Below are positions 1 to 64,000 of a DNA stretch of 64,000 bases, piece after piece (position 1 is the stretch's first letter; every line of letters starts with the position of its first letter). The DNA lies in NCBI GenBank assembly GCA_965205975.1, contig OZ242195.1, positions 2,560,001 to 2,624,000 on the forward strand, written 5' to 3'. The notes beneath the pieces are model-generated. The model did not search any database, was not told where the DNA came from, and saw only the letters and a list, made by a program, of their open reading frames with translations. Made by a program: the position numbers and the translations under genes. Source of the DNA: Candidatus Latescibacterota bacterium (GTDB lineage: Bacteria > Latescibacterota > UBA2968).

Positions 1-2
1 CT

Positions 3-404
3 GATATGGCAAAAAAATACAACGAGGATGATGAAGTGATCAACGCAATTGAAGCCCATCACGGCGAGGCTGACCCGATCTCGCCAATTGCAGTGCTGGT
101 CGATGCCGCAGACGCCATTTCGAGGGTTCGTCCAGGCGCGAGGCGCGAGGTGCTGGAAAACTATGTGCGCCGATTGGAACATCTGGAGCAAACCGCTCGA
201 GAAATAGAGGGAGTAGATGCGGTTTACGCTATTCAAGCAGGTCAGGAGATTCGGGTAGTCGCCAACTATGGATTAATCAGCGATGAAGACACCGAGCGAC
301 TATCTGCACAAATTGCCGAACGGCTGGAAAAAACGATGACGTATCCGGGGCATATAAAAGTGACCGTGATTCGCGAGGTGCGCGCCGTTAATTTTGCGCG
401 ATAA
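3..404 (+). CDS. rny: Ribonuclease Y, C-terminal part (gene starts before the window)
   Basis: HD-domain tail AIEAHH...AADAIS..RPGARRE, YAIQAGQEIRV, YPGHIKVTVIRE; canonical rny-ymdB order. Confidence 0.95.
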   Translation, partial: DMAKKYNEDDEVINAIEAHHGEADPISPIAVLVDAADAISRVRPGARREVLENYVRRLEHLEQTAREIEGVDAVYAIQAGQEIRVVANYGLISDEDTERLSAQIAERLEKTMTYPGHIKVTVIREVRAVNFAR

Positions 405-413
405 AAATAGCGG

Positions 414-1205
414 ATGAAAATTTTATTTGTAGGCGATGTTTATGGCAAGCCCGGACGACGGGCCGCCGCACATTTGATTCCTCAACTGATCGCACAGCAC
501 GCCATTGATTTCTGCGTTGTCAATGGCGAAAATTCTGCTGGCGGTTTTGGTATTACCGCAAAAATCGGACAAAAATTTCACACTTACGGTGCCGATGTAA
601 TTACCATGGGCGATCACGTCTGGGACCAGAAAGATTCGGTTGATTATATCCAAAAAGGCGACCGGATTTTGCGTGCAGCCAACTTCCCCAAAGAGGTTGG
701 AGGTATTGGTGCAGCGGTTTTTTCAGCGCGCAATGGAACATCGGTTGCAGTGCTCAGCCTGCTTGGGCGAACATATATGAAAATGGCGCTGGACTGTCCC
801 TTTAGAACAGGGCAATGCGCCGTGGAAAAATTACAGAAGAAAACGCCCATTATTCTCATCGACTTCCACGCCGAAGCGACCTCGGAAAAAATTGCTTTGG
901 GGCACTATATGGACGGCAAAGTCAGCGCAGTTTTGGGCACGCATACCCATGTTCAAACAGCCGATAATGAGATTTTGCCCGGCGGAACCGCGTATATGAC
1001 AGATGTCGGCATGACAGGGCCTCACGATTCGGTTATTGGCGCTAAAAAAGACCCTGCAATTTGCCGATTTATAAACCAGATGCCCGTGCGTTTTGAGCCA
1101 GCTACAGGCGATATAAAACTCTGCGGAGCGCTCATCGATGTAGATGAACGCTCTGGGCGTGCACAACACATCGAGCGACTACGCCTCAATTTAGAGGAGG
1201 GATAA
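414..1205 (+). CDS. ymdB: YmdB-family metallophosphoesterase (TIGR00282)
   Basis: GDVYGKPGR, NGENSAGGFG, DFHAEATSEK, GTHTHVQTAD, TDVGMTGP motifs. Confidence 0.95.
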   Translation: MKILFVGDVYGKPGRRAAAHLIPQLIAQHAIDFCVVNGENSAGGFGITAKIGQKFHTYGADVITMGDHVWDQKDSVDYIQKGDRILRAANFPKEVGGIGAAVFSARNGTSVAVLSLLGRTYMKMALDCPFRTGQCAVEKLQKKTPIILIDFHAEATSEKIALGHYMDGKVSAVLGTHTHVQTADNEILPGGTAYMTDVGMTGPHDSVIGAKKDPAICRFINQMPVRFEPATGDIKLCGALIDVDERSGRAQHIERLRLNLEEG

Positions 1206-1206
1206 G

Positions 1207-2397
1207 GTGGAACACCCGCTTTCCGTATCGGACGTCACACAAGCGGTCAAGCAAACCCTTGAAATGCAATTTCCGCCCATGTGGGTCGTCGGTGAGTTGA
1301 CCTCCTTTTCTCAGCCTTCATCTGGACACCGGTATTTCACGCTCTCAGACCCTCACAGCCAATTGCGCTGTGTGATGTGGCGCTCGCGTCCCATAACCGG
1401 ATTTCGTCCCACAGCGGGAATGGCCGTGTTGGCACAGGGACAGTTGACGGTATATGAACGGCGGGGCGAATATCAGTTCAATGTATCACAGCTATTTCCC
1501 GCAGGGGTGGGACAACAGCTAATCGCCTATGAAAAACTGAAAAAAAAATTATCAGAAGAAGGCTTTTTTGACGACGATCGAAAACGACTCCTGCCCAAAT
1601 ATCCGAGAGCCATTGGGGTTGTGACTTCGCAGACAGGTGCTGCTTTTCAAGATATTTTGGATGTATTAAAACGGCGGTTTCCCTCTGTTCGCATTGTTTT
1701 GCGTCCCGTGCTGGTACAGGGATTAGACGCGCCAGAAGATATTGCACAAGGCATTGCCGATCTCAATGACTTTGGCAAAGTAGATGTATTGATTGTCGGA
1801 CGAGGCGGCGGCTCAGCTGAGGATTTGGCAGCATTTAACGACGAGGAGGTCGTGCGGGCAATTGCGGATTCTGAGATTCCAGTTATTTCAGCCGTAGGAC
1901 ACGAGATCGACATCTCCTTATCGGATCTAACGGCTGACGTGCGCGCACCAACTCCTTCTGCTGCTGCAGAAATTGCCGTACGCGATGTTTTAGAAGTGCG
2001 CGAACAAGTCGGGCGGCTCACACTTCGCACGCGGGAGTTCATGCAGCAGTTGTTAGACGAGAATGAAGACCAGCTAAAAGCGTATGAAAGCAGTTATGGC
2101 ATGCGGCGGTTGTCCGATTTGATCTTTCAAAACGCGCAACACGTCGATGAATTAAACCGCGATTTATATGCGCTCCTGCGGCGGCTATTTGAAAGCCGAT
2201 TAGCCGACTATCACCGCATGACCGGCAAATTGGGATCGCTTAGTCCGTTGTCAGTACTCGAGCGGGGATTTGGCCTCGTACAACGCGAAGACGGTTCGGT
2301 CGTATCTGATGCAGGAATTTTGACACCCCGTGAACATCTACACATTCGGTTTGCAAAGGGTGAGGCAACCTGTAGGGTAGAAAAGATAAAAAGGTAA
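1207..2397 (+). CDS. xseA: Exodeoxyribonuclease VII large subunit
   Basis: SGHRYFTL OB-fold, GRGGGS.EDL..FNDE, SAVGHEID, APTPSAAAE, LSPLSVLERGF. Confidence 0.97.
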   Translation: MEHPLSVSDVTQAVKQTLEMQFPPMWVVGELTSFSQPSSGHRYFTLSDPHSQLRCVMWRSRPITGFRPTAGMAVLAQGQLTVYERRGEYQFNVSQLFPAGVGQQLIAYEKLKKKLSEEGFFDDDRKRLLPKYPRAIGVVTSQTGAAFQDILDVLKRRFPSVRIVLRPVLVQGLDAPEDIAQGIADLNDFGKVDVLIVGRGGGSAEDLAAFNDEEVVRAIADSEIPVISAVGHEIDISLSDLTADVRAPTPSAAAEIAVRDVLEVREQVGRLTLRTREFMQQLLDENEDQLKAYESSYGMRRLSDLIFQNAQHVDELNRDLYALLRRLFESRLADYHRMTGKLGSLSPLSVLERGFGLVQREDGSVVSDAGILTPREHLHIRFAKGEATCRVEKIKR

Positions 2398-2402
2398 CGT
2401 CA

Positions 2403-2663
2403 ATGCCAAAAAATAAAACAGAAGAGCCCACATTTGAAACAGCTTTGAAGCAATTAGAGACGGCTGTGGATCGTTTAGAAGAAGGTGCACTGCCCTTGTC
2501 AGAGGCACTAAAAGTGTTTGAAGAAGGTCTAAAAGCATCCAATCAATGCCGCAGTTTATTAGAAGATGCACGGCAACGGGTTGAAGTGTTGATACGCAAT
2601 AGCGATGGTGAATTTGAATTGGTATCCATAGATTCCAATGGCGAAGGATTTGCAGACAAATGA
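2403..2663 (+). CDS. xseB: Exodeoxyribonuclease VII small subunit
   Basis: TFETALKQLE..V.RLE.G.LPL.EAL..FEEG; follows xseA. Confidence 0.96.
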   Translation: MPKNKTEEPTFETALKQLETAVDRLEEGALPLSEALKVFEEGLKASNQCRSLLEDARQRVEVLIRNSDGEFELVSIDSNGEGFADK

Positions 2664-3520
2664 AGTCCATCGGTTTGTTTTCGAACCCGACCCAACCGGG
2701 CATGGGCGTTGCGGTCGATCAATTGGCCCAACGCATCCATCAAAGAGGCATTGGGGTACTGATCGCCGATAACTTGCGGCAAATTTGCACATCTGATTCC
2801 AAATGGTTTTGTCCAGTCGATCAGTTGCCCACACGCGCTGACATCATTGTGGCGATGGGCGGCGATGGCACCTTGTTGCGCGCAGCCGATGTGGTTTATC
2901 CGCACAGCACGCCGATTTTGGGCGTGAACCTGGGGCGGTTGGGGTTTTTGTCAGGCGCGGAACCCCGCGAACTGGACAATAGTCTGGATCGGTTGTTATG
3001 TGGCGATTATACTGTTGAAGAACGGATAGCACTGCACGCACAAACCCACACGCAAAAAGCATTTGCGCTCAATGAAGTTGTAATTGAACGCAGTGTCAAA
3101 GCGCGTCTGGTGCAGGTCGTAATGCTGGTTGAAGGTCGGCCAGTAAGCTCCTTTTACGGCAATGGATTAATTCTGGCAACGCCGACGGGATCCACGGGTT
3201 ACAGCCTGTCGTCTGGCGGCCCAATAGTACATCCAAATTTATCCGTGCTCGTCGCCACGCCTATATGTCCGCATTCGCTATCTCAGCGCCCAATGGTAAT
3301 GCCGGGCGATCAGTCGATAACGGTTAAGGTAATAGCTGATCAATCCGATGAAATCATGCTATCCACAGATGGACGCACTGTGTGTTCGCTTTCCCCTGAA
3401 GAACCCGTTACAGTACAACGAGCCTCCGAACCCGTGCGCTTTATCAATATGCAGGGGTTGACCTTTTACGATTTGTTGCAGCGCAAATTAGACTGGAGTC
3501 TGGATCGGCGAGACGAGTAA
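2660..3520 (+). CDS. nadK: NAD kinase
   Basis: GGDGTLL, GVNLGRLGFL, NE, ATPTGSTGYSLSSGGP, TPICPHSL. Confidence 0.96.
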   Translation: MKSIGLFSNPTQPGMGVAVDQLAQRIHQRGIGVLIADNLRQICTSDSKWFCPVDQLPTRADIIVAMGGDGTLLRAADVVYPHSTPILGVNLGRLGFLSGAEPRELDNSLDRLLCGDYTVEERIALHAQTHTQKAFALNEVVIERSVKARLVQVVMLVEGRPVSSFYGNGLILATPTGSTGYSLSSGGPIVHPNLSVLVATPICPHSLSQRPMVMPGDQSITVKVIADQSDEIMLSTDGRTVCSLSPEEPVTVQRASEPVRFINMQGLTFYDLLQRKLDWSLDRRDE

Positions 3521-3532
3521 AGGAGTTGCCCC

Positions 3533-5236
3533 TTGTTGTCTCAATTGCATGTGATAAATTATGCCCTGATCGACGACATGGAAGTCGAGTTTGGTAAAGG
3601 GTTAAATATCATTACAGGTGAAACCGGCGCTGGTAAGTCCATTCTGGTCGGGGCATTGGGCCTGATACTGGGTATGCGAGCGAGCCCCGATGTGATCCGC
3701 ACAGGCGCAAAAAAATGCACAGTAGAAACCATTTTTGAACTCTATCTTCAACACCCGGCGCTCAAACTCCTGAATGACATGGGCATTGAGACAGAAGATG
3801 GTGAGCTGATTTTGCGGCGGGATGTACTATTAGAAGGGCGCAGTCGGTGCTACGCCAATGGCCTGTCCATTCCCGTGCGTACACTTCGAGAATTGGGCCG
3901 TGCGCTGGTCGATTTGCACGGTCAACACGACCATCAATCGCTTCTAAATATCGATCAGCACCTGGACTTTTTGGACGGCTTTGGCGGCTTGCAAACAGCA
4001 CGCACACAGGTCGAAAAATCATATCATCAAGTGATGCAATTACAAAATCGGCTGATCGAAAAAACTGCCGTTGCCCAGCGCCAGCGAGAAAGGCGCGAAC
4101 TGTTGAATTTTCAGATCAAAGAAATCCATGCGGCAAAACCAGATCCCGGTGAAGACGAACGCCTACAACGCGAACAGTCCGTGCTTTTGCATGCTGAACG
4201 ACTACTCGAGATCGCCTATCAGATCGAACAGGTGCTTTATGAAGGTGAACAATCCGTGGCCGATCAACTCGGCGAAGGCGCGCACCTCCTGAATGAAGCC
4301 GCACAAATGGACAGCAGTTTGGAGTCGATAGCCGAAGAACTCAATGGTCTGAGGTACGGTGCAGAGGAACTGGCCCGCGCCTTTGGCGATTATGCCAATC
4401 GCGTAGAACACAATCCTCAACGCCTATCAGAAGTAACAGAGCGATTAGAAACGCTGAACGCGCTGAAAAAAAAATACGGCGGCGATCTGGCAAGTGTGCT
4501 TTCCTATGAAAAAAAAGCCCAAAAAGAACTGGAATTGACCGACGAACTCGAAGTATCTATAAAAAAAATCCAAATTAAAATTGACGATGCGATACAGAAT
4601 TTCGCACATTGTTGTGAGAAATTGTCAAAAGGAAGACACAAAGCCGCTGGCAAATTGTCAAAAGCGATATGCCGCGCATTGCGCGAACTGGGCATGCCCG
4701 ATGTGCAATTTGACGTCCAATTGGATCGGCGGCCAGATCCCGAAGGCCTGATTGAATGCGATGGTCAGCGATTTGAAGCGGGACCACAAGGCATAGAGCG
4801 CGGCGAATTTTTTATTTCGACCAACCCGGGCGAAGCCATCCGTCCGCTGGTAAAAGTAGCGTCGGGCGGTGAAATTTCACGTATTATGCTCGCGATGAAA
4901 ACCGTGCTGGCGCATACCGATTCGGTGCAGGTGTTAATTTTTGACGAAATCGACATCGGAATTTCTGGACGCATTGCAGAGGTTGTAGGCAAAAAATTGC
5001 GCGACCTATCAGAAACGTATCAAACCATTTCAATTACGCATTTGCCACAAATTGCAAAAATGGCTGATCGGCATTTTTCAGTCAGAAAAGAAGTGGTTGA
5101 TCAGCGTGCAGTAACCCGCGTAATTCCGCTAAACGAAGAGACACGCGCCGACGAACTCGCTTTGATGATGGGTGGTGAAGAGATTTCTGAACTGACCATG
5201 CAACACGCCCGCGAGATGCTGGCTGAAAAGCCATAA
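3533..5236 (+). CDS. recN: DNA repair protein RecN
   Basis: TGETGAGKS Walker A, LHGQHDHQ, ASGGEISR signature, FDEID, ITHLPQIA. Confidence 0.97.
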   Translation: MLSQLHVINYALIDDMEVEFGKGLNIITGETGAGKSILVGALGLILGMRASPDVIRTGAKKCTVETIFELYLQHPALKLLNDMGIETEDGELILRRDVLLEGRSRCYANGLSIPVRTLRELGRALVDLHGQHDHQSLLNIDQHLDFLDGFGGLQTARTQVEKSYHQVMQLQNRLIEKTAVAQRQRERRELLNFQIKEIHAAKPDPGEDERLQREQSVLLHAERLLEIAYQIEQVLYEGEQSVADQLGEGAHLLNEAAQMDSSLESIAEELNGLRYGAEELARAFGDYANRVEHNPQRLSEVTERLETLNALKKKYGGDLASVLSYEKKAQKELELTDELEVSIKKIQIKIDDAIQNFAHCCEKLSKGRHKAAGKLSKAICRALRELGMPDVQFDVQLDRRPDPEGLIECDGQRFEAGPQGIERGEFFISTNPGEAIRPLVKVASGGEISRIMLAMKTVLAHTDSVQVLIFDEIDIGISGRIAEVVGKKLRDLSETYQTISITHLPQIAKMADRHFSVRKEVVDQRAVTRVIPLNEETRADELALMMGGEEISELTMQHAREMLAEKP

Positions 5237-5256
5237 TAAAGAATGAGGAGCATAGT

Positions 5257-6405
5257 GTGAGACCGATAATTCCCGACGATCTCCGAGACATCGAAGAAAA
5301 AGTAAACCTGGGGCAACGACTTTCTGCCGAAGATGGCATGCGGCTTTACGAGACGCCCGACCTCAATGCCGTAGGATATTTGGCCAATATCTCGCGCGAA
5401 CGCCTGTGCGGCAATGTGGCGTGGTACGTGCGGAACCAGCACATCAACTATACCAACGTCTGCAACAAACTGTGCCGATTTTGCTCTTTTTATGTAAAAC
5501 CAAAAGACGAGCGGGGCTATGTATTATCGCCCGAAGATATTCAAAAGCGCGTATTGGAATACATCGACCTGCCCATTTCTGAAATCCACATGGTCGCGGG
5601 CATCAATCCCAAACTTCCCTATTCGTATTATCTCGATATCGTGCGCGCTGTCAAAGATATGCGCCCCGATGTCGCGGTAAAAGCATTTACCGCAATCGAA
5701 TGGGTGCAAATTGCGCGTATTGCAAAAAAGCCACTAAAGGATGTCATGACCGAATTAAAAGCGGCTGGCGTATCGTCCATTCCCGGCGGGGGCGCAGAAG
5801 TATTTAGCGATCGCGTCCAGGAAGATTTATTCTGGACCAAAGCGGATTCCGAAGAATGGCTCGAAGTGGCGCGCACGGCACATGAAGTCGGCCTGCCTAC
5901 CAATGCGACAATGCTGTATGGTCATATCGAAAACCCAAAAGAACGCATCGATCATCTCGTGCGATTGCGCGAATTACAGGACGAAACCGGCGGTTTTTTG
6001 ACGTATATCCCCCTGTCATTTCATCCCGAACGCACAGAATTAGAGCATTTACCCGGCCCGACAGGTATCGCGGATTTAAGAGAAATTGCCGTGGGGCGAT
6101 TGATGCTGGACAACTTCCTCCACATCAAAACATTCTGGATTATGAACACCATTGAAATTTCACAGGTGGCTTTGTGGTACGGCGCAGACGATATCGACGG
6201 CACAATACAGGAATACGAAATCACGCGCCGTTCATATTCAGAGACGCGACAGGTGCTCACCCGCAAGCAACTGGTCGAACGCGTTATAGAGTCCGGACGC
6301 GATCCCGTCGAACGAGATAACCTATACAATATTTTATCGACCGAGCGAGAAATTTTAGAAGAAACACCTATAGGAATCCCGGGTGAAATACCGGTGATTT
6401 CGTAA
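5257..6405 (+). CDS. mqnE: Aminofutalosine synthase (radical SAM, CofH/MqnE family)
   Basis: HINYTNVC...C..C, KAFTA.E, PGGGAE, NATMLYGHIE, YGADDIDGT; next to mqnC/mqnA. Confidence 0.88.
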   Translation: MRPIIPDDLRDIEEKVNLGQRLSAEDGMRLYETPDLNAVGYLANISRERLCGNVAWYVRNQHINYTNVCNKLCRFCSFYVKPKDERGYVLSPEDIQKRVLEYIDLPISEIHMVAGINPKLPYSYYLDIVRAVKDMRPDVAVKAFTAIEWVQIARIAKKPLKDVMTELKAAGVSSIPGGGAEVFSDRVQEDLFWTKADSEEWLEVARTAHEVGLPTNATMLYGHIENPKERIDHLVRLRELQDETGGFLTYIPLSFHPERTELEHLPGPTGIADLREIAVGRLMLDNFLHIKTFWIMNTIEISQVALWYGADDIDGTIQEYEITRRSYSETRQVLTRKQLVERVIESGRDPVERDNLYNILSTEREILEETPIGIPGEIPVIS

Positions 6406-6430
6406 ACTTCCCTATATCCCAGGATTCGAC

Positions 6431-7531
6431 ATGATCGACGACATTGTTGAAAAAGTATATAGCGACGAGCGCATTTCCACAGATGACGCCATGCGTTTGT
6501 TTGCACATCCCAATGTAACCGAATTGGGCTTGTTAGCCGATGTAGTGCGGCGGCGCAAATGGCCCGAAGACACGGTAACTTATAATATCGGGCGAAATAT
6601 CAATTACACGAACGTGTGCTGGGTAAGATGCGATTTCTGTGCATTTTATCGCCCGCCGGGATCCGACGAAGGCTATACATTGCCCAGAGAACAGATCTAT
6701 GAAAAAATTGACGAACTCATTGCCGTGGGCGGTGACGTGTCAAAAGGCAGCGAGATTTTGATGCAAGGGGGATTGAACCCAAAACTGCGCGTAGATTACT
6801 ACGAAGACCTCTTTTCCTCAATACGCAATCGCTACCCGCAAATCCATCAGCATTGTTTATCTGCCACAGAAATTATTTATATCGCGCATATCTCGCGTAT
6901 GTCACTCGAAAAATGCATTCGCTGCTTGCGCGATGCCGGTCTGGATTCTATTCCGGGAGCTGGCGCGGAAATTTTGTCGGACGAGGTGCGCGACATCATC
7001 GGCTTTCGCAAAGACCGCGTCCACGAATGGCTTGCGGTACATCGCATTGCACACGAATTGGACATGCACACATCGGCGACCATGATGTATGGACATGTCG
7101 AAACCATTGAACAGCGAATAGAACATCTGGAACACATTCGCAATTTGCAGGATGAGACGGGCGGATTCACCGCATTTATCGCGTGGAATTTTCAGCCGGA
7201 TTACACCGCCCTTGCCAACGATCAAGGGCGATGGAATGGCATAAAAGCCACCGGATTTGACTATTTGCGAACCATCGCCATCGCGCGCCTATTTTTGGAC
7301 AATATCAAAAGTTTTCAAGCATCGTGGGTCACGCAGGGCGCCAAGGTCGCGCAGGTTAGCTTAAAATACGGCGTAAATGATTTTGGCAGCACAATGATGG
7401 AAGAAAACGTAGTCAGTGCAGCGGGCACGAGCCATACGGATACCATGACACTTCAAGAGATGCAACGGCTCATTCGGGATGCGGGATACGAGCCTGTAAG
7501 GCGAAATACGCGGTACGAGATTTTGAATTAG
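6431..7531 (+). CDS. mqnC: Cyclic dehypoxanthinyl futalosine synthase (radical SAM)
   Basis: RNINYTNVC...CDFCAFYR, LMQGG.NP, SIPGAGAEIL, QASWVTQG, NDFGSTMMEENVV. Confidence 0.92.
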   Translation: MIDDIVEKVYSDERISTDDAMRLFAHPNVTELGLLADVVRRRKWPEDTVTYNIGRNINYTNVCWVRCDFCAFYRPPGSDEGYTLPREQIYEKIDELIAVGGDVSKGSEILMQGGLNPKLRVDYYEDLFSSIRNRYPQIHQHCLSATEIIYIAHISRMSLEKCIRCLRDAGLDSIPGAGAEILSDEVRDIIGFRKDRVHEWLAVHRIAHELDMHTSATMMYGHVETIEQRIEHLEHIRNLQDETGGFTAFIAWNFQPDYTALANDQGRWNGIKATGFDYLRTIAIARLFLDNIKSFQASWVTQGAKVAQVSLKYGVNDFGSTMMEENVVSAAGTSHTDTMTLQEMQRLIRDAGYEPVRRNTRYEILN

Positions 7532-7543
7532 GGGTACGTAACG

Positions 7544-8341
7544 ATGCGTGTGCGTTTGGGCGTGGTGTCATATTTAAACTCGCGGCCACTGGTTGAAGTG
7601 CTGCGCACGGGTGCGATCGATCGCGATTTTGAACTGATCTACGGCGTACCCTCGCGATGCGCCGAACGGTTGCACACGGGCGAAACCGATGTGGCCTTAA
7701 TCCCCGCTGTAGAAATTGGACGCGGACGTGATGCCTATCGGATTGTGCCCAATATCGGCATTATTTCAAACGGGCCTGTTGGCAGTGTATTTATCGTACT
7801 AAACAAAGAACCCGAAGAAATTCAAACACTGGCTCTGGATCGCGGATCGCGCACATCAGTCGTACTGGCGCAGATAGTAATGGCGCGGCAATTTGGCTGC
7901 CGACCACAGGTATTTTTTCATTCCCCAGATATAGACGCAATGCTCAAACGCGCCGATGCCGCCCTGTTGATTGGCGATCCCGCGCTGGCATTGCCCCGCA
8001 AGCACTATCGAATCCTGGATCTGGGCGAAATTTGGACGCAGATGACAGGGTTGCCTTTTGTCTATGCCTGCTGGACCGGACGCCCCGATGCATTGACGCC
8101 ATATCACATTGACAAACTGATCGAGGCCAGGGAAAAAAGCAAGTCGCTTATCCCCAGCATCGCAAAGGACTATGCCGCTGAAACCCGCACCCTATCGCCC
8201 GCATTTTATGCTGAATATCTAACCAGAAATATCCTCTACGATCTGGGCGATTCAGAACTGGAAGGCTTGAGGCGATTCTATGCTTATGGTGCAGAACTGG
8301 AATTGATGGACACAGTGCCAGATATCCGCTTTTATGTTTGA
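7544..8341 (+). CDS. mqnA: Chorismate dehydratase (futalosine pathway)
   Basis: VSYLNSRPL, G.V.SV, SRTS..LA, LLIGD.AL, DLGE.W...TGLPFVYA.W. Confidence 0.92.
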   Translation: MRVRLGVVSYLNSRPLVEVLRTGAIDRDFELIYGVPSRCAERLHTGETDVALIPAVEIGRGRDAYRIVPNIGIISNGPVGSVFIVLNKEPEEIQTLALDRGSRTSVVLAQIVMARQFGCRPQVFFHSPDIDAMLKRADAALLIGDPALALPRKHYRILDLGEIWTQMTGLPFVYACWTGRPDALTPYHIDKLIEAREKSKSLIPSIAKDYAAETRTLSPAFYAEYLTRNILYDLGDSELEGLRRFYAYGAELELMDTVPDIRFYV

Positions 8342-8345
8342 ATTT

Positions 8346-8376
8346 AAAAAAATCGGCGATAGGCCGGTTTTTTTTA
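8346..8376. terminator. Probable intrinsic terminator after mqnA
   Basis: AAAAAAATCGGC-GATAG-GCCGGTTTTTTT hairpin with T-tract. Confidence 0.6.
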
Positions 8377-8397
8377 TCGAAAACTGGAGAACTTGTA

Positions 8398-9648
8398 ATG
8401 CCCGAAAAAAACAACCCAATTCGCGTGGGCGTCGTTGGTGTGGGACGCGGGCGATCATTTATGCGGGCGGCAGCGCCGACGGGAATGGAACTCGTAGCAA
8501 TTTGCGATACCTGGGAAGAGCGACTAAGACCCGAAGGCAAAGCACTCGGTATATCGACATATGGAGATTACCAGGCATTTTTGGAACACGATATGGATGC
8601 CGTGGTACTCGCCAATTATTTTCACGAACACGCGCCCTTTGCCGTTGAAGCACTGAACGCAGGAAAACACGTCATGAGCGAAACCGCTGCCTGCCATACA
8701 TTGGGCGAAGGCGTCGCACTTGCGCGGGCGGTAGAGCGCAGTGGTAAAATTTATATGTTTGCCGAAAATTACCCCTACACGGCGTACAATCAGGAAATGA
8801 GGCGGCTCTACCAGAAAGGACACGTAGGGGAATTTAAATACGGAGAAGGCGAATACGTACATCCCGATCCACCAGAAGTAAAATTGGGGCGCAGTTGTGG
8901 GCGCAATCACTGGCGCAACTGGATTCCCTCGACCTATTATTGCACGCATTCGATTGCACCGGTAATGTACATCACAGATACGCGCCCCGTAAAAGTAAAC
9001 GGATTTGTCATACCCTACGATTTTGGCGACATGACCAAAACTCTACACATGAACCGCGCGGATACGGCAGGCGTGATCATCTGTCGGATGGACAATGACG
9101 CCGTCATGAAATCCCTGCACGGCGCATTGCGCGGGCACGGCAATTACGTCAGAATCCACGGCAACAAGGGCGTGATGGAAAACTGTCGCAACGGCGATAA
9201 ATATCGGCTGCGCGTGTGGAAAGAGCCGTGGGAAAAGCCAAAAGGAGAACCCGTAGAAACCGTTTATAGACCAGATTTTCCAGTACATCACGACCGCGCA
9301 ACACAGGCCGGACACGGTGGCGGCGACTTCTTCACGAGTTATCATTTCGCCGAAGCGATTCGCACGGGCGAACAACCCTACCTCGATGTGTATCGCGGCA
9401 TCGACATGAGTATTGCGGGCATTCAAGCGTGGCGATCAGCACTCAGTGATTCGGCACCGATGGAAGTGCCCGATTTTCGCAATGAATCCATAAGAAAAAA
9501 ATACGAACGAGATGATTGGTCGCCCGATCCCACACGCAAAAAACTGGGACAACCACCGAGCAGTATTCTCGGCGAAATCGAACCATCCGATGGCGCCAAA
9601 GCACTGGCAAAAAAAGTCTGGGCAAGCAGGGGATACTTTGGAGAGTGA
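8398..9648 (+). CDS. Gfo/Idh/MocA family oxidoreductase
   Basis: VGVVGVGRG Rossmann start, GKHVMSE, AENY, GEYVH, YYCTHS, GHGGGD; start placed at ATG 8398 after GGAG. Confidence 0.88.
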   Translation: MPEKNNPIRVGVVGVGRGRSFMRAAAPTGMELVAICDTWEERLRPEGKALGISTYGDYQAFLEHDMDAVVLANYFHEHAPFAVEALNAGKHVMSETAACHTLGEGVALARAVERSGKIYMFAENYPYTAYNQEMRRLYQKGHVGEFKYGEGEYVHPDPPEVKLGRSCGRNHWRNWIPSTYYCTHSIAPVMYITDTRPVKVNGFVIPYDFGDMTKTLHMNRADTAGVIICRMDNDAVMKSLHGALRGHGNYVRIHGNKGVMENCRNGDKYRLRVWKEPWEKPKGEPVETVYRPDFPVHHDRATQAGHGGGDFFTSYHFAEAIRTGEQPYLDVYRGIDMSIAGIQAWRSALSDSAPMEVPDFRNESIRKKYERDDWSPDPTRKKLGQPPSSILGEIEPSDGAKALAKKVWASRGYFGE

Positions 9649-9658
9649 GGATCTAACC

Positions 9659-10051
9659 ATGATTGAAATAGCACAAGTAGCACTGGCGATTTACGGCATA
9701 TTGTTAATTGTCGGAGGAATTATTGGGAAGACGAAAACCGGGAGTTCTGCATCCTTATTCGCAGGCGCAATCTGCGGTATTGTTGCGCTCGTTGGATACT
9801 GGCAAAGCCTGAGCGATCCCGCCGTTGGGTTTTTGACCGGCGGATTGGTCGGCTTGTTGCTCACGGGCATATTTATGAGCCGATTTGTCCGCACGCGAAA
9901 ATTTATGCCCGCGGGATTGGTGCTGCTACTCAGTCTTCTGGTGGGTATTTTGACAATGATGGCGAGACAGGAATACCTGCTCAATCAGGACAAACCAGTG
10001 GAAGAACTGACAAAAAAGGGCCAGGAACAATGTCCCTGGCCCAACGTCTGA
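9659..10051 (+). CDS. TMEM14-family small membrane protein
   Basis: YGILLIVGG..G..K.GS..SL.AG and RF.RTRKFMPAGL motifs; ATG 9659 after GAGG. Confidence 0.85.
   Translation: MIEIAQVALAIYGILLIVGGIIGKTKTGSSASLFAGAICGIVALVGYWQSLSDPAVGFLTGGLVGLLLTGIFMSRFVRTRKFMPAGLVLLLSLLVGILTMMARQEYLLNQDKPVEELTKKGQEQCPWPNV
10012..10042 (-). terminator. Intrinsic terminator on the minus strand, inside the 3' end of the TMEM14 CDS
   Basis: Minus strand GGGCCAGGGACA-T-TGTTCCTGGCCC-TTTTTT. Confidence 0.75.
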
Positions 10052-10069
10052 AGGGTCACAGCCTGAAAA

Positions 10070-10102
10070 TCAGGCGTTCACCTCCGAGTTAAAATGTTTC
10101 AC
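10070..10102 (-). CDS. Putative 10-aa micro-ORF MKHFNSEVNA (GTG start) within a structured small transcript
   Basis: Strong SD GAAAGGAGGT directly upstream; followed by hairpins and a terminator. Confidence 0.45.
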   Translation of the reverse strand: MKHFNSEVNA

Positions 10103-10206
10103 ATTAACCTCCTTTCGATATGCGCGATCCGCTTCCGGAAAGCGTTTTGCGCGGTGGATGCCAATATATCAGCAAACCGCACCAACCCGTTGGCCCGGTC
10201 ACATAA

Positions 10207-10228
10207 ACACCGGAATGGATGCAGTTTT
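10207..10228. promoter_or_regulatory. 22-bp motif, copy 1 (ACACCGGAATGGATGCAGTTTT)
   Basis: 20/22 identical to 10950-10971; about 105 nt upstream of the minus-strand micro-ORF. Confidence 0.6.
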
Positions 10229-10267
10229 TCAGAAACGCAGTGTACTTTTATCGCGTCTTTTCCAACC

Positions 10268-10302
10268 AAAAACGCCTGAGCTATAACACTCAGGCGTTTT
10301 TT
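10268..10302. terminator. Bidirectional intrinsic terminator after the sigma-region-4 gene
   Basis: AAAAACGCCTGAG-N8-CTCAGGCGTTTTT perfect 13-bp inverted repeat. Confidence 0.85.
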
Positions 10303-10675
10303 AATTTGTAATGGCAATACCGTGTTTGCGGCAGAGTTTGCGAAGTTTTTTCACAGCACCGCCTATGGATTTTCCATTTCGCGTAATACCGAACAGATGC
10401 TGGCTGACCACCCTGCGCGAAATACCCATAATCTCGGAGATTTCCCGCTGGGTCTTGCCGTATTTGAAATACAAAACAGCAGCTTCAAATTGTCTTTGCG
10501 TAAGCGATTGATTTAAGAGCGTATCGATCTGCGGGAAGAGACGCCCAACCCGGTCTTCATATTTATAGCGCAAATTCTGGTCTTCGGGCGACTCGTACCA
10601 CAGGCCAACGTCATCCGGCATCATTTCCAGGTCTGATTGATCTAACTGAACTTCCCAAAAATCAGGATTATACAT
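10301..10675 (-). CDS. Small sigma-70 region 4-like HTH DNA-binding protein
   Basis: LTQRQFEAAVLYF.YGKTQREISEIMGISRRVVSQHL; no sigma region 2. Confidence 0.85.
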   Translation of the reverse strand: MYNPDFWEVQLDQSDLEMMPDDVGLWYESPEDQNLRYKYEDRVGRLFPQIDTLLNQSLTQRQFEAAVLYFKYGKTQREISEIMGISRRVVSQHLFGITRNGKSIGGAVKKLRKLCRKHGIAITN

Positions 10676-10683
10676 ATGTCCGT

Positions 10684-10825
10684 TCGTCTCCTCCAGGGAA
10701 TGAATATGTCGGGCGAAAAACCACCATACATACCAGACCCGCGGCTCCGGAGGGACGATAAAACTGCGACGGACAGATAGTGAATGACCGAAGCAGCTAC
10801 CTCACCGGAGGCGAACCGGGTATGT
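10684..10825 (-). promoter_or_regulatory. Structured 5' leader with alternative helices (candidate translational attenuator)
   Basis: Arm 10800-10825 pairs with 10728-10754; segment 10747-10758 can instead pair 12 bp with the SD region 10684-10696. Confidence 0.6.
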
Positions 10826-10859
10826 TATTAGTCGTAAATGCGAAAATTAAAGCCATCAT
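10797..10859 (-). CDS. Putative 20-aa leader peptide MMALIFAFTTNNIPGSPPVR
   Basis: SD GAAAGGAGG 4-7 nt before tandem ATGs; its 3' codons form one arm of the leader helix. Confidence 0.6.
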   Translation of the reverse strand: MMALIFAFTTNNIPGSPPVR

Positions 10860-10949
10860 GTTGCCTCCTTTCAAATAGACTTATGTAAACGATCACCCGT
10901 AAAACTGCGGGAATCTCACTGCATTGTCAAGACATACCTCCTCGCCCTT

Positions 10950-10971
10950 ACACCGGCATGGATGCACTTTT
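10950..10971. promoter_or_regulatory. 22-bp motif, copy 2 (ACACCGGCATGGATGCACTTTT)
   Basis: 20/22 identical to 10207-10228; about 90 nt upstream of the leader ORF. Confidence 0.6.
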
Positions 10972-10981
10972 GGGCGCCATA

Positions 10982-12322
10982 TCAAAAAGCTTTTTTCTTT
11001 CTCAATTCATCCCACCAATCCATAAGCGCGCGAATGTGCTTTTCATAGCCGCGATCTGTGGGATGATAATAGGTGCGGTCTCTCAAATTATCGGGAAAAT
11101 ACACCTGATCAATATAGCCATCCGGATCGTCATGTGCATATTGATACCCCTTGCCATAATCGAGATCTTTCATAAGCTTTGTCGGCGCATTGCGAATATG
11201 CAGAGGCACGGGCAAATTGGGATGTTTCTCAACATCGGAAAGCGCATTATTATACGCGGCATAAACGGCATTGCTCTTGGGAGCTGTAGCGAGATAAACC
11301 GTCGCCTGAGCAATGGATAGATCGCCCTCGGGACTGCCCAGAAAATCGTACGCCTCGCGGGCATTGAGCGCAACTTGCAAAGCGCGCGGATCAGCAACGC
11401 CCACATCTTCAGAAGCAAAGCGAATCATACGCCTCAAAATATAATGCGGATGCTCACCCGACGCCATCATACGCGCGAGCCAATACAGTGAGGCCTGTGG
11501 ATCGCTGCCGCGAAGACTCTTGTGAAAAGCCGAAATGATATTGTAATGCTCCTCCCCTGTCTTGTCGTAAAGATGAGCCTTGCGACCGAGAATTTCGCGC
11601 ACCGTTTCGGGCGTGGGTTCGCAACCCGTAGCCTCAACAGCCGCAGCAACGGTTTCAAGCGCGTTCAGAGACCGACGGGCATCGCCCTCCGCAGTTTCGG
11701 CAATGAGGTCCAAAGCCTGGTCATCAATCTGTAAATCGGGAAACCCGTGTTCCGAATCGGCAATAGCGCGGTCCAGCACCTGGCGAATATGGGACGTATC
11801 GAGCAAATTGAGCACAAAAACGCGAGTACGTGAAAGCAAGGCTGGATTGACCTCAAAAGAGGGATTTTCAGTAGTGGCACCAATAAGCGTAATAACACCA
11901 TTCTCCACATGCGGCAGAAAAGCATCTTGCTGCGCCTTGTTAAAACGGTGAATCTCATCCACAAAAAAGATGGTACGCCTGCCCAGGCGTCGTTCCTCTC
12001 GCGCCCGCGCAATAATCTCTCGCGCCTCCCGGATCCCCGCAGTAACCGCGCTAAAAGACACAAATCGGCTCTCCGTCGTACCCGCAATAACCCGGGCCAG
12101 CGTTGTCTTGCCCGAACCCGGTGGTCCCCAAAAAATCATGGACGGCAAGCGGTCGCTCTCGATAAGCACCCGAAGGGGCGCACCCGGCCCAACGAGGTGA
12201 TCCTGCCCCACAATATCGTCCAGCACCTGGGGACGCAGGCGTTCGGCCAGAGGCGCGTTTGCCATCTCCTGCTCGGCTTGCGACACGGGTTTTAAAAAAA
12301 GGTCTTCATTCATCAGTCTCAC
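10982..12322 (-). CDS. rarA: Replication-associated recombination protein A (MgsA/RarA)
   Basis: PLAERLRP, WGPPGSGKTT, DEIHRFNKAQQD, GATTENPSF, ISAFHKSLRGSD, APKSNA, PLHIRNAPT. Confidence 0.97.
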   Translation of the reverse strand: MRLMNEDLFLKPVSQAEQEMANAPLAERLRPQVLDDIVGQDHLVGPGAPLRVLIESDRLPSMIFWGPPGSGKTTLARVIAGTTESRFVSFSAVTAGIREAREIIARAREERRLGRRTIFFVDEIHRFNKAQQDAFLPHVENGVITLIGATTENPSFEVNPALLSRTRVFVLNLLDTSHIRQVLDRAIADSEHGFPDLQIDDQALDLIAETAEGDARRSLNALETVAAAVEATGCEPTPETVREILGRKAHLYDKTGEEHYNIISAFHKSLRGSDPQASLYWLARMMASGEHPHYILRRMIRFASEDVGVADPRALQVALNAREAYDFLGSPEGDLSIAQATVYLATAPKSNAVYAAYNNALSDVEKHPNLPVPLHIRNAPTKLMKDLDYGKGYQYAHDDPDGYIDQVYFPDNLRDRTYYHPTDRGYEKHIRALMDWWDELRKKKAF

Positions 12323-12442
12323 CTCTCGCCAAAATATACTCAGATTCCCATACTTTCGCCAATACTCGGAAAAGTGCTTGTGAACGCATCTATATTCGCT
12401 ATTTTGAAATCCATTCTCCCATCCCGATCATGAAAGGACCTT

Positions 12443-14626
12443 ATGATAGAAAAACACGACATGACAGAAGAACAAATTCGCAGATATTACGGCTGGGCAG
12501 AAATCAGTCCGGACCGCGCGGTTATCGCCGGAGGAACCGGCACATGGCGCATTGTATATCACGCGGGCAAATACGGAATAGACGATGGCGGCGTAATCAA
12601 AATCGCGTGGCGCGACGTGAGCGACTGGCAGCAACCGCAATTTGACGATCCCGCCGCGCCTGCTTATGCATCGGTCTCGACCACGGGACCGGCAACCTTA
12701 AAAGCCGTATTTGACAGACAGCGCTATATTCGACCGTGGCGGTATTGCGTGACCATCGATGTATTTGACGACTCATTGTCAGAAGGCGACACCATAACAC
12801 TAATACTGGGCGACACATCCGGCGGAAGCGCGGGCAGCCGTGCCCAAACCTTTTGCAAAGATGCATTTGAATTTCGCGTATCGGTTGACTGGTGCGGCAC
12901 ATGGGTATATACAGAAGTACCTTCCCCCAAAGTACCAATCGTAAGCGGTGCGCCCAATAAACTCATCGTACTGGGACCTTCTGAAACAACACCGGGAGAA
13001 AACACCTGGATCGGAGTAAAAGCCGAAGACATCTGGGGCAATCCGTGCGCTGAATACAGAGGCACGGTAAAAATCGACGCAGATGGCCTGGACGGATTAC
13101 CCGAAACTTATGTATTTCAGCCGGAGCATCGCGGTGTCAGGCGATTTGAAAATGTGACAGCCCCTGCAACAGGCATTTATCGCGTACGGGTCAGAGATGA
13201 AAACAGTAGCATTGAGACAGAATGCAATCCGCTAATATGCATTGAAACCCGCAAAGACGCGCAACCCTTTTGGGGGGATCTACACGGACAAAGCGAAGAA
13301 ACCGTGGGAACCAATCCGGTCTCATCCTACTTTCGTTTTGCACGCGAAAAAGCGTGGATAGATTTTGCAGGACATCAGGGAAATGACTTTCAAATTACAG
13401 AAGCAATCTGGAATGAAATCAAACACCAGGCAAATACACAGAATACTGCGGGCAAATTCGTCGCCTTTGTCGGTTGGGAATGGTCGGGCAACACACCTTC
13501 AGGCGGCGATCACAACGTCTATTATCCCGGCGACGATGGACCATTACACCGCTCCAGCCATGTCCTCATCGAAGACAAATCAGATATAGAAACAGATTGC
13601 CAGCACATAACCGACCTCTACCGCGCACTCAAGGGAAAAGACGCGCTGCTAATCCCCCATGTGGGCGGGCGCTATGCCAACCTGACCTGGCACGATCCAA
13701 ACCTGGAGACCGTAGTCGAGGTTTTATCTGAATGGGGAGAATTTGAATGGTTCTTAAAAGAAGCCCTTGAAAAAGGCTATCGCATCGGATTCACCTGCGG
13801 CAGTGACGACCACAAAGGCCGTCCGGGTGCCGCACATCCGGGCAGTGGCGCATTTGGTATCTACGGCGGAATCACATGTGTATATGCAAAAGAATTGACG
13901 CGAGAAAGCATCTGGGAAGCAATAAAAACAAGGCGGTGTTACGGCACCAGCGGACAGCGCATCCTCATAGACGTCACCGTCGGCGGACAGCCCATGGGAT
14001 CAGACCTGGCAACAAACATACCACCTGAAATCGCCGTCAGTGTTTGGGGCACTGCGCCCATAGAAAAAGTAGATATCTTCAGAGGCACAGAAATCATTTA
14101 TACACATCCCAAAACCATTCCCCGACATCAAACAGACATACGCATTGCGTGGTCCGGACAGCGCATCCGTGCGCGCAACCGACTCGTGCGCTGGGATGGC
14201 GAAGTAACGATAGACAAAGGGCGAATCACAGACGCCAGAGGCTTTGCCTTTGACTCGGCATCCGAAGGTATTCAATCTGTCAGCGACCAATCAGTAACCT
14301 GGACATCGGTAACAACCGGCGATGCCGACGGCATCATATTAACTCTGGATGCTCCCCCCGATGCAACAATCAAATTTGGAACACCCGTCTTGTCACATTC
14401 ACTGAGCCTTGCAGAAATCGCAAAAGGACCGGTTGTAATCGATGCTGGTGGCATTGATATGCAGGTCGTATTCGAATACAATCCCACAGGCATTGGACGT
14501 GACATCGCATTTACCCATACCGAGAGCCAGTTGCATCCCGGCTGTCATCCCTATTGGGTGCGCGTAACGCAAATTGATGGCGGGAAGGCGTGGGTAAGTC
14601 CAGTATATGTGAAGGATGAAGTGTGA
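12443..14626 (+). CDS. DUF3604-like PHP-fold metallohydrolase
   Basis: WGDLHGQSEET, HQGND, GWEWSG...GGDHNV, PHVGGR, GSDDH.GRPG, RRCYGTSG.RI, AWVSP. Confidence 0.75.
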   Translation: MIEKHDMTEEQIRRYYGWAEISPDRAVIAGGTGTWRIVYHAGKYGIDDGGVIKIAWRDVSDWQQPQFDDPAAPAYASVSTTGPATLKAVFDRQRYIRPWRYCVTIDVFDDSLSEGDTITLILGDTSGGSAGSRAQTFCKDAFEFRVSVDWCGTWVYTEVPSPKVPIVSGAPNKLIVLGPSETTPGENTWIGVKAEDIWGNPCAEYRGTVKIDADGLDGLPETYVFQPEHRGVRRFENVTAPATGIYRVRVRDENSSIETECNPLICIETRKDAQPFWGDLHGQSEETVGTNPVSSYFRFAREKAWIDFAGHQGNDFQITEAIWNEIKHQANTQNTAGKFVAFVGWEWSGNTPSGGDHNVYYPGDDGPLHRSSHVLIEDKSDIETDCQHITDLYRALKGKDALLIPHVGGRYANLTWHDPNLETVVEVLSEWGEFEWFLKEALEKGYRIGFTCGSDDHKGRPGAAHPGSGAFGIYGGITCVYAKELTRESIWEAIKTRRCYGTSGQRILIDVTVGGQPMGSDLATNIPPEIAVSVWGTAPIEKVDIFRGTEIIYTHPKTIPRHQTDIRIAWSGQRIRARNRLVRWDGEVTIDKGRITDARGFAFDSASEGIQSVSDQSVTWTSVTTGDADGIILTLDAPPDATIKFGTPVLSHSLSLAEIAKGPVVIDAGGIDMQVVFEYNPTGIGRDIAFTHTESQLHPGCHPYWVRVTQIDGGKAWVSPVYVKDEV

Positions 14627-14634
14627 AGATAGCT

Positions 14635-14877
14635 TCACAGGCTATGCCATTCTTCAGCGGAAATGCTGCGATTAATCACAGGCAGGTCATCCCCGTGACG
14701 CAACGCGGAAATCAACCAGTCTTGAAGTGCCGCTTTGAGTTCCTGACGGCACGCTTCAAGTGTCTGTCCAAAAGCAATCGTACCCGGGCATTTGGGAATT
14801 TCACCAGAAAATGAATTATCAGCCAATTTGTCATAGACAGCGTATTTTAATGCTGAGTCCATGTAGTCTTGAATCAT
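14635..14877 (-). CDS. hicB: HicB-family antitoxin (short, no adjacent hicA)
   Basis: GEIPKCPG.IAFGQTLEACRQEL..AL.DW....LR.G..LP. Confidence 0.8.
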   Translation of the reverse strand: MIQDYMDSALKYAVYDKLADNSFSGEIPKCPGTIAFGQTLEACRQELKAALQDWLISALRHGDDLPVINRSISAEEWHSL

Positions 14878-15058
14878 CTCGTCTCTCGTGGAGGTCGCGA
14901 TTGGATGGTTAAACATATCGAATTAGATCCTTGATTGGAACTGAGGTGATCCATTATTTTTACGATACAAATCTGCAAGAATTTAACCTGTACCATATTG
15001 CCTGTCAAGAGAGCATAAAATCAATTTTCAGATACGTAGCCCCTCAAAGGAGATATAA

Positions 15059-16030
15059 ATGAACGAATATGCAGTCACATTCACCGAACGCGAAACCGCC
15101 AAACTACTACCAGTTGAAATCGATACAGACGCGATCGGTGCAAACGAAGTCGCGGGTCATACCCTTGCAACCCTCATCAGCGCGGGCACGGAATTAAACA
15201 GCGGGTATCTCGGCAACAATTTTCCCAGACAATCGGGATACGCAGCTGCCTTCAAAGTTGAAAAAGTGGGGGAAAATGTCGCGGACATATCGCCGGGCGA
15301 CCTCGCCTTCTGCCCGGGCAATCACGCATCCTACCAGCGAAAACCCGCCTCGCAGGTCATTCGCCTACCCGACAACCTCACGCCTGAAATAGCTGTATTT
15401 GCCCGCATGATGGGTGTCTCAATGACCACCCTCACAACCACCTCGGCGCGGCCACCCGCCAAAATACTCATCACTGGACTCGGCCTCGTTGGCCATCTCG
15501 CAGCCAAAAACTTTCAAGCCTGTGGCTACGAAGTCTATGCCTGTGATCCGGTTGCCTCGCGGCGGCAAATTGCCTCAGAAACGGGAATTCACAATGTGCT
15601 GGATGCTGTACCACTGGAAAATACCGAACTCTCGGGCCAATTTCACCTCGCCATTGAATGCTCTGGACACGAACAGGCTCTGCTCGACGCAGCAGGCGCC
15701 GTGAGAAAACGCGCCGAAGTCGTCTGCATTGCCTCCCCCTGGCGCCGATACACGGACCTGCTCATACACGACTTGCACCACCTCATCTTCTTTAACTACG
15801 TCACCGTTCGCAGCGGCTGGGAATGGGAACTGCCGCGCCAGCCGGAAGACTTTCGAACCAACAGCGTTTTTGAAAACTTTGCTGGTGCCCTCAAATGGTT
15901 GGCCGAGGACCGCGTCAATGTCGAAGGCATCTACACAAAATACGATCCCGAAAGATGCCAGCAGGCATATCGTGACCTTTTGCACAAAAAAACCGAACGC
16001 CTCGCGGTCGTCTTTGACTGGACGACTTGA
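15059..16030 (+). CDS. Zinc-binding alcohol dehydrogenase-like (MDR superfamily) protein
   Basis: ISAGTE, GY....VE.VG..V, ITGLGLVG dinucleotide motif, IECSG. Confidence 0.8.
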   Translation: MNEYAVTFTERETAKLLPVEIDTDAIGANEVAGHTLATLISAGTELNSGYLGNNFPRQSGYAAAFKVEKVGENVADISPGDLAFCPGNHASYQRKPASQVIRLPDNLTPEIAVFARMMGVSMTTLTTTSARPPAKILITGLGLVGHLAAKNFQACGYEVYACDPVASRRQIASETGIHNVLDAVPLENTELSGQFHLAIECSGHEQALLDAAGAVRKRAEVVCIASPWRRYTDLLIHDLHHLIFFNYVTVRSGWEWELPRQPEDFRTNSVFENFAGALKWLAEDRVNVEGIYTKYDPERCQQAYRDLLHKKTERLAVVFDWTT

Positions 16031-16143
16031 GATCCACAGTTAGACACAACCTTAAAATAAGGAGATGACAACCAAATAGCTCCGAGTTTGTGTTTCACAG
16101 TTTCACTCTTAGAGCCGGGGGAACTCTTACAAGGAGGGTTGTC

Positions 16144-17069
16144 ATGTCGAGATGTATTCGCAGTATCGTCGCGGTCTCACTCGCAGCAGGCGTGATATTG
16201 AGCTGTGGCAGCGAGCGCGTGACCCAGTCGCAGGTGGCAGATGAGCAGGTCGGACAGCCATTGAGCAAATTGGTTGCGGACCACCATACATCATCCGCTG
16301 TAGTGATGGCTACTTTGCGACAGGATGACGCGCCCGTAAGCGATGCCACAATCGAATTTTCGCATTCTATTGCGGGGCAGGCCCCAGATTACGCATGGTC
16401 TGGGACCACCGATGACAATGGTCAGGCGCGCGTGGAGATTATGTCACACAATGTGTCGGGTTATTACCAGGTGCGTGCCATAAAGGACGGGAACACAATC
16501 GGTTCCTGGTCGAGCATACCAATTAACGGAGGTTATGAAATAATGCTCGACTTGCCCGTTGAAGGAAAAGCATATGTAATGGGTTCGACCCCAATAAAAC
16601 CAGAGGATCCGCCAACCCAATTTACCGTGCGTATCGAGAACATCTCACCCACTTTTCCCTTTATAAGGAGCGGGGCTTTTGCCGTGCCATCGGGCGCAGA
16701 TGGTCCCGGCCCACTCCCGCCGGGCCAGTCCTATGGATTCTCGTTTGAAGCACCACCGGGAACCAAATTATCCTTTGCCACGATGTTTGTGCAGTCCAAC
16801 GATCTATTCTATGCCCCGATGAATCTGGCATCGCGCTCTGGGATGATGCGGGCAATCGCATTTCGGGCGATGTAACGGACCAGATAATGTTGTGGGATTC
16901 GGGCACAGAAGTGAATCAAGCGATCGGCATGGGTGCAGATCAGGCGCCGCGTCAAAGCGGTGCAAATACGGGTGCGGCTGATGAAGATAACACCGTCCGC
17001 ATCACCATGGGCGACGACATCCCCGCGGTTGACAGCATAATCCGCGTGACGATCATGACGAATAATTAA
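16144..17069 (+). pseudogene. Spondin_N-domain lipoprotein split by a -1 frameshift at C4 16814-16817 (pseudogene or sequencing error)
   Basis: Lipobox ILSC; FTVRIEN, LSFATMFVQSNDLFYAP continuing in the shifted frame as DESGIALWD...LWDSGTEVNQ...QAPRQ. Confidence 0.8.
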
Positions 17070-17102
17070 CTGACGTTACGCAACAGTTTGTATTATATTT
17101 TA

Positions 17103-17130
17103 TAGGAGAGGGTTTGAAACCCTCTCCTAC
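17103..17130 (-). repeat. GTAG-type REP palindrome
   Basis: Minus strand GTAGGAGAGGGTTTCAAACCCTCTCCTA. Confidence 0.7.
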
Positions 17131-17243
17131 TCATTGAATCAATCATAAATGTTGAAGAAGAAAATATTATTCGCCACATCAAAACGTTACAATCAAGGGC
17201 TTGCCTGCACCTTCCTGTTGATACAAAGCAAAGGATATAAAAT

Positions 17244-17756
17244 TTGGTAAATCATCCGAACGGATATCAAATTCGTTTTTGGCAAGAGATAGTCCAACTC
17301 CGCGTCCACATTTTCTATTTAGAACAATATCATATTTCAGCAGAGAGGTATGAAAAGTGGATCAATATATTTTTAGCCATTGTGTCAAATGGAAGTATTG
17401 CGGCATGGGCTATTTGGCAGAAGTACCCTTTTGCTTGGGCTTTACTAATCGGCTTATCTCAAGTGTTCAACGCAATTCGTCCATATCTTCCTTTTCAGGT
17501 ACGATCGAAAACAATTTCGAAAATAAACCTTGAACTTAAGGACCTTGCGCTTCATGCCGAGCGCAAGTGGTATGCTGTCTCTGAAGGTTTGCTCACCAGT
17601 GAACAGATTCATGAAGAGACTATGGATATCAAAGAAAGAAAAAGCAAAATGGAAAGTACATTTTTTGGTTCTTCGCCATTGCCGCACAAAGATGCTTTTC
17701 TGAAGAATGCGGAAGACCAGGCCAAAGTGTATTTTCGTTCAAATTATAATGTATGA
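17244..17756 (+). CDS. Two-TM membrane protein, SLATT-like
   Basis: AT-rich; two adjacent hydrophobic helices (WINIFLAIVSNGSIAAWAIW / FAWALLIGLSQVFNAI) followed by a helical tail. Confidence 0.6.
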   Translation: MVNHPNGYQIRFWQEIVQLRVHIFYLEQYHISAERYEKWINIFLAIVSNGSIAAWAIWQKYPFAWALLIGLSQVFNAIRPYLPFQVRSKTISKINLELKDLALHAERKWYAVSEGLLTSEQIHEETMDIKERKSKMESTFFGSSPLPHKDAFLKNAEDQAKVYFRSNYNV

Positions 17757-17773
17757 ATGTATAGGAGGCACAT

Positions 17774-17935
17774 ATGCGATCAACAAGACACAACCCAGCA
17801 ACGCCTTCGCCCCAGGAAGAGGGAAAGAGTCGCGAGGACCATTTTAGTCTTCCACCGTCGTCTGTAGAAATACAGATGCCGCCTACAAAGCCACCCAAAG
17901 AGGATACGACGGAGGACACAGGCAGTGCCAAGTAA
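17774..17935 (+). CDS. 53-aa Pro/charged-rich small protein (MRSTRHNPATPSPQEEGKS...MPPTKPPKEDTTEDTGSAK)
   Basis: SD AGGAGG 5 nt before ATG; 17 nt after the SLATT-like gene; below the ORF-track cutoff. Confidence 0.6.
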   Translation: MRSTRHNPATPSPQEEGKSREDHFSLPPSSVEIQMPPTKPPKEDTTEDTGSAK

Positions 17936-18010
17936 GCCACTTTCTGGCACAACCTGTGTTGCATGTGTATCAAAATAGCATCAGGATTTGCGAACCTATA
18001 TTGTGTAACT

Positions 18011-18772
18011 TTAGATATGCATACGCAACATGGGACGGCCGAATGAAACGGGCATGTACTCCCCGGTTTTGTGGCGTTTTGTACCGGGGATCATAAAGTG
18101 GATGGCAAAGGCACGACGCTGGCGTTCCGTGTGATTGGGCGGTGTGTAGTGCAGGGTTTGGCAATGGTGAAACATAACACCACCGGCGGGCAATTCGACA
18201 ATTTCGGCTCTGGATATCTCCACCTGATCTTCGAGATCAAACAGCGCATCGGTTTGAGATGAACGCTCATGGGTAAATGGCCGAAGATGAGAGCCGGGAA
18301 TAACGTGCATAGCTCCGTTCTCTACATCGGCATCGTCCAGAGTGAGCCAGCATGAGACGAGATTCGCTGGCATACATTGCCAGTACCCATTGTCTTGATG
18401 CCAGAAAACCGCATCTCCATTGTGTGCGGGCTTGAAGAGCGCCTGATCGTGGAAAAGTTGAATATTTGGACCAATGAGCGCCTCGGCAATATCGAGTATG
18501 GGATCATAGTAGATCAGTTCCCGATAGTGCAGGTTGCGCTCACACATTTGCATAATTTGTAGCATTTGTGTGGGCGCCTTGTTTTTTTCACTGAGATCAT
18601 CGGTATTGCTAATAGCGAGATTGCGAAAGCGGTTATCCTTACGCGCGGCTGCAAATTCGCGGTCGTATTCCCGGCGCAATATCTCAATGTGTTCATCCTC
18701 AAGAAGTTTGCCAATCGAGAGATAACCGTTCTGAAAAAAAAATTCGACTTGCTCCGGAGATAATGCAGACAT
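18011..18772 (-). CDS. Phytanoyl-CoA dioxygenase (PhyH) family Fe(II)/2OG enzyme
   Basis: WHQD, NGAMHVIPGSH, FHHCQTLH...N....RRA. Confidence 0.92.
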   Translation of the reverse strand: MSALSPEQVEFFFQNGYLSIGKLLEDEHIEILRREYDREFAAARKDNRFRNLAISNTDDLSEKNKAPTQMLQIMQMCERNLHYRELIYYDPILDIAEALIGPNIQLFHDQALFKPAHNGDAVFWHQDNGYWQCMPANLVSCWLTLDDADVENGAMHVIPGSHLRPFTHERSSQTDALFDLEDQVEISRAEIVELPAGGVMFHHCQTLHYTPPNHTERQRRAFAIHFMIPGTKRHKTGEYMPVSFGRPMLRMHI

Positions 18773-18791
18773 TGTGTGCTCCTATCAAAAA

Positions 18792-19814
18792 CTAATCCAA
18801 CAACTCCTCTGTATAAGCAAATAACGCAGGCGTCCCTCCCGTATGCACCATCACCACCGTCTCATCTTTGCCAATCTCGCCCTGGTTCACCATATCGATC
18901 AAACCCGCCAGCGTCTTGCCCGTATAAATCGGCTCCAGCAAAATCCCCTCTGTTCGCGCCAATAACCGTATCGCGTCATTGCCCTCGGGTGAACAATACC
19001 CATATCCCTGATCGCCGACATATCGATCCACATTTTCAATCATAGATTCATCAAACGCGACATCCACATCCAGAATCTCCGCCATTTTTCTCAATACACC
19101 TAAAAATGCGTCTTTGAGATCATAAGACCACAAAATAGGTCTCACCCCCACAATCCGCACATCCAGACCCAAAACGGTCTTCCCAAAAATCAAGCCGGGC
19201 TGTGTACAACTACCAGAACACACAACAACAGTCGTAGGCGTTTCGCCTATCGCATCGAACTGATCCATCATCTCTGCCATACACAGCGCGTAACCCATTG
19301 CGCCAAACGGGCGATTGGCCGCTTGCATCACCACAAAAGGCTTGCGCCCTGCGCGCTCAAATTTTTCGATCAATGCCTGCTTGGCATCGTCCAACAACTC
19401 CTGCGTTTCAACATCGATCAGATCGACATAAGCACCCAATAAATTATCCAACAGCAAATTGCCCTGCGTACTTCCGCTCTTGTGATCCTTCACCAGAACC
19501 AGCGCACAATCCACCCCCAACTTTGCCGCTGCCGCCGCCAACTGCCGGCTGTGATTGGACTGAGACCCCGCCCCACCGATAAGCACATCCGCACCGCGAA
19601 CCAGACCTTGTGCAATCGTAAACTCCAACTGCCGCGTCTTATTGCCGCCAAATGCCAGCCCCGTACAATCATCGCGTTTCATATAAATCTTGGGACCCCC
19701 AACCGCTTCAGTCAACCGCTCACAAAACTCGAGCGGCGTGGGCAAATGCCCCAGAGACACACGCGGCACCTTGCCAATGCGTGCTCTCAGTTCGTCACGG
19801 GAAATAACAGCCAT
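18792..19814 (-). CDS. D-cysteine desulfhydrase / ACC deaminase family PLP enzyme
   Basis: PTPL, KRDDCTGLAFGGNKTR, QSNH, EGILLEPIYTGK, HTGG.PALF. Confidence 0.92.
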   Translation of the reverse strand: MAVISRDELRARIGKVPRVSLGHLPTPLEFCERLTEAVGGPKIYMKRDDCTGLAFGGNKTRQLEFTIAQGLVRGADVLIGGAGSQSNHSRQLAAAAAKLGVDCALVLVKDHKSGSTQGNLLLDNLLGAYVDLIDVETQELLDDAKQALIEKFERAGRKPFVVMQAANRPFGAMGYALCMAEMMDQFDAIGETPTTVVVCSGSCTQPGLIFGKTVLGLDVRIVGVRPILWSYDLKDAFLGVLRKMAEILDVDVAFDESMIENVDRYVGDQGYGYCSPEGNDAIRLLARTEGILLEPIYTGKTLAGLIDMVNQGEIGKDETVVMVHTGGTPALFAYTEELLD

Positions 19815-19830
19815 CGTCTAAACCTCCTCA

Positions 19831-19898
19831 GTCAGAATCAGGATGTGCAGAGCCTGCACTGGAATGGTTCTATCCAGTGATGGAAGGATGAACAGGAT
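19831..19898 (+). repeat. GTCAGAATCAGGAT...(A)GGAT-type intergenic repeat containing an inserted small hairpin
   Basis: Recurring AGGAT units interrupted by GAGCCTGCACTGGA-N9-TCCAGTG. Confidence 0.45.
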
Positions 19899-20171
19899 CA
19901 ATCATTCGGATAGAATAAACATCAATCCACTTTGACCGTCAATAGTCTATGAATCAGCTTCCGACCACGGCAAAGATGTCCGCGCCTTTAGAGACATAGC
20001 TTTCACTTTGCCGCCAATCCAGAGATCAAAATATCCACTTTTTTATTCAAAATTCGCTTTGATCCATCTCCACTTCAACAGGCGATCCTGAAATTCAAAC
20101 ACTTAATAACCAAATGAAAAATAAAAGGTTAGCGTATCTAAACCTGCTATTTATTGTCCAATTTCATGACA

Positions 20172-20188
20172 TTGGCATAAGGTTTGCC
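20172..20188 (+). promoter_or_regulatory. Sigma54-type -24/-12 promoter upstream of Rpn copy 1
   Basis: TTGGCATAAGGTTTGC = GG-N10-GC. Confidence 0.65.
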
Positions 20189-20306
20189 CAAGATCTGAGG
20201 GTTGCAAATAGACACGCACCAGTAGTTCGTAGGAGCGAAATATCTTTCGCCCGTCCAGCCTGAGCGTCATGTATTCAGAAAGACTCATAGATCCAGGGCT
20301 TCCCAC

Positions 20307-21200
20307 ATGGCAAAATACGATACCATCTCCAAACACTTCATCCAAACCTACCCTCAAGACTTCATCCAACTCTCTCTCCAACGAGACGCCGTCAAAGTCC
20401 TCGACATCCTCGACACAGAGCAACCAACAACACAAACACACCACATGGATAGCCTTATCAAAGTCATGATTTCAGGCGAGGAAGCATTGGTACATCACGA
20501 GTTTCAAACCACGACCGATCCGACAATGCCCATCCGAATGGCTGGCTATATCATCAGAGCCATTGAGAGACATAATCTGCCGATCTATTCCAGGGTGATC
20601 TACTTGCGCCCCAATGCGGGAAAGAACGATCCAGGATACTACATCCAAGACTTGCCCGGCCATAAAATTGAGATTCAATACAGAGTGATTCGACTCAGCG
20701 AGATCGACGGACAACGTATTCTGGATGAGGGACATGCGGGCTTGTTTCCATTCACACCATTGATGAAACCACCTGAAGGAACAGGTTCCGAGGCGTGGTT
20801 GCATCGATGTGTTGACGTGACCAATGCCCTGCCGTTGGAAGAATCAATAAAGGTTGACATTTTGAGTGGGTTGACGATATTGAGTGGGTTGGGGTATGAG
20901 TCGGACACAATCAATCGAATAATCATTCAGGAGGGTCTTATGGATGCGATTATGCGCGAGTCATCGTTTGCCCAATACATTATGAAACAAGCCAGAGAAG
21001 AAGGCATTGAACAAGGCGAAATAAAAAGCACGCTTGCCGATATCCGCGAAGTATTGGAGATACGCTTTGGTCTGACCGAGGCGCACCCCATATCTGATCG
21101 CCTTGCCGCGGTTGAAGATTTGCAACGTCTCAAGCAGTTGCACCGTTTGTCGGTGCAGGTATCCAGCCTTGAGGCATTTCAGCAAGCGTTGGATAGGTGA
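20307..21200 (+). CDS. Rpn/YhgA-like recombination-promoting nuclease (PD-(D/E)XK), copy 1
   Basis: YD..SK, MDSLIKV, HHEFQT, MP.RM.GY, VIYL, REEGIEQG tail; internal AGGAGG-N5-ATG at 20940. Confidence 0.85.
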   Translation: MAKYDTISKHFIQTYPQDFIQLSLQRDAVKVLDILDTEQPTTQTHHMDSLIKVMISGEEALVHHEFQTTTDPTMPIRMAGYIIRAIERHNLPIYSRVIYLRPNAGKNDPGYYIQDLPGHKIEIQYRVIRLSEIDGQRILDEGHAGLFPFTPLMKPPEGTGSEAWLHRCVDVTNALPLEESIKVDILSGLTILSGLGYESDTINRIIIQEGLMDAIMRESSFAQYIMKQAREEGIEQGEIKSTLADIREVLEIRFGLTEAHPISDRLAAVEDLQRLKQLHRLSVQVSSLEAFQQALDR

Positions 21201-21225
21201 TTTGAATAGATGGTGAGGACACAGA

Positions 21226-21263
21226 AGGCGGGGGATTGTCGAATCCCTCGCCTTTTGTTTTTT
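21226..21263 (+). terminator. Intrinsic terminator after Rpn copy 1
   Basis: AAGGCGGGGATT...AATCCCTCGCCTT followed by T-tract. Confidence 0.7.
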
Positions 21264-21403
21264 ATAGTTCGGATAGAATTAGTGCAAATTTTACCCTGCA
21301 TGTCACCATCTGAGTCAAGCGAAAATGCCATTGACATTTCACGATATAGCGAATTATTTGTAACAGACAGTACATACGGAGTTTACGGGGAGGAAAATAG
21401 ACA

Positions 21404-22480
21404 ATGCAGACACTGGACGATTGTATTAAAGAGATCCGAAATGATTCCAATATTTCTACCTGGAACGAAGCGCAAGCCAAAGAATGGATCATTCGTCCTG
21501 TCCTGGATTTGCTCGGTTGGGGGCGTCGTGAGATCATACCGGAGTATGGCGTTGAAGCTCGAAGAGTGGATTATGCCTTGCAGATCAATGGAGACAATGA
21601 AGTATTTATTGAAGCCAAGAAACCGGGCGAGGACTTGGAAAATCATCAAAAACAACTCCTTGATTATTCCTTTGGAAACGGCGTTGATTTGGCAATTTTG
21701 ACAAACGGGATTGCATGGTGGTTTTATCTTCCTTTAAAAAAGGGTGCTTGGAATAACCGCAAATTTTATACCATTAACATTTTGGAACAAGAGACAAAGG
21801 ATATTGTTGAAAAATTTAGCCATTTACTTTCTCGTGAAAATGTTGAGTCTGGTGGAGCAGTTCGACAAGCCGAATCTATTCTGAAGAGCCGTCAAAGAAA
21901 GAAAATAGTAAAAGAAAACCTACCTAAAGCATGGAATAAAGTAATTAAAAGCGCCGTCTCGCCAGATTCATTACTTGTAGATCTTTTGGCAGAGACAGTA
22001 GAGGAAGTGTGTGGCTTCCAGCCTGCAGGTGATGAAATTTTGGGGTTCATTCGTTCTCACCAAGAAAAATGGCTCTTATCCCCTGAACTGGAACCGAAAG
22101 TTCTACCGCCTATAAACCACTCCGATTCCGCAACCGGATCCCAGAACAAAAATCAAACTGAGAGACCCAAACGGATACAAATAGACGGTGCGAGTTATGA
22201 GTTAGAATATAAATATGAAATTCTTGTAAATACTGCGAATTGGTTGATCGACAACGGTCATTTAAAACCCTCAGAATGTCCCGTAAAACTAACCTCCCGA
22301 TCAAAGATTTATTTTATTAATCGCCTGCCAGAACGGGCACCAGATCTTAAATTTTGGCGGCCACAGAAACTAAAAAACGGTCTCTTTATTGAAGCAGACC
22401 GCAGCGACATAGCTATTGAAAATGCCCAAAAATTGCTAAAAAAATACGGATACGACCCGGGAATACTAAAAGTAGAGTAA
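21404..22480 (+). CDS. Stand-alone HsdR_N-type PD-(D/E)XK endonuclease with a separate C-terminal domain
   Basis: NEAQ....I.P.L..LGW, PEY, VDYAL, FIEAKK, ILTNG..W.FY; low GC. Confidence 0.8.
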   Translation: MQTLDDCIKEIRNDSNISTWNEAQAKEWIIRPVLDLLGWGRREIIPEYGVEARRVDYALQINGDNEVFIEAKKPGEDLENHQKQLLDYSFGNGVDLAILTNGIAWWFYLPLKKGAWNNRKFYTINILEQETKDIVEKFSHLLSRENVESGGAVRQAESILKSRQRKKIVKENLPKAWNKVIKSAVSPDSLLVDLLAETVEEVCGFQPAGDEILGFIRSHQEKWLLSPELEPKVLPPINHSDSATGSQNKNQTERPKRIQIDGASYELEYKYEILVNTANWLIDNGHLKPSECPVKLTSRSKIYFINRLPERAPDLKFWRPQKLKNGLFIEADRSDIAIENAQKLLKKYGYDPGILKVE

Positions 22481-22617
22481 TGAAATCCTGAAGTTTGAAG
22501 ACCACCGCCCGCACAGCGCGTGAGTCCGTCTCGCACCGAACATTCTTATGGCATCCAACTCTGAAGGCCACTACTTGGCTTACTACCACAAAAACGATTT
22601 GCGCTGTGCAAGCCCCC

Positions 22618-22682
22618 CGCAGGGGCGCCCTTTTTTTGCTTCGTTTTTTTGGGCGCGCAAAAAAATGAAGTCGCCGAAGGCA
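22618..22682. repeat. Palindromic intergenic repeat (TTTTTTGCTTCGTTTTTTTGGGCGCGCAAAAAAATGAAG type)
   Basis: CTTCGTTTTTTTG / CAAAAAAATGAAG inverted arms. Confidence 0.5.
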
Positions 22683-22790
22683 TAAAAATTAAAATAGAAT
22701 GGCATACCTCCCAGACTAACCGAAGGCAAGAAACAATAATTCATCCCCAAACGAACAAACATCTGAACCTCAGCGAGAGGCAGGCTCCCC

Positions 22791-23765
22791 ATGAAAATAC
22801 TCATCACCGGCATCACAGGGCGTATCGGCGGCAACCTGGCGGCGCAACTCGTTGAACAGGGGCATCAAGTTCGCGGGCTTGTGTGGCCCAAAGATCCGCG
22901 CGTAGAAAAATTTGGGGGCATCGACCTCGAACTCATCGAAGGTAGCCTCACCGAATATGAAGACGTGGAAAAAGTCACAGACGGCGTCGATATCATCTAT
23001 CACCTCGGCGCGGCCTTTCAGGGGGGCGGCCCATTTGAAGACAACGACTACTTTGAAATCAACCTGCGCGGCACCTTCCACATGCTCAAAGCCGCACAAC
23101 AACGCAACATCAAACAATTCATCTTTGCAAGCACAGACGCACTCTACGCCAAATATCCCCCTGAAGGAATGGACAAACCCATCCGGGAAGACGCAATGCC
23201 CCGAGAACCGAGCGGTTGGTACGCCCTATCCAAATCCGTCGGCGAAGAAATGTGCTACGGATACTGGCGCGCCCACCAACTGCCCATCACCGTCTTGCGC
23301 TTTTGCCTCGTCGTCGGAGCGGGCGAAATCCTCGACTTCCGCCAATTTTACCTGAGCAAACTCAAAGGACTTCCCGAACTCAAAGCACTGTGGCGAGGCG
23401 AAGAACGCCTCCTCCTCCTCAAAGACATGAAAGGCCGCTCCTACAAAAAACACATCGCGGACGTGCGCGACATAGTACACGGCTGCATCTGTGCCTTAAA
23501 CAAAACACAAGCCGCCGGACACGCCATTCAACTCGGCGGACCACGACCATTCACATGGGCCGAAGCCATCCCGTATTTATCCCAACGCCTGAACATCCCC
23601 TATCAGGAAGCCATCTTACACGGCGCACCCACACATTACGAATACGACCTGACCAAAGCACGCGACCTGATCGGCTTTAATCCGCAATACGACATCATCC
23701 GCATGATCGAAGACGCCATTGCCTATCGAGAGGGCAAAACCATCAACGTCTTGCCCACGGAATAG
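22791..23765 (+). CDS. NAD-dependent epimerase/dehydratase (extended SDR)
   Basis: ILITGITGRIG, HLGA, FAST, YALSK. Confidence 0.9.
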   Translation: MKILITGITGRIGGNLAAQLVEQGHQVRGLVWPKDPRVEKFGGIDLELIEGSLTEYEDVEKVTDGVDIIYHLGAAFQGGGPFEDNDYFEINLRGTFHMLKAAQQRNIKQFIFASTDALYAKYPPEGMDKPIREDAMPREPSGWYALSKSVGEEMCYGYWRAHQLPITVLRFCLVVGAGEILDFRQFYLSKLKGLPELKALWRGEERLLLLKDMKGRSYKKHIADVRDIVHGCICALNKTQAAGHAIQLGGPRPFTWAEAIPYLSQRLNIPYQEAILHGAPTHYEYDLTKARDLIGFNPQYDIIRMIEDAIAYREGKTINVLPTE

Positions 23766-23800
23766 GAGCAGGATGGAAGGACCAAACCAAGAGGAAACAG

Positions 23801-25306
23801 ATGTCTCAACCCAACATACTCATGATCATCTCAGACCAGATGACGCCATTTCTCACGGGTGCTTATGCCCATCCCGTCGTCCAAACGCCTGCGCTAAACG
23901 CGCTGGCAGAAAACGGCATTCGCTTTGATGCGGCCTATACCCCCTTCCCGCTCTGTTCACCCGCGCGAGCCTGCTTCATGACGGGAAACAACGCCGCAAA
24001 AATTGGCGCGTATGACAACGGTGCTGAACTCCGCTCGGACATCCCCACATTTGCCCACCACCTTACCCGCGCCGGATATGACACCGTCCTCTCCGGCAAA
24101 ATGCACTTCATAGGCGCAGATCAACTCCACGGCTTCAGACGCCGCCTCACCACAGACATCTACCCGGAAGATTTCCGGTGGGTCAAACCCGAGTGGATAC
24201 ACATCAAAGAAACCAGAGGAGAAAATTACCAGGCCGTCATGGAACAGCGGGGCAGGTATAACGCCTCAAATTACGACGGACACAAGCTCCAAATCGACAC
24301 CTGGCACGGTCCTCTCAGCTACGACGAAGAAACGCACTTCCGATCACTGGAATACCTCCACGCGGTTGGCACACAGAAAAATCCCAAACCCTTCCTCCTG
24401 TGTGCGTCTTACCACCATCCCCACGAACCCTTCTGGCCGCCACAGTCCTATTGGGATATGTACGAAAATGCGGACATCGAAATACCCACCTTACCAGACA
24501 ACCTGGACGACACATACTCCATCATGGACAAATGGCTCAACGCCTATCACGGCACGCGCAAACACAACCTGCGCGACCCGGACGCCCTCTACAAACTCCG
24601 CCGAGCCTATTACGGACTCGTCACATACATGGACGACAAAGTCGGGGAACTACTCGCCTCACTCAAAGAAAATGGCCTGGACGACAACACCATTGTCATC
24701 TTCTTTTCCGATCATGGCGACATGCTCTGCGAAAAAGAAATGGTCCAAAAACGAACCTTCTACGACTGGTCCAGCCGCGTACCCTTCTTTATCCGCTTTC
24801 CAGACCATTACAAAGCCGGCAGCACAATCGACCAGCCCGTCTCGCTCATTGACCTGTTGCCCACCCTATGCGACATAGCGGGATTGGAAGACCACTACCC
24901 CTGCGATGGCACCAGCCTGATGCCGCTCATTGAAGGCGCGGAAACAGAAGACCGAGAAATTATTGTCGAAGCCCACGAAGCAGTCGGCACTCCCTGTGTC
25001 ATGATTCGCAAAAACAATTACAAATACAACCACATCCACGGACACGAACCACAGCTTTTTGACCTCGACGCCGACCCGGGCGAATGGAATAATCTCAGCG
25101 GCCAGCCAGACCATGCAAAAATCGAAACCTATCTTCGCAAGCGCATCCTCGAAAACTATGACCTCGACGCCATAGCCGAAGCCAATTTAGACAGCCTGTA
25201 TCGCAGGCAACTCATCCACGAGGCAATGCAAGCCAACGGCACATCCTGGGCGTACAATCCGAGCTTTGACCCAACCAAAAACGCACAGACACAGTACCTA
25301 CCATAA
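23801..25306 (+). CDS. Sulfatase, choline-sulfatase (BetC)-like
   Basis: PLCSPAR, GKMHFIG.DQLHGF..RLTTDIYP.DF.W, YDEE, HPHEP, SDHGDM. Confidence 0.88.
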   Translation: MSQPNILMIISDQMTPFLTGAYAHPVVQTPALNALAENGIRFDAAYTPFPLCSPARACFMTGNNAAKIGAYDNGAELRSDIPTFAHHLTRAGYDTVLSGKMHFIGADQLHGFRRRLTTDIYPEDFRWVKPEWIHIKETRGENYQAVMEQRGRYNASNYDGHKLQIDTWHGPLSYDEETHFRSLEYLHAVGTQKNPKPFLLCASYHHPHEPFWPPQSYWDMYENADIEIPTLPDNLDDTYSIMDKWLNAYHGTRKHNLRDPDALYKLRRAYYGLVTYMDDKVGELLASLKENGLDDNTIVIFFSDHGDMLCEKEMVQKRTFYDWSSRVPFFIRFPDHYKAGSTIDQPVSLIDLLPTLCDIAGLEDHYPCDGTSLMPLIEGAETEDREIIVEAHEAVGTPCVMIRKNNYKYNHIHGHEPQLFDLDADPGEWNNLSGQPDHAKIETYLRKRILENYDLDAIAEANLDSLYRRQLIHEAMQANGTSWAYNPSFDPTKNAQTQYLP

Positions 25307-25322
25307 CGAACAGGAGCAACCA

Positions 25323-26237
25323 ATGTCCAACAACACACCATTCATCGTCGATAAAAACCTCGGCGTCAACATGACCGTCGGGCCAGAAGACCTCACGCAA
25401 ACCAACGCCGATGGAGAAGCCGTCATCGCGCCGACGCAAGAGGAAAAATATCTCTTTGATGCGCGCGGCTGGTTGCTTTTTCCGGGGATCTTATCCGATG
25501 ACGACATACGCGACATGCGCGAATATGCGCTACAGGTCAAACACGACCCGCAATCGCTGCCCGAACACGAACAATCCTACCTGGCAGGTCCCTTGCAAAA
25601 ACTCGCCGACCACCCCATAGTCGTCGGCTTTATGAACGAATTTGTCGCACATCCCCATCTCGCCAGTCCCGATGGCTACGGCTTTCGCATGGAAGCATCC
25701 GGCATCCGATTCCGCTCGACGCGCACCGGAGAAGTCGGCAGATTTAGCCCGCACAATGGCAACGGCCTGTTTCGCTTTGCAATCGACTCGCACCACTATC
25801 AGTGCATCCCCGGCAAAGCCTATAGCGGTCTAACCCGCGTAGTCTGGGAACTCGCCCCTGTACAAAAAGGCAAAGGCGGCACACTGGTGGTCAGCGGCAG
25901 CCACAAAGCAGTTTATGCCGCGCCAGAATCTATCCACGACCCAAACTCGCCCATCTGGGACACCTATGAATGCCCGGCTGGCTCACTGCTCATTTTCACC
26001 GAAGCCATCACCCACAGCGCCACGCCCTGGACAGATGAAACAACCGACCGCGTTGCCATCTTCAACCTCTACAACACCATCGGCGCCAAATGGAGCAACT
26101 GGCATCCACATCCAGACCTGCTCGCCTCCATGCCGCCCAAACGCCAGAGCCTGTTTCGAGACGTGCGCTGTGCGGGCAATCGCATTGGCGGCAACGGACG
26201 CTATCACGGCGCAAATCTCAGTGAGATGAAAAAATAA
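25323..26237 (+). CDS. PhyH-like Fe(II)/2OG enzyme with atypical HNG motif
   Basis: EEKYLFD.RGW, PHNG, GGT....GSHKA, FTEAITH...W.....R; ATG after GGAG. Confidence 0.8.
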   Translation: MSNNTPFIVDKNLGVNMTVGPEDLTQTNADGEAVIAPTQEEKYLFDARGWLLFPGILSDDDIRDMREYALQVKHDPQSLPEHEQSYLAGPLQKLADHPIVVGFMNEFVAHPHLASPDGYGFRMEASGIRFRSTRTGEVGRFSPHNGNGLFRFAIDSHHYQCIPGKAYSGLTRVVWELAPVQKGKGGTLVVSGSHKAVYAAPESIHDPNSPIWDTYECPAGSLLIFTEAITHSATPWTDETTDRVAIFNLYNTIGAKWSNWHPHPDLLASMPPKRQSLFRDVRCAGNRIGGNGRYHGANLSEMKK

Positions 26238-26272
26238 ACAGGTCATTAAAACAAAAAATTCTGGAGACTTTT

Positions 26273-27589
26273 ATGCCAAATTTATCTAACCGTCCCAACA
26301 TCCTCTTCTTCTTTCCCGACCAACTGCGCTTTGACTGGATCGGCAGCAATCCCGACATAGCGGTACGCACGCCCAACCTGGATCGCCTTGAAAAAAACGG
26401 GGCGACATTCTCCAAAACTGTCTGTCCCGCACCCGTATGCGCGCCCAGTCGCGCTTGTGTTGCAGCCGGCACAGAATACGACAACTGCCCGGTCAAAGGA
26501 AACAGCGACGACTACCCCACAGACCGCGCCACTGTTTACAGCATGCTCCGCGACAGCGGATACCACACACTGGGATGCGGAAAATTCGACCTCAACAAAG
26601 GCACCTGCACATCCAACCTGCCAGCCTGGGGACTGGATGGCAAACACCATTTGAACGAATGGGGATTCTCAGACGGCGTCAACAACGAAGGCAAAATAGA
26701 CGGCGCCAACAGCGGGCGCGAAAAACCGCAAGGACCCTATTTGCAATACCTCGAAGAGCGCGGCCTGCGCCAGATGCACCTCAACGACTTTGCCAACCGC
26801 AAAGGCCAGCGCAGCACCTTTCCCACGCCACTGCCCGATGACGCCTATTGCGACAACTGGATCGGGCAAAATGGCCGGGACCTCATACAATCGGTCCCCG
26901 AGGGCAAACCCTGGTTCATACAGGTCAATTTCAACGGCCCCCACCTGCCCCTGGACATCACGGAAAGCATGGCAAAACTCTACGAAAACGTCGATTTTCC
27001 GCAGCCGAACCGCAATGACCAGCTCACACCCGATGAACTCCTCGAAGCCAGGCGAAACTACTCCGCCATGGTCGAAAACATCGACCATCAGGTCGGTCTC
27101 TACTTAGACCTGCTCGAAGAACGGGGCGAATTGGACAATACCCTCATCGTCTTTTCCTCGGATCACGGTGAAATGCTCGGCGACCACAACGCCTGGGGCA
27201 AGGGCAAACCCCTGCACCCCTCGGCCAGCGTGCCCCTCGTCATCTCGGGACCCGGTGTACAACAGGGCATAACCCATGACCTGCCCACAACCAACCTGGA
27301 CCTCACCGCCACCTTCCTCGACTACGCGGGCTTGGGCATCCCCGACGACATGGACAGCCGATCCCTCCGCAACCTCCTCAAAGGCAATACTACCACACAT
27401 CGAGACATCGTCCTATCCGGTCTTGGCAACTGGCGCATGGCTTATGACGGCCGCTACAAATACATCGAAGGATTCGGCGACACACCCATGCTCTTTGACC
27501 TGGACACCGATCCCCTCGAAAACAACAATATCATCGACGACCCCGGCGTCTCAGCGCATATTGAGCGATTAAAAGCAGAGTTGATATAA
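26273..27589 (+). CDS. Sulfatase (Cys-type)
   Basis: PNILFFFPDQ, VCAPSRA, GPH.P, SDHGEMLGDH. Confidence 0.92.
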   Translation: MPNLSNRPNILFFFPDQLRFDWIGSNPDIAVRTPNLDRLEKNGATFSKTVCPAPVCAPSRACVAAGTEYDNCPVKGNSDDYPTDRATVYSMLRDSGYHTLGCGKFDLNKGTCTSNLPAWGLDGKHHLNEWGFSDGVNNEGKIDGANSGREKPQGPYLQYLEERGLRQMHLNDFANRKGQRSTFPTPLPDDAYCDNWIGQNGRDLIQSVPEGKPWFIQVNFNGPHLPLDITESMAKLYENVDFPQPNRNDQLTPDELLEARRNYSAMVENIDHQVGLYLDLLEERGELDNTLIVFSSDHGEMLGDHNAWGKGKPLHPSASVPLVISGPGVQQGITHDLPTTNLDLTATFLDYAGLGIPDDMDSRSLRNLLKGNTTTHRDIVLSGLGNWRMAYDGRYKYIEGFGDTPMLFDLDTDPLENNNIIDDPGVSAHIERLKAELI

Positions 27590-28929
27590 TGAACAACCAT
27601 CGCCCCAACATCCTCTTCTTCTGCTCTGACCAGCACCAGACCGCTGCATCGGGTTGTTATGGTCACGCAGAAGTACAAACCCCGAATATCGACCGCATTG
27701 CCGCATCTGGTATCCGCTTTAACAGAGCCTACTGTCAGTCTCCCGTCTGTGTGCCCGCACGCGGCTCAATCATCACCGCGCAATACCCACACACTCACGG
27801 CGCGCGCATCTTACAAGACGCACTATCTCCCAACACATGCACCATTGCCCATCACTTTGCCGAACACGGCTATCAAACCGGGGCAATAGGCAAAATGCAC
27901 TTTGTGGATGAAACGCAAAAACACGGCTTTGATTACCGCCTTGAAATGGGAGACTTCAGAAAAACACTCACAGATAAAGAATGGCGGGAACTGCGTCGGG
28001 ACCAGGGCGGCGGAGGTGGCACATCGGGACGACCGTCCAAATTATCAGCGCGGTATTTTCAAGACACGTATTACGCCGACGAAACCGTGCGGTATCTGCG
28101 CGAAAAAAGGGATCCCGATAAACCCTTTATCCTCTGGTCATCCTACTTCATGCCGCACACGCCCCTCATCCCCATGCAGCAATACTTCGACCTCTACAAT
28201 CCCGAAACCCTCACCCTGCCCCAACGCAGCGGCAACGCGCTGGAAACCGGTTTTGAAGGCCACCTCATGCGCGCAAAACAGCGGGGGTGGTACGCGCAAA
28301 CAGACGAAGAACTCGGCCACGCACTCGCCGGATACTACGGCAACATCAGCCAGATGGATGCGTGCATCGGCAAAGTACTCGACACACTCTACGACCTCGG
28401 CCTCGACCAGAACACCATCATCGTCTATACCTCAGACCACGGCGAAATGGCCGGCGCACATCGCATGTGGACCAAACACAACATGTACGAACAATCGGTC
28501 TGCGTACCGCTCATCATCCGCCTGCCCGGAGACATTCACGCCCACACCTCGCACGATCATCTCGTCGAACATGTGGATATCTACCCCACACTCGCCGAAT
28601 TGTGCAACCTGCCCATCCCGGAAAATATCCACGGGCGTAGCTTTGCCCCCTTATTTGACAACCGAATCTACCAGCCGCGCGAATACGCCTACTCCGAATA
28701 CGATTTTTGTCACGGCGTCTTCACGCGAGACAATCGGTATGTGGGTAAACCGCCAATCCTCATGGTCCGCACAGATCGCTGGAAACTCAATTATCTGAGC
28801 TGGGCACGCTCTGAACTCTTTGACCTGGAGAACGACCCGAATGAATTTCGCAACGTCATTGACGACCCCGCAAATGTTAGTATCGCGCGCGAACTCACCG
28901 ACATTGCGAAACAGATGTATGAAAAATAA
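27589..28929 (+). CDS. Sulfatase (Cys-type)
   Basis: PNILFFCSDQH, VCVPARG, GKMH, PHTP, SDHGEM. Confidence 0.92.
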   Translation: MNNHRPNILFFCSDQHQTAASGCYGHAEVQTPNIDRIAASGIRFNRAYCQSPVCVPARGSIITAQYPHTHGARILQDALSPNTCTIAHHFAEHGYQTGAIGKMHFVDETQKHGFDYRLEMGDFRKTLTDKEWRELRRDQGGGGGTSGRPSKLSARYFQDTYYADETVRYLREKRDPDKPFILWSSYFMPHTPLIPMQQYFDLYNPETLTLPQRSGNALETGFEGHLMRAKQRGWYAQTDEELGHALAGYYGNISQMDACIGKVLDTLYDLGLDQNTIIVYTSDHGEMAGAHRMWTKHNMYEQSVCVPLIIRLPGDIHAHTSHDHLVEHVDIYPTLAELCNLPIPENIHGRSFAPLFDNRIYQPREYAYSEYDFCHGVFTRDNRYVGKPPILMVRTDRWKLNYLSWARSELFDLENDPNEFRNVIDDPANVSIARELTDIAKQMYEK

Positions 28930-28960
28930 TGCTATAAACCAACACAACGAGGAGTACATC

Positions 28961-29884
28961 ATGCCTATTTTTCAAACACCCGACGGCACAAAAGTCAGAA
29001 TGAGCGGAAAAGAACTCGTATTTGGTGAAACCATCTTCTCGCCGAGGGAATCCAACGACATCCTCGCAGACACGGAAGCACTGAGACAGCGAATGGAAGA
29101 AGACGGATATCTCATCATTCGCAACTTCCACAACCGCGAAGACATCATGAAAGCGCGAAAAGAAATTATCGATCACATGGAAAGTCAGGGTCTGCTCGCC
29201 GCGGGATCCACACTTGAAGATGCCATCATCGGCGATAGAAAACGCTCCATGCGCTTCAAAGACAGCCTGGTCAAAACATGGCCCGGCTTTCTCAATATCG
29301 TCGATGGCAAAAACACAATGGACTTCTTCGGCCGCTTTTTGGGCGGACCCGCCCTCTCGCTCGATCACAAATGGCTGCGCGCCATCAGAACAGGGGGCAA
29401 TGCGGGAATGCACTGCGACATCGTATATATGGGCGCGGGCACCAACAATCTCTATACCATGTGGACAGCGCTGGGCGCTATCTCCCTCGACATGGGACCG
29501 CTCGCCCTCTGCCTGGGATCCCACAAACTCGAACATCTCCGCAATACCTACGGCGCATCGGATGCACACGACGACTTGATCCAGGGCGCGTTCTCCAACG
29601 ACCCCTACGATGTCATAGAAACCCTCGGCACCACATGGGCCGCCACGCCATTTCAAGCCGGTGATGTCGTCATCTTCGGCATGTATTTCATGCACGCCTC
29701 TCTCGAAAACACCACCAACCGCTTTCGCATCAGCAGCGACACGCGCTACCAACTCGCCGCAGAAGCCACGGACCAGCGACACATGGGCAAAGACCCCGAC
29801 GTAATACCCAAAGCAGACCTGTCCGAACGCAAGTCCATCGAAGAATACCGTGCGGAATGGGGATTGGCGAAGGAGACCTCTTGA
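28961..29884 (+). CDS. PhyH family Fe(II)/2OG dioxygenase
   Basis: KWLRA, HCDIVYMG, GSH, MHASLEN...RISSDTRYQ; ATG after GAGGAG. Confidence 0.88.
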   Translation: MPIFQTPDGTKVRMSGKELVFGETIFSPRESNDILADTEALRQRMEEDGYLIIRNFHNREDIMKARKEIIDHMESQGLLAAGSTLEDAIIGDRKRSMRFKDSLVKTWPGFLNIVDGKNTMDFFGRFLGGPALSLDHKWLRAIRTGGNAGMHCDIVYMGAGTNNLYTMWTALGAISLDMGPLALCLGSHKLEHLRNTYGASDAHDDLIQGAFSNDPYDVIETLGTTWAATPFQAGDVVIFGMYFMHASLENTTNRFRISSDTRYQLAAEATDQRHMGKDPDVIPKADLSERKSIEEYRAEWGLAKETS

Positions 29885-29885
29885 A

Positions 29886-30956
29886 ATGTCCGGTATCACA
29901 CAGCACAAACCCGACAAAGCTTATGAAGGCTACACCCTCTTTTCAGAAACCTTTTCGGAACCAAACTGGGAAGTCGGCAAAGAAGCGGTGGTATATCTCA
30001 TCGACATGGACGGAGAACCCGCCCACACATGGCACCTCACGCAACACACCGTCCAGTCCCACTGCCGATTGCTGCCCAACGGCCATCTACTCGTGCCCAC
30101 CCACGACCGCTCGGGCGTCACGCAGTGCAGCAATGTCGGCATTTTTGAATACGATCCCAACAGCACACTCGTCTGGCGCGTGCGTTGTCGCACCGACCAC
30201 GACTATCAGGTGCGCGACAACGGCAATCTGCTCATCCACACACTCAACGAAACCATGTGCCCGCCCCTGGGACCTGAACTCAAGCGCCACCCGTACATGA
30301 TTGAGATTACGCGAGACAAAGAACTGGTCTGGGAGTGGAAAGGCGAAGAGCATCTACAAGACCTCGAAGCCTGTCTATCTCCCGAAGCATGGCAACACGT
30401 TCTGGACCGCGCCACCGGACGATTTGCATTTGACTGGGCGCACAACAACACGCTCCAGATCATCCAGTCCAATAAAAACGAGAGTGACGCCCGCTTCAAA
30501 CCCGGCAACATCTTCTTCTCCTACCGCAGCAACGACGTCATCGGCGTAATCAACTACGACACCGGCGACATTGTCTGGGCCTGGGGACCCGGCATCATCG
30601 ACGGGCAGCACAAGCCCCACATGCTCGCAAACGGCAATGTACTGATCTTCGACAACGGCACCCTGCGCGGATATTCTCGCGTGATTGAACTCAATCCCCT
30701 CACCGAAACCATCGAATGGGAATACGTCGCAGACCCCAAAGAAGCGTTCTTCAGCGCAGCCATTTCCGGTGCCCAGCGCCTGCCCAATGGCAACACCCTG
30801 ATATGCGAAGGCGGCAAGACCCGACTTTTTGAAGTCACGCCAGATGGGGAAATCGTCTGGGAATTCATCAACCCCTATCGCCACGAAAACGGGCGCCCCG
30901 TCATCTATCGCTGTTTGAGATATTCACCCGAATACGTAGCCCCTCTTCTATCCTGA
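29886..30956 (+). CDS. Aryl-sulfate sulfotransferase (ASST)-like beta-propeller, no signal peptide
   Basis: GYTLF, LLPNG, TDHD, DWAHNN, GQH, FDNG, SRVIE, SGAQRLPNGNTLI.EG. Confidence 0.85.
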   Translation: MSGITQHKPDKAYEGYTLFSETFSEPNWEVGKEAVVYLIDMDGEPAHTWHLTQHTVQSHCRLLPNGHLLVPTHDRSGVTQCSNVGIFEYDPNSTLVWRVRCRTDHDYQVRDNGNLLIHTLNETMCPPLGPELKRHPYMIEITRDKELVWEWKGEEHLQDLEACLSPEAWQHVLDRATGRFAFDWAHNNTLQIIQSNKNESDARFKPGNIFFSYRSNDVIGVINYDTGDIVWAWGPGIIDGQHKPHMLANGNVLIFDNGTLRGYSRVIELNPLTETIEWEYVADPKEAFFSAAISGAQRLPNGNTLICEGGKTRLFEVTPDGEIVWEFINPYRHENGRPVIYRCLRYSPEYVAPLLS

Positions 30957-30992
30957 ATGATCTTACTGCGCCATAAAACCAAGGAAAGTAGC

Positions 30993-32552
30993 ATGCGCTT
31001 CTTCAACACCACTGGTCCCGTCCGCTCCAAAGAACACTACAGCATCCCGCCTTTGGATCGCCTGGACCTCGATAGCGTCCTAACGCTCATCCGCCAACAA
31101 AAGTACTTTGTGCTGCACGCGCCTCGACAAACGGGCAAGACTTCTGCTCTCCTGGCGTTGCGTGACCTGCTGAACAGCGGTGGGGACTACCGCTGTGTGT
31201 ACGCAAATGTCGAGATCGGACAGGCGGCGCGAGAAGACATCCGGGAAGCGATGCGAGCGATCCTGGACGAACTGGCCTTGCGTGCCCAGTTGACACTCAA
31301 AGACAACTTTGTAGATGAGATATGGTTCGATATCTGGACGCAAGCCGGACCCAATAGCGCGCTCAGACGGATCTTAAGCCAGTGGGCGCAAGCCGACCCG
31401 AGGCCGCTGGTGCTGCTCATCGACGAAATTGACGCGCTGGTAGGCGACACGCTGCTGTCCGTACTGCGCCAGTTGCGGTCTGGCTACGACCTCCGCCCAG
31501 AGGCGTTTCCGCAAAGCGTCATCCTGTGCGGGGTGCGAGACGTGAGAGACTACCGCATCCATTCGCGTTCTCAAAACGAAATCATCGCTGGCGGCAGCGC
31601 GTTCAACATCAAGGCCGCTTCCTTGCGCCTCGGCGACTTTTCTCGGGACGAGGTCACGTCATTGTTGGCACAATACACATCGGAAACGGGTCATGCGTTC
31701 AGGCCAGAGGCTCTGCACCGGGTGTGGACGCAATCACAAGGCCAGCCGTGGTTGGTGAACGCACTCTGCGCCGAAGTCTGTTCTGGAAACAAGCGCGACC
31801 AACCAATTTTAGAGGACGACATCATTGAGGCGCAGGAGCAACTCATCCTTCGCCGTGAGACCCATCTTGACCAACTGGCAGACAAGTTGCAAGAAGACCG
31901 CGTGCGGCGTATAGTTGAGCCGCTCTTGAGTGGATCAGAAGAACGCCACTTCACAGACCGCGATTTGGAGTACGTGCGGGATCTCGGGCTGGTGGCTCAG
32001 GATCTGCCCTACCGCATTGCCAATCCAATCTACGCAGAGGTGGTCCCCCGCGAACTGACGTGGGTGGTTCAAGGAGAGTTCGAACAGGACACGGCCTGGT
32101 ATGTAAAAGCCGATGGCAGCCTGGATCTGGTCAAGTTGCTCGCCGCTTTCCAGACATTCTTCCGCGAGCACTCCGAGCATTGGGTTGAGCGGTTCGAGTA
32201 CAAAGAGGCCGGGCCACAACTGCTCTTGCAAGCGTTTTTACAGCGCGTGGTGAACAGCGGTGGTCGCATTGAGCGCGAATACGGCCTGGGGCGAGGGCGC
32301 ACGGACTTGCTCATCGTCTGGCCGCAAGGGGATCAAACGCGTCGGTTCGTGGTCGAATGCAAAATTCTGCACAAAAGTCTGGAGCAAACCATCGCCGAGG
32401 GCATTGAGCAAACCGCTGACTACATGGACCGCTGCGCGGCAGAAGCGGGCCATCTCGTGATCTTCGACCGCAGCGACAGCCCCTGGGCAGACAAAATCTT
32501 CCATCGCCGGGTATCGGCAGGAGATAACTGCATTGATGTGTGGGGGATGTGA
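30993..32552 (+). CDS. AAA-family ATPase fused to a C-terminal PD-(D/E)XK nuclease-like domain
   Basis: MRFFNTTGP, HAPRQTGKTS, LLIDEID, EREYGLGRGRTDL...VVECK. Confidence 0.85.
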   Translation: MRFFNTTGPVRSKEHYSIPPLDRLDLDSVLTLIRQQKYFVLHAPRQTGKTSALLALRDLLNSGGDYRCVYANVEIGQAAREDIREAMRAILDELALRAQLTLKDNFVDEIWFDIWTQAGPNSALRRILSQWAQADPRPLVLLIDEIDALVGDTLLSVLRQLRSGYDLRPEAFPQSVILCGVRDVRDYRIHSRSQNEIIAGGSAFNIKAASLRLGDFSRDEVTSLLAQYTSETGHAFRPEALHRVWTQSQGQPWLVNALCAEVCSGNKRDQPILEDDIIEAQEQLILRRETHLDQLADKLQEDRVRRIVEPLLSGSEERHFTDRDLEYVRDLGLVAQDLPYRIANPIYAEVVPRELTWVVQGEFEQDTAWYVKADGSLDLVKLLAAFQTFFREHSEHWVERFEYKEAGPQLLLQAFLQRVVNSGGRIEREYGLGRGRTDLLIVWPQGDQTRRFVVECKILHKSLEQTIAEGIEQTADYMDRCAAEAGHLVIFDRSDSPWADKIFHRRVSAGDNCIDVWGM

Positions 32553-32564
32553 GCGGAGAATGGA

Positions 32565-32604
32565 CAGAGCGGGGTACAACTGGCCGCCTCCCAGACCAGC
32601 TCAT
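32565..32604 (-). repeat. Mini-element copy (ATGAGCTGGTCTGGGAGGCGGCCAGTTGTACCCCGCTC)
   Basis: Similar to 45119-45154, 63510-63542 and 63555-63593. Confidence 0.7.
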
Positions 32605-32625
32605 AGAGTAATCAACGCCTTGTAG

Positions 32626-33551
32626 ATGAAGCAGCAAAACGCAAAAACACTCACAGAAAGGAGCAAAGCCATGGTAAGGATAACACCCATAAAACGAAGA
32701 CAACGCCGTGTGAAGATATCTCTGGTACAACAGGAGAAGAAGAAAGTGTTGGTTGCGGAAGGTGACTCCTGGTTTAGCTACTCTTGGCAGTTTATCCATA
32801 TAACAGATGTCTTGGATAAATTGGAGGATGAGTTTGGTTACGAAGTGGAAGAGGTCGCCGATGCGGGCGACTTCCTCGAGTCGATGGCCTATGAGAAGCG
32901 CCAGATAAACAAACTTATCGAATGTCTGACAGAACTCAAAGACAAAAAAATAACACCCCAAGCCATCCTATTTTCAGGCGGTGGCAACGATCTCTTCGGT
33001 AAATCCAAGGAATTCAATAACTCCGATAAATCCTATCTGGAACATCTTCTTAACTACAAGAACCCAAAGCTTAATGTATTGAATGAGGAACTGGTTAAAG
33101 CTATGATTGATTGCCGTCTCTATGAAGCGTACAAGGAACTAATCATTCGCGTAACTTGCAAAAGCGGAGAATTGTACCCTGAGGCAATCCCTATTTTCAT
33201 TCACGGCTACGCCGCGGCTGTTCCAGATGGAAAAGGTATTTGGGGCGGCTGGTGGATCTTGCCTGGACCCTGGCTCAAGCGAGCATTCAAGAATAAGGGT
33301 TATAAAGATCTGAAAGAAAATACTAAAACTATGGAGAAATTGACTAATCGCTTCAACTGTATGCTATCGAAACTTGCCAACGAATTTGATCATGTTACCT
33401 ATGTGGATGTCCGTCCCTGCCTGAGCAATTCGCTGAAAAACGATGCCTACAAGGAAGATTGGGCTAACGAACTTCATCCCACAGAAAAGGTTTTAAGAAA
33501 GTAGCACAGAAATTTCATGAAGAAATCCAAAATCTGGCTCAACCGGAATAG
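32626..33551 (+). CDS. SGNH/GDSL hydrolase-like protein with a -1 frameshift at A4 33485-33488 near the end
   Basis: AEGDSWF, SGGGND, HGY, W.NELHPT; shifted frame gives GFKKVAQKF...stop at 33551; low GC. Confidence 0.8.
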
Positions 33552-33597
33552 TGGTCAGCACTTTGCTGCACCATGCATTTTATAAAGGAGTTTACCT

Positions 33598-35310
33598 ATG
33601 CCTTCTCCCAACGTAGTCTTTGTAATTACCGATGATCAGGGCTATGGCGACCTTGGATGCCACGGCAATGACATCATCCAGACGCCCAACCTCGACCAGC
33701 TTTACACCGAAAGCGTGCGATTTACCAATTACCACGTCGGTCCTACCTGCGCGCCCACCCGGGCGGGCATCATGACGGGACGCTATTGCAACTGCACGGG
33801 CGTATGGCACACCATCGCGGGACGCTCGCTATTACGCAAAGACGAAACCACCATCGCCGACTTCTTCAAAGCAGCGGGATATCGCACCGGCATGTTTGGC
33901 AAATGGCATCTCGGCGACAACTATCCATTTCACCCGCACAATCGGGGCTTTGACACGGTCGTTTACCACGGCGGCGGCGGCGTACACCAGACCCCTGACT
34001 ACTGGGGCAATACCTATTTCAACGACACGTACTTCCGCAACGGCGTACCTGAAAAATTCAGAGGCTACTGCACGGACATCTGGTTTGACGAAGCCAAAAA
34101 ATTCATCGAAGACTGCGGCGACACGCCCTTCTTCTGCTATATCCCCACCAACGCACCACACGGTCCCTTCAACATAGCCGATCACTACCGCGAACTCTAC
34201 AACGGCGACGGCTTGCCCGGCCAGCGCGACCGCTTTTACGGCATGATCACCAACATCGACGAAAACGTCGGTCTCATGCGCGACTTCCTCCGCGAAAAGG
34301 GATTGGAAGAAAACACCATCTTCATCTTCATGACCGACAATGGCACGGCCAATGGCTGCACCCTCGACGGCAATGGCTATGTCACAGATGGTTTCAACGA
34401 TGGTATGCGCGGAAAAAAAGGCTCGGAATACGAAGGCGGGCATCGCGTCCCCTTCTTCTTTCACTGGCCCGCAGGGGGATACGCCAGCGGACGGGACATC
34501 GATACCCTCATTGCCAACATCGACTTCTTGCCCACCCTTTGCGACCTCTGTGACGTCCCCATCTCAGACGAAGCCCGCGAACGCATCAACGGTACCAGCG
34601 TCAAACCCCTCCTCGAAGGCACGGACAACTGGCCCAAACGCACAATCGTCACGGACTCACAGCGCGTGGAAAATCCCATCAAATGGCGCAAATGCGCGAC
34701 CATGACACAGCGCTGGCGGCTCATCAACGGCGAAGAACTCTACGACATGGACACCGACCGCGAACAACGCCACAATGTCGCCGAGCAACACCCCGATATC
34801 GTCGCAGAACTGCGCCAGCACTACGAAGACTGGTGGGCACTTGTCTCCGAACGCTTTGGCGAAGACGTACCCATCATCGTCGGCTCTGAAAGCGAACCCG
34901 TCTCTGTGATCACAACCCACGACTGGCACAACGAAAACAGCGATTCCGCCTGGAATCAGGGGGCGATCCGCCGCGGGGTGGAATGCAATGGTCGCTGGGC
35001 AATCGACGTAGCCGAATCGGGTAATTACACCTTTGAATTGCGCCGATGGCCCCGCGAAGAAGACCGCGCCATCACCGAAGGCATCCCCGGCAAACTCACG
35101 CCCTATTACGGCGGCAATGCAATTCCCGTCAGCACCGCCCGCATCAAAGTCGCAGGGGAAGAACAATCGCAATCCATCGGTCTCGAAGACAAAGGCATCG
35201 CCTTTACCTGCACCCTCCAGGCCGGTGAAACGAGCCTCGAAACCGAACTCACCGATGAGAATGGTATCTCGCTGGGAGCGTATTACGTATATGTTGAGCG
35301 GGTGGAATAA
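33598..35310 (+). CDS. Arylsulfatase-like sulfatase with C-terminal extension
   Basis: DDQGYGDLG, TCAPTRA, GKWHLGDN, APHGP, TDNG, EGGHRVP. Confidence 0.93.
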   Translation: MPSPNVVFVITDDQGYGDLGCHGNDIIQTPNLDQLYTESVRFTNYHVGPTCAPTRAGIMTGRYCNCTGVWHTIAGRSLLRKDETTIADFFKAAGYRTGMFGKWHLGDNYPFHPHNRGFDTVVYHGGGGVHQTPDYWGNTYFNDTYFRNGVPEKFRGYCTDIWFDEAKKFIEDCGDTPFFCYIPTNAPHGPFNIADHYRELYNGDGLPGQRDRFYGMITNIDENVGLMRDFLREKGLEENTIFIFMTDNGTANGCTLDGNGYVTDGFNDGMRGKKGSEYEGGHRVPFFFHWPAGGYASGRDIDTLIANIDFLPTLCDLCDVPISDEARERINGTSVKPLLEGTDNWPKRTIVTDSQRVENPIKWRKCATMTQRWRLINGEELYDMDTDREQRHNVAEQHPDIVAELRQHYEDWWALVSERFGEDVPIIVGSESEPVSVITTHDWHNENSDSAWNQGAIRRGVECNGRWAIDVAESGNYTFELRRWPREEDRAITEGIPGKLTPYYGGNAIPVSTARIKVAGEEQSQSIGLEDKGIAFTCTLQAGETSLETELTDENGISLGAYYVYVERVE

Positions 35311-35359
35311 AGCGAGGAGATGGGGGTCGGGTGGACATCTCACCTATAAAAAAAACACA

Positions 35360-35773
35360 ATGGAAAAAGGATTGTTACTCATCCTCGCGCTTTTCTTCGT
35401 GAGTGTCCCTTCATGGAGTGCGGAATCTCAGCCCGATTCTCTCGCATCGGATCGTCGCGTGCGCGGTGCGGTATTGCGGTCTATCGCACTGCCAGGATGG
35501 GGACAATTTTATAATGGCAAGCGCGTAAAAGGCAGCATAATTGCGACCGCAGAGGTCGCTTCGGCCATCGCCTGGGTCGTGCGTCGCAAACAGATCAAAG
35601 ATCGGGGGACTCAGGAACGGAACCTGTACCTCTTCTCAACCATTGGGATTGTGCTCTACAGCGTGGGAGATGCTTATGTGGATGCCCATCTCAGCCGGGT
35701 AGATTGGGCGGAAGTGGAGGCGGGTATCGATGAAAATGGCGCGGCAAAATTTCGCCTAAAATTAAGGTTTTGA
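35360..35773 (+). CDS. DUF5683-like exported/membrane protein
   Basis: Signal peptide; AVLRS..LPGWGQFYN and DAYVDAHL motifs. Confidence 0.75.
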   Translation: MEKGLLLILALFFVSVPSWSAESQPDSLASDRRVRGAVLRSIALPGWGQFYNGKRVKGSIIATAEVASAIAWVVRRKQIKDRGTQERNLYLFSTIGIVLYSVGDAYVDAHLSRVDWAEVEAGIDENGAAKFRLKLRF

Positions 35774-35811
35774 TGTCGCTTTAGCGCGGATAGTGGAGTT
35801 ACCCCGCTTTA

Positions 35812-37551
35812 GATGCTGTTGCCGAATTAAATAATGGGCATACCATGTAGGGTTTCTGGTTCCGTGTATCTCTTCCCTTTTACCGAGGTGATCCATGTCC
35901 CTACCCAAAGGTCCTATCGAACCTGTGCCCGCAGAGACCGTTCGCATTGCCCAAACTGCCTTCCCTAAAGGCAATATCTATATGAAGATGCGCGATGAGT
36001 TAGGCTCCATTTATGAGAATGCCCAATTTGCAGACCTCTTTCCACGTCGTGGTCAATCAGCAGAGAGTCCCTGGCGATTGGCTTTGGTGACGATTATGCA
36101 GTTTGCTGAAAATCTGACGGATCGACAAGCGGTCGACGCGGTGCGAAGTCGCATAGATTGGAAGTATGCATTAGGCTTAAATCTTGAGGATTCGGGTTTT
36201 GATTTTTCTGTGTTATGTAAATTTCGTAAGCGTTTAATTCAACACCAGGCAACCCACCGTCTGTTTGATATTCTGCTCACGCTTTTCGTCCAGCGAGGCT
36301 TCGTCCATACTCGTGGTCGCCAGCGAACCGATTCGACGCACATTCTGGCAGCGATCCGCTCGTTAAACCGATTAGAATTAGTCAGCGAAGCCGTGCGGCA
36401 GGTCTTAGAAACACTGGCCAAAGCTGCGCCACCATTTCTCCAAGGTCGCGTTCCAAGTGTGTGGGTAGAACGCTATGGACAACCCCTCAATGAGCAGCGC
36501 TTACCCACCGATGACCGAGAACAAACTCTATTTGCTGAGGCGGTTGGACGTGATGGACGCACACTTTTACAATGGATTTATGACGAGCCGCAATGGTATG
36601 GCCTGCATGTTCTACCAGCAGTAGAAACGCTACGCCAGATCTGGGTGCAACAATTTTACGAAGTCGATGATCACCTGCATTGGCGCGCCAACAATCAGAC
36701 ACCGCCAGCGACTTATCGCATTGTATCTCCCTATGATCGCCAAGCACGGCAAGGGCGAAAGCGAGATACAAGATGGTTCGGATACAAGGTTCATATGACT
36801 GAAACGTGTGAGAAAGATCAACCCAACTTGGTGATCCAGGTAGAAACACAGCCAGCACCTCAACAGGATGTTTTGGCAACCCCAAAAATCCACCAGGATT
36901 TGGAAGAAGAAGGGCTTTTACCCACTGTACATATTGTAGATACGGCCTATATGAGTGGTCCACTCATGGTTGAGAGCCAAAAGGCTTTTGGCGTTGAATT
37001 ACTCGGTCCGGTTCTACCGGATACCAGTTGGCAAGCTCAGGCTGATGAAGGCTTTGACATCACCCATTTTCAGGTTGATTGGAAAAACCAAAAGGTAACT
37101 TGTCCTGAAGGACAAACCAATCGCTATTGGCGAACAGGCAAGGATCGGCATGATCATCCCGTGATTCGCGTATATTTTCCTCCAAAAATCTGTAATGCCT
37201 GTCCTGTTGTCACCAAATGCACGCAAAGTGCAACGGGGCGAAGCTTGAGTATAAAACCAAAAGTAGAACACGAAGCCACACAAGAGGCACGACAACGCCA
37301 AGAATTACCCGAATTTAAGGAAAATATCATGCTCGGGCAGGTATAGAAGGCACGCTGTCCCAAGCAGTTATTGCTTTAGGGATGCGAAAAACGCGCTATC
37401 GTGATCCCGTCAAGGTTCACTTTCAACATTTAACCACAGCGGCGGCCATAAATTTGAAACGTGTTTATGAGTGGCTCAATGAAACGCCACGGGCTACGAC
37501 ACGAACATCAGCCTTCGCTGCTTTGGCCGCATAGAATTCGGCAACAGCATC
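35812..37551 (+). mobile_element. IS1182-family insertion sequence (~1740 bp)
   Basis: Perfect terminal IR GATGCTGTTGCCGAATT (35812-35828 / 37535-37551), TA on both flanks, single DDE transposase. Confidence 0.9.
35895..37534 (+). pseudogene. IS1182-family transposase with a -1 frameshift at A4 37321-37324
   Basis: LTDRQA..AV..RIDWKYAL, RTDSTH, SPYD, GYKVH.TETC, VDTAY, CP.G, C..CP....CT; shifted frame YHARAGIEGTLSQ...TRYR ends at TAG beside the right IR. Confidence 0.88.
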
Positions 37552-37567
37552 TAAAACGGGTCAAGTC

Positions 37568-37700
37568 CACTGACCCCAATTGTGCCATCGCCATCCAAAT
37601 CGTACTTAGCGTCGTAACCAGAATCGCCTCAACTTGCCCCGAACTTCTCTACAAATGTCAGGAAGCCTGCCAAATCAACCTGACCATTTCTATCTCAGTC
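37568..37700 (-). pseudogene. Relic of a dockerin-like / paired EF-hand repeat domain
   Basis: D*DRNGQVDLAGFLTFVEKFGAS*GDSGYDAKYDLDGDGTIGVS with two in-frame TGA. Confidence 0.65.
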
Positions 37701-37946
37701 GGGTAGATTCGGCTAAATTTTAAGTTTTGATAGCATTGCGTTCCTTAATGGCTCTGCAAACCATTCCTCCTTGAAGGCATTGACCTCTACAGCGAGGCAC
37801 GGGTTTAACGATACCCCTTAGGCGGGCCTCGGCAGATTCCGGACACACAAGCACATACCGCACGCCGCAGGCATGATGTAGCCAACCTTTATCACGAGCA
37901 CAGCGAGTCATCTCTTGAAGGTTTTAAAGGCTTCCTAAGACGACTT

Positions 37947-38261
37947 CTACAGGCCGAGTTCCGTTTCCGTACGAATTTCTCGGATAATTGAGTTGATCTC
38001 CTCTTCGGACGAGATATGCCTTGCCAGAACGGTCTCTGTCGTTTGTAGTACCCGAGCACCAAAAAGGCTGGCTATATCTTGTCGCAATCCTTGCCCAATA
38101 TAGAACTTGAGCAATGCCTGGACTGACATGTCTCGATTGGCAGCGACCTGCTTGAGGGAATTAAGCGCGTCCGTTGGCATCCCTATGGATACCTTTTCCG
38201 TCGCACGCGGACGGAACGTAAGATCAAATGTTTCTTTTGTTTTCTTTTCAGGCTTCTTCAT
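37947..38261 (-). CDS. Putative antitoxin partner of BrnT (RHH/CopG-like)
   Basis: Overlaps the brnT 3' end; VSI.MP.D.L..LK.VA..RDMS.QALLKFYIGQGLRQD. Confidence 0.7.
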   Translation of the reverse strand: MKKPEKKTKETFDLTFRPRATEKVSIGMPTDALNSLKQVAANRDMSVQALLKFYIGQGLRQDIASLFGARVLQTTETVLARHISSEEEINSIIREIRTETELGL

Positions 38262-38541
38262 ATAATTTCCTTTCAGGGCGTGTTGCGCGACGCGCAGATA
38301 TGATGCGCGTCCGTTGGTCTCGCTCCACATAAACGACCAGCAAAATGCGTTGCAGAAGCGAGTAACCAACAATGAAATCTCGTTGCTCGTCATCGGTGGA
38401 AGCATCGCCTGTTTGATGGAAAGGATCGAAGAAGACTTCGGCTGCTTCTTCAAAAGCGATGCCATGCTTCAGCAAGTTGCTCTGGGCTTTGTTCTCATCC
38501 CACTGAAACTCAATGTCTTGAAGTTGAAATAAAATGCTCAT
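38248..38541 (-). CDS. brnT: BrnT-family ribonuclease toxin
   Basis: FQWDENKA.SN..KHGI.FEEA..VF.DP, RIISAR.AT..ER..YE. Confidence 0.93.
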   Translation of the reverse strand: MSILFQLQDIEFQWDENKAQSNLLKHGIAFEEAAEVFFDPFHQTGDASTDDEQRDFIVGYSLLQRILLVVYVERDQRTRIISARRATRPERKLYEEA

Positions 38542-38619
38542 GAGACAGTCTTAATAAATCAGAGAGCCAATGTACCTTGATGTCGCTGGAATGCTATCGG
38601 CGACATCGTCCGATTGTTT

Positions 38620-39591
38620 TTATATATACCGAATATTCTTCCCCAGAGTCGCCACCATCTCGCCGCTTGATACCATCGGCAGCAAATTTTCCGACCAGAA
38701 AATCGACTCCTCTGGCGCGCGCAATGTCTCGAGCACAGTGCCAAACGGATCGGTAATATCTGCAACGGGATCGTCCTTTTGCAAATGATCGTAGTGCTGC
38801 GCGTGAAACTCTATAAACCCACCCCGATTGGCCAACACCGTCAAAAACCCATCCACCACCACTTGCTTCTTGGGTATAAACGGCTCGCCCGGTATAACCC
38901 CGTAATACTTCAACACATTCTCAACACCTGTAATACCCTTCTGAATACTCTCCCTATCCCAACCCATGCATCCACCGAGTTCGGGATCAATCGTCGGAAT
39001 TCCCTCATCTGGAGCAGAACGCGCGAGTTGGCCTGCGGGACCACGCTGGTCGAGAATATAGCCAATGCCAAACACCTGAGCCATCTCCATACACACGCGG
39101 TGAATGCGCTTGCGCCGATCCACCCGCACGCGCACCTCGTCAATCATCGGTCGGCGCCCCCCCTGGTGCAAATCAATACAATAATCGGACTGCAACACCG
39201 CATTGTGAAATAACCGATAGGCAATGCGCTCGCTCGACGTGCCATCTTTGCGTCCGGGAAAACACCGATTCATCTTTTTTTCATCAACCGGACTAAATGC
39301 CTGATGCGCGTGAAACGCGTGAAAATTGACAATCAACACCGCAATAACCCGCCCGCTCATCACCGTCGGATCCAGCCGTTTCAACACCTGTCGAATCACG
39401 CTGATGCCATTTAACTCATCCCCATCGCTAATTGCCTGCAAATAAATCGTCGGTCCTTCCTCAGCACCATTGATCAGAGATACCGGAACGCGCGCAGGCG
39501 ACCCATCCTGCATCTCAGCCACCTTCAAATAGCCATCCGTGCGCTGTCCAGACTCAGCCCGAAGATGTTCAACGCGAAGCAATTCACCCAT
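38620..39591 (-). CDS. Succinylglutamate desuccinylase/aspartoacylase (M14-like) family protein
   Basis: DGDELNG, MNRCFPG..DG..SER.A, IDLHQG, PELGG; first Zn-ligand His appears as Asp (SDGDE). Confidence 0.85.
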   Translation of the reverse strand: MGELLRVEHLRAESGQRTDGYLKVAEMQDGSPARVPVSLINGAEEGPTIYLQAISDGDELNGISVIRQVLKRLDPTVMSGRVIAVLIVNFHAFHAHQAFSPVDEKKMNRCFPGRKDGTSSERIAYRLFHNAVLQSDYCIDLHQGGRRPMIDEVRVRVDRRKRIHRVCMEMAQVFGIGYILDQRGPAGQLARSAPDEGIPTIDPELGGCMGWDRESIQKGITGVENVLKYYGVIPGEPFIPKKQVVVDGFLTVLANRGGFIEFHAQHYDHLQKDDPVADITDPFGTVLETLRAPEESIFWSENLLPMVSSGEMVATLGKNIRYI

Positions 39592-39702
39592 AATATTTAT
39601 CGCTCCTGAAAAAAGCCGAATATCTCTTTATTTTTCGTGTTAAAAAAACAGGTGAAACCATGTGATGTCAACCAAAAAGAGCGTAATATTTTTTTGTTAG
39701 GT

Positions 39703-39731
39703 TTGACAACTGTCATGTGACACATTACATT
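39703..39731 (+). promoter_or_regulatory. Sigma70 promoter with overlapping palindromic operator for higBA
   Basis: TTGACA-17-TACATT; TGTCATGTG-A-CACATTACA inverted repeat at 39711-39729. Confidence 0.75.
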
Positions 39732-39737
39732 AAAAAT

Positions 39738-40019
39738 ATGATACGCACCTTTGCCAATAGAGAAACTCAGGAACTCTTCACCAAAGGACAATCAAGACGT
39801 TTACCACCTGATATAATTAGAAGAGCCATTCGCCGTCTGGAATACATCGATCTGGCCGATACCCTCGACGATTTAAAGATACCGCCGAGCAACCGTCTTC
39901 ATGCCTTAAAAGGAAGCAGAAGAGGACAACATTCTATTTCCATTAACACACAATGGCGAATCTGTTTTCGATTCATTAATGGCGATGCTTATGATGTCGA
40001 AATCACTGACTATCATTAG
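39738..40019 (+). CDS. higB: HigB (RelE-superfamily) toxin
   Basis: MIRTF...ET..LF, PPSNRLHAL.G.R.GQHSI.IN.QWRICFRF, VEI.DYH. Confidence 0.93.
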   Translation: MIRTFANRETQELFTKGQSRRLPPDIIRRAIRRLEYIDLADTLDDLKIPPSNRLHALKGSRRGQHSISINTQWRICFRFINGDAYDVEITDYH

Positions 40020-40030
40020 GAGAAACCAAA

Positions 40031-40348
40031 ATGTCCATACCGAATATCCACAAACGTGAAATCCCGCCAACACATCCCGGCGAAATGCTCCGAGAAGATT
40101 TCATGTCCGATTTTCATTTGACCCCGACCTCACTCGCGTCTGCTCTGGGTGTTTCGCGTCAAACAGTACATGACCTATTAAAAGAAAAACGCGCTGTAAC
40201 CCCCCTCATGGCCCTTCGATTATCCCGTCTATTTGGCAATCCCCCAGAATTTTGGTCGCGAGCACAGCAAGCAAGAGACCTGTGGGAATCTGAACAACAA
40301 TATCTCGATGACCTCGATCACATTCATCCGCTTACACCGCAGTATTAA
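40031..40348 (+). CDS. higA: HigA antitoxin (Xre HTH)
   Basis: PTHPGEMLREDF, LA.ALGVSRQTV, TP.MALRL.RLFG..PEFW...Q...DL. Confidence 0.93.
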   Translation: MSIPNIHKREIPPTHPGEMLREDFMSDFHLTPTSLASALGVSRQTVHDLLKEKRAVTPLMALRLSRLFGNPPEFWSRAQQARDLWESEQQYLDDLDHIHPLTPQY

Positions 40349-40352
40349 ATTT

Positions 40353-40387
40353 AAAAAGAGCCGATCCATTTTCGGATCGGCTCTTTC
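40353..40387. terminator. Bidirectional terminator between higA and the DUF1080 gene
   Basis: AAAGAGCCGATCC-N6-GGATCGGCTCTTT. Confidence 0.8.
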
Positions 40388-40414
40388 ATTTATTACACCA
40401 ATAATAGATTCTCT

Positions 40415-41161
40415 CTACCCCTCATCATAATCAGTCAACGGACGGATCCAGATATTGCGATAACGCACGGGATCTCCGTGATCTTGCAGCATCAACGGTC
40501 CGGTAGGCCCGTGCGGCGTATCGTAATTCGACACATTCCTGTGTCCGGTCGGCCCCATAGCCTCTTTGCGGTTGTGCAACACGACACCATTCAAAAACAC
40601 CGTCAAATAAGCGGGCTTCACCAGCGTATCGCCATCGTATTCCGGTGCTTCAAAAACAATATCATAAGCCTGCCATTCACCCGGCGGACGCGTCGCATTC
40701 ACCAGCGGTGGAAACTGACTGTAAATCGCGCCCGTCGTACCATCGGAATACGTCGGATTGTCATATCCATCCAGCACCTGCACCTCGTATTTCCCGATCA
40801 AAAACACACCGCTATTTCCCCGCCCCTGGCTGCTGCCGCGCACTTCTGACGGACAGGCAAACTCTATATGCAACTGCGCGCTTCCAAACTCATCTTTCGT
40901 CCGGATATTCCCTGTACGGGGATTCACCTCTACATACCCATCCTCCACCGTCCATGTCGGATCTCCACCATCGAGACTTTGCCAACTGGACAAATCCGTA
41001 CCATCAAACAGCACCACGGCATCCGATGGCGCATCACCTGCACTGGCTCCCGGCGTCACCACGCGCGGTGCTGGCCGATTCTTATCGTGAACGCGCCACG
41101 GTTGATTGGGCAACATTGGCGTATCGTCATACCCCACCGGCGTGTGTTTTTCTGCTGCCAT
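40415..41161 (-). CDS. DUF1080 (3-keto-disaccharide hydrolase-like) domain protein
   Basis: APSDAVVLFDG.DL..W, QGRGNSGVFL, YEVQVLD, WQ.YDI.F, LQDHG.PVRYRNIW. Confidence 0.9.
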   Translation of the reverse strand: MAAEKHTPVGYDDTPMLPNQPWRVHDKNRPAPRVVTPGASAGDAPSDAVVLFDGTDLSSWQSLDGGDPTWTVEDGYVEVNPRTGNIRTKDEFGSAQLHIEFACPSEVRGSSQGRGNSGVFLIGKYEVQVLDGYDNPTYSDGTTGAIYSQFPPLVNATRPPGEWQAYDIVFEAPEYDGDTLVKPAYLTVFLNGVVLHNRKEAMGPTGHRNVSNYDTPHGPTGPLMLQDHGDPVRYRNIWIRPLTDYDEG

Positions 41162-41253
41162 TTCGTTTCCTTTCTAAAATGAAGTGAATATTTTATTTTC
41201 AAACCATGATCATAAAAATACAAAGATGTGTCAAGCCCGCAATACACAATACC

Positions 41254-42060
41254 TCAGTAATAAATCCCACTGATATCCCATCCAAAGACAGACACATCCA
41301 CCCATCCGTTATTGCCCTCCCCTCCTGCATTGATCTCAACGCCCTCGCATTCCAGCAACGCCCGCTGATTATCTACATGCGGAGTCAAACACCCTTTTGA
41401 ATCCAGAATGCGATGCAAGGGATATGTCTGTCCCGCCACGCGTTTCATATACGTAGGCAACACGCGATAATACGAACGCGACACCCCCAGAACATCCACA
41501 ATCTGCTTATAAGTCATCACCTTCCCAAAGGGAATCTGCTTTACAACCCACAAAAATCGATCCGAAGTGCGATCGGGCACGGGATCATAACGCCTGGACA
41601 AAACCCTGACCGGATCGCCTTCACAAACGACACCCCCCGTCAACACCACAGCCAAAAACCCTCGCCGATTCTCCAACAATTGAATCGGTTTTACGCCCAA
41701 CGTCCCGATATACTTGCACACCTCACAGTGATACGTCAACCGAACTGTGGCAGAATCCCCAATTTGCAACACCGAACCCGATGGCAAATCGTCCAGCGGC
41801 AACCCGACAACAACTATATTCTCTCGCAAATCACCCAGTTGCAACTTGAACTTATTCAGGGTCTCCATCGCAACCAAAAGCACCTGCCGCGGACCAACAC
41901 CACCTGCATTTGCATCGCCTTCAATGCCAAAACGAGCGCGCAGCAAAAATTTACCATCGCGCGGTCTGGACAAAGGCACCCCCTTCTCTATCTTCATAAA
42001 CAGAGAAATGACGCGCCCCTGTGTATCCATCTGCACACTTTCCATTACTCCGACATCCAT
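41254..42060 (-). CDS. MOSC-domain protein fused to a C-terminal MGMT/ATL-like DNA-binding domain
   Basis: MOSC: GIEGD, RQVLL, LRENI, CEVC, RG..A.V..GG.V..GD; ATL: V.QIP.GKV.TY, YPLHRI, QRALLE.EG. Confidence 0.8.
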   Translation of the reverse strand: MDVGVMESVQMDTQGRVISLFMKIEKGVPLSRPRDGKFLLRARFGIEGDANAGGVGPRQVLLVAMETLNKFKLQLGDLRENIVVVGLPLDDLPSGSVLQIGDSATVRLTYHCEVCKYIGTLGVKPIQLLENRRGFLAVVLTGGVVCEGDPVRVLSRRYDPVPDRTSDRFLWVVKQIPFGKVMTYKQIVDVLGVSRSYYRVLPTYMKRVAGQTYPLHRILDSKGCLTPHVDNQRALLECEGVEINAGGEGNNGWVDVSVFGWDISGIYY

Positions 42061-42710
42061 CCACCTGCAATCCGCGCCAATTCTTCCATCACGGGTTCAT
42101 CGGTATTTCGCCGTTTCAAAATTTTAAATCCGTGATCCGCGGTATCCACCACGTGAAGCGTCGCGTTCTCCAGATTATCCACCACTGGCTGCAACAGTTC
42201 TAAATTCGCCATCCTATCTCGCTGCCCCGATAAAAACAGCATCGGCACGCGCACATCCTTCAAATGCTCGGCGCGCTCTGTATTCGGCTTGCTCGAATAC
42301 AGTGGAAAAGCGAAAAACACAATACCCTTCAGCCCGTCAACAGGTTCTTCGGCACAAGCCATCGAAACCATCCGCCCGCTCATCGAATGTCCACCGGCAA
42401 AAACTGGCAATCCGCGCGCCTGCTTCATCCCTATCTCTATAGCCGCACGCACAGTTGCCAACCGCACCTTCTCCCCATCCATGCCACCACCGCCCCTCTC
42501 CGAATAAGGATAATTGAAGCGCAATGTCGCAATCCCCACATCGTTCAATGCATCGCTCAGTTCCTGCATAAAAAGATGCCGCATATTCGTACCCGACCCG
42601 TGACCCAACACCAATAGTGTCTTTGCCCCACGCGGTCGCGCGTACAAAGCCGACACCTCACCCTTTTCCTCAGTCGCAATAAATTTCAACTCTCTGGGTT
42701 CAACAGCCAT
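42045..42710 (-). CDS. Alpha/beta hydrolase (KANL3/Tex30-like)
   Basis: [20 protein letters not shown] nucleophile elbow, G.RD, ADHGF. Confidence 0.88.
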
Positions 42711-42724
42711 TTAGATCTCCTCTT

Positions 42725-42838
42725 CTATCCAGGTAATATGAGAAGCCCGCGGCGTAGCGCAAAACCGTACGGATCTTCAAAACGCGTACCGGGCAATTCG
42801 GTACAAATCACTTTTAGTTTCAGTTGTTTTTCTTTCAT
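42725..42838 (-). CDS. 37-aa small [40 protein letters not shown], possibly a truncated gene
   Basis: SD AGAGGTG 4 nt before ATG; ends just before the SD of the hydrolase gene. Confidence 0.4.
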
Positions 42839-42941
42839 GCATCACCTCTTTTCAGAACTTGCACCAAATGATATAACGAAGTATAGTATAGAAATACCAT
42901 TTACGCCGCCCAATTCTTTAAAATATCGCGAAAGGAGACGC

Positions 42942-44300
42942 ATGCAACCCAACATCATCTTGATCAACTGCGACGACCTCGGCTACGGCGACCTCGGCAG
43001 TTACGGCTCAAAAATCAACAAAACGCCAGCACTCGACAAAATGGCTGCAGAAGGCATAAAATTCACCGACTTCTACATGGCATCTCCCGTGTGTTCGCCC
43101 TCTCGAGGCGCCATGCTCACGGGCTGTTATCCCCCGCGCATTGGCTTTGGCTCTTTTGACGGACGTTGGGTCCTCTTTCCCGGTCAGGGCGTAGGCCTGA
43201 ACCCCAGCGAAATCACCATCGCCAAACTCCTCAAAGACAAAGGTTACGCCACCAAAATTGTCGGCAAATGGCACTGTGGAGACCAGCCAGAATTTCTGCC
43301 CACCCGCCACGGATTCGACAGCTATTACGGCATACCCTATAGCAACGACATGGGAATCCAAAAAGAAGACGACAAAAATCCACCCCTGCCCTTATTGCGC
43401 GACGAAGAAGTCATCCAGGCACAACCCGACCAGCGCGGCATCACCGAACGCTACGTCGAAGAATGCGTCCGTTTCATGCGCGACAACAAAAACCAGCCCT
43501 TCTTCCTCTACCTCGCCCACATGCACGTCCACCTGCCCCACTATCCCCCCGAAGCCTTTGTCCGAGAATCCGAAAACGGCGTATATGGCGCGGCAGTCGC
43601 CTGCATTGACTGGGCAGCCGCCGTCATTTTCGACGAACTCAAAACCCTGGGACTCGACGACGACACCCTCGTCATCTTCACCAGCGACAACGGCTCTCGC
43701 GCCCGCGACGAAGGCGGCAGCAACAGCCCTTTGCGCGCCACCAAAGGCACCACCTGGGAAGGCGGACAGCGCGTACCATGCCTCATGCGATGGCCCGGCA
43801 AAATCCCCGCGGGCGAAGTGTGCAGCGAACTGACGCTATCCATGGACTTTTACCCCACACTTGCAGCCCTCGGCGGAGCAGAAGTACCCACCGACCGCAT
43901 CATCGACGGCAAAGACATCCGCCCGTTCATGTTCGCAGAAAAAGGCACCACATCGCAACACGAATCCTTCTTTTACTACAAACGCAACAGCATCGAAGCC
44001 GTGCGGAGCGGCAAATGGAAACTCCACATCCGCAAAGACGACCAGGAAATCCAGGAACTCTACGACCTCGAAGCCGACATCGGCGAAACCAATGACATAA
44101 GCGAACAACACCCCGATATCGTGCGGGATCTCAGAGCGCAAATTGACGCCTGCCGCAAAGACCTCGGCGACGATGCCGCGGGCATCACAGGCGAAAACAC
44201 CCGCCCCGCCGGCCGCGTTGAAAACCCCGACACCCTCACACATCTCGACCGCGACCATCCCTATATGATCGCCATTTACGACCTCAAAGAACGGGGTTAA
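42942..44300 (+). CDS. Arylsulfatase A-like sulfatase
   Basis: [39 protein letters not shown]; start placed at MQPNII. Confidence 0.93.
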
Positions 44301-44301
44301 T

Positions 44302-45051
44302 ATGGCCCTTACACCCGAACAAATCGCCGAGTTCAAAGCATTGGGATATGTCCTCGTGCCCAATCTAATCGATCCCCCGGTATTGGACAATTGGCGCGCG
44401 CAAATTCGCGCCAAATTCGGCGATCTCTCTGACCCCGTCCAACAAAACGCCGCAGGACCGCCCCAACAACACCGCAAAGACATCACCATATTGAGAGGCT
44501 TTCGCTTTTCCCCAAAAGAAACACAACTCGTCAACCAGCCCAAAGTCAAAGCCATTGTCGATCACATGGGCGGCGGGCAATTTTGCGGAGAAGACGGCAA
44601 CCTGCGCCTGCTCTGGCCCGAACTCAAAAGCGAATGGTGCTTGCCAGAGCGCGGGCACATCGACGGTTATCTCGGCAGACGGCGCACCATGCCTTTTCTC
44701 CTCGGATTGGCGACCTATATCTACGACGTAGAACCGCGCGGCGGAGGCACGGTCTTCTGGCCACGCAGCCATATCAAATCATGGGAATTTCTTCGCAAAC
44801 ACCCCGATCACCTCAACCACAGCTTTAGAGAACACTCCGAATATCTCAACCTGGTCAAAGATATTCAACCCGTTGAACTGCATGCAAAAGCAGGCGATGT
44901 CATCTTCTGGCACTGCAACATCCTGCACGAAACCTCTCAAAACACCAGCAACAACATCCGCTATGGTCTTTTCGCCCGCCTCCCTCACAAAGACCAGGAG
45001 ACATTCCGAGACGAAATACCCGATGACCTCTGGAAACGCTGGCGAATATAG
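44302..45051 (+). CDS. PhyH family Fe(II)/2OG dioxygenase
   Basis: LTPEQI..FK..GY, GHIDG, GGT..WP.SH, AGDVIFWH..ILH....N....R. Confidence 0.85.
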   Translation: MALTPEQIAEFKALGYVLVPNLIDPPVLDNWRAQIRAKFGDLSDPVQQNAAGPPQQHRKDITILRGFRFSPKETQLVNQPKVKAIVDHMGGGQFCGEDGNLRLLWPELKSEWCLPERGHIDGYLGRRRTMPFLLGLATYIYDVEPRGGGTVFWPRSHIKSWEFLRKHPDHLNHSFREHSEYLNLVKDIQPVELHAKAGDVIFWHCNILHETSQNTSNNIRYGLFARLPHKDQETFRDEIPDDLWKRWRI

Positions 45052-45105
45052 GTAAGCGGTGAGAGGGCCTCACACAAAGACACGAAGAACACGAAGGGAT
45101 AGAAT

Positions 45106-45166
45106 GTAGGGGCGATCCGTGAACTGGTCTGGACTGCGACCAGTTGTACACCGCCCGTGGTCGCCC
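45106..45166 (+). repeat. GTAG-type REP interrupted by a 36-bp mini-element
   Basis: GTAGGGGCGATCC[45119-45154]CCGTGGTCGCCC. Confidence 0.7.
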
Positions 45167-45242
45167 ATTTCTAAGATACAAGAGGTAAGAAAAGCAACCA
45201 TAGCAAAAAAATAAAGCCAAGTTAGCTGGTGAACCTGGCCGT

Positions 45243-45278
45243 TCAAAGAGCACTCGTATCAAAAAAACAAACCGCCAT
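45243..45278 (-). pseudogene. Truncated VapC/PIN toxin N-terminus (MAVCFFDTSAL*)
   Basis: TAATG coupling with the upstream ORF; FFDTSAL is the first PIN acidic motif. Confidence 0.6.
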
Positions 45279-45571
45279 TACCGTTCATATCTTCCTTCAC
45301 TCACAATCTTTGCCATAGACCCTTTGAACTTAGAAGTGATCCTGAGCACTTCCCTCATTGAGGCCGCGTCATCCGCAGTTTCGCGGCTCAAATCCAATCC
45401 CCACAAATCATCCTCATGCAGATCGTCCAATGGTTCCCGAGAATGATTGGCTTCTTCGAGTTGCTTTTCAAGCCTTCGCTTAACTTCCTTCAGATCATCG
45501 GGGGGAAGTTTACAGAGGGTATCAATGAGTTTTTCAAGGTTACGATCGGCGTCTTTGTCAATACCAGTCAT
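45278..45571 (-). CDS. Small acidic protein, probable VapB-type antitoxin
   Basis: SD AGGAG; ends ...GSMAKIVSEGRYER; coupled to the PIN remnant. Confidence 0.6.
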   Translation of the reverse strand: MTGIDKDADRNLEKLIDTLCKLPPDDLKEVKRRLEKQLEEANHSREPLDDLHEDDLWGLDLSRETADDAASMREVLRITSKFKGSMAKIVSEGRYER

Positions 45572-45938
45572 CTTTTCTCCTAAAAAATTTGGCAATGGCT
45601 TTATAGACCACCTTTAATACGATACCATACTTCTGAAATGAAGCAACCAGGAAACAAAAAGGATTCGCGCCAACAAGTAAATAGTTACTAACTCACGTTA
45701 CTCAAGAACCACCACCTGGTCAAGCGGTACATATCTTTCACCTGACTGCCCATTCATGGCTCAAAATGTACCCTCTCGCCTTTCATCTGTGCCCTTTCCT
45801 GTTTTCACAAGGACATGCCTGCGGATTAAATTCAAGTTGTGAACAAGTATGCAATACAGCATATTTAAAGCACAATGTAGTGTTCAGGCGTCTTGCCATG
45901 CCAATGTAACATCGCTCAATTCTGTGATAATTTCATTT

Positions 45939-45955
45939 TTGGCCTGATATTTGCT
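45939..45955 (+). promoter_or_regulatory. Sigma54-type -24/-12 promoter upstream of Rpn copy 2
   Basis: TTGGCCTGATATTTGCT = GG-N10-GC. Confidence 0.65.
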
Positions 45956-46006
45956 TTGTGTCTGAGTGTCCCACGCACTCACCCCATCAGACGCGAGGCA
46001 TCTTAC

Positions 46007-46915
46007 ATGGCAGATATTGACACCATATCCAAATACCTCATTCAACACTATCCCGACCACTTCGTACGCTTCGCCCTCGCGCGAGACGACGTCGAGGTCA
46101 TTGAGATCATCGAAACAGAGCAACCCACGGTCAGGGCACGCCGAGCAGACAGCTTCATTCGCGTGCGAATCGATGGTCAGGAGACATTAGTCCACAACGA
46201 GTTTCAAACGACCGACAGCACCAATCCACCCATGCCGCGTCGCATGGCTGGCTATATCGGACACGCCATTGAGCATCATGGTCTGCCGATCTATTCCAAT
46301 GTCATCTACCTGCGTCCCAATGCGGGACAGAACGATCTGGGATATTACATCCAGGAGGTTCCCGGCTACGAAATCGCGATTCGGTATCGCGTGATCAGAC
46401 TGATCGAGATAGAAGGCCAACCCATCCTGAGCACGGGGCATTCGGGGCTGATCCCTTTCACGCCATTGATGAAGCCACCTGACGGGATGGCCTCTGATGC
46501 GTGGTTGCATCAGTGTATTCACACGGCTCGGACGCGCCCCATCGCTCGGTTATATAGGGCGGATTATCTCGCTGGCATGGTGGCCTTGAGCGAGTTGGTG
46601 TATGATTCTGAAACCATTTCTGCTGTTATTTTTCAGGAGGACATCATGGATATCATCCGCGAATCATCTCTTTTTCAATCCCTTACCCAACAAAGCAGAG
46701 AGGAAGCCAGAGAGCAGGGCCTTGAGCAGGGGGTCAGGCAACGTGCCATTGAAGATCTTCTCGACGTGCTGGAGATTCGATTTGATATGCCCGAGACACA
46801 CCCCCTATCCACTCGCATTGCCGCCATTGACGATTTACAACGCCTCAAGCAGTTGCTCCGTGCGGCGGTACAGGTGCCCGATCTCGACGCATTTCAGCGC
46901 GTATTAGATGCGTAA
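46007..46915 (+). CDS. Rpn/YhgA-like recombination-promoting nuclease, copy 2
   Basis: Paralog of 20307-21200: DTISK, RADSFI, HNEFQT, RMAGYI; internal AGGAGG-N5-ATG at 46646. Confidence 0.85.
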   Translation: MADIDTISKYLIQHYPDHFVRFALARDDVEVIEIIETEQPTVRARRADSFIRVRIDGQETLVHNEFQTTDSTNPPMPRRMAGYIGHAIEHHGLPIYSNVIYLRPNAGQNDLGYYIQEVPGYEIAIRYRVIRLIEIEGQPILSTGHSGLIPFTPLMKPPDGMASDAWLHQCIHTARTRPIARLYRADYLAGMVALSELVYDSETISAVIFQEDIMDIIRESSLFQSLTQQSREEAREQGLEQGVRQRAIEDLLDVLEIRFDMPETHPLSTRIAAIDDLQRLKQLLRAAVQVPDLDAFQRVLDA

Positions 46916-46969
46916 CGTGATTTCCATAAGCCTGACGAGATACAGGGACACCGCGTAACATCTTACCTC

Positions 46970-46998
46970 TTGACCCCAAAAACTCAGATATTTATACT
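46970..46998 (+). promoter_or_regulatory. Sigma70 promoter, duplicated copy 1
   Basis: TTGACC-17-TATACT. Confidence 0.65.
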
Positions 46999-47214
46999 TT
47001 CTGTGAGACGCTCACCTTTGAACGAGGACATCTCTAAACGATGCCTGAAGTTATGCTCATCCATCTTTGATCTCCTTCTCACTACTTTTCTGTCTGTTTA
47101 CTGGTTTTTCTCAATCACCCCTGATGAGTCTGAAATATAGCCAAGATCATTTGAAAATTCGATTTTTTTTTACGATCTTTCCCTCCAGCCTCAGTATCAG
47201 CCCCTAACTTTCTC

Positions 47215-47243
47215 TTGACCCCGAAAATTCAGACATTTATACT
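47215..47243 (+). promoter_or_regulatory. Sigma70 promoter for arsC, duplicated copy 2
   Basis: TTGACC-17-TATACT; SD AAGGAG downstream. Confidence 0.75.
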
Positions 47244-47281
47244 CCCTTTGAGACACTCTTCACCACAAAAGGAGATTTAAC

Positions 47282-47632
47282 ATGTCAAAAATCACCATCT
47301 ATCACAACCCCAACTGAAGCAAATCCAATGGCGCAATGGACATATTGCGCGCTGGCAACGTCGAGTTCGACGTCATTGAATACTTGAAAACACCGCTGAG
47401 CGAACAGGACTTGAGAAAATTTCTCGCACTCCTGCCCGGTGAACCCAAAGACATGATCCACCCCAGTTCGTTCGAAAAACTGGGACGCGACATAGATGAC
47501 TACAACACCCCCGATGCACTCGTCGGCTTACTTTTGGAACATCCCGAAGTCATGAATCGCCCCGTGTGTATCCTCGGAGACCGTGCAGTCATTGCCCGTC
47601 CCTCAGAAGCCGTACATGAACTCCTTACATAA
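47282..47632 (+). CDS. arsC: ArsC-family (glutaredoxin-type arsenate reductase-like) selenoprotein, Sec at codon 12
   Basis: MSKITIYHNPN-TGA-SKS.. continues in frame through IEYLKTP, HPEVMNRP, ARPSE; strong SD; SECIS-like hairpin follows. Confidence 0.88.
47325..47355 (+). promoter_or_regulatory. Candidate bacterial SECIS element
   Basis: GCGCAATG-GACA-TATTGCGC stem-loop; apical loop starts with G, 21 nt after UGA; basal CCA/TGG pairing. Confidence 0.7.
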
Positions 47633-47675
47633 AAAAACAGCCGCCGAGACCTGAACCTCGGCGGCTATTTCTTTT
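47631..47675. terminator. Bidirectional terminator between arsC and the aldolase gene
   Basis: AGCCGCCGAG-N8-CTCGGCGGCT with A- and T-rich flanks. Confidence 0.8.
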
Positions 47676-47687
47676 CCATCTTATAAC

Positions 47688-48476
47688 TCACGCACCCTCC
47701 ACCGCTTTTCTCAGCTCATCGCCATTGCTTCGCCACCACGAATGCAAAACTGAGATATCCACCCCGATATTGAAATGCCGCACACCCATATCGAGATATT
47801 CCTTTGCCTCATCGGGTGACATAATCTCTGCGCGGGGATGCACACCCATACTCAGCGCAGTCTTAAACACCTCATTCCTCGCATCTGCCACTGCGGGATC
47901 ACCGCGCTGCCCCGCCTTGCCAACACTCATCGAATAATCCGAAGGCCCCCATTGCACCATATCCACGCCTGGAACCGAAAGAATCGACTCCAGATTTTCC
48001 ACCGCCTCCTTCTTTTCGATCATCAAAACCACAACCGTCTCCCGCATCGCCTTCACATACTCAGGCCCCCCGCCATATCCCATATACGTATTGCGCCGCG
48101 TGTACACACTGTACAAACCGCCATCCTCCGGCGTATCTGGAAGCGTCACGCGCACACATTCCTTCGCATCTTCTTCAGTGCGACAATCCGTAAACAAAAT
48201 ACTCCCAAAACCAGACCCGATTGCCCGCTGCGACAAAAAGTACTGATGGCTGCGATCAATTTTGAACATCATACCCATATTGTACAACTCGGCTGCCCGA
48301 CACAAATTGTCGAGATCGTAGAGATCAAACGTACCGTATTCGCCAACGTATTCGACATAGTCGTAAAGTCCCGTATGTCCAATCGCCTCAACAATCGCTG
48401 GCCAACTCGAATGAATCCGCGTGCCAATCGTGGGTTCGCCCGCATCCAATTTTTCTCTAATTCTATTGGGTTTCAA
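47688..48476 (-). CDS. HpcH/HpaI aldolase family protein
   Basis: N.IREKL..GE..IG, MIEK.EAVENLE.ILSVPGVD....GPSDYSMS.G. Confidence 0.9.
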   Translation of the reverse strand: MKPNRIREKLDAGEPTIGTRIHSSWPAIVEAIGHTGLYDYVEYVGEYGTFDLYDLDNLCRAAELYNMGMMFKIDRSHQYFLSQRAIGSGFGSILFTDCRTEEDAKECVRVTLPDTPEDGGLYSVYTRRNTYMGYGGGPEYVKAMRETVVVLMIEKKEAVENLESILSVPGVDMVQWGPSDYSMSVGKAGQRGDPAVADARNEVFKTALSMGVHPRAEIMSPDEAKEYLDMGVRHFNIGVDISVLHSWWRSNGDELRKAVEGA

Positions 48477-48501
48477 AATAAACTCCTTTGTGAGTGGTTA
48501 A

Positions 48502-49392
48502 TCACCCAAACAACGACTGAAAAACTCGCTTTGTCTTCTCCAACACATCTTCAGGTAATACTTCTCCATCTGAAATTTTCACATTATCCGCGAGATGATC
48601 CACATTGGTCGATCCCACAATAGCAGTACACACATCTTCGTGAGACAGCGTAAACCGCAACGCAAATTCAATCAGCGGCATATCGCCCGCCAATTCCCGC
48701 AACGGCATCTGCTGTGCCCGATCCCACGGATCGCCCATATACGAACCGTCTGGCCGGTCGGACATGAGATACACCCCATTGGCAATCGGACGCTTGATAA
48801 TCGTCCCCATATCCCGGTCGCGCAAAGTCGGCATCAAATTTTCAGCAGACTCCTGGAACAACACATTGTACGTAAACTCCTGCGTATCCAAATCCCACCT
48901 CTGCGCCGCCTCAGCCGCAGCCGACCCATCAGCCGATACACCGACAAACTTCGTCCATCCCCTATCCTTAGCTTCCAACAGCGCATCAAACGCCGCATCC
49001 CAATCGTCCGCTTCTCCCGGCAACCCGTGAAATTGCACAATATCGATCACATCCATCTTCAGCTTTGCTCGACTCGTATCAATCGTCCTCAAAATACCCT
49101 CGGGCGAATAATCCTTTACAACCTTGCGCTTGCCGCCATTGATCACCTGATAATCGCCGCACTTTGTCGCCAGAACAAAATCGTCCTGCCGATGGGCGAT
49201 AAACTTCCCGATCCGCTCTTCGCTATCGCCATACATCGCAGCCGTATCGATAAATGTGATACCCAAATCGAGCACCGTGTTCAGCACCACTTCGACCTGC
49301 GATTCCAGCAACGATGGATTCCCAATCTGCGCTGCGCCAAAACCGATCTCCGAGACCTGCAAACCCGTCTTTCCCAATGTCCGAAATTTCAT
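48502..49392 (-). CDS. Aldo/keto reductase
   Basis: LGKTGL.VSEIGFG, FIDTA..YG.SE..IG, LATKCG, GVS, IVG. Confidence 0.93.
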   Translation of the reverse strand: MKFRTLGKTGLQVSEIGFGAAQIGNPSLLESQVEVVLNTVLDLGITFIDTAAMYGDSEERIGKFIAHRQDDFVLATKCGDYQVINGGKRKVVKDYSPEGILRTIDTSRAKLKMDVIDIVQFHGLPGEADDWDAAFDALLEAKDRGWTKFVGVSADGSAAAEAAQRWDLDTQEFTYNVLFQESAENLMPTLRDRDMGTIIKRPIANGVYLMSDRPDGSYMGDPWDRAQQMPLRELAGDMPLIEFALRFTLSHEDVCTAIVGSTNVDHLADNVKISDGEVLPEDVLEKTKRVFQSLFG

Positions 49393-49500
49393 CTCATTTT
49401 ACCTTCACATATTCCGATATTTGCACAAGCCACCCAAATGTCGTATATAATACAACCAAAATCCACCAAAACCACCAAAAAATCTCCAGGACAAATCCAA

Positions 49501-50970
49501 ATGATACAACGCCCAAACATCCTCTTCTGCATTGCCGATGATCAATCCTGGCCCCACGCTAGTGCCTATGGCTGCCCCTGGGTCAACACCCCTGCTTTTG
49601 ACCGCGTCGCACGCGAAGGCATCCTCTTCAACAACGCCTTCACACCCAATGCCAAATGCGCCCCATCCAGAGCCGCCGTCCTCACTGGCCGCTATTCCTG
49701 GCAACTTCAAGAAGCCTGCAACCACCTCTGCTTTTTCCCATCCGACTACGCCACCTACCCCGAACTTTTCAAAGAAGCCGGATACGCCACGGGATTCACC
49801 GGCAAAGGCTGGGCACCGGGCGAACCGGGCACTTATCCAGATGGCTCACCGCGCAAACTCGTCGGTCCCGAACACAACGACCTCAAACTCGATCCCCCCA
49901 CAAAAAGTATTGCTAATATAGACTACGCCGCCAATTTTGCGGCTTTTCTCAATGCCAAACCCGACGGCCAGCCCTTCAGCTTCTGGTATGGCGGCAGAGA
50001 ACCCCACCGCGGTTACGAATACGGCTCTGGCGTGCGCCTCGGGGGAAAATCCCTCTCTGATATTGACGAAGTACCCCCCTGCTGGCCGGCAACCGAAGAC
50101 GTCAAAAACGACATGCTCGACTACGCCTTTGAAATCGAATGGTTCGACAAACACCTGGGCCAAATCCTCGACATCCTCGAAAAACGCGGCGAACTCGACA
50201 ACACCCTCATCATGGTCACCTCAGACAATGGCATGCCCTTTCCGCGCATGAAAGGCCAACTCTACGAAATAGCGTACCACATGCCACTGGCCGCCATGTG
50301 GAAAAACGCGATGGAACCGGGCCGAATAGTTGACGACCTCGTCAATTTCGTTGACTTTGCTCCCACCTTCCTCGAAGCCGCGGGCATCGACATCCATCCC
50401 CAAATCACCGGCAAAAGCCTCATGCCCATCTTCAAATCCAGCAAATCGGGCATCATCGACCCGGAGCGCACCGCTCTCATCTCGGGCAAAGAACGCCACG
50501 ACATCTGCCGTCCCGGCACCGTCGGATATCCCATCCGCGGCATCCGCGACCACCGCCACCTCTACCTGCGAAATTTTGAACCCGACCGCTGGCCGGCTGG
50601 CAACCCCGAAGTCTATTACCGCAACATCGACGACTCACCCACCAAAACGCGCGTCGTCGAAGAAAAAGAACAGGGCAATGAGACCTATTGGCAACTCTGC
50701 ATGGGCAAACGCCCCAAAGAAGAACTCTACAATATCCAGACCGATCCCCACTGCATCACCAACCTCGCCGAAAGCGCCGACCACCAGACCATCAAAAGCG
50801 CGCTCTGGCAAAAACTTCAGAAAACCCTCAAACAACACGGCGATCCCCGCATGGAAGGTCAGGGCCACATCTTTGACGAATACCCCGTCACCAATCCAGA
50901 ACAAGAGCAAAGAGTCAAAGAACGGTTCCGCATCGCCAGAGAAACGGGTATCTTCTTCAAAAACTTTTAA
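49501..50970 (+). CDS. Sulfatase, N-sulfoglucosamine sulfohydrolase (sulfamidase)-like
   Basis: RPNILFCIADD.SWPH, KCAPSRA, TGKGWAPG, EPHR, SDNGMPFPR.K, ERHD; start placed at ATG 49501. Confidence 0.9.
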   Translation: MIQRPNILFCIADDQSWPHASAYGCPWVNTPAFDRVAREGILFNNAFTPNAKCAPSRAAVLTGRYSWQLQEACNHLCFFPSDYATYPELFKEAGYATGFTGKGWAPGEPGTYPDGSPRKLVGPEHNDLKLDPPTKSIANIDYAANFAAFLNAKPDGQPFSFWYGGREPHRGYEYGSGVRLGGKSLSDIDEVPPCWPATEDVKNDMLDYAFEIEWFDKHLGQILDILEKRGELDNTLIMVTSDNGMPFPRMKGQLYEIAYHMPLAAMWKNAMEPGRIVDDLVNFVDFAPTFLEAAGIDIHPQITGKSLMPIFKSSKSGIIDPERTALISGKERHDICRPGTVGYPIRGIRDHRHLYLRNFEPDRWPAGNPEVYYRNIDDSPTKTRVVEEKEQGNETYWQLCMGKRPKEELYNIQTDPHCITNLAESADHQTIKSALWQKLQKTLKQHGDPRMEGQGHIFDEYPVTNPEQEQRVKERFRIARETGIFFKNF

Positions 50971-50983
50971 ATGAGAGGGGTAT

Positions 50984-51244
50984 ATGAATTGGCCAAGTTG
51001 GTGGGAATGGGACCTGGGTTTTACGGCACATGTGGAAGTCCGAATGGAGGAACGAGGTTTCTCTGAGATCGAACTACGAACAATGCTTGATAACGCTTCA
51101 AAATTGACCCCTGCACGTCACCCCGATCGTTGGCTTATTCATACTCGCCATGCGAGGCATCCCTGGGTTGTCGTCGTCGAGCCAGATTTGGACGACAAAA
51201 TTCTTATGATTGTAACCGCATATCCTGAAGAGGTACGCCCATGA
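50984..51244 (+). CDS. DUF4258-like protein (putative RNase toxin)
   Basis: FTAHV..RM.ER, W.VVVEPD, IVTAY. Confidence 0.7.
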   Translation: MNWPSWWEWDLGFTAHVEVRMEERGFSEIELRTMLDNASKLTPARHPDRWLIHTRHARHPWVVVVEPDLDDKILMIVTAYPEEVRP

Positions 51245-51510
51245 AAACAGTTTCCTTACAAATCACATATCGCAAAGGCAAACCATTTGCTGCATATATT
51301 TACCTATCTCACCGGTGCGGACAGAAAAGTGTACGCACCGAAGCGGTAACAGAAGATTTGCTCATAGACTATGCTCAAGATGGTACACCTCTTGGAATTG
51401 AGATCGTCTCGCCTAGAATCGTGAGTATAGAAGAGATACAGAGCGTCTTTGATCGTTTGGGGCTTGGCAGACCGGAACCCATAGAGTTGGAGCCGCTCAA
51501 TGCAGCGTAA
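51241..51510 (+). CDS. DUF2283-like protein (putative antitoxin partner)
   Basis: AAYIYL, LLIDY..DG.P.GIEI; ATGA overlap with upstream gene. Confidence 0.75.
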   Translation: MKTVSLQITYRKGKPFAAYIYLSHRCGQKSVRTEAVTEDLLIDYAQDGTPLGIEIVSPRIVSIEEIQSVFDRLGLGRPEPIELEPLNAA

Positions 51511-51528
51511 CTGTAATTTGGGGTATTA

Positions 51529-52329
51529 TTAATACCCAATCCCCCGCAGATACTCGCGGTTAGACTTTGCCGCTTCTGCGGCAGGTTTGGGCGGATAGGG
51601 TCGGTCGAGTTCGACGGACACCCACCCATCGTAGCCCACGTCTTCCAACTTCTCAAGCGCTGCCCGTGCGTCAAACCCCATATTCCCCGCGCCGAGTTCC
51701 GCAAATCGCGCCTCCTCATTAAACTGTCCCATACGGTGATTCCAGGACGAGGGATCATTGGCATGCACATCCTTCAAATGCACATGTCCAATCCGATTCC
51801 GCAACACATCGCGTTCAAAAACCTGCATCGGATCGCTACCTGCCGCCAGCATGTGTCCCGTATCGTAAAGCAACCACAAATCGGGCGCTGCCGTCATCAA
51901 TCTCTCGGCATCCTCAACCGTCTCAATCAACGTCCGCATGTGCGCGTGGTGGAAACCCTTCACATTGTGCGCCTTGCAATATGCCAGCACATCATCGAGC
52001 GAACGAGCCGCATTTTCAAAATCTTCATCACTCGGATCATCGCCCCCCCACATCGCTCGGCGACACGACGGCACCTCTGCCGCATCATTGCCCAAAGAGA
52101 TATTGTACCGAACCCGATCAAGCGGACTCGGTCCCCCCACATTGACCAGATGCAACCCATTCTTCCTCGCGAGATTGGCTTTAGCAACCAGATCATCGCC
52201 ACTGTCGATCTTCAACCCCTCAACTCCATCCCACCCGGCCTCTGCCACCTCTGCCAACACCTTCTCGGGATTTTCGTGCTGCTCGCCCCGAAACTGAATC
52301 AAATGACAAGCCAGTCTAAATTTGCCCAT
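51529..52329 (-). CDS. Sugar-phosphate isomerase/epimerase (xylose-isomerase-like TIM barrel, IolE-like)
   Basis: G.DGVE, HHAH, YDTGH, HVHLKD, ELG.G, GYDGW.SVELD; start placed at MGKFRL. Confidence 0.88.
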   Translation of the reverse strand: MGKFRLACHLIQFRGEQHENPEKVLAEVAEAGWDGVEGLKIDSGDDLVAKANLARKNGLHLVNVGGPSPLDRVRYNISLGNDAAEVPSCRRAMWGGDDPSDEDFENAARSLDDVLAYCKAHNVKGFHHAHMRTLIETVEDAERLMTAAPDLWLLYDTGHMLAAGSDPMQVFERDVLRNRIGHVHLKDVHANDPSSWNHRMGQFNEEARFAELGAGNMGFDARAALEKLEDVGYDGWVSVELDRPYPPKPAAEAAKSNREYLRGIGY

Positions 52330-52348
52330 ATTTATGTCCTTTCTGAAA

Positions 52349-52379
52349 GCGGGCGACCACAGGGGGTCGCCCCTACAAT
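52349..52379 (-). repeat. GTAG-type REP, identical to 53101-53131
   Basis: GCGGGCGACCACAGGGGGTCGCCCCTACAAT. Confidence 0.85.
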
Positions 52380-53017
52380 TACACTTCATCCACCGTCCGG
52401 TGCGCGAAGGCATTCCACACACCAGCCAGATCGTGAACGGCCTTAAACATCGGATAAAGCGCGTCCCACATCGCATCTCGCGCTTTGAATGCGGCTTCCC
52501 TATCGCCCTCTGCGAATGCCTTCTTAAAAGCCGCCACTTGTGCGCGCTGCGTCTCTGCTGTCTGTTCTACACGCGCGACAAAATCCTCCACAGACTGCAG
52601 ATGTTCATCTGCTCTTGTATCTGCATCAACGCTCAAATCTGGTGCCTGATCATAAGAAAAAGAGTTCGCAAATCGCGGCGGCTCCTTCTCTCCCTCTGCC
52701 GTCCAATACGTATGCGTAGGCAAAATATGCGGCGTCACAGACAAATACATAATCACCTCATCATCGCCCACATTGCGTACCGTATGCGCCTCATCCGTTA
52801 GTGCAATACACATCTGTCCGGGACCCAACACCTCCTTGTGCCCCTCGATATCAAACTCTGCCTGCCCTTGTAAAATCAGAAAAATCTCATGCCCCAAATC
52901 GTGTGTATGGCTCTGATTGAACTGCCCCACCTCCATCTTCAAAAAACGCGAACGAATCTGGGGTGTCACCAGCATATTGGTAATATCCTTGCGATAGTCA
53001 AAAACTTGAAATGGCAT
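52379..53017 (-). CDS. Cupin-domain protein with a helical C-terminal extension
   Basis: HTHDLGHEIFLILQG, H.VRN.G; SD AAGGAGG before MPFQ. Confidence 0.85.
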   Translation of the reverse strand: MPFQVFDYRKDITNMLVTPQIRSRFLKMEVGQFNQSHTHDLGHEIFLILQGQAEFDIEGHKEVLGPGQMCIALTDEAHTVRNVGDDEVIMYLSVTPHILPTHTYWTAEGEKEPPRFANSFSYDQAPDLSVDADTRADEHLQSVEDFVARVEQTAETQRAQVAAFKKAFAEGDREAAFKARDAMWDALYPMFKAVHDLAGVWNAFAHRTVDEV

Positions 53018-53100
53018 GATACCCTCCTTATTAGGTCGCGGATAAAAAAAACCAAATGATACTTGCTTCAACATCCCGAACACAGCATATTACGCGATGC

Positions 53101-53131
53101 GCGGGCGACCACAGGGGGTCGCCCCTACAAT
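53101..53131 (-). repeat. GTAG-type REP, identical to 52349-52379
   Basis: 31-bp identical direct copy. Confidence 0.85.
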
Positions 53132-53152
53132 CACACCAACCGAAAGAAATGC

Positions 53153-55099
53153 ATGAGCCTACCCAATCCCGCGCCACAGCCTGACCCCGCGTCACACATC
53201 ACCACCCGCGCCATTATCGTTGGCCTGATCCTGACTCTTGTCATCTGCTATTTTGCCACAGACACCACCTATCGCCTTCGCGCATCTCGCGTATCTCTGG
53301 GCCACATGCCCATGTCATTGTGGCTGCCATTTCTTCTCATCTTCCTGATCAATCCCCTGCTCAAAAAAATCCGGGACAACTGGATGCTTCGCCCGCATGA
53401 ATTGGGACTCATCCTCTGCATGGGATTTATCGGCAGCGTTTTTCCCACCAAAAACGTCGCCGGGCGCCTGATCGCCGTCCTCGCCAGCCCCTATTACAAA
53501 GCCACGCCGGAAAACCGATGGGCGGAATTTACCCACGAACACATCCAACCCTGGGCTGTACCCAGCAATCGCGCGGGCGACATCACCAATTTGTGGGAGG
53601 GATTGCCAGCACATCTCTCCACCCCCTATCACGCCTGGGCTGTACCGCTCTTCTGGTGGTTCACATTTTTCTTCGCCCTATTCATCGCCTGTTTGTGCAT
53701 CACTGTCATCTTGCGCAAACAATGGGTCGAACACGAACGCATCACCTTTCCCCTCGCGCAGTTGCCCACTCTGATGATTCGGGATACAGCGTCGGGACAA
53801 ATAGGATTTTTCAAAAACAAATTATTCTGGACGGGATTTGGCATCGGCGCATTCATCTTATCCTGGAATATCCTGCCCCTCTTCTGGCACAATCTCCCAA
53901 TCATACCCATTGGTCCCACCCATAGTACCGCCATCTCATTTGGGCACGACTTTCCACCGCTACAAATCAAATTCAACTTTGTCATGGCGGCCTTTGGATA
54001 TCTCACCAACCTCGAAGTCCTGCTCTCCATCTGGCTATTCCATATACTCTCGCTCATCGAAATCGGCGCATTAAACCGCTTTGGCATCACAGTGGGCAGA
54101 GACTTTGGCAGCGGCCTATTGCTACAGCAAGTCGGTGGCTTCATCGCATTTGCCCTGTTTGGCCTCTTCATGGCGCGGCAGCATATTGGAACCGTCATCC
54201 GCGCACTCTGGCAACCCGATGCACAGGACAAAACCGAACTCCTGTCTTACCGCACCGCAGTAATCGGCCTGATCATCTCACTCATCTATGCCAGTGCCTG
54301 GATGTACGCACTGGGCATTTCCCTGCTGGGCATTGCAATACAACTGGGCCTGCTCTTGATCTACTTCATCGGCCTGGCCAAAATCGTCGCAGAAACCGGC
54401 CTCGTATATGTCGAAACCCCACTGCGAACCCAGGAACTCGCCGCTGCCGCGCTCGGCACAAACGTGCAAACCCCCGACCACGTCGGCATGGCACTATCGG
54501 CCAACAGCGTGGAAAGCCACCGCGAATACATCCTCCCGTCTCTCACTCACACCGCCAAAATCCACGACGTATTTCGCTGGCCGCGCAATCGCATGGTCGC
54601 GGCCCTAATGCTCGCCTTTATCATCGGCTTTGCCGTCTCAATTATCTATACCCTCAACCTCTGCTACGGCGCGACCGGTGCCGCCAACATCCGCCACGTC
54701 TTTGTATTCGGCGGATACAGCCAGCGCATGTTCGACCGCGTCGTCTCCTGGGCATCGGAACCGACCTCTTTTGGCCGCGTTGAATGGCAATTCCTGGCTG
54801 CGGGCGCGCTCGGCACCCTGTTTTTGAGCCTCATGCGCTTGCGCTTTGCGTGGTGGCCCCTCCATCCCGTGGGATTTACAGTGGGATATGTCTATCCCGT
54901 CAGAGTCACCGCCTTCACCGTCTTTCTCGTATGGGCATTCAAATCCATTGTATTGCGCATCGGCGGCATCCGGCTCTACCGCAATTTGCAACCCTTCTTC
55001 ATCGGCCTCTTAATCGGCTACACCCTCGGTGTCGGCCTCTCCACACTCGTAGATCACATCTACTTCCCCGGCAACGGTCACATGGTGCATTCGTGGTAA
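53153..55099 (+). CDS. Large polytopic membrane protein, DUF6785/DUF6784-like (putative transporter)
   Basis: RAIIVG, LRKQWVEHERITFPLA, LLSYRTA, AETG, WWPLHPVGF, W..K...L..GG..LY....PFFIGL, FPGNGH. Confidence 0.8.
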   Translation: MSLPNPAPQPDPASHITTRAIIVGLILTLVICYFATDTTYRLRASRVSLGHMPMSLWLPFLLIFLINPLLKKIRDNWMLRPHELGLILCMGFIGSVFPTKNVAGRLIAVLASPYYKATPENRWAEFTHEHIQPWAVPSNRAGDITNLWEGLPAHLSTPYHAWAVPLFWWFTFFFALFIACLCITVILRKQWVEHERITFPLAQLPTLMIRDTASGQIGFFKNKLFWTGFGIGAFILSWNILPLFWHNLPIIPIGPTHSTAISFGHDFPPLQIKFNFVMAAFGYLTNLEVLLSIWLFHILSLIEIGALNRFGITVGRDFGSGLLLQQVGGFIAFALFGLFMARQHIGTVIRALWQPDAQDKTELLSYRTAVIGLIISLIYASAWMYALGISLLGIAIQLGLLLIYFIGLAKIVAETGLVYVETPLRTQELAAAALGTNVQTPDHVGMALSANSVESHREYILPSLTHTAKIHDVFRWPRNRMVAALMLAFIIGFAVSIIYTLNLCYGATGAANIRHVFVFGGYSQRMFDRVVSWASEPTSFGRVEWQFLAAGALGTLFLSLMRLRFAWWPLHPVGFTVGYVYPVRVTAFTVFLVWAFKSIVLRIGGIRLYRNLQPFFIGLLIGYTLGVGLSTLVDHIYFPGNGHMVHSW

Positions 55100-55103
55100 G
55101 GCA

Positions 55104-55212
55104 CGAATCAGCGAATCAACGAATCAGCGAATCAGCGAATCGAAGTTCGTAACGACTTTGGGTGGTTGGGCGGGGTTCGTCTATTCGTCTATTCGTCTAT
55201 TCGTCTATTCGC
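55104..55212. repeat. Composite of 8-bp tandem repeats: (CGAATCAG)x5 facing (TTCGTCTA)x4
   Basis: Directly visible; 55159-55212 is near-identical to the reverse complement of 63423-63477. Confidence 0.9.
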
Positions 55213-55249
55213 AAAAAAGGGGCACCATCGCGCGATGACAGCCCCTTTC
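55213..55249. terminator. Terminator-like hairpin after the minus-strand sulfatase
   Basis: AAAAAAGGGGC..CATCG-CG-CGATG..GCCCCTTT. Confidence 0.65.
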
Positions 55250-55252
55250 AAA

Positions 55253-56761
55253 TCAAGATGGTTCTCGAAATGCCTGTTCCCCGATAGTATTTACATACGG
55301 ATGTCCCATCTCCTCCATCCACCCCAAAATGCGGTCTCGCATTGATGCGGCACGCGCGCGATCTCGATACGCCAGATTGTGTTCCTCATGGGGATCATCC
55401 GCCAGATTATAAAGCTCGTCCAAATCGCGCACATCACCGCTCAGAGGCTTCCAATTCAGCACAAACTTCCACGATCCCTGCCTGAGCATCACACCGCGAT
55501 TCATCAAATCCGTAAAAATCTCTTCCCGCGCAACATCGCGCTCACCCTTCAAAACACCGCCTATACTCTCGCCATCTACCCCCTCGGGAATATCCATATC
55601 CGCCAGATCCAGCAGCGTGGGCATCACATCCACACTGCTATTCAAAGAAGTATTCACAGATCCCGCTTCAATGCGCCCGGGCCACCGCACCAAACACGGC
55701 ACCTTCATCAACGTATCATACCCACAATACGTCAACTTATACACCATCCCAAACTGCCCCACCATATCGCCGTGATCCGACACAAACATCACAATCGTAT
55801 TCTCCGCCTGCCCATTGGCATCCAACGCATTGAGCACCCGCTCTACCTGTGCGTCGATATAACTCACATACCCCCAATAACGCCGAACATAATCTCGTAC
55901 CTCATCTCTCGACCAGACATCGCGCACATAAGTGCGATCATGACCCGATTGAAAACGCGGCTTATCCTCCAATGGCGCGTCGTAATTATCGGGCAGGGGC
56001 ACATCGTCCAAATCGTACATCGAATCCCAGGGTTCAGGCGGACAGACGGGCGAATGCGGTCCGTAAAAAGACAACACCGCACAAAATGGATTGTCCCGAT
56101 TAGCGTTGAGAAACGACACCATCTCATCGGCAAAAAAGTGTGCCATGTGGTGATCCTCTCCCAACAAACTCACGTTGTGCTCCCGATCTGGAGCACTCGG
56201 CGCTGCCTGGTGATTGCCCACGCGAGGCGAATTTTTAACCTCATCTGGCAAATCAGTCGTCTGCAAATACGCTTTGAAATGCTTCCATCCCCCAACCCAG
56301 TGATCAAATCCACTCCGGGGTTCATCCTCACCCGTCCCGCCCTCCACCTCCACAAACTCAAAATCGCGCGTACTATCTACCCGCTTTCTGACCCAGCAAT
56401 TGTCAAACGGACCGCGTTCCGCAATCCCGCGATACATCTGCCCCCCCAAATGCCACTTGCCAATCCACGCGGTTTGATAGCCCGCATCGCGAAATACATT
56501 GCCTATTGACGGCAACGCATCGTCCAGTTCCACATCGTTAATCACCACCCCGTGGTTGTGCGAATAGCGCCCGGTCAAATACGTCGCCCGAGACGGTGTA
56601 CACGCAAACGCCGCAATATAAAAATTGTCAAACCGCATGCCCTCGCGTGCCAGGCGGTCTTGCGCGGGTGTCTTAACAACCGAATTGCCATAACAACCGA
56701 TAGTCGATACAGGTTGCTGATCCGTCATAATCAAAAGCACATTGGGACGATCACCGGACAT
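55253..56761 (-). CDS. Sulfatase (Cys-type)
   Basis: RPNVLLIMTDQQ, ACTPSRA, GKWHLG, GPHSP, SDHGDM, ELYNL..DP.E. Confidence 0.93.
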   Translation of the reverse strand: MSGDRPNVLLIMTDQQPVSTIGCYGNSVVKTPAQDRLAREGMRFDNFYIAAFACTPSRATYLTGRYSHNHGVVINDVELDDALPSIGNVFRDAGYQTAWIGKWHLGGQMYRGIAERGPFDNCWVRKRVDSTRDFEFVEVEGGTGEDEPRSGFDHWVGGWKHFKAYLQTTDLPDEVKNSPRVGNHQAAPSAPDREHNVSLLGEDHHMAHFFADEMVSFLNANRDNPFCAVLSFYGPHSPVCPPEPWDSMYDLDDVPLPDNYDAPLEDKPRFQSGHDRTYVRDVWSRDEVRDYVRRYWGYVSYIDAQVERVLNALDANGQAENTIVMFVSDHGDMVGQFGMVYKLTYCGYDTLMKVPCLVRWPGRIEAGSVNTSLNSSVDVMPTLLDLADMDIPEGVDGESIGGVLKGERDVAREEIFTDLMNRGVMLRQGSWKFVLNWKPLSGDVRDLDELYNLADDPHEEHNLAYRDRARAASMRDRILGWMEEMGHPYVNTIGEQAFREPS

Positions 56762-56774
56762 TGTAACCCCCTCT

Positions 56775-57845
56775 CTACACCAAAAACTTCAGGCAAACGG
56801 GCATGGGCACTTCCACGACATGCCCGGTCTCTGTCAATTTCCCGGTCTCTCGGTCGATGGCAAAAGAAACAATCGTATCGCTACTTTGATTCTCTGCGAG
56901 CAAGTAATTGCCATCGGGCGAAAGCGCGATATTGCGAGGCGTTTGTCCGCCAGTGGAGTGAATATCGACCGGCGTCAAGTGACCGCTGGACGCGTCAACC
57001 GCAAAAATGGCGACACTATCGTGACCGCGATTTGACCCATACACAAACTTGCCATCGGATGAAACGTGAACATCCGCCGTATGACTCGTATCTGAAAAAT
57101 CGCCGGGCAATGTGTCGATAGATTGCAACTCGGTCAACGCGCCGGTCTCTGCATCATAGGCATAGGCATTGACAGTATTTCCGATTTCGTTAATGAGATA
57201 GGCGTATTGTCCCCCGGGATGAAACGCAAAATGGCGCGGTCCCTCACCAGGCGCCACAGAGACAGATGGCGGATCATTCGCAACGAGTTTGCCGTTTTCG
57301 AGATCAAGCTCAAAAATCAACACCTTGTCCAAACCGAGATCGGCAACATAAACCCGTTTGTTATCCGGCGAAATATTCGCAGAATGGGCGTGGGGACCTT
57401 GCTGCCGTTGCGGATTGACACTGCTGCCCTCGTGCTGAATAAAATCCGACGCCTCGCCCAGCGCACCGTCTTCTCCAATGGGCAACATACAGGTGCTACC
57501 CCCACCGTAATTTGCCACCACCGCATAGCGCCCCGTAGCATCGATATTCAAATGACAGGGACCAGTGCCTATTGTCGATTTCCGGTTGATAAACGCGAGA
57601 TCTGCGGCTTCTGCATCAATAGCATACGCGCTAATCGCCCCCGCGCTCTCGCCATTGTATTCACTGATCTCATTGACCGCATAGAGAAACCGCCCATTGG
57701 GATGAATGGCGAGAAATGTCGGATTCTCACTCTCGATGCTATTCGCCGGAGTGAGTTCACCCGTCTCGGTATTGAATCGGTGAACGTAAATACCTTTGCT
57801 GCCAGTGCGAGTGTAGGTACCGGTAAAAGCGATGATATTGCTCAT
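56775..57845 (-). CDS. pgl: 6-phosphogluconolactonase (7-bladed propeller lactonase)
   Basis: GTYT, NP.FL, GPCH, ANY.GG, RQ..PHAH, DLGLD, GPRH, SNRGHDS, PRN. Confidence 0.92.
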   Translation of the reverse strand: MSNIIAFTGTYTRTGSKGIYVHRFNTETGELTPANSIESENPTFLAIHPNGRFLYAVNEISEYNGESAGAISAYAIDAEAADLAFINRKSTIGTGPCHLNIDATGRYAVVANYGGGSTCMLPIGEDGALGEASDFIQHEGSSVNPQRQQGPHAHSANISPDNKRVYVADLGLDKVLIFELDLENGKLVANDPPSVSVAPGEGPRHFAFHPGGQYAYLINEIGNTVNAYAYDAETGALTELQSIDTLPGDFSDTSHTADVHVSSDGKFVYGSNRGHDSVAIFAVDASSGHLTPVDIHSTGGQTPRNIALSPDGNYLLAENQSSDTIVSFAIDRETGKLTETGHVVEVPMPVCLKFLV

Positions 57846-57857
57846 AATAAATCTCCT

Positions 57858-58952
57858 TTAGTGGCTCAAAATATCGACGACCATATCGCCAAAATCACTG
57901 GTCGAAAGAACATTCTTGGGATCGGTTATTTCTGAGGCGAGTTCAGAAGTGGCATATCCTCTCTCGAGAATATCGAACATAGCGTTCCACAAAGCGTCGG
58001 ACTCCTCTTTAAGCCCCAGACATTTATCCAGCAAAAATGCAATACTGCCAATCATCGAATAGGGATTGGCGATATTTTGACCCGCGATATCGGGAGCCGA
58101 CCCGTGCGCCGGTTCCACATAGCCCTTTTCTGGCCCCATACACGCCGAAGGCATCAAACCGAGAGAGCCGAGTAAGCCCCCCGCCTGATCGGTCAGAATA
58201 TCGCCCTGCATATTTTCCAAAAGCATAACCCCATTGAATTGCGTGGGATCTCTGACGAGTTGAAAAGCCGCATTATCGACGATAATCGACACGTATTCGA
58301 CATCGTCGTATTCTTTTGCCATATCTTCGATAATCGCGTCCCAAAGCCGAGACGTCGCCAGCACATTCGATTTGTGAACATGGGTCATTCTGGTGCCGAG
58401 ACGTCGGGCTTCGTCAAACGCAACCGTTCCAATCGCGCGCACCTGCTCTTCGGTATAAATACAATCGTCGCGCGCGTATTTCATCCCCGTAGCAGTACCC
58501 TCTTCTTTCTCCCCAAAATAAATACCACCCACCAGTTCCCGAATCATGAGAATATCAATACCCTCTCCAATAACGCTATCGCGCAGGGGAGAAAATGACG
58601 CGAGAGATTTGGGCAGCCTGACCGGGCGATAATTGGCATACGTATTGAAACGCTTTCGCAAAGGCAGAATAGCACCGAGTTCCGGACGCGACTCCTGTGG
58701 AATTTTCTTCGTCTCTTCAATGGAAAGCCCCACCGGACCTTTGATAATCGCGTCTGCCCGATCGCACAGGGCTTTTGTTTCATCGGGAAACGGACTACCC
58801 TCGTCAAAATACGACGCCGCACCAAAAGGCGCGTATTCCAGCACAAACTCGTGATCGAACTTCTTTTCAATCGTGCGAAGCGCTTTAATCCCTTCCCGCA
58901 TAATCTCGGGACCAATGCCGTCGCCTTCAAGCACGGCGAGGGTTTTTTTCAT
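57858..58952 (-). CDS. leuB: 3-isopropylmalate dehydrogenase
   Basis: GDGIGPEI, LRK....YANYRP, RELVGGIYFG, KSNVL..SRLW, VDN, GDILTD, GSLGL.PSA, EPAHGSAPDIAG. Confidence 0.93.
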   Translation of the reverse strand: MKKTLAVLEGDGIGPEIMREGIKALRTIEKKFDHEFVLEYAPFGAASYFDEGSPFPDETKALCDRADAIIKGPVGLSIEETKKIPQESRPELGAILPLRKRFNTYANYRPVRLPKSLASFSPLRDSVIGEGIDILMIRELVGGIYFGEKEEGTATGMKYARDDCIYTEEQVRAIGTVAFDEARRLGTRMTHVHKSNVLATSRLWDAIIEDMAKEYDDVEYVSIIVDNAAFQLVRDPTQFNGVMLLENMQGDILTDQAGGLLGSLGLMPSACMGPEKGYVEPAHGSAPDIAGQNIANPYSMIGSIAFLLDKCLGLKEESDALWNAMFDILERGYATSELASEITDPKNVLSTSDFGDMVVDILSH

Positions 58953-58974
58953 AATAAACCTTTCTGTAAGAATG

Positions 58975-59063
58975 GTAAGAGGGAAATCCTTTTCCCGACC
59001 CCATCGCGGCAGGGATGCCGCTCCAACGCAACGGCGTAGTAAGAGGGAAATCCCTTTCCCGAC
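58975..59063. repeat. 25-bp direct repeat pair flanking a REP-like palindrome
   Basis: GTAAGAGGGAAATCC(T/C)TTTCCCGAC at 58975-58999 and 59039-59063; spacer holds GTTGGAGCGGCATCCCTGCCGCGAT on the minus strand. Confidence 0.85.
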
Positions 59064-59803
59064 TAACCACTGACCACCGACGCCGCCTCTCTATCTAAAA
59101 TAAACGTACAATCCGAATGTGTCTGTAAAAAACTCGCCGGACAGGATGGATGGGGAGCACCCTGAACAGCGCGAGCAATCGCTCCTGCCTTATCCTTACC
59201 CATCGCCAGAAGGAGGATGCGTCTCGCCTCGCAAATCGTGGCAATCCCCGCAGTAAGCGCCTGTTTGGGCACATCTTCAACGCGCTCGAAAAAGCGACTA
59301 TTCGCCGCAATCGTACTCTCGGTCAAATCGACCAGACGGGTGCGAGAATCGGGCGCACTGCCAGGCTCGTTAAAAGCAATATGTCCATTGCGACCAATGC
59401 CGAGCAACCACAGATCCACACCACCGCACGCCCGTATCCTGGCTTCAAAAGCCTCGCACTCGAGACCGGCATCCACTGCCATGCCATTGGGTACATGAGT
59501 ATTCCACAGTTGAATATCAGTACCGTCAAAAAACGTGTGATTCATAAAATAACGATAACTCTGGGGATGCCCACCATCAAGCCCCCAGTACTCATCGAGA
59601 TTAAAAGTAGTCAAACGCGAAAAACTCAGCCCCTCCCGATTCATCCGCACGAGTTCGGCATACGTCCTCACCGGCGTTGACCCCGTTGCCAAACCGAGCA
59701 CAGCATCTGGCTTCTGGCGAATAAGCGCGGCAATTACCGATGCAGCGGCGCGGGCCACATCGTCGGGCGTATCGCAAATTTTCACTTGAATAGGCATAAT
59801 CAA
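59063..59803 (-). CDS. nagB: Glucosamine-6-phosphate deaminase
   Basis: LGLATGSTP, TFNLDEY, HPQSY..FM, LGIG.NGHIAFNEPG, N.RFF, CPAS.LQ.H. Confidence 0.96.
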   Translation of the reverse strand: MIMPIQVKICDTPDDVARAAASVIAALIRQKPDAVLGLATGSTPVRTYAELVRMNREGLSFSRLTTFNLDEYWGLDGGHPQSYRYFMNHTFFDGTDIQLWNTHVPNGMAVDAGLECEAFEARIRACGGVDLWLLGIGRNGHIAFNEPGSAPDSRTRLVDLTESTIAANSRFFERVEDVPKQALTAGIATICEARRILLLAMGKDKAGAIARAVQGAPHPSCPASFLQTHSDCTFILDREAASVVSG

Positions 59804-61344
59804 ACGCGGCGCAGCACCTGACCGGGCAACGCACCTGTGGGTTCCCCATTGGCAATGACGGATTGACCATTGACAAAAACGTGCGAAATACCGACTGGCG
59901 GCAGCGTGGGATTTTCAAAAGTAGATCTCGCAGCCACCGTATCGGGATCAAAAACAACGAGATCAGCGGCCTTGCCCACAGCGAGTTCGCCCCGGTCGGG
60001 AATATTGAAACGCCGCGCGGGAAAACCGCTCATCTTGTAGATCGCCTCCTCAAAGGTCAGCACCTCGCGCTCGCGCACAAAATGACCCAGCACGCGCGCA
60101 AAACACCCAAAACCTCGCGGATGCGGATGCGGAATATTAAAAATACCGTCGCTGGCAATCATCATACGCGGATGAGTGGCTGTACGCGTCACGGTCTGCG
60201 CGGCTACTTCGGGATCAACCTGCCACGGAAAAATAACAGCATGGGATTCGCGCTCCTGAAAAATCAGATCGTAGGCAAAATCTTCGATAGATATATTTGC
60301 CCGAGCCGCGAGATCGCTCAGGCGTTCTCCCGTGTACCTGCCCGAGCCAGTATAACCAACAATCTGATCGCCGCGCCCGAGCCATGTTTTGAGTTCGGCG
60401 ACGGACTCAGCGCGAATTTCTGGGTCTTCAAGGCACGCATTGACCTCATCCGGGCTACCGACCTGGAACTTCATAGGCAACATCATATACAAATGCGTCA
60501 TCCCGGCCGGATAGAGATAAGATTCAAAAGTCAGATCGATATTTTCGCGCTCAATTCTATCCAGCAAATCGGCATTCTCGTCGTTGACCCGCTCGTGCGA
60601 GATATGAACCGGGATATTTGCAGCGCGGGAAAGCGCGATAGTCTCTTCCCATGCAGCAACGCGCCCAATCGTGTGATAGCGCACATGAGCCGCGTAAATA
60701 CCTCCGTATTCTGCCGTAACTTTGCAAAGCGCAACAAGCTCCCGAAAATCCGCATTGGCACTCGGCTGATAATCGAGACCCAAATTGAGCGCACCTGCCC
60801 CCGCTTCCATCCATTGGCGCGTGAGATCCGCCATCTGTGCAATCTCATCATCTGTTGCCGGTCGCGCATCCCACCCACATGCAGACAGGCGAACCGCGCA
60901 ATGCGGAACTTGTGGATACACATTTGCCGCGCTGTTATTCGAAAAAAGACTCAAATAATCCTCAGGCGTTTGCCAGCCAATCGGGATATCGACCTCGCCA
61001 ACGGAAAAGCGCGTATAGGTCCACAATTCGCGCGTGCGCTCGGGCGACAGCCCCGTCCACCCAAACCCATCGGGCGTCAAAAGCTGCGTCGTAATACCCT
61101 GCTGCACTTCCGCATAGCGATGAACACCCGTGAGAAGGGCAATCTCCGAATGAACATGCACATCGATAAAACCGGGACAGACGATATGTCCCGTCGCATC
61201 GATAACCGTATCGGCCTCTGCTTGAGACAAATCTCCAATGGCCTCAATGCGATCCCCGCAAATGCCGACATCTGCCTGAAAACCGGGCGTTCGCCCTGTG
61301 CCGTCAATTACTGTGCTATTGCGAATAATGAGATCGAAAGTCAC
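59800..61344 (-). CDS. N-acyl-D-amino-acid deacylase family amidohydrolase
   Basis: PGFIDVHVH, QGITT, AHVR, VHISH, SDG...HPHPRGFG.F.R.LG, ADLVVFDP. Confidence 0.88.
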   Translation of the reverse strand: MTFDLIIRNSTVIDGTGRTPGFQADVGICGDRIEAIGDLSQAEADTVIDATGHIVCPGFIDVHVHSEIALLTGVHRYAEVQQGITTQLLTPDGFGWTGLSPERTRELWTYTRFSVGEVDIPIGWQTPEDYLSLFSNNSAANVYPQVPHCAVRLSACGWDARPATDDEIAQMADLTRQWMEAGAGALNLGLDYQPSANADFRELVALCKVTAEYGGIYAAHVRYHTIGRVAAWEETIALSRAANIPVHISHERVNDENADLLDRIERENIDLTFESYLYPAGMTHLYMMLPMKFQVGSPDEVNACLEDPEIRAESVAELKTWLGRGDQIVGYTGSGRYTGERLSDLAARANISIEDFAYDLIFQERESHAVIFPWQVDPEVAAQTVTRTATHPRMMIASDGIFNIPHPHPRGFGCFARVLGHFVREREVLTFEEAIYKMSGFPARRFNIPDRGELAVGKAADLVVFDPDTVAARSTFENPTLPPVGISHVFVNGQSVIANGEPTGALPGQVLRRV

Positions 61345-61347
61345 TTT

Positions 61348-63276
61348 TTACCACCTGTTGAGTTTGTGCCCATTGCCCGGGAAAAAAAGCGCATCTACAA
61401 CAACACCCAATGCAATACCGGCAATTTGACCAGCCAGCATACCCAGAAACAAAGGCGCGATTTTGCGATAGTGTTCAAGACCGCCAAATTTGAGGATGAG
61501 CGTTTTGATCGCCCAGCTAAAAAAAATAGAAAATAAGCTACTCCGCAAGACGCCCGACGATGAAATCGTAAACCCAATCGGATGAAGCGGAAAGTGGGGA
61601 AAACGATAGCGAATATAGAGCAAAATACCTGTAAAAGCAGCACCAATACCCAAAAAACGCACGCGATTCCAGTCCGTACTCATCGTCCCGGCGTGTACGC
61701 GGTTGGCGGTATAAGTCCACGAACCCACGGCACCGTCACCAGACCCATTAAAACTAACCACCCCAAAATTATAGCTACCAATACCGTAATAACCCTGATA
61801 CAGGGTAAAAGCAATAACAGTGGTCGCGCCGATCAAGGCACCAGCGGCAATCGCGGGAACAAAAGCGCGGCGGCGCTCGGTGGGCACACCCGCGGCCAGA
61901 CGCGGGACATGTGCAAGCGTTGTAATCGCAAATGTCTTGGCATCGCAAAAAAATGTATAAGTCAGCCCCAGTGCAACCGCACTCGGTGCCCCCATACCCG
62001 CAATACCCAGTACGTGCCAGGTAAATGCCTGAGCAGTAATAGGACCGCGCAAAAAAACCAGACCGCTTTCGGCAATAATATGCGAAAGGCCGAGATAGAG
62101 AATCAGCGTAGCACCCCAAAAGGTGAGTAAAGTAACGGCATTCATACCCGATTGCACGAGAAAAAAGATCGTGTACACACTGCACAAGAGCAAAATAATA
62201 AATGCCGTACGATAGGACAAAAGTTCTCCCGCATCATCTATCTGCGCGTTGCGAGACCACACCTTGTGCCAAACATCGCGCAAATGTGCGCGCGCCATCC
62301 ACAGCCCCCACAGAACGAGAATAATAAACCCCCCAAAACTCTGCCACCCAATAGCAGGTGCCATAGAACACCACATATCGGAACCGCCAAAATCCAACCC
62401 AAAACGATTGAAAATACCAACCTGAAGAATGGCGAGCAGGTGAAAAAACCAGATGCTGTACAACACATCTGATTTCGTGAAATAGGCAAATGCAATCGTC
62501 ATCGGCTGAAACAGAAACCACAGTGGAGGAAAACCCCGACCAATAGGGATATTGATCTGCCTCATAACATCCAGACGGGGCAAAGCCGTAATGAACCATG
62601 AGGCGACATTCCAGCAAAAAACGCCAAAAATGAGTGCAAATCCAATCTGAAAAAAGCGCGAGCGAATAAGATTGGCAAACGCATCTTTCGAATCACCCGT
62701 ACCCGTCAGTTCGAGAAGTGCCGTAGCAATGGGAAAAGAGAGCCGTTCGTGCTCCATCCACTGTTTGCGTAAAAGAATAACCACACAGAAATTGGCGAGA
62801 AATACAGCACCCAAAAAAAGGATCCAGCCGGGAAAAAGCGCGATCCACGCATCCCAGGGAAAAGGGGTACCGGGCGGTAGCCCTTCGTAAAACCCCGTAG
62901 CCGCAGCGCGGTCTGTCAGCACATTCCAATCGGTAAAATGTGGCCACAGCCTTTCATCCCACATATTCTGCGTTGAAGCAAAATAAATAGGCGCAGTAAC
63001 AACACCGAGAAAATAACCCGAAAGCCACTCGCCTTGCATATTGGCAGCCACCATGCCAATGCTACATATCGCGATAAGTTCAAAGGATGAGAGGCCCTTA
63101 AATCTATGCGAAAAGACGTAATTGAAAGCGAGCAAGGCCAAAAAGGGAATGAGAAAAGCCACAGACAAATGGGCAAAATCCGCGCGAGAAGAACGCAGAA
63201 TCAGGCTGCTATACGCAGGCCAAAAATTCACCCAAACAGATAGACAAAGGCCAATGATGATCGCGCGAATGGTCAT
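61348..63276 (-). CDS. Large polytopic membrane protein, DUF6785/DUF6784-like (paralog of 53153-55099)
   Basis: MTIRAIIIG, LRKQWMEHERLSFPIA, LLSYRTA, AESG, FPLHPIGF, FPGNGH; start placed at MTIRA. Confidence 0.8.
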   Translation of the reverse strand: MTIRAIIIGLCLSVWVNFWPAYSSLILRSSRADFAHLSVAFLIPFLALLAFNYVFSHRFKGLSSFELIAICSIGMVAANMQGEWLSGYFLGVVTAPIYFASTQNMWDERLWPHFTDWNVLTDRAAATGFYEGLPPGTPFPWDAWIALFPGWILFLGAVFLANFCVVILLRKQWMEHERLSFPIATALLELTGTGDSKDAFANLIRSRFFQIGFALIFGVFCWNVASWFITALPRLDVMRQINIPIGRGFPPLWFLFQPMTIAFAYFTKSDVLYSIWFFHLLAILQVGIFNRFGLDFGGSDMWCSMAPAIGWQSFGGFIILVLWGLWMARAHLRDVWHKVWSRNAQIDDAGELLSYRTAFIILLLCSVYTIFFLVQSGMNAVTLLTFWGATLILYLGLSHIIAESGLVFLRGPITAQAFTWHVLGIAGMGAPSAVALGLTYTFFCDAKTFAITTLAHVPRLAAGVPTERRRAFVPAIAAGALIGATTVIAFTLYQGYYGIGSYNFGVVSFNGSGDGAVGSWTYTANRVHAGTMSTDWNRVRFLGIGAAFTGILLYIRYRFPHFPLHPIGFTISSSGVLRSSLFSIFFSWAIKTLILKFGGLEHYRKIAPLFLGMLAGQIAGIALGVVVDALFFPGNGHKLNRW

Positions 63277-63422
63277 AGGACACCGAAATATGGAAAATAA
63301 ACAAAAAACCGGGCGTCCATAATAACACCGAGAACCGTCTCGGTCAAGCTGCGTACTATTATTATTCCCATTCCGACACCTTGACATGAGAGAAATGGCG
63401 ACTTATCATGAGCGTTCAAAAC

Positions 63423-63603
63423 GCGAATAGACGAATAGACGAATAGACGAATAGACGAACCCCACCCTACCACCCAACGGGCGGGCACAGGGGCACCGCC
63501 CCTACATTGATGAACTGTCCCGAACCAGTTGTACCCCGCTCCGTTGATTCGCTGATGAACTGGCCTGAGAGGCGGCCAGTTGTACCCCGTTCCGCTGATT
63601 CAT
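63423..63603. repeat. Mosaic repeat cluster: (CGAATAGA)x4, a GTAG REP (63481-63505), two mini-element copies inside TGATTCGC repeats
   Basis: Each component matches copies elsewhere in the window. Confidence 0.8.
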
Positions 63604-63619
63604 TCAGCCGAGGCTTATT

Positions 63620-64000
63620 ATGCACCAGACTTTCTCAGGCATCCTGGAAGAAATGACCATAGACGACGTGCGATCACTCGCGCCCAATGTAGCGGTCATC
63701 CCCATAGGCTCCACCGAACCGCACGGACCTGCATTGCCCTATGGAACGGACAACTTTCAGGTCGAATACGTCGCTTACGGCGGCACGCGCAAAGCCAATG
63801 AAATGGGCGGGCGCGTCGTGTGTTTACCCACGCAGCGGGTGAGCTTAAACAACAACTTCCGCGCTTTCCCATTCGCCTGCCGCATGCAAGTCCCCACATT
63901 TATGAACCTGTTGAAAGACCTGGTCGCAATGTGCCGCGCGGAAAATGTACACCGCATTGTATTCATCAATGGTCACGGCGGCAATCCCGACGCCATCCGC
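63620..64000 (+). CDS. Creatininase/creatinine amidohydrolase family protein (runs off the window end)
   Basis: MHQTFSGILEEMT..DV, IPIGSTEPHGPALPYGTD, INGHGGN; open to the window end, so absent from the ORF track. Confidence 0.9.
   Translation, partial: MHQTFSGILEEMTIDDVRSLAPNVAVIPIGSTEPHGPALPYGTDNFQVEYVAYGGTRKANEMGGRVVCLPTQRVSLNNNFRAFPFACRMQVPTFMNLLKDLVAMCRAENVHRIVFINGHGGNPDAIR

Follow-up and report, generated by a model that had tools for sequence, protein, structure and literature searches.

The window analysed here is a 64,000-nucleotide stretch of the genome of a Candidatus Latescibacterota bacterium, and the locus of interest lies on its minus strand (Table 1), where a 124-amino-acid protein with a helix-turn-helix (HTH) resembling region 4 of sigma-70 factors is encoded. 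The protein matches PF04545 over residues 56-94 (scoring 29.1 bits where the cut-off is 24.1), starts with a conserved MYNPDFWEV, and has an AlphaFold model (pLDDT 82) whose best fold matches are sigma region-4 domains, these being weak and none at E<=0.001. It does not appear to be a complete sigma factor, in that no region-2 family is found among its Pfam matches, and TIGR02937 reaches 33.2 bits, under the cut-off of 42.9, and covers profile positions 110-155 only. The initial annotation had called the protein an orphan, a label that has to be dropped, as 51 of 61 related genomes encode it, most of them in a single copy; nothing points to a mobile element. The stem-loop at its 3' end was called by the scan on the plus strand only (10268-10301, 13 pairs), reads AAAAAACGCCTGAG...CTCAGGCGTTTTT on the minus strand, and is likely a two-way terminator.

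The approximately 200 bases 5' of this gene are a conserved RNA switch, made up of a tiny reading frame and competing hairpins. A Shine-Dalgarno (SD) sequence, a 20-codon ORF and two helices had been annotated in this leader, and every one of these coordinates proved exact on the minus strand. In all 62 loci kept for comparison (15 genera), 8 further loci with a missing upstream ORF (uORF) having been set aside, an SD, an ATG and a uORF of 10-27 codons are found upstream of the orthologue. In 61 of 61 unique leaders GGAGG is followed by ATG after 3-9 nt; the leader is absent from two g18 orthologues and from one orthologue of another family. The length of the uORF is constant inside genera (17 codons in 14 of 15 g7 leaders), a 6-nt indel within the window's genus (g1) is in frame, and in 11 genera the stop codon follows CCUCC at a distance of 11 nt (for g31, in one of four leaders only); in the window's genus this distance is usually 8 nt, and 11 nt in 3 leaders. 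The peptide itself cannot be aligned between genera and is not conserved, and no run of regulatory codons is common across genera except the anti-SD-derived S/P-P-P. The stop context UGA-C or UAG-C, seen in 41 of 61 leaders (42 including one UAA-C), was rejected as a family feature, being the sole or commoner context in only 8 of 15 genera (g1, g5, g11, g7, g16, g30, g26 and one of two g10 leaders).

Table 1. Features of the regulator locus and its flanks, in window coordinates.
Feature	Position	Strand	Remark
Sister unit: GAAAGGAGG and 10-codon ORF (10070-10116), stop-holding hairpin, intrinsic terminator (10012-10042)	10012..10116	-	
Motif copy 2, AAAACTGCATCC-N6-GTGTTTATG	10202..10228	-	
Stem-loop flanked on either side by U (T) runs, 3' end of regulator gene	10268..10302	-	
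Gene for 124-aa sigma-70 region-4-like HTH protein	10301..10675	-	main ATG 10673-10675
SD2 region of regulator gene, CTGGAGGAGACGA	10684..10696	-	12 bp with anti-SD2, one bulge
Decayed terminator hairpin and short U run (segment 4 in relatives)	10716..10744	-	
Partner stretch of uORF end, CCCTCCGGAGCCGCGGGTCTGGTATGT	10728-10754	-	checked position
Block C, segment 3: anti-SD2 TCGTCCCTCCGG (10747-10758) overlapping GGAGCCGCGGGTCTGGTATGT (10728-10748)	10728..10758	-	
Variable hairpin H, from uORF stop codon	10764..10797	-	in MFE folds
uORF, 20 codons and TAG, MMALIFAFTTNNIPGSPPVR	10797..10859	-	checked position
Last uORF codons, ACATACCCGGTTCGCCTCCGGTGAGG	10800-10825	-	checked position
Arm B, segment 2, ACATACCCGGTTCGCCTCCGG	10805..10825	-	partner A or C
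Segment 1: SD1 (GAAAGGAGG, 10864-10872) and arm A (GGAGGCAAC, 10860-10868)	10860..10872	-	A pairs with B
Putative sigma-70-type promoter: TTGACA (10925-10930), 17 nt, CAGTTT (10902-10907)	10902..10930	-	
Motif copy 1, AAAAGTGCATCC-N6-GTGTAAGG, upstream of leader promoter	10946..10971	-	candidate operator/promoter element

The -10 element of the putative promoter is weak in this genome and a consensus scan made no call in the window; by eye, TTGACA-N17-TAnnnT is kept at the same place in relatives (TAGTGT, TAATCT, TATTCT), and the transcription start site of the leader is a predicted one. Metatranscriptome contigs from four studies span the ATG and join leader and gene (10032-11100, 10440-10815, 10328-10762 and 10357-10976), and RNA contigs at least 90% identical to the locus come from sponge, coral and unspecified metatranscriptomes; their support for expression is weak because the contigs are strandless and DNA carry-over is possible. 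Neither the gaps in contig cover in one run (10816-10885) nor the points close to 10032 and 10886 where contigs stop can be taken for transcript ends, since contigs show neither ends nor strand.

In the leader, segment A is GGAGGCGAA-like, B consists of UUCGCCUCC with its flanks, C of CCCUCCGGAGCCGCGGG with one flank, and D is the 3' arm of a terminator, which is followed by a U run. Arm B has two exclusive partners, as SD1 pairs with CCUCC at the uORF end (A:B) or B pairs with the GGAGCCGCGGG block (B:C). This block, which is almost invariant in sequence, makes up an intrinsic terminator's 5' arm, and it also pairs either with the terminator 3' arm (C:D) or with the regulator SD (C1:E), where C1, the anti-SD within C, closes SD2 (E). 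Of the 41 leaders that come from other genera than the window's, 39 have a canonical terminator (-9 to -21 kcal/mol, 5-7 U). Hairpin H differs in length and sequence by genus, with an insertion of ~100 nt in one leader (L027).

The pairings A:B, B:C, C:D and C1:E are shown to exist, to be mutually exclusive and to be maintained by compensatory change. The two helices of the initial annotation, B:C and anti-SD2:SD2, are real, conserved and paired above chance in evolution, and their exclusiveness was also correctly called, because both contain CCCTCCGG (10747-10754); in this genome, the RNAduplex energy of B:C is -26.2 kcal/mol and that of anti-SD2:SD2 is -20.0 kcal/mol. Against shuffles that take no account of relatedness, and with the conserved GGAGG/CCUCC core forming a large part of each helix, the 21 pairs of B:C are 80.5% paired vs 73.3% (0/500), with 108 double-changed cells vs 49 (0/500), and both sides have changed in 17 of the 21 pairs; slid controls reach at most 45.3%. 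Block C covaries with both B and SD2. The 19 pairs of C1:E and C:D, taken together in the covariance-model alignment (A3), are 80.6% paired vs 78.0% in shuffles (0/500), with 39 double changes vs 21 (0/500), while the 10 pairs of A:B are 82.6% paired in the MAFFT alignment (A1), with both-side changes in 5, one example being g31 with GGAGACAGA:UCUGUCUCC in place of GGAGGCGAA:UUCGCCUCC. The percent-paired margin is narrow for A:B, C:D and C1:E (79.0 vs 76.6; 80.6 vs 78.0). The anti-SD2:SD2 helix is 85.4% paired among 58 distinct leaders. When partners were swapped among 26 lineage representatives, cognate pairs were more stable than non-cognate ones for A:B (-17.0 vs -14.7 kcal/mol), B:C (-23.0 vs -16.3), C1:E (-17.3 vs -13.9) and C2:D (-13.0 vs -11.3), with 0 of 5000 permutations for each.

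The layout is that of a four-segment, trp-like, ribosome-dependent attenuator, in which the SD of the uORF itself acts as segment 1, combined with sequestration of SD2, and we consider it probable that the 5' leader of the regulator mRNA works in this way. The earlier view of the locus as a translational attenuator stands in that a leader-ORF switch of the attenuator type is present; A:B and the intrinsic terminator had been overlooked. A long conserved leader with alternative terminator and antiterminator folds would also be expected of a metabolite riboswitch whose expression platform combines a terminator with SD sequestration, but such a riboswitch is very improbable here, as almost every conserved base is explained by SD, anti-SD, start, stop or terminator, and hairpin H, the sole region free to form a pocket, varies in sequence and length. 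Against Rfam the leader had no match, whether in the window (E<=10) or in 13 loci (E<=1), in keeping with the initial annotation, which recognised no named element; there were only sub-threshold matches to Thr_leader and sRNA families, located on the gene's 3' terminator. The full 326-nt leader is no more stable than its shuffles (z = -0.47), and a covariance model of the 3' domain finds one copy in this genome.

From constrained folding, the following logic is proposed for the attenuator. When no ribosome is present, A:B would form and leave C free to build the terminator, and any read-through RNA would have SD2 closed, so that the gene is OFF; a ribosome that has come to the last uORF codons or the stop would mask B, which again gives OFF. 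A ribosome that is on SD1 or early in the uORF while C is being synthesised would allow B:C to form, so that neither the terminator nor the SD2 clamp is made and the gene is ON. In these constrained folds, which are equilibrium calculations, 33 of 41 non-g1 leaders fold to the terminator when free (probability at least 0.78), and eight adopt B:C even in the free state. If SD1 plus 15 nt is blocked, the terminator falls to 0.25 or less in 21 of the 33 and B:C goes up to about 0.55-0.73; another 7 keep the terminator at 0.81 or above, and 5 keep it at 0.47-0.71. With the uORF end blocked, terminator probability is at least 0.79 in 37 of 41 non-g1 leaders. The switch thus most likely senses slow or stalled translation of the uORF, i.e. 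general translation status, and not one amino acid or EF-P.

For the window's own genome, the nascent RNA takes the B:C fold, whereas the full leader adopts A:B together with anti-SD2:SD2. Opening SD2 is computed to cost 6.0 kcal/mol in the free leader, 5.0 kcal/mol while a ribosome initiates and 10.4 kcal/mol once it has reached the end of the uORF. Constrained folding had been put forward as a check on the leader; in it, SD2 becomes costlier to open when a ribosome is on the last uORF codons. This bears on the mechanism of the initial annotation, in which dwell of the ribosome on Ser-Pro-Pro sets translation of the regulator, with the switch reporting the status of EF-P or prolyl-tRNA. S/P-P-P codons are indeed found on arm B in g1, g5, g11, g13, g7, g16 and one of four g30 leaders, and a ribosome on them lifts the opening cost from 6.0 to 10.4 kcal/mol. 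However, Pro-Pro is kept throughout only 6 of the 15 genera and in a quarter of the leaders of a seventh; it is missing, in the same frame, from g12, g31, g17, g20, g26 and three of four g30 leaders, while g6, g2 and g10 use another frame (GCC-UCC), two leaders of the window's genus are frameshifted (L018, L021), and two leaders have a stop ahead of the block (L041, L061). Since CCG-CCU-CCN is the anti-SD of GGAGGCG read in that frame, RNA pairing alone explains the prolines, and they add little information because a pause on them gives the same predicted OFF as arrival at the stop three codons on (mostly two in the window's genus). EF-P sensing is thus unsupported as a property of the family, because Pro-Pro is unconserved and a ribosome there covers arm B, and tuning of the switch to Ser-Pro-Pro dwell is improbable.

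The closest parallels to proline-dependent control are mgtL, the leader ORF of mgtA, and mgtP, the leader ORF of mgtCBR. As in those systems, consecutive prolines of a leader ORF overlap alternative RNA structures here; unlike in them, the prolines are an anti-SD arm, are not family-wide, and a stall on them is predicted to give OFF. In Salmonella mgtA, the precedent for such a rival, a leader ORF with consecutive prolines is described as EF-P-dependent (PMC6460261), whereas for mgtB it is translation of the gene itself that is described as EF-P-dependent (PMC5299641).

The E. coli trp, his, thr and pheA leaders are leader-peptide transcription attenuators of amino-acid operons, and ermC is of the translational attenuation type. 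As in the amino-acid attenuators, a short uORF precedes segments that pair 1:2, 2:3 and 3:4, of which 3:4 is an intrinsic terminator, though a decayed one in the window's genus, and termination would follow when there is no ribosome or one at the stop, with read-through when a ribosome is held early. The present leader differs in that segment 1 is the uORF SD and not a regulatory codon run, no amino-acid codon run is conserved, the target is a regulator and not a biosynthetic operon, and a second layer closes the downstream SD. In this last respect it resembles the ermC/cat type, as the partner of the SD2-closing helix can pair with a uORF segment instead. For tlrB (yxjB) of Bacillus subtilis, how leader translation is timed against RNA polymerase is described as critical, the structure would hinder the leader peptide's translation too, and a weak hairpin is predicted to hide the leader SD in B. 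pumilus (PMC6851288). An overlapping antiterminator has not been identified for tlrB, where a stalled ribosome blocks the hairpins by itself, and the signal is an antibiotic, with an RXR arrest motif (PMC6851288); here, in contrast, a B:C antiterminator covaries, the peptide is unconserved and the gene is no resistance gene.

In the window's genus the terminator has decayed: the hairpin of the window itself reaches -6.7 kcal/mol, with 4 U in its 8-nt tail and no call by the terminator scan, and among g1 leaders hairpins of -1.4 to -7.7 kcal/mol with 4-5 U are seen in 18 of 20 and are absent in 2. A:B is weakened as well, and control in this genus should be mainly translational, in the manner of ermC or tlrB. 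B:C would form first on nascent RNA, and uORF ribosomes crossing B would let C1 clamp SD2. As SD2 is predicted closed in all three modelled states (open at 0.43 or less), any ON state must be kinetic. The decayed terminator, the poor -10 box and the closed SD2 are also what would be seen if the switch were lost and a relic attenuator did no more than damp translation constitutively through the anti-SD2 clamp. This is improbable, however, as B:C is strongest in this genus (-26.2 to -27.9 kcal/mol), B:C is the structure taken up by nascent RNA, and the 21 species genomes of the genus that were compared (G000 included) retain the uORF and its frame as well as arms A, B, C and E.

The leader is a kind of control element that is familiar in bacteria and was previously uncatalogued in this uncultivated lineage, and the addition of a cis-regulatory RNA family, present in 15 genera and without a match in Rfam, is well supported for a lineage without cultured members. 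It offers a natural example in which the SD of a uORF serves as attenuator segment 1, so that ribosome loading is itself part of the decision, and one in which a single element appears to drift, within one organism family, from transcriptional to purely translational control.

The controlled gene, which encodes a minimal sigma region-4 protein, is flanked by a motif without other copies in the genome. The pattern occurs exactly twice in 5.56 Mb (0 for the reversed control), and almost every orthologue locus has an upstream copy between -273 and -430; since it is found nowhere else in the genome, the targets of the regulator are directly testable. By eye, the motif does not fit a sigma-70 promoter, the spacing placing GCATCC 9 nt from a TAnnnT-like end, and the -24/-12 pattern of a sigma-54 promoter is unmatched. 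As a side observation, also by eye, the bases on either side of its GTGTAAG can pair as an RNA hairpin in some loci and not in others.

Downstream lies a stand-alone sister unit (10012-10228), which is conserved in 9 genera, has a terminator of 11 pairs and has no gene after it. The GGAGGUGAAC of this small-ORF RNA is complementary to arm B, and the 3' part of its ORF pairs with arm B more stably in cognate than in non-cognate combinations (-18.0 vs -15.9 kcal/mol; 12 of 5000 permutations), a small signal from 14 lineages, 4 of them from one genus. These features, together with the unique motif on both gene flanks and an invariance of the GGAGCCGCGGG block beyond what pairing requires, would be accounted for if a factor acting in trans (the regulator, another RNA-binding protein or the sister RNA) chose between the hairpins, the uORF being incidental or a helper. 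We regard such a factor as unlikely, as an untranslated arm would need none of the conserved ATG, ORF length and stop position, the trans-pairing signal is not seen for anti-SD2 (-12.6 vs -13.2 kcal/mol), and region-4 HTH domains are DNA binders. The ribosome-dependent attenuator could also be part of a self-contained sensor of translation capacity, in which the regulator would be made only if a ribosome loads SD1 in the short time before arm B is transcribed and then trails RNA polymerase. By way of the AAAGTGCATCC-N6-GTGT motif, unique in the genome, it would control its own leader and the sister RNA, and the GGAGGUGAAC of that RNA could titrate arm B in trans. Taken jointly, these propositions are a long shot; if they held, a feedback loop would join ribosome availability and transcription. 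Unlike the attenuator-derived sRNA rnTrpL of Sinorhizobium meliloti and its peptide peTrpL (PMC6614838, PMC7968998), the sister unit is without a downstream gene; like them, it belongs with cases where a terminated leader RNA carrying a tiny ORF can itself be the product.

The RNA leader preceding the gene of the 124-aa regulator is most likely an attenuator of a familiar type with an unusual first segment. It contains four conserved helices with mutual exclusivity among them: A:B, in which the uORF's own Shine-Dalgarno sequence (SD1) pairs with a CCUCC stretch at the uORF end; B:C, in which that stretch pairs with a downstream block; C:D, an intrinsic terminator; and C1:E, in which part of C (anti-SD2) pairs with the SD of the regulator gene (SD2). 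The initial annotation had proposed B:C and anti-SD2:SD2, which are real, mutually exclusive and covarying among relatives, and each of its coordinates for the SD, the 20-codon ORF and the four arms proved exact on re-reading. It had missed A:B and C:D, the latter a terminator that has decayed in the genus of the window (g1). The features of the locus are listed in the table.

Features of the leader-regulator locus and its flanks in the window
Feature	Position	Strand	Remarks
MgsA/RarA-type AAA+ ATPase gene	10982-12322	minus	PF12002, E 3e-70
Intergenic region, 306 nt	between ATPase gene and 124-aa protein gene	minus-strand reading	
Motif copy 1	10946-10971	minus	upstream of putative leader promoter
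Leader SD	10864-10872	minus	
20-codon uORF	10797-10859	minus	
Leader pairing arms	10800-10825, 10728-10754, 10747-10758, 10684-10696	minus	
124-aa protein gene	10301-10675	minus	Sigma70_r4 PF04545, 29.1 bits vs cut-off 24.1
Stem-loop, U runs both sides	10268-10302		terminator called on + strand only by scan
Spacer, 250 nt	after stem-loop		runs into convergent Tmemb_14 gene
Motif copy 2	10202-10228	minus	just past regulator gene's terminator, same orientation as copy 1
Sister unit	10012-10228	minus	conserved stand-alone structured RNA behind motif copy 2
Terminator of sister unit	10012-10042		strong, intrinsic
Tmemb_14 ORF	9512-10051	plus	179 aa as given

Of 70 loci collected, eight were excluded before counting (L062 and L064, g18 orthologues; L065, another family; L066-L070, five paralogues); the leader was not seen in them by eye, and a covariance model of the 3' domain, with 59 matches in 67 sources, found none there. 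When the upstream regions of the homologues were aligned, as the initial annotation had proposed, the leader ORF was conserved in the 62 kept loci (15 genera, protein identity down to 47%) in the form of an ORF of 10-27 codons with its own SD and ATG, placed 166-288 nt ahead of the main start codon. The MAFFT alignment of the 61 distinct leaders has five near-invariant blocks: GAAAGGAGGCGAA with the ATG; (Y)CCGCCUCC followed by xGAGG..CUGAC; CCUCCGGAGCCGCGGG; a GCGG-closed hairpin followed by U5-8; and GGAGGAGA ahead of the main ATG. The window's genome gives just one hit to the 3'-domain model, and comparison with Rfam yielded no matching family for the window's leader (E<=10) or for those of 13 loci (E<=1). 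Taken whole, the leader does not exceed its shuffles in stability (z = -0.47). In locus L027 (g13), an insertion of about 100 nt of repeated GTGCCACGT/CACGTG-like units lies inside H, the variable hairpin from the uORF stop, leaving arms A, B, C, D and E undisturbed.

The helices are held by paired changes. In comparisons with shuffles that ignore relatedness, and with GGAGG/CCUCC cores that pair in any combination, B:C (21 pairs) is 80.5% paired vs 73.3% in shuffles (0/500), with both-side changes at 17 pairs (1/500) and 108 doubly changed cells vs 49 (0/500); under the same limits, a 19-pair set that includes C1:E on the covariance-model alignment is 80.6% paired vs 78.0% (0/500), with 39 double changes vs 21 (0/500). 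Slid-register controls of B:C reach 45.3% paired at most, and pair 85:285 illustrates its variation (GC 24, UA 20, CG 6, UG 6). C1:E itself is 85.4% paired, with clear compensations in g31 (CCUCUCUCCG:CGGAGAGAGG) and g30 (GUCUUCcUCCAG:CUGGAGAAGAC). A:B has ten pairs, 82.6% paired on the MAFFT alignment, five with both-side changes; pairing is perfect in g6 (GGAGGCGAAU:AUUCGCCUCC), three positions have changed on both sides in g31 (GGAGACAGA:UCUGUCUCC; four relative to g1), and g12 has GGAGGCAGUC:GGCUGCCUCU. The C:D stem covaries as CCGCGGG:CCCGCGG, CCGCAGGC:GCCUGCGG and GCCACGAGC:GCUCGUGGC, and in 39 of 41 leaders from outside g1 its hairpin (-9.0 to -21.3 kcal/mol) precedes an eight-base tail with 5-7 U; the exceptions are L063 and L049, the latter with an interrupted U run. 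An alignment-free partner swap among 26 lineage representatives, likewise blind to relatedness, gave stronger cognate than swapped pairing for all four helices (0/5000 permutations each), most clearly for B:C (-23.0 vs -16.3 kcal/mol).

In classic leader-peptide attenuators such as trp, segments 1:2 and 3:4 pair without a ribosome, 3:4 pairs when the ribosome is at the stop, and 2:3 pairs if it is held early. The present leader is predicted to work alike: with no ribosome on the uORF, A:B and the C:D terminator would form; a ribosome at the uORF stop would again allow the terminator; and one held early in the uORF would leave B free for C, giving read-through. Read-through RNA would additionally be clamped by C1:E unless C were held by B. 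The difference from trp-type attenuators is that segment 1 is here the uORF's own SD, so that a ribosome failing to load ahead of the synthesis of B would leave the leader to lock itself. Partition-function folds of the 41 non-g1 leaders, in which stretches were blocked to mimic ribosomes, are consistent with this direction of switching. The free nascent RNA formed the terminator in 33/41 (probability >=0.78); blocking SD1 to 15 nt past the ATG lowered it to <=0.25 in 21 of these 33, with B:C at about 0.55-0.73, left five intermediate (0.47-0.71) and seven still at >=0.81; and with the uORF end blocked it was >=0.79 in 37/41.

In g1 the balance is different. A:B pairs less strongly (-14.6 kcal/mol for the window's genome and -9.7 for the genus' two other representatives), B:C, at -26.2 to -27.9 kcal/mol, is stronger than in all but three of 23 other-genus lineages, and C:D ranks weakest (-5.3 to -6.4 kcal/mol), the terminator being decayed in 18/20 leaders (-1.4 to -7.7 kcal/mol, 4-5 U) and missing in two. 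In the window's genome the nascent RNA folds as B:C and the full leader as A:B plus C1:E, and opening SD2 costs 6.0 kcal/mol in free RNA, falling to 5.0 when a ribosome is initiating and rising to 10.4 when one sits at the uORF end. The element would be expected to act translationally and kinetically in this genus.

The initial annotation had suggested that ribosome dwell on the Ser-Pro-Pro codons sets translation of the regulator, and had pointed to EF-P as relieving slow Pro-Pro stretches. In all 61 leaders the gap from GGAGG to ATG is 3-9 nt, and uORF length is constant within genera (17 codons in 14/15 g7 leaders, for example; the window's genus has a 6-nt in-frame indel). From the last C of CCUCC to the first base of the stop, the distance is exactly 11 nt in 11 genera (for g31, in one of four leaders); in g1 this holds for 3/20, most of the others having 8 nt. 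Peptide conservation between the 15 genera compared is nil. The anti-SD block is read xCG-CCU-CCx in 12 genera, encoding S/P-P-P in g1, g5, g11, g13, g7, g16 and one g30 leader, and L-S-P, L-P-L, P-S-P, L-S-L or L-P in g31, g12, g17, g20, g26 and the remaining g30 leaders; g6, g2 and g10 use GCC-UCC, a 1-nt deletion in L018 and L021 (both g1) gives CGC-CUC-CGG-UGA, and in L041 and L061 the stop immediately precedes the block. From these length, start, stop and frame data, a translated frame ending just past arm B therefore looks selected, while selection on Pro-Pro is not apparent, the codons being CGCCUCC read in its commonest frame. Since a pause on B is predicted to give the same OFF state as arrival at the stop three codons later (mostly two in g1), EF-P status is an unlikely input; slowed elongation, i.e. 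general translation status, is favoured as the probable signal. In g6 (L022-L024), the first ATG after SD1 directly precedes TGA, a start-stop minimal ORF (GGAGGCGAAUGUGAUG), and a longer uORF begins 5 nt further, at the following ATG, in a different frame.

Among known systems, the leader resembles that of Bacillus subtilis tlrB, which also combines a terminator with an SD clamp; tlrB has no identified antiterminator, its hairpins being blocked directly by the stalled ribosome (PMC6851288). Control of Salmonella mgtA is described as depending on EF-P by way of a leader with prolines (PMC6460261), and mgtB translation itself is the subject of PMC5299641; EF-P-dependent leaders differ in their defining feature, a conserved polyproline, which is lacking here. 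No publication on this leader was found among the papers listed in open-access searches on leader peptides, attenuators or small RNAs of Poribacteria and on region-4 sigma factors with uORFs. Contigs of four metatranscriptome runs (four studies; sponge, coral and unspecified metagenome), with strand and ends not given and DNA carry-over possible, span the locus at >=90% identity and link the leader to the gene over the main ATG; they place the region in RNA libraries as one piece, and nothing further.

The regulator had been called an orphan, which is not borne out, as a six-frame search (E<=0.001) found homologues in 51/61 related genomes, mostly single copy. It is present in all 21 g1 genomes examined (the window's and 20 others) and in 65/168 genomes of a phylum-wide sample (E<=1e-15), almost exclusively in one class. 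Its N-terminus MYNPDFWEV is kept in 30/30 of the first loci, a few with 1-2 substitutions (MYNSDFWEV, MYHPDFWEV; one GTG start). PF04545 is its sole above-cut-off family match, NCBIfam's model for the ECF sigma superfamily is matched only in part and below threshold, and the best fold matches of its AlphaFold model (pLDDT 82.1) are sigma region-4 domains, at non-significant scores. It thus counts as a core region-4-like HTH protein of the whole lineage, lacking region 2. No mobile-element signs were found among the loci and genomes compared. A diverged second region-4 copy (L066-L068, L069, L070; 37-46% identity), extended at its N-terminus and preceded by an unlike upstream region that lacks the leader, occurs in six g1 genomes and in genus g2, and none is present in the window's genome.

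The leader-plus-regulator unit is flanked by the only two copies of a bipartite motif, AAA[GC]TGCATCC-N6-GTGT(A/T), in the 5.56-Mb genome (reversed control, 0). Both are conserved over many genera, the upstream copy in nearly all orthologue loci and the downstream one in g1, g6, g5, g13, g17, g30, g20, g26 and g2. The motif may serve the region-4 protein as an operator, or be a promoter of unusual type; its spacing fits neither a sigma-70 nor a sigma-54 promoter. The sister unit behind the downstream copy comprises about 100 nt of hairpins, GAAAGGAGG and a 10-codon ORF with an internal GGAGGUG whose frame differs between genera, and ends in a stop-containing hairpin followed by its terminator. 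It has no Rfam match, no gene follows it, and it runs antisense to the convergent Tmemb_14 gene, whose end it overlaps. The start of the Tmemb_14 ORF is probably further in, at a Met near residue 49; its Pfam match is confined to residues 59-145. The sister unit's GGAGGUGAAC is complementary to leader arm B, with a weak cognate-vs-swapped signal.
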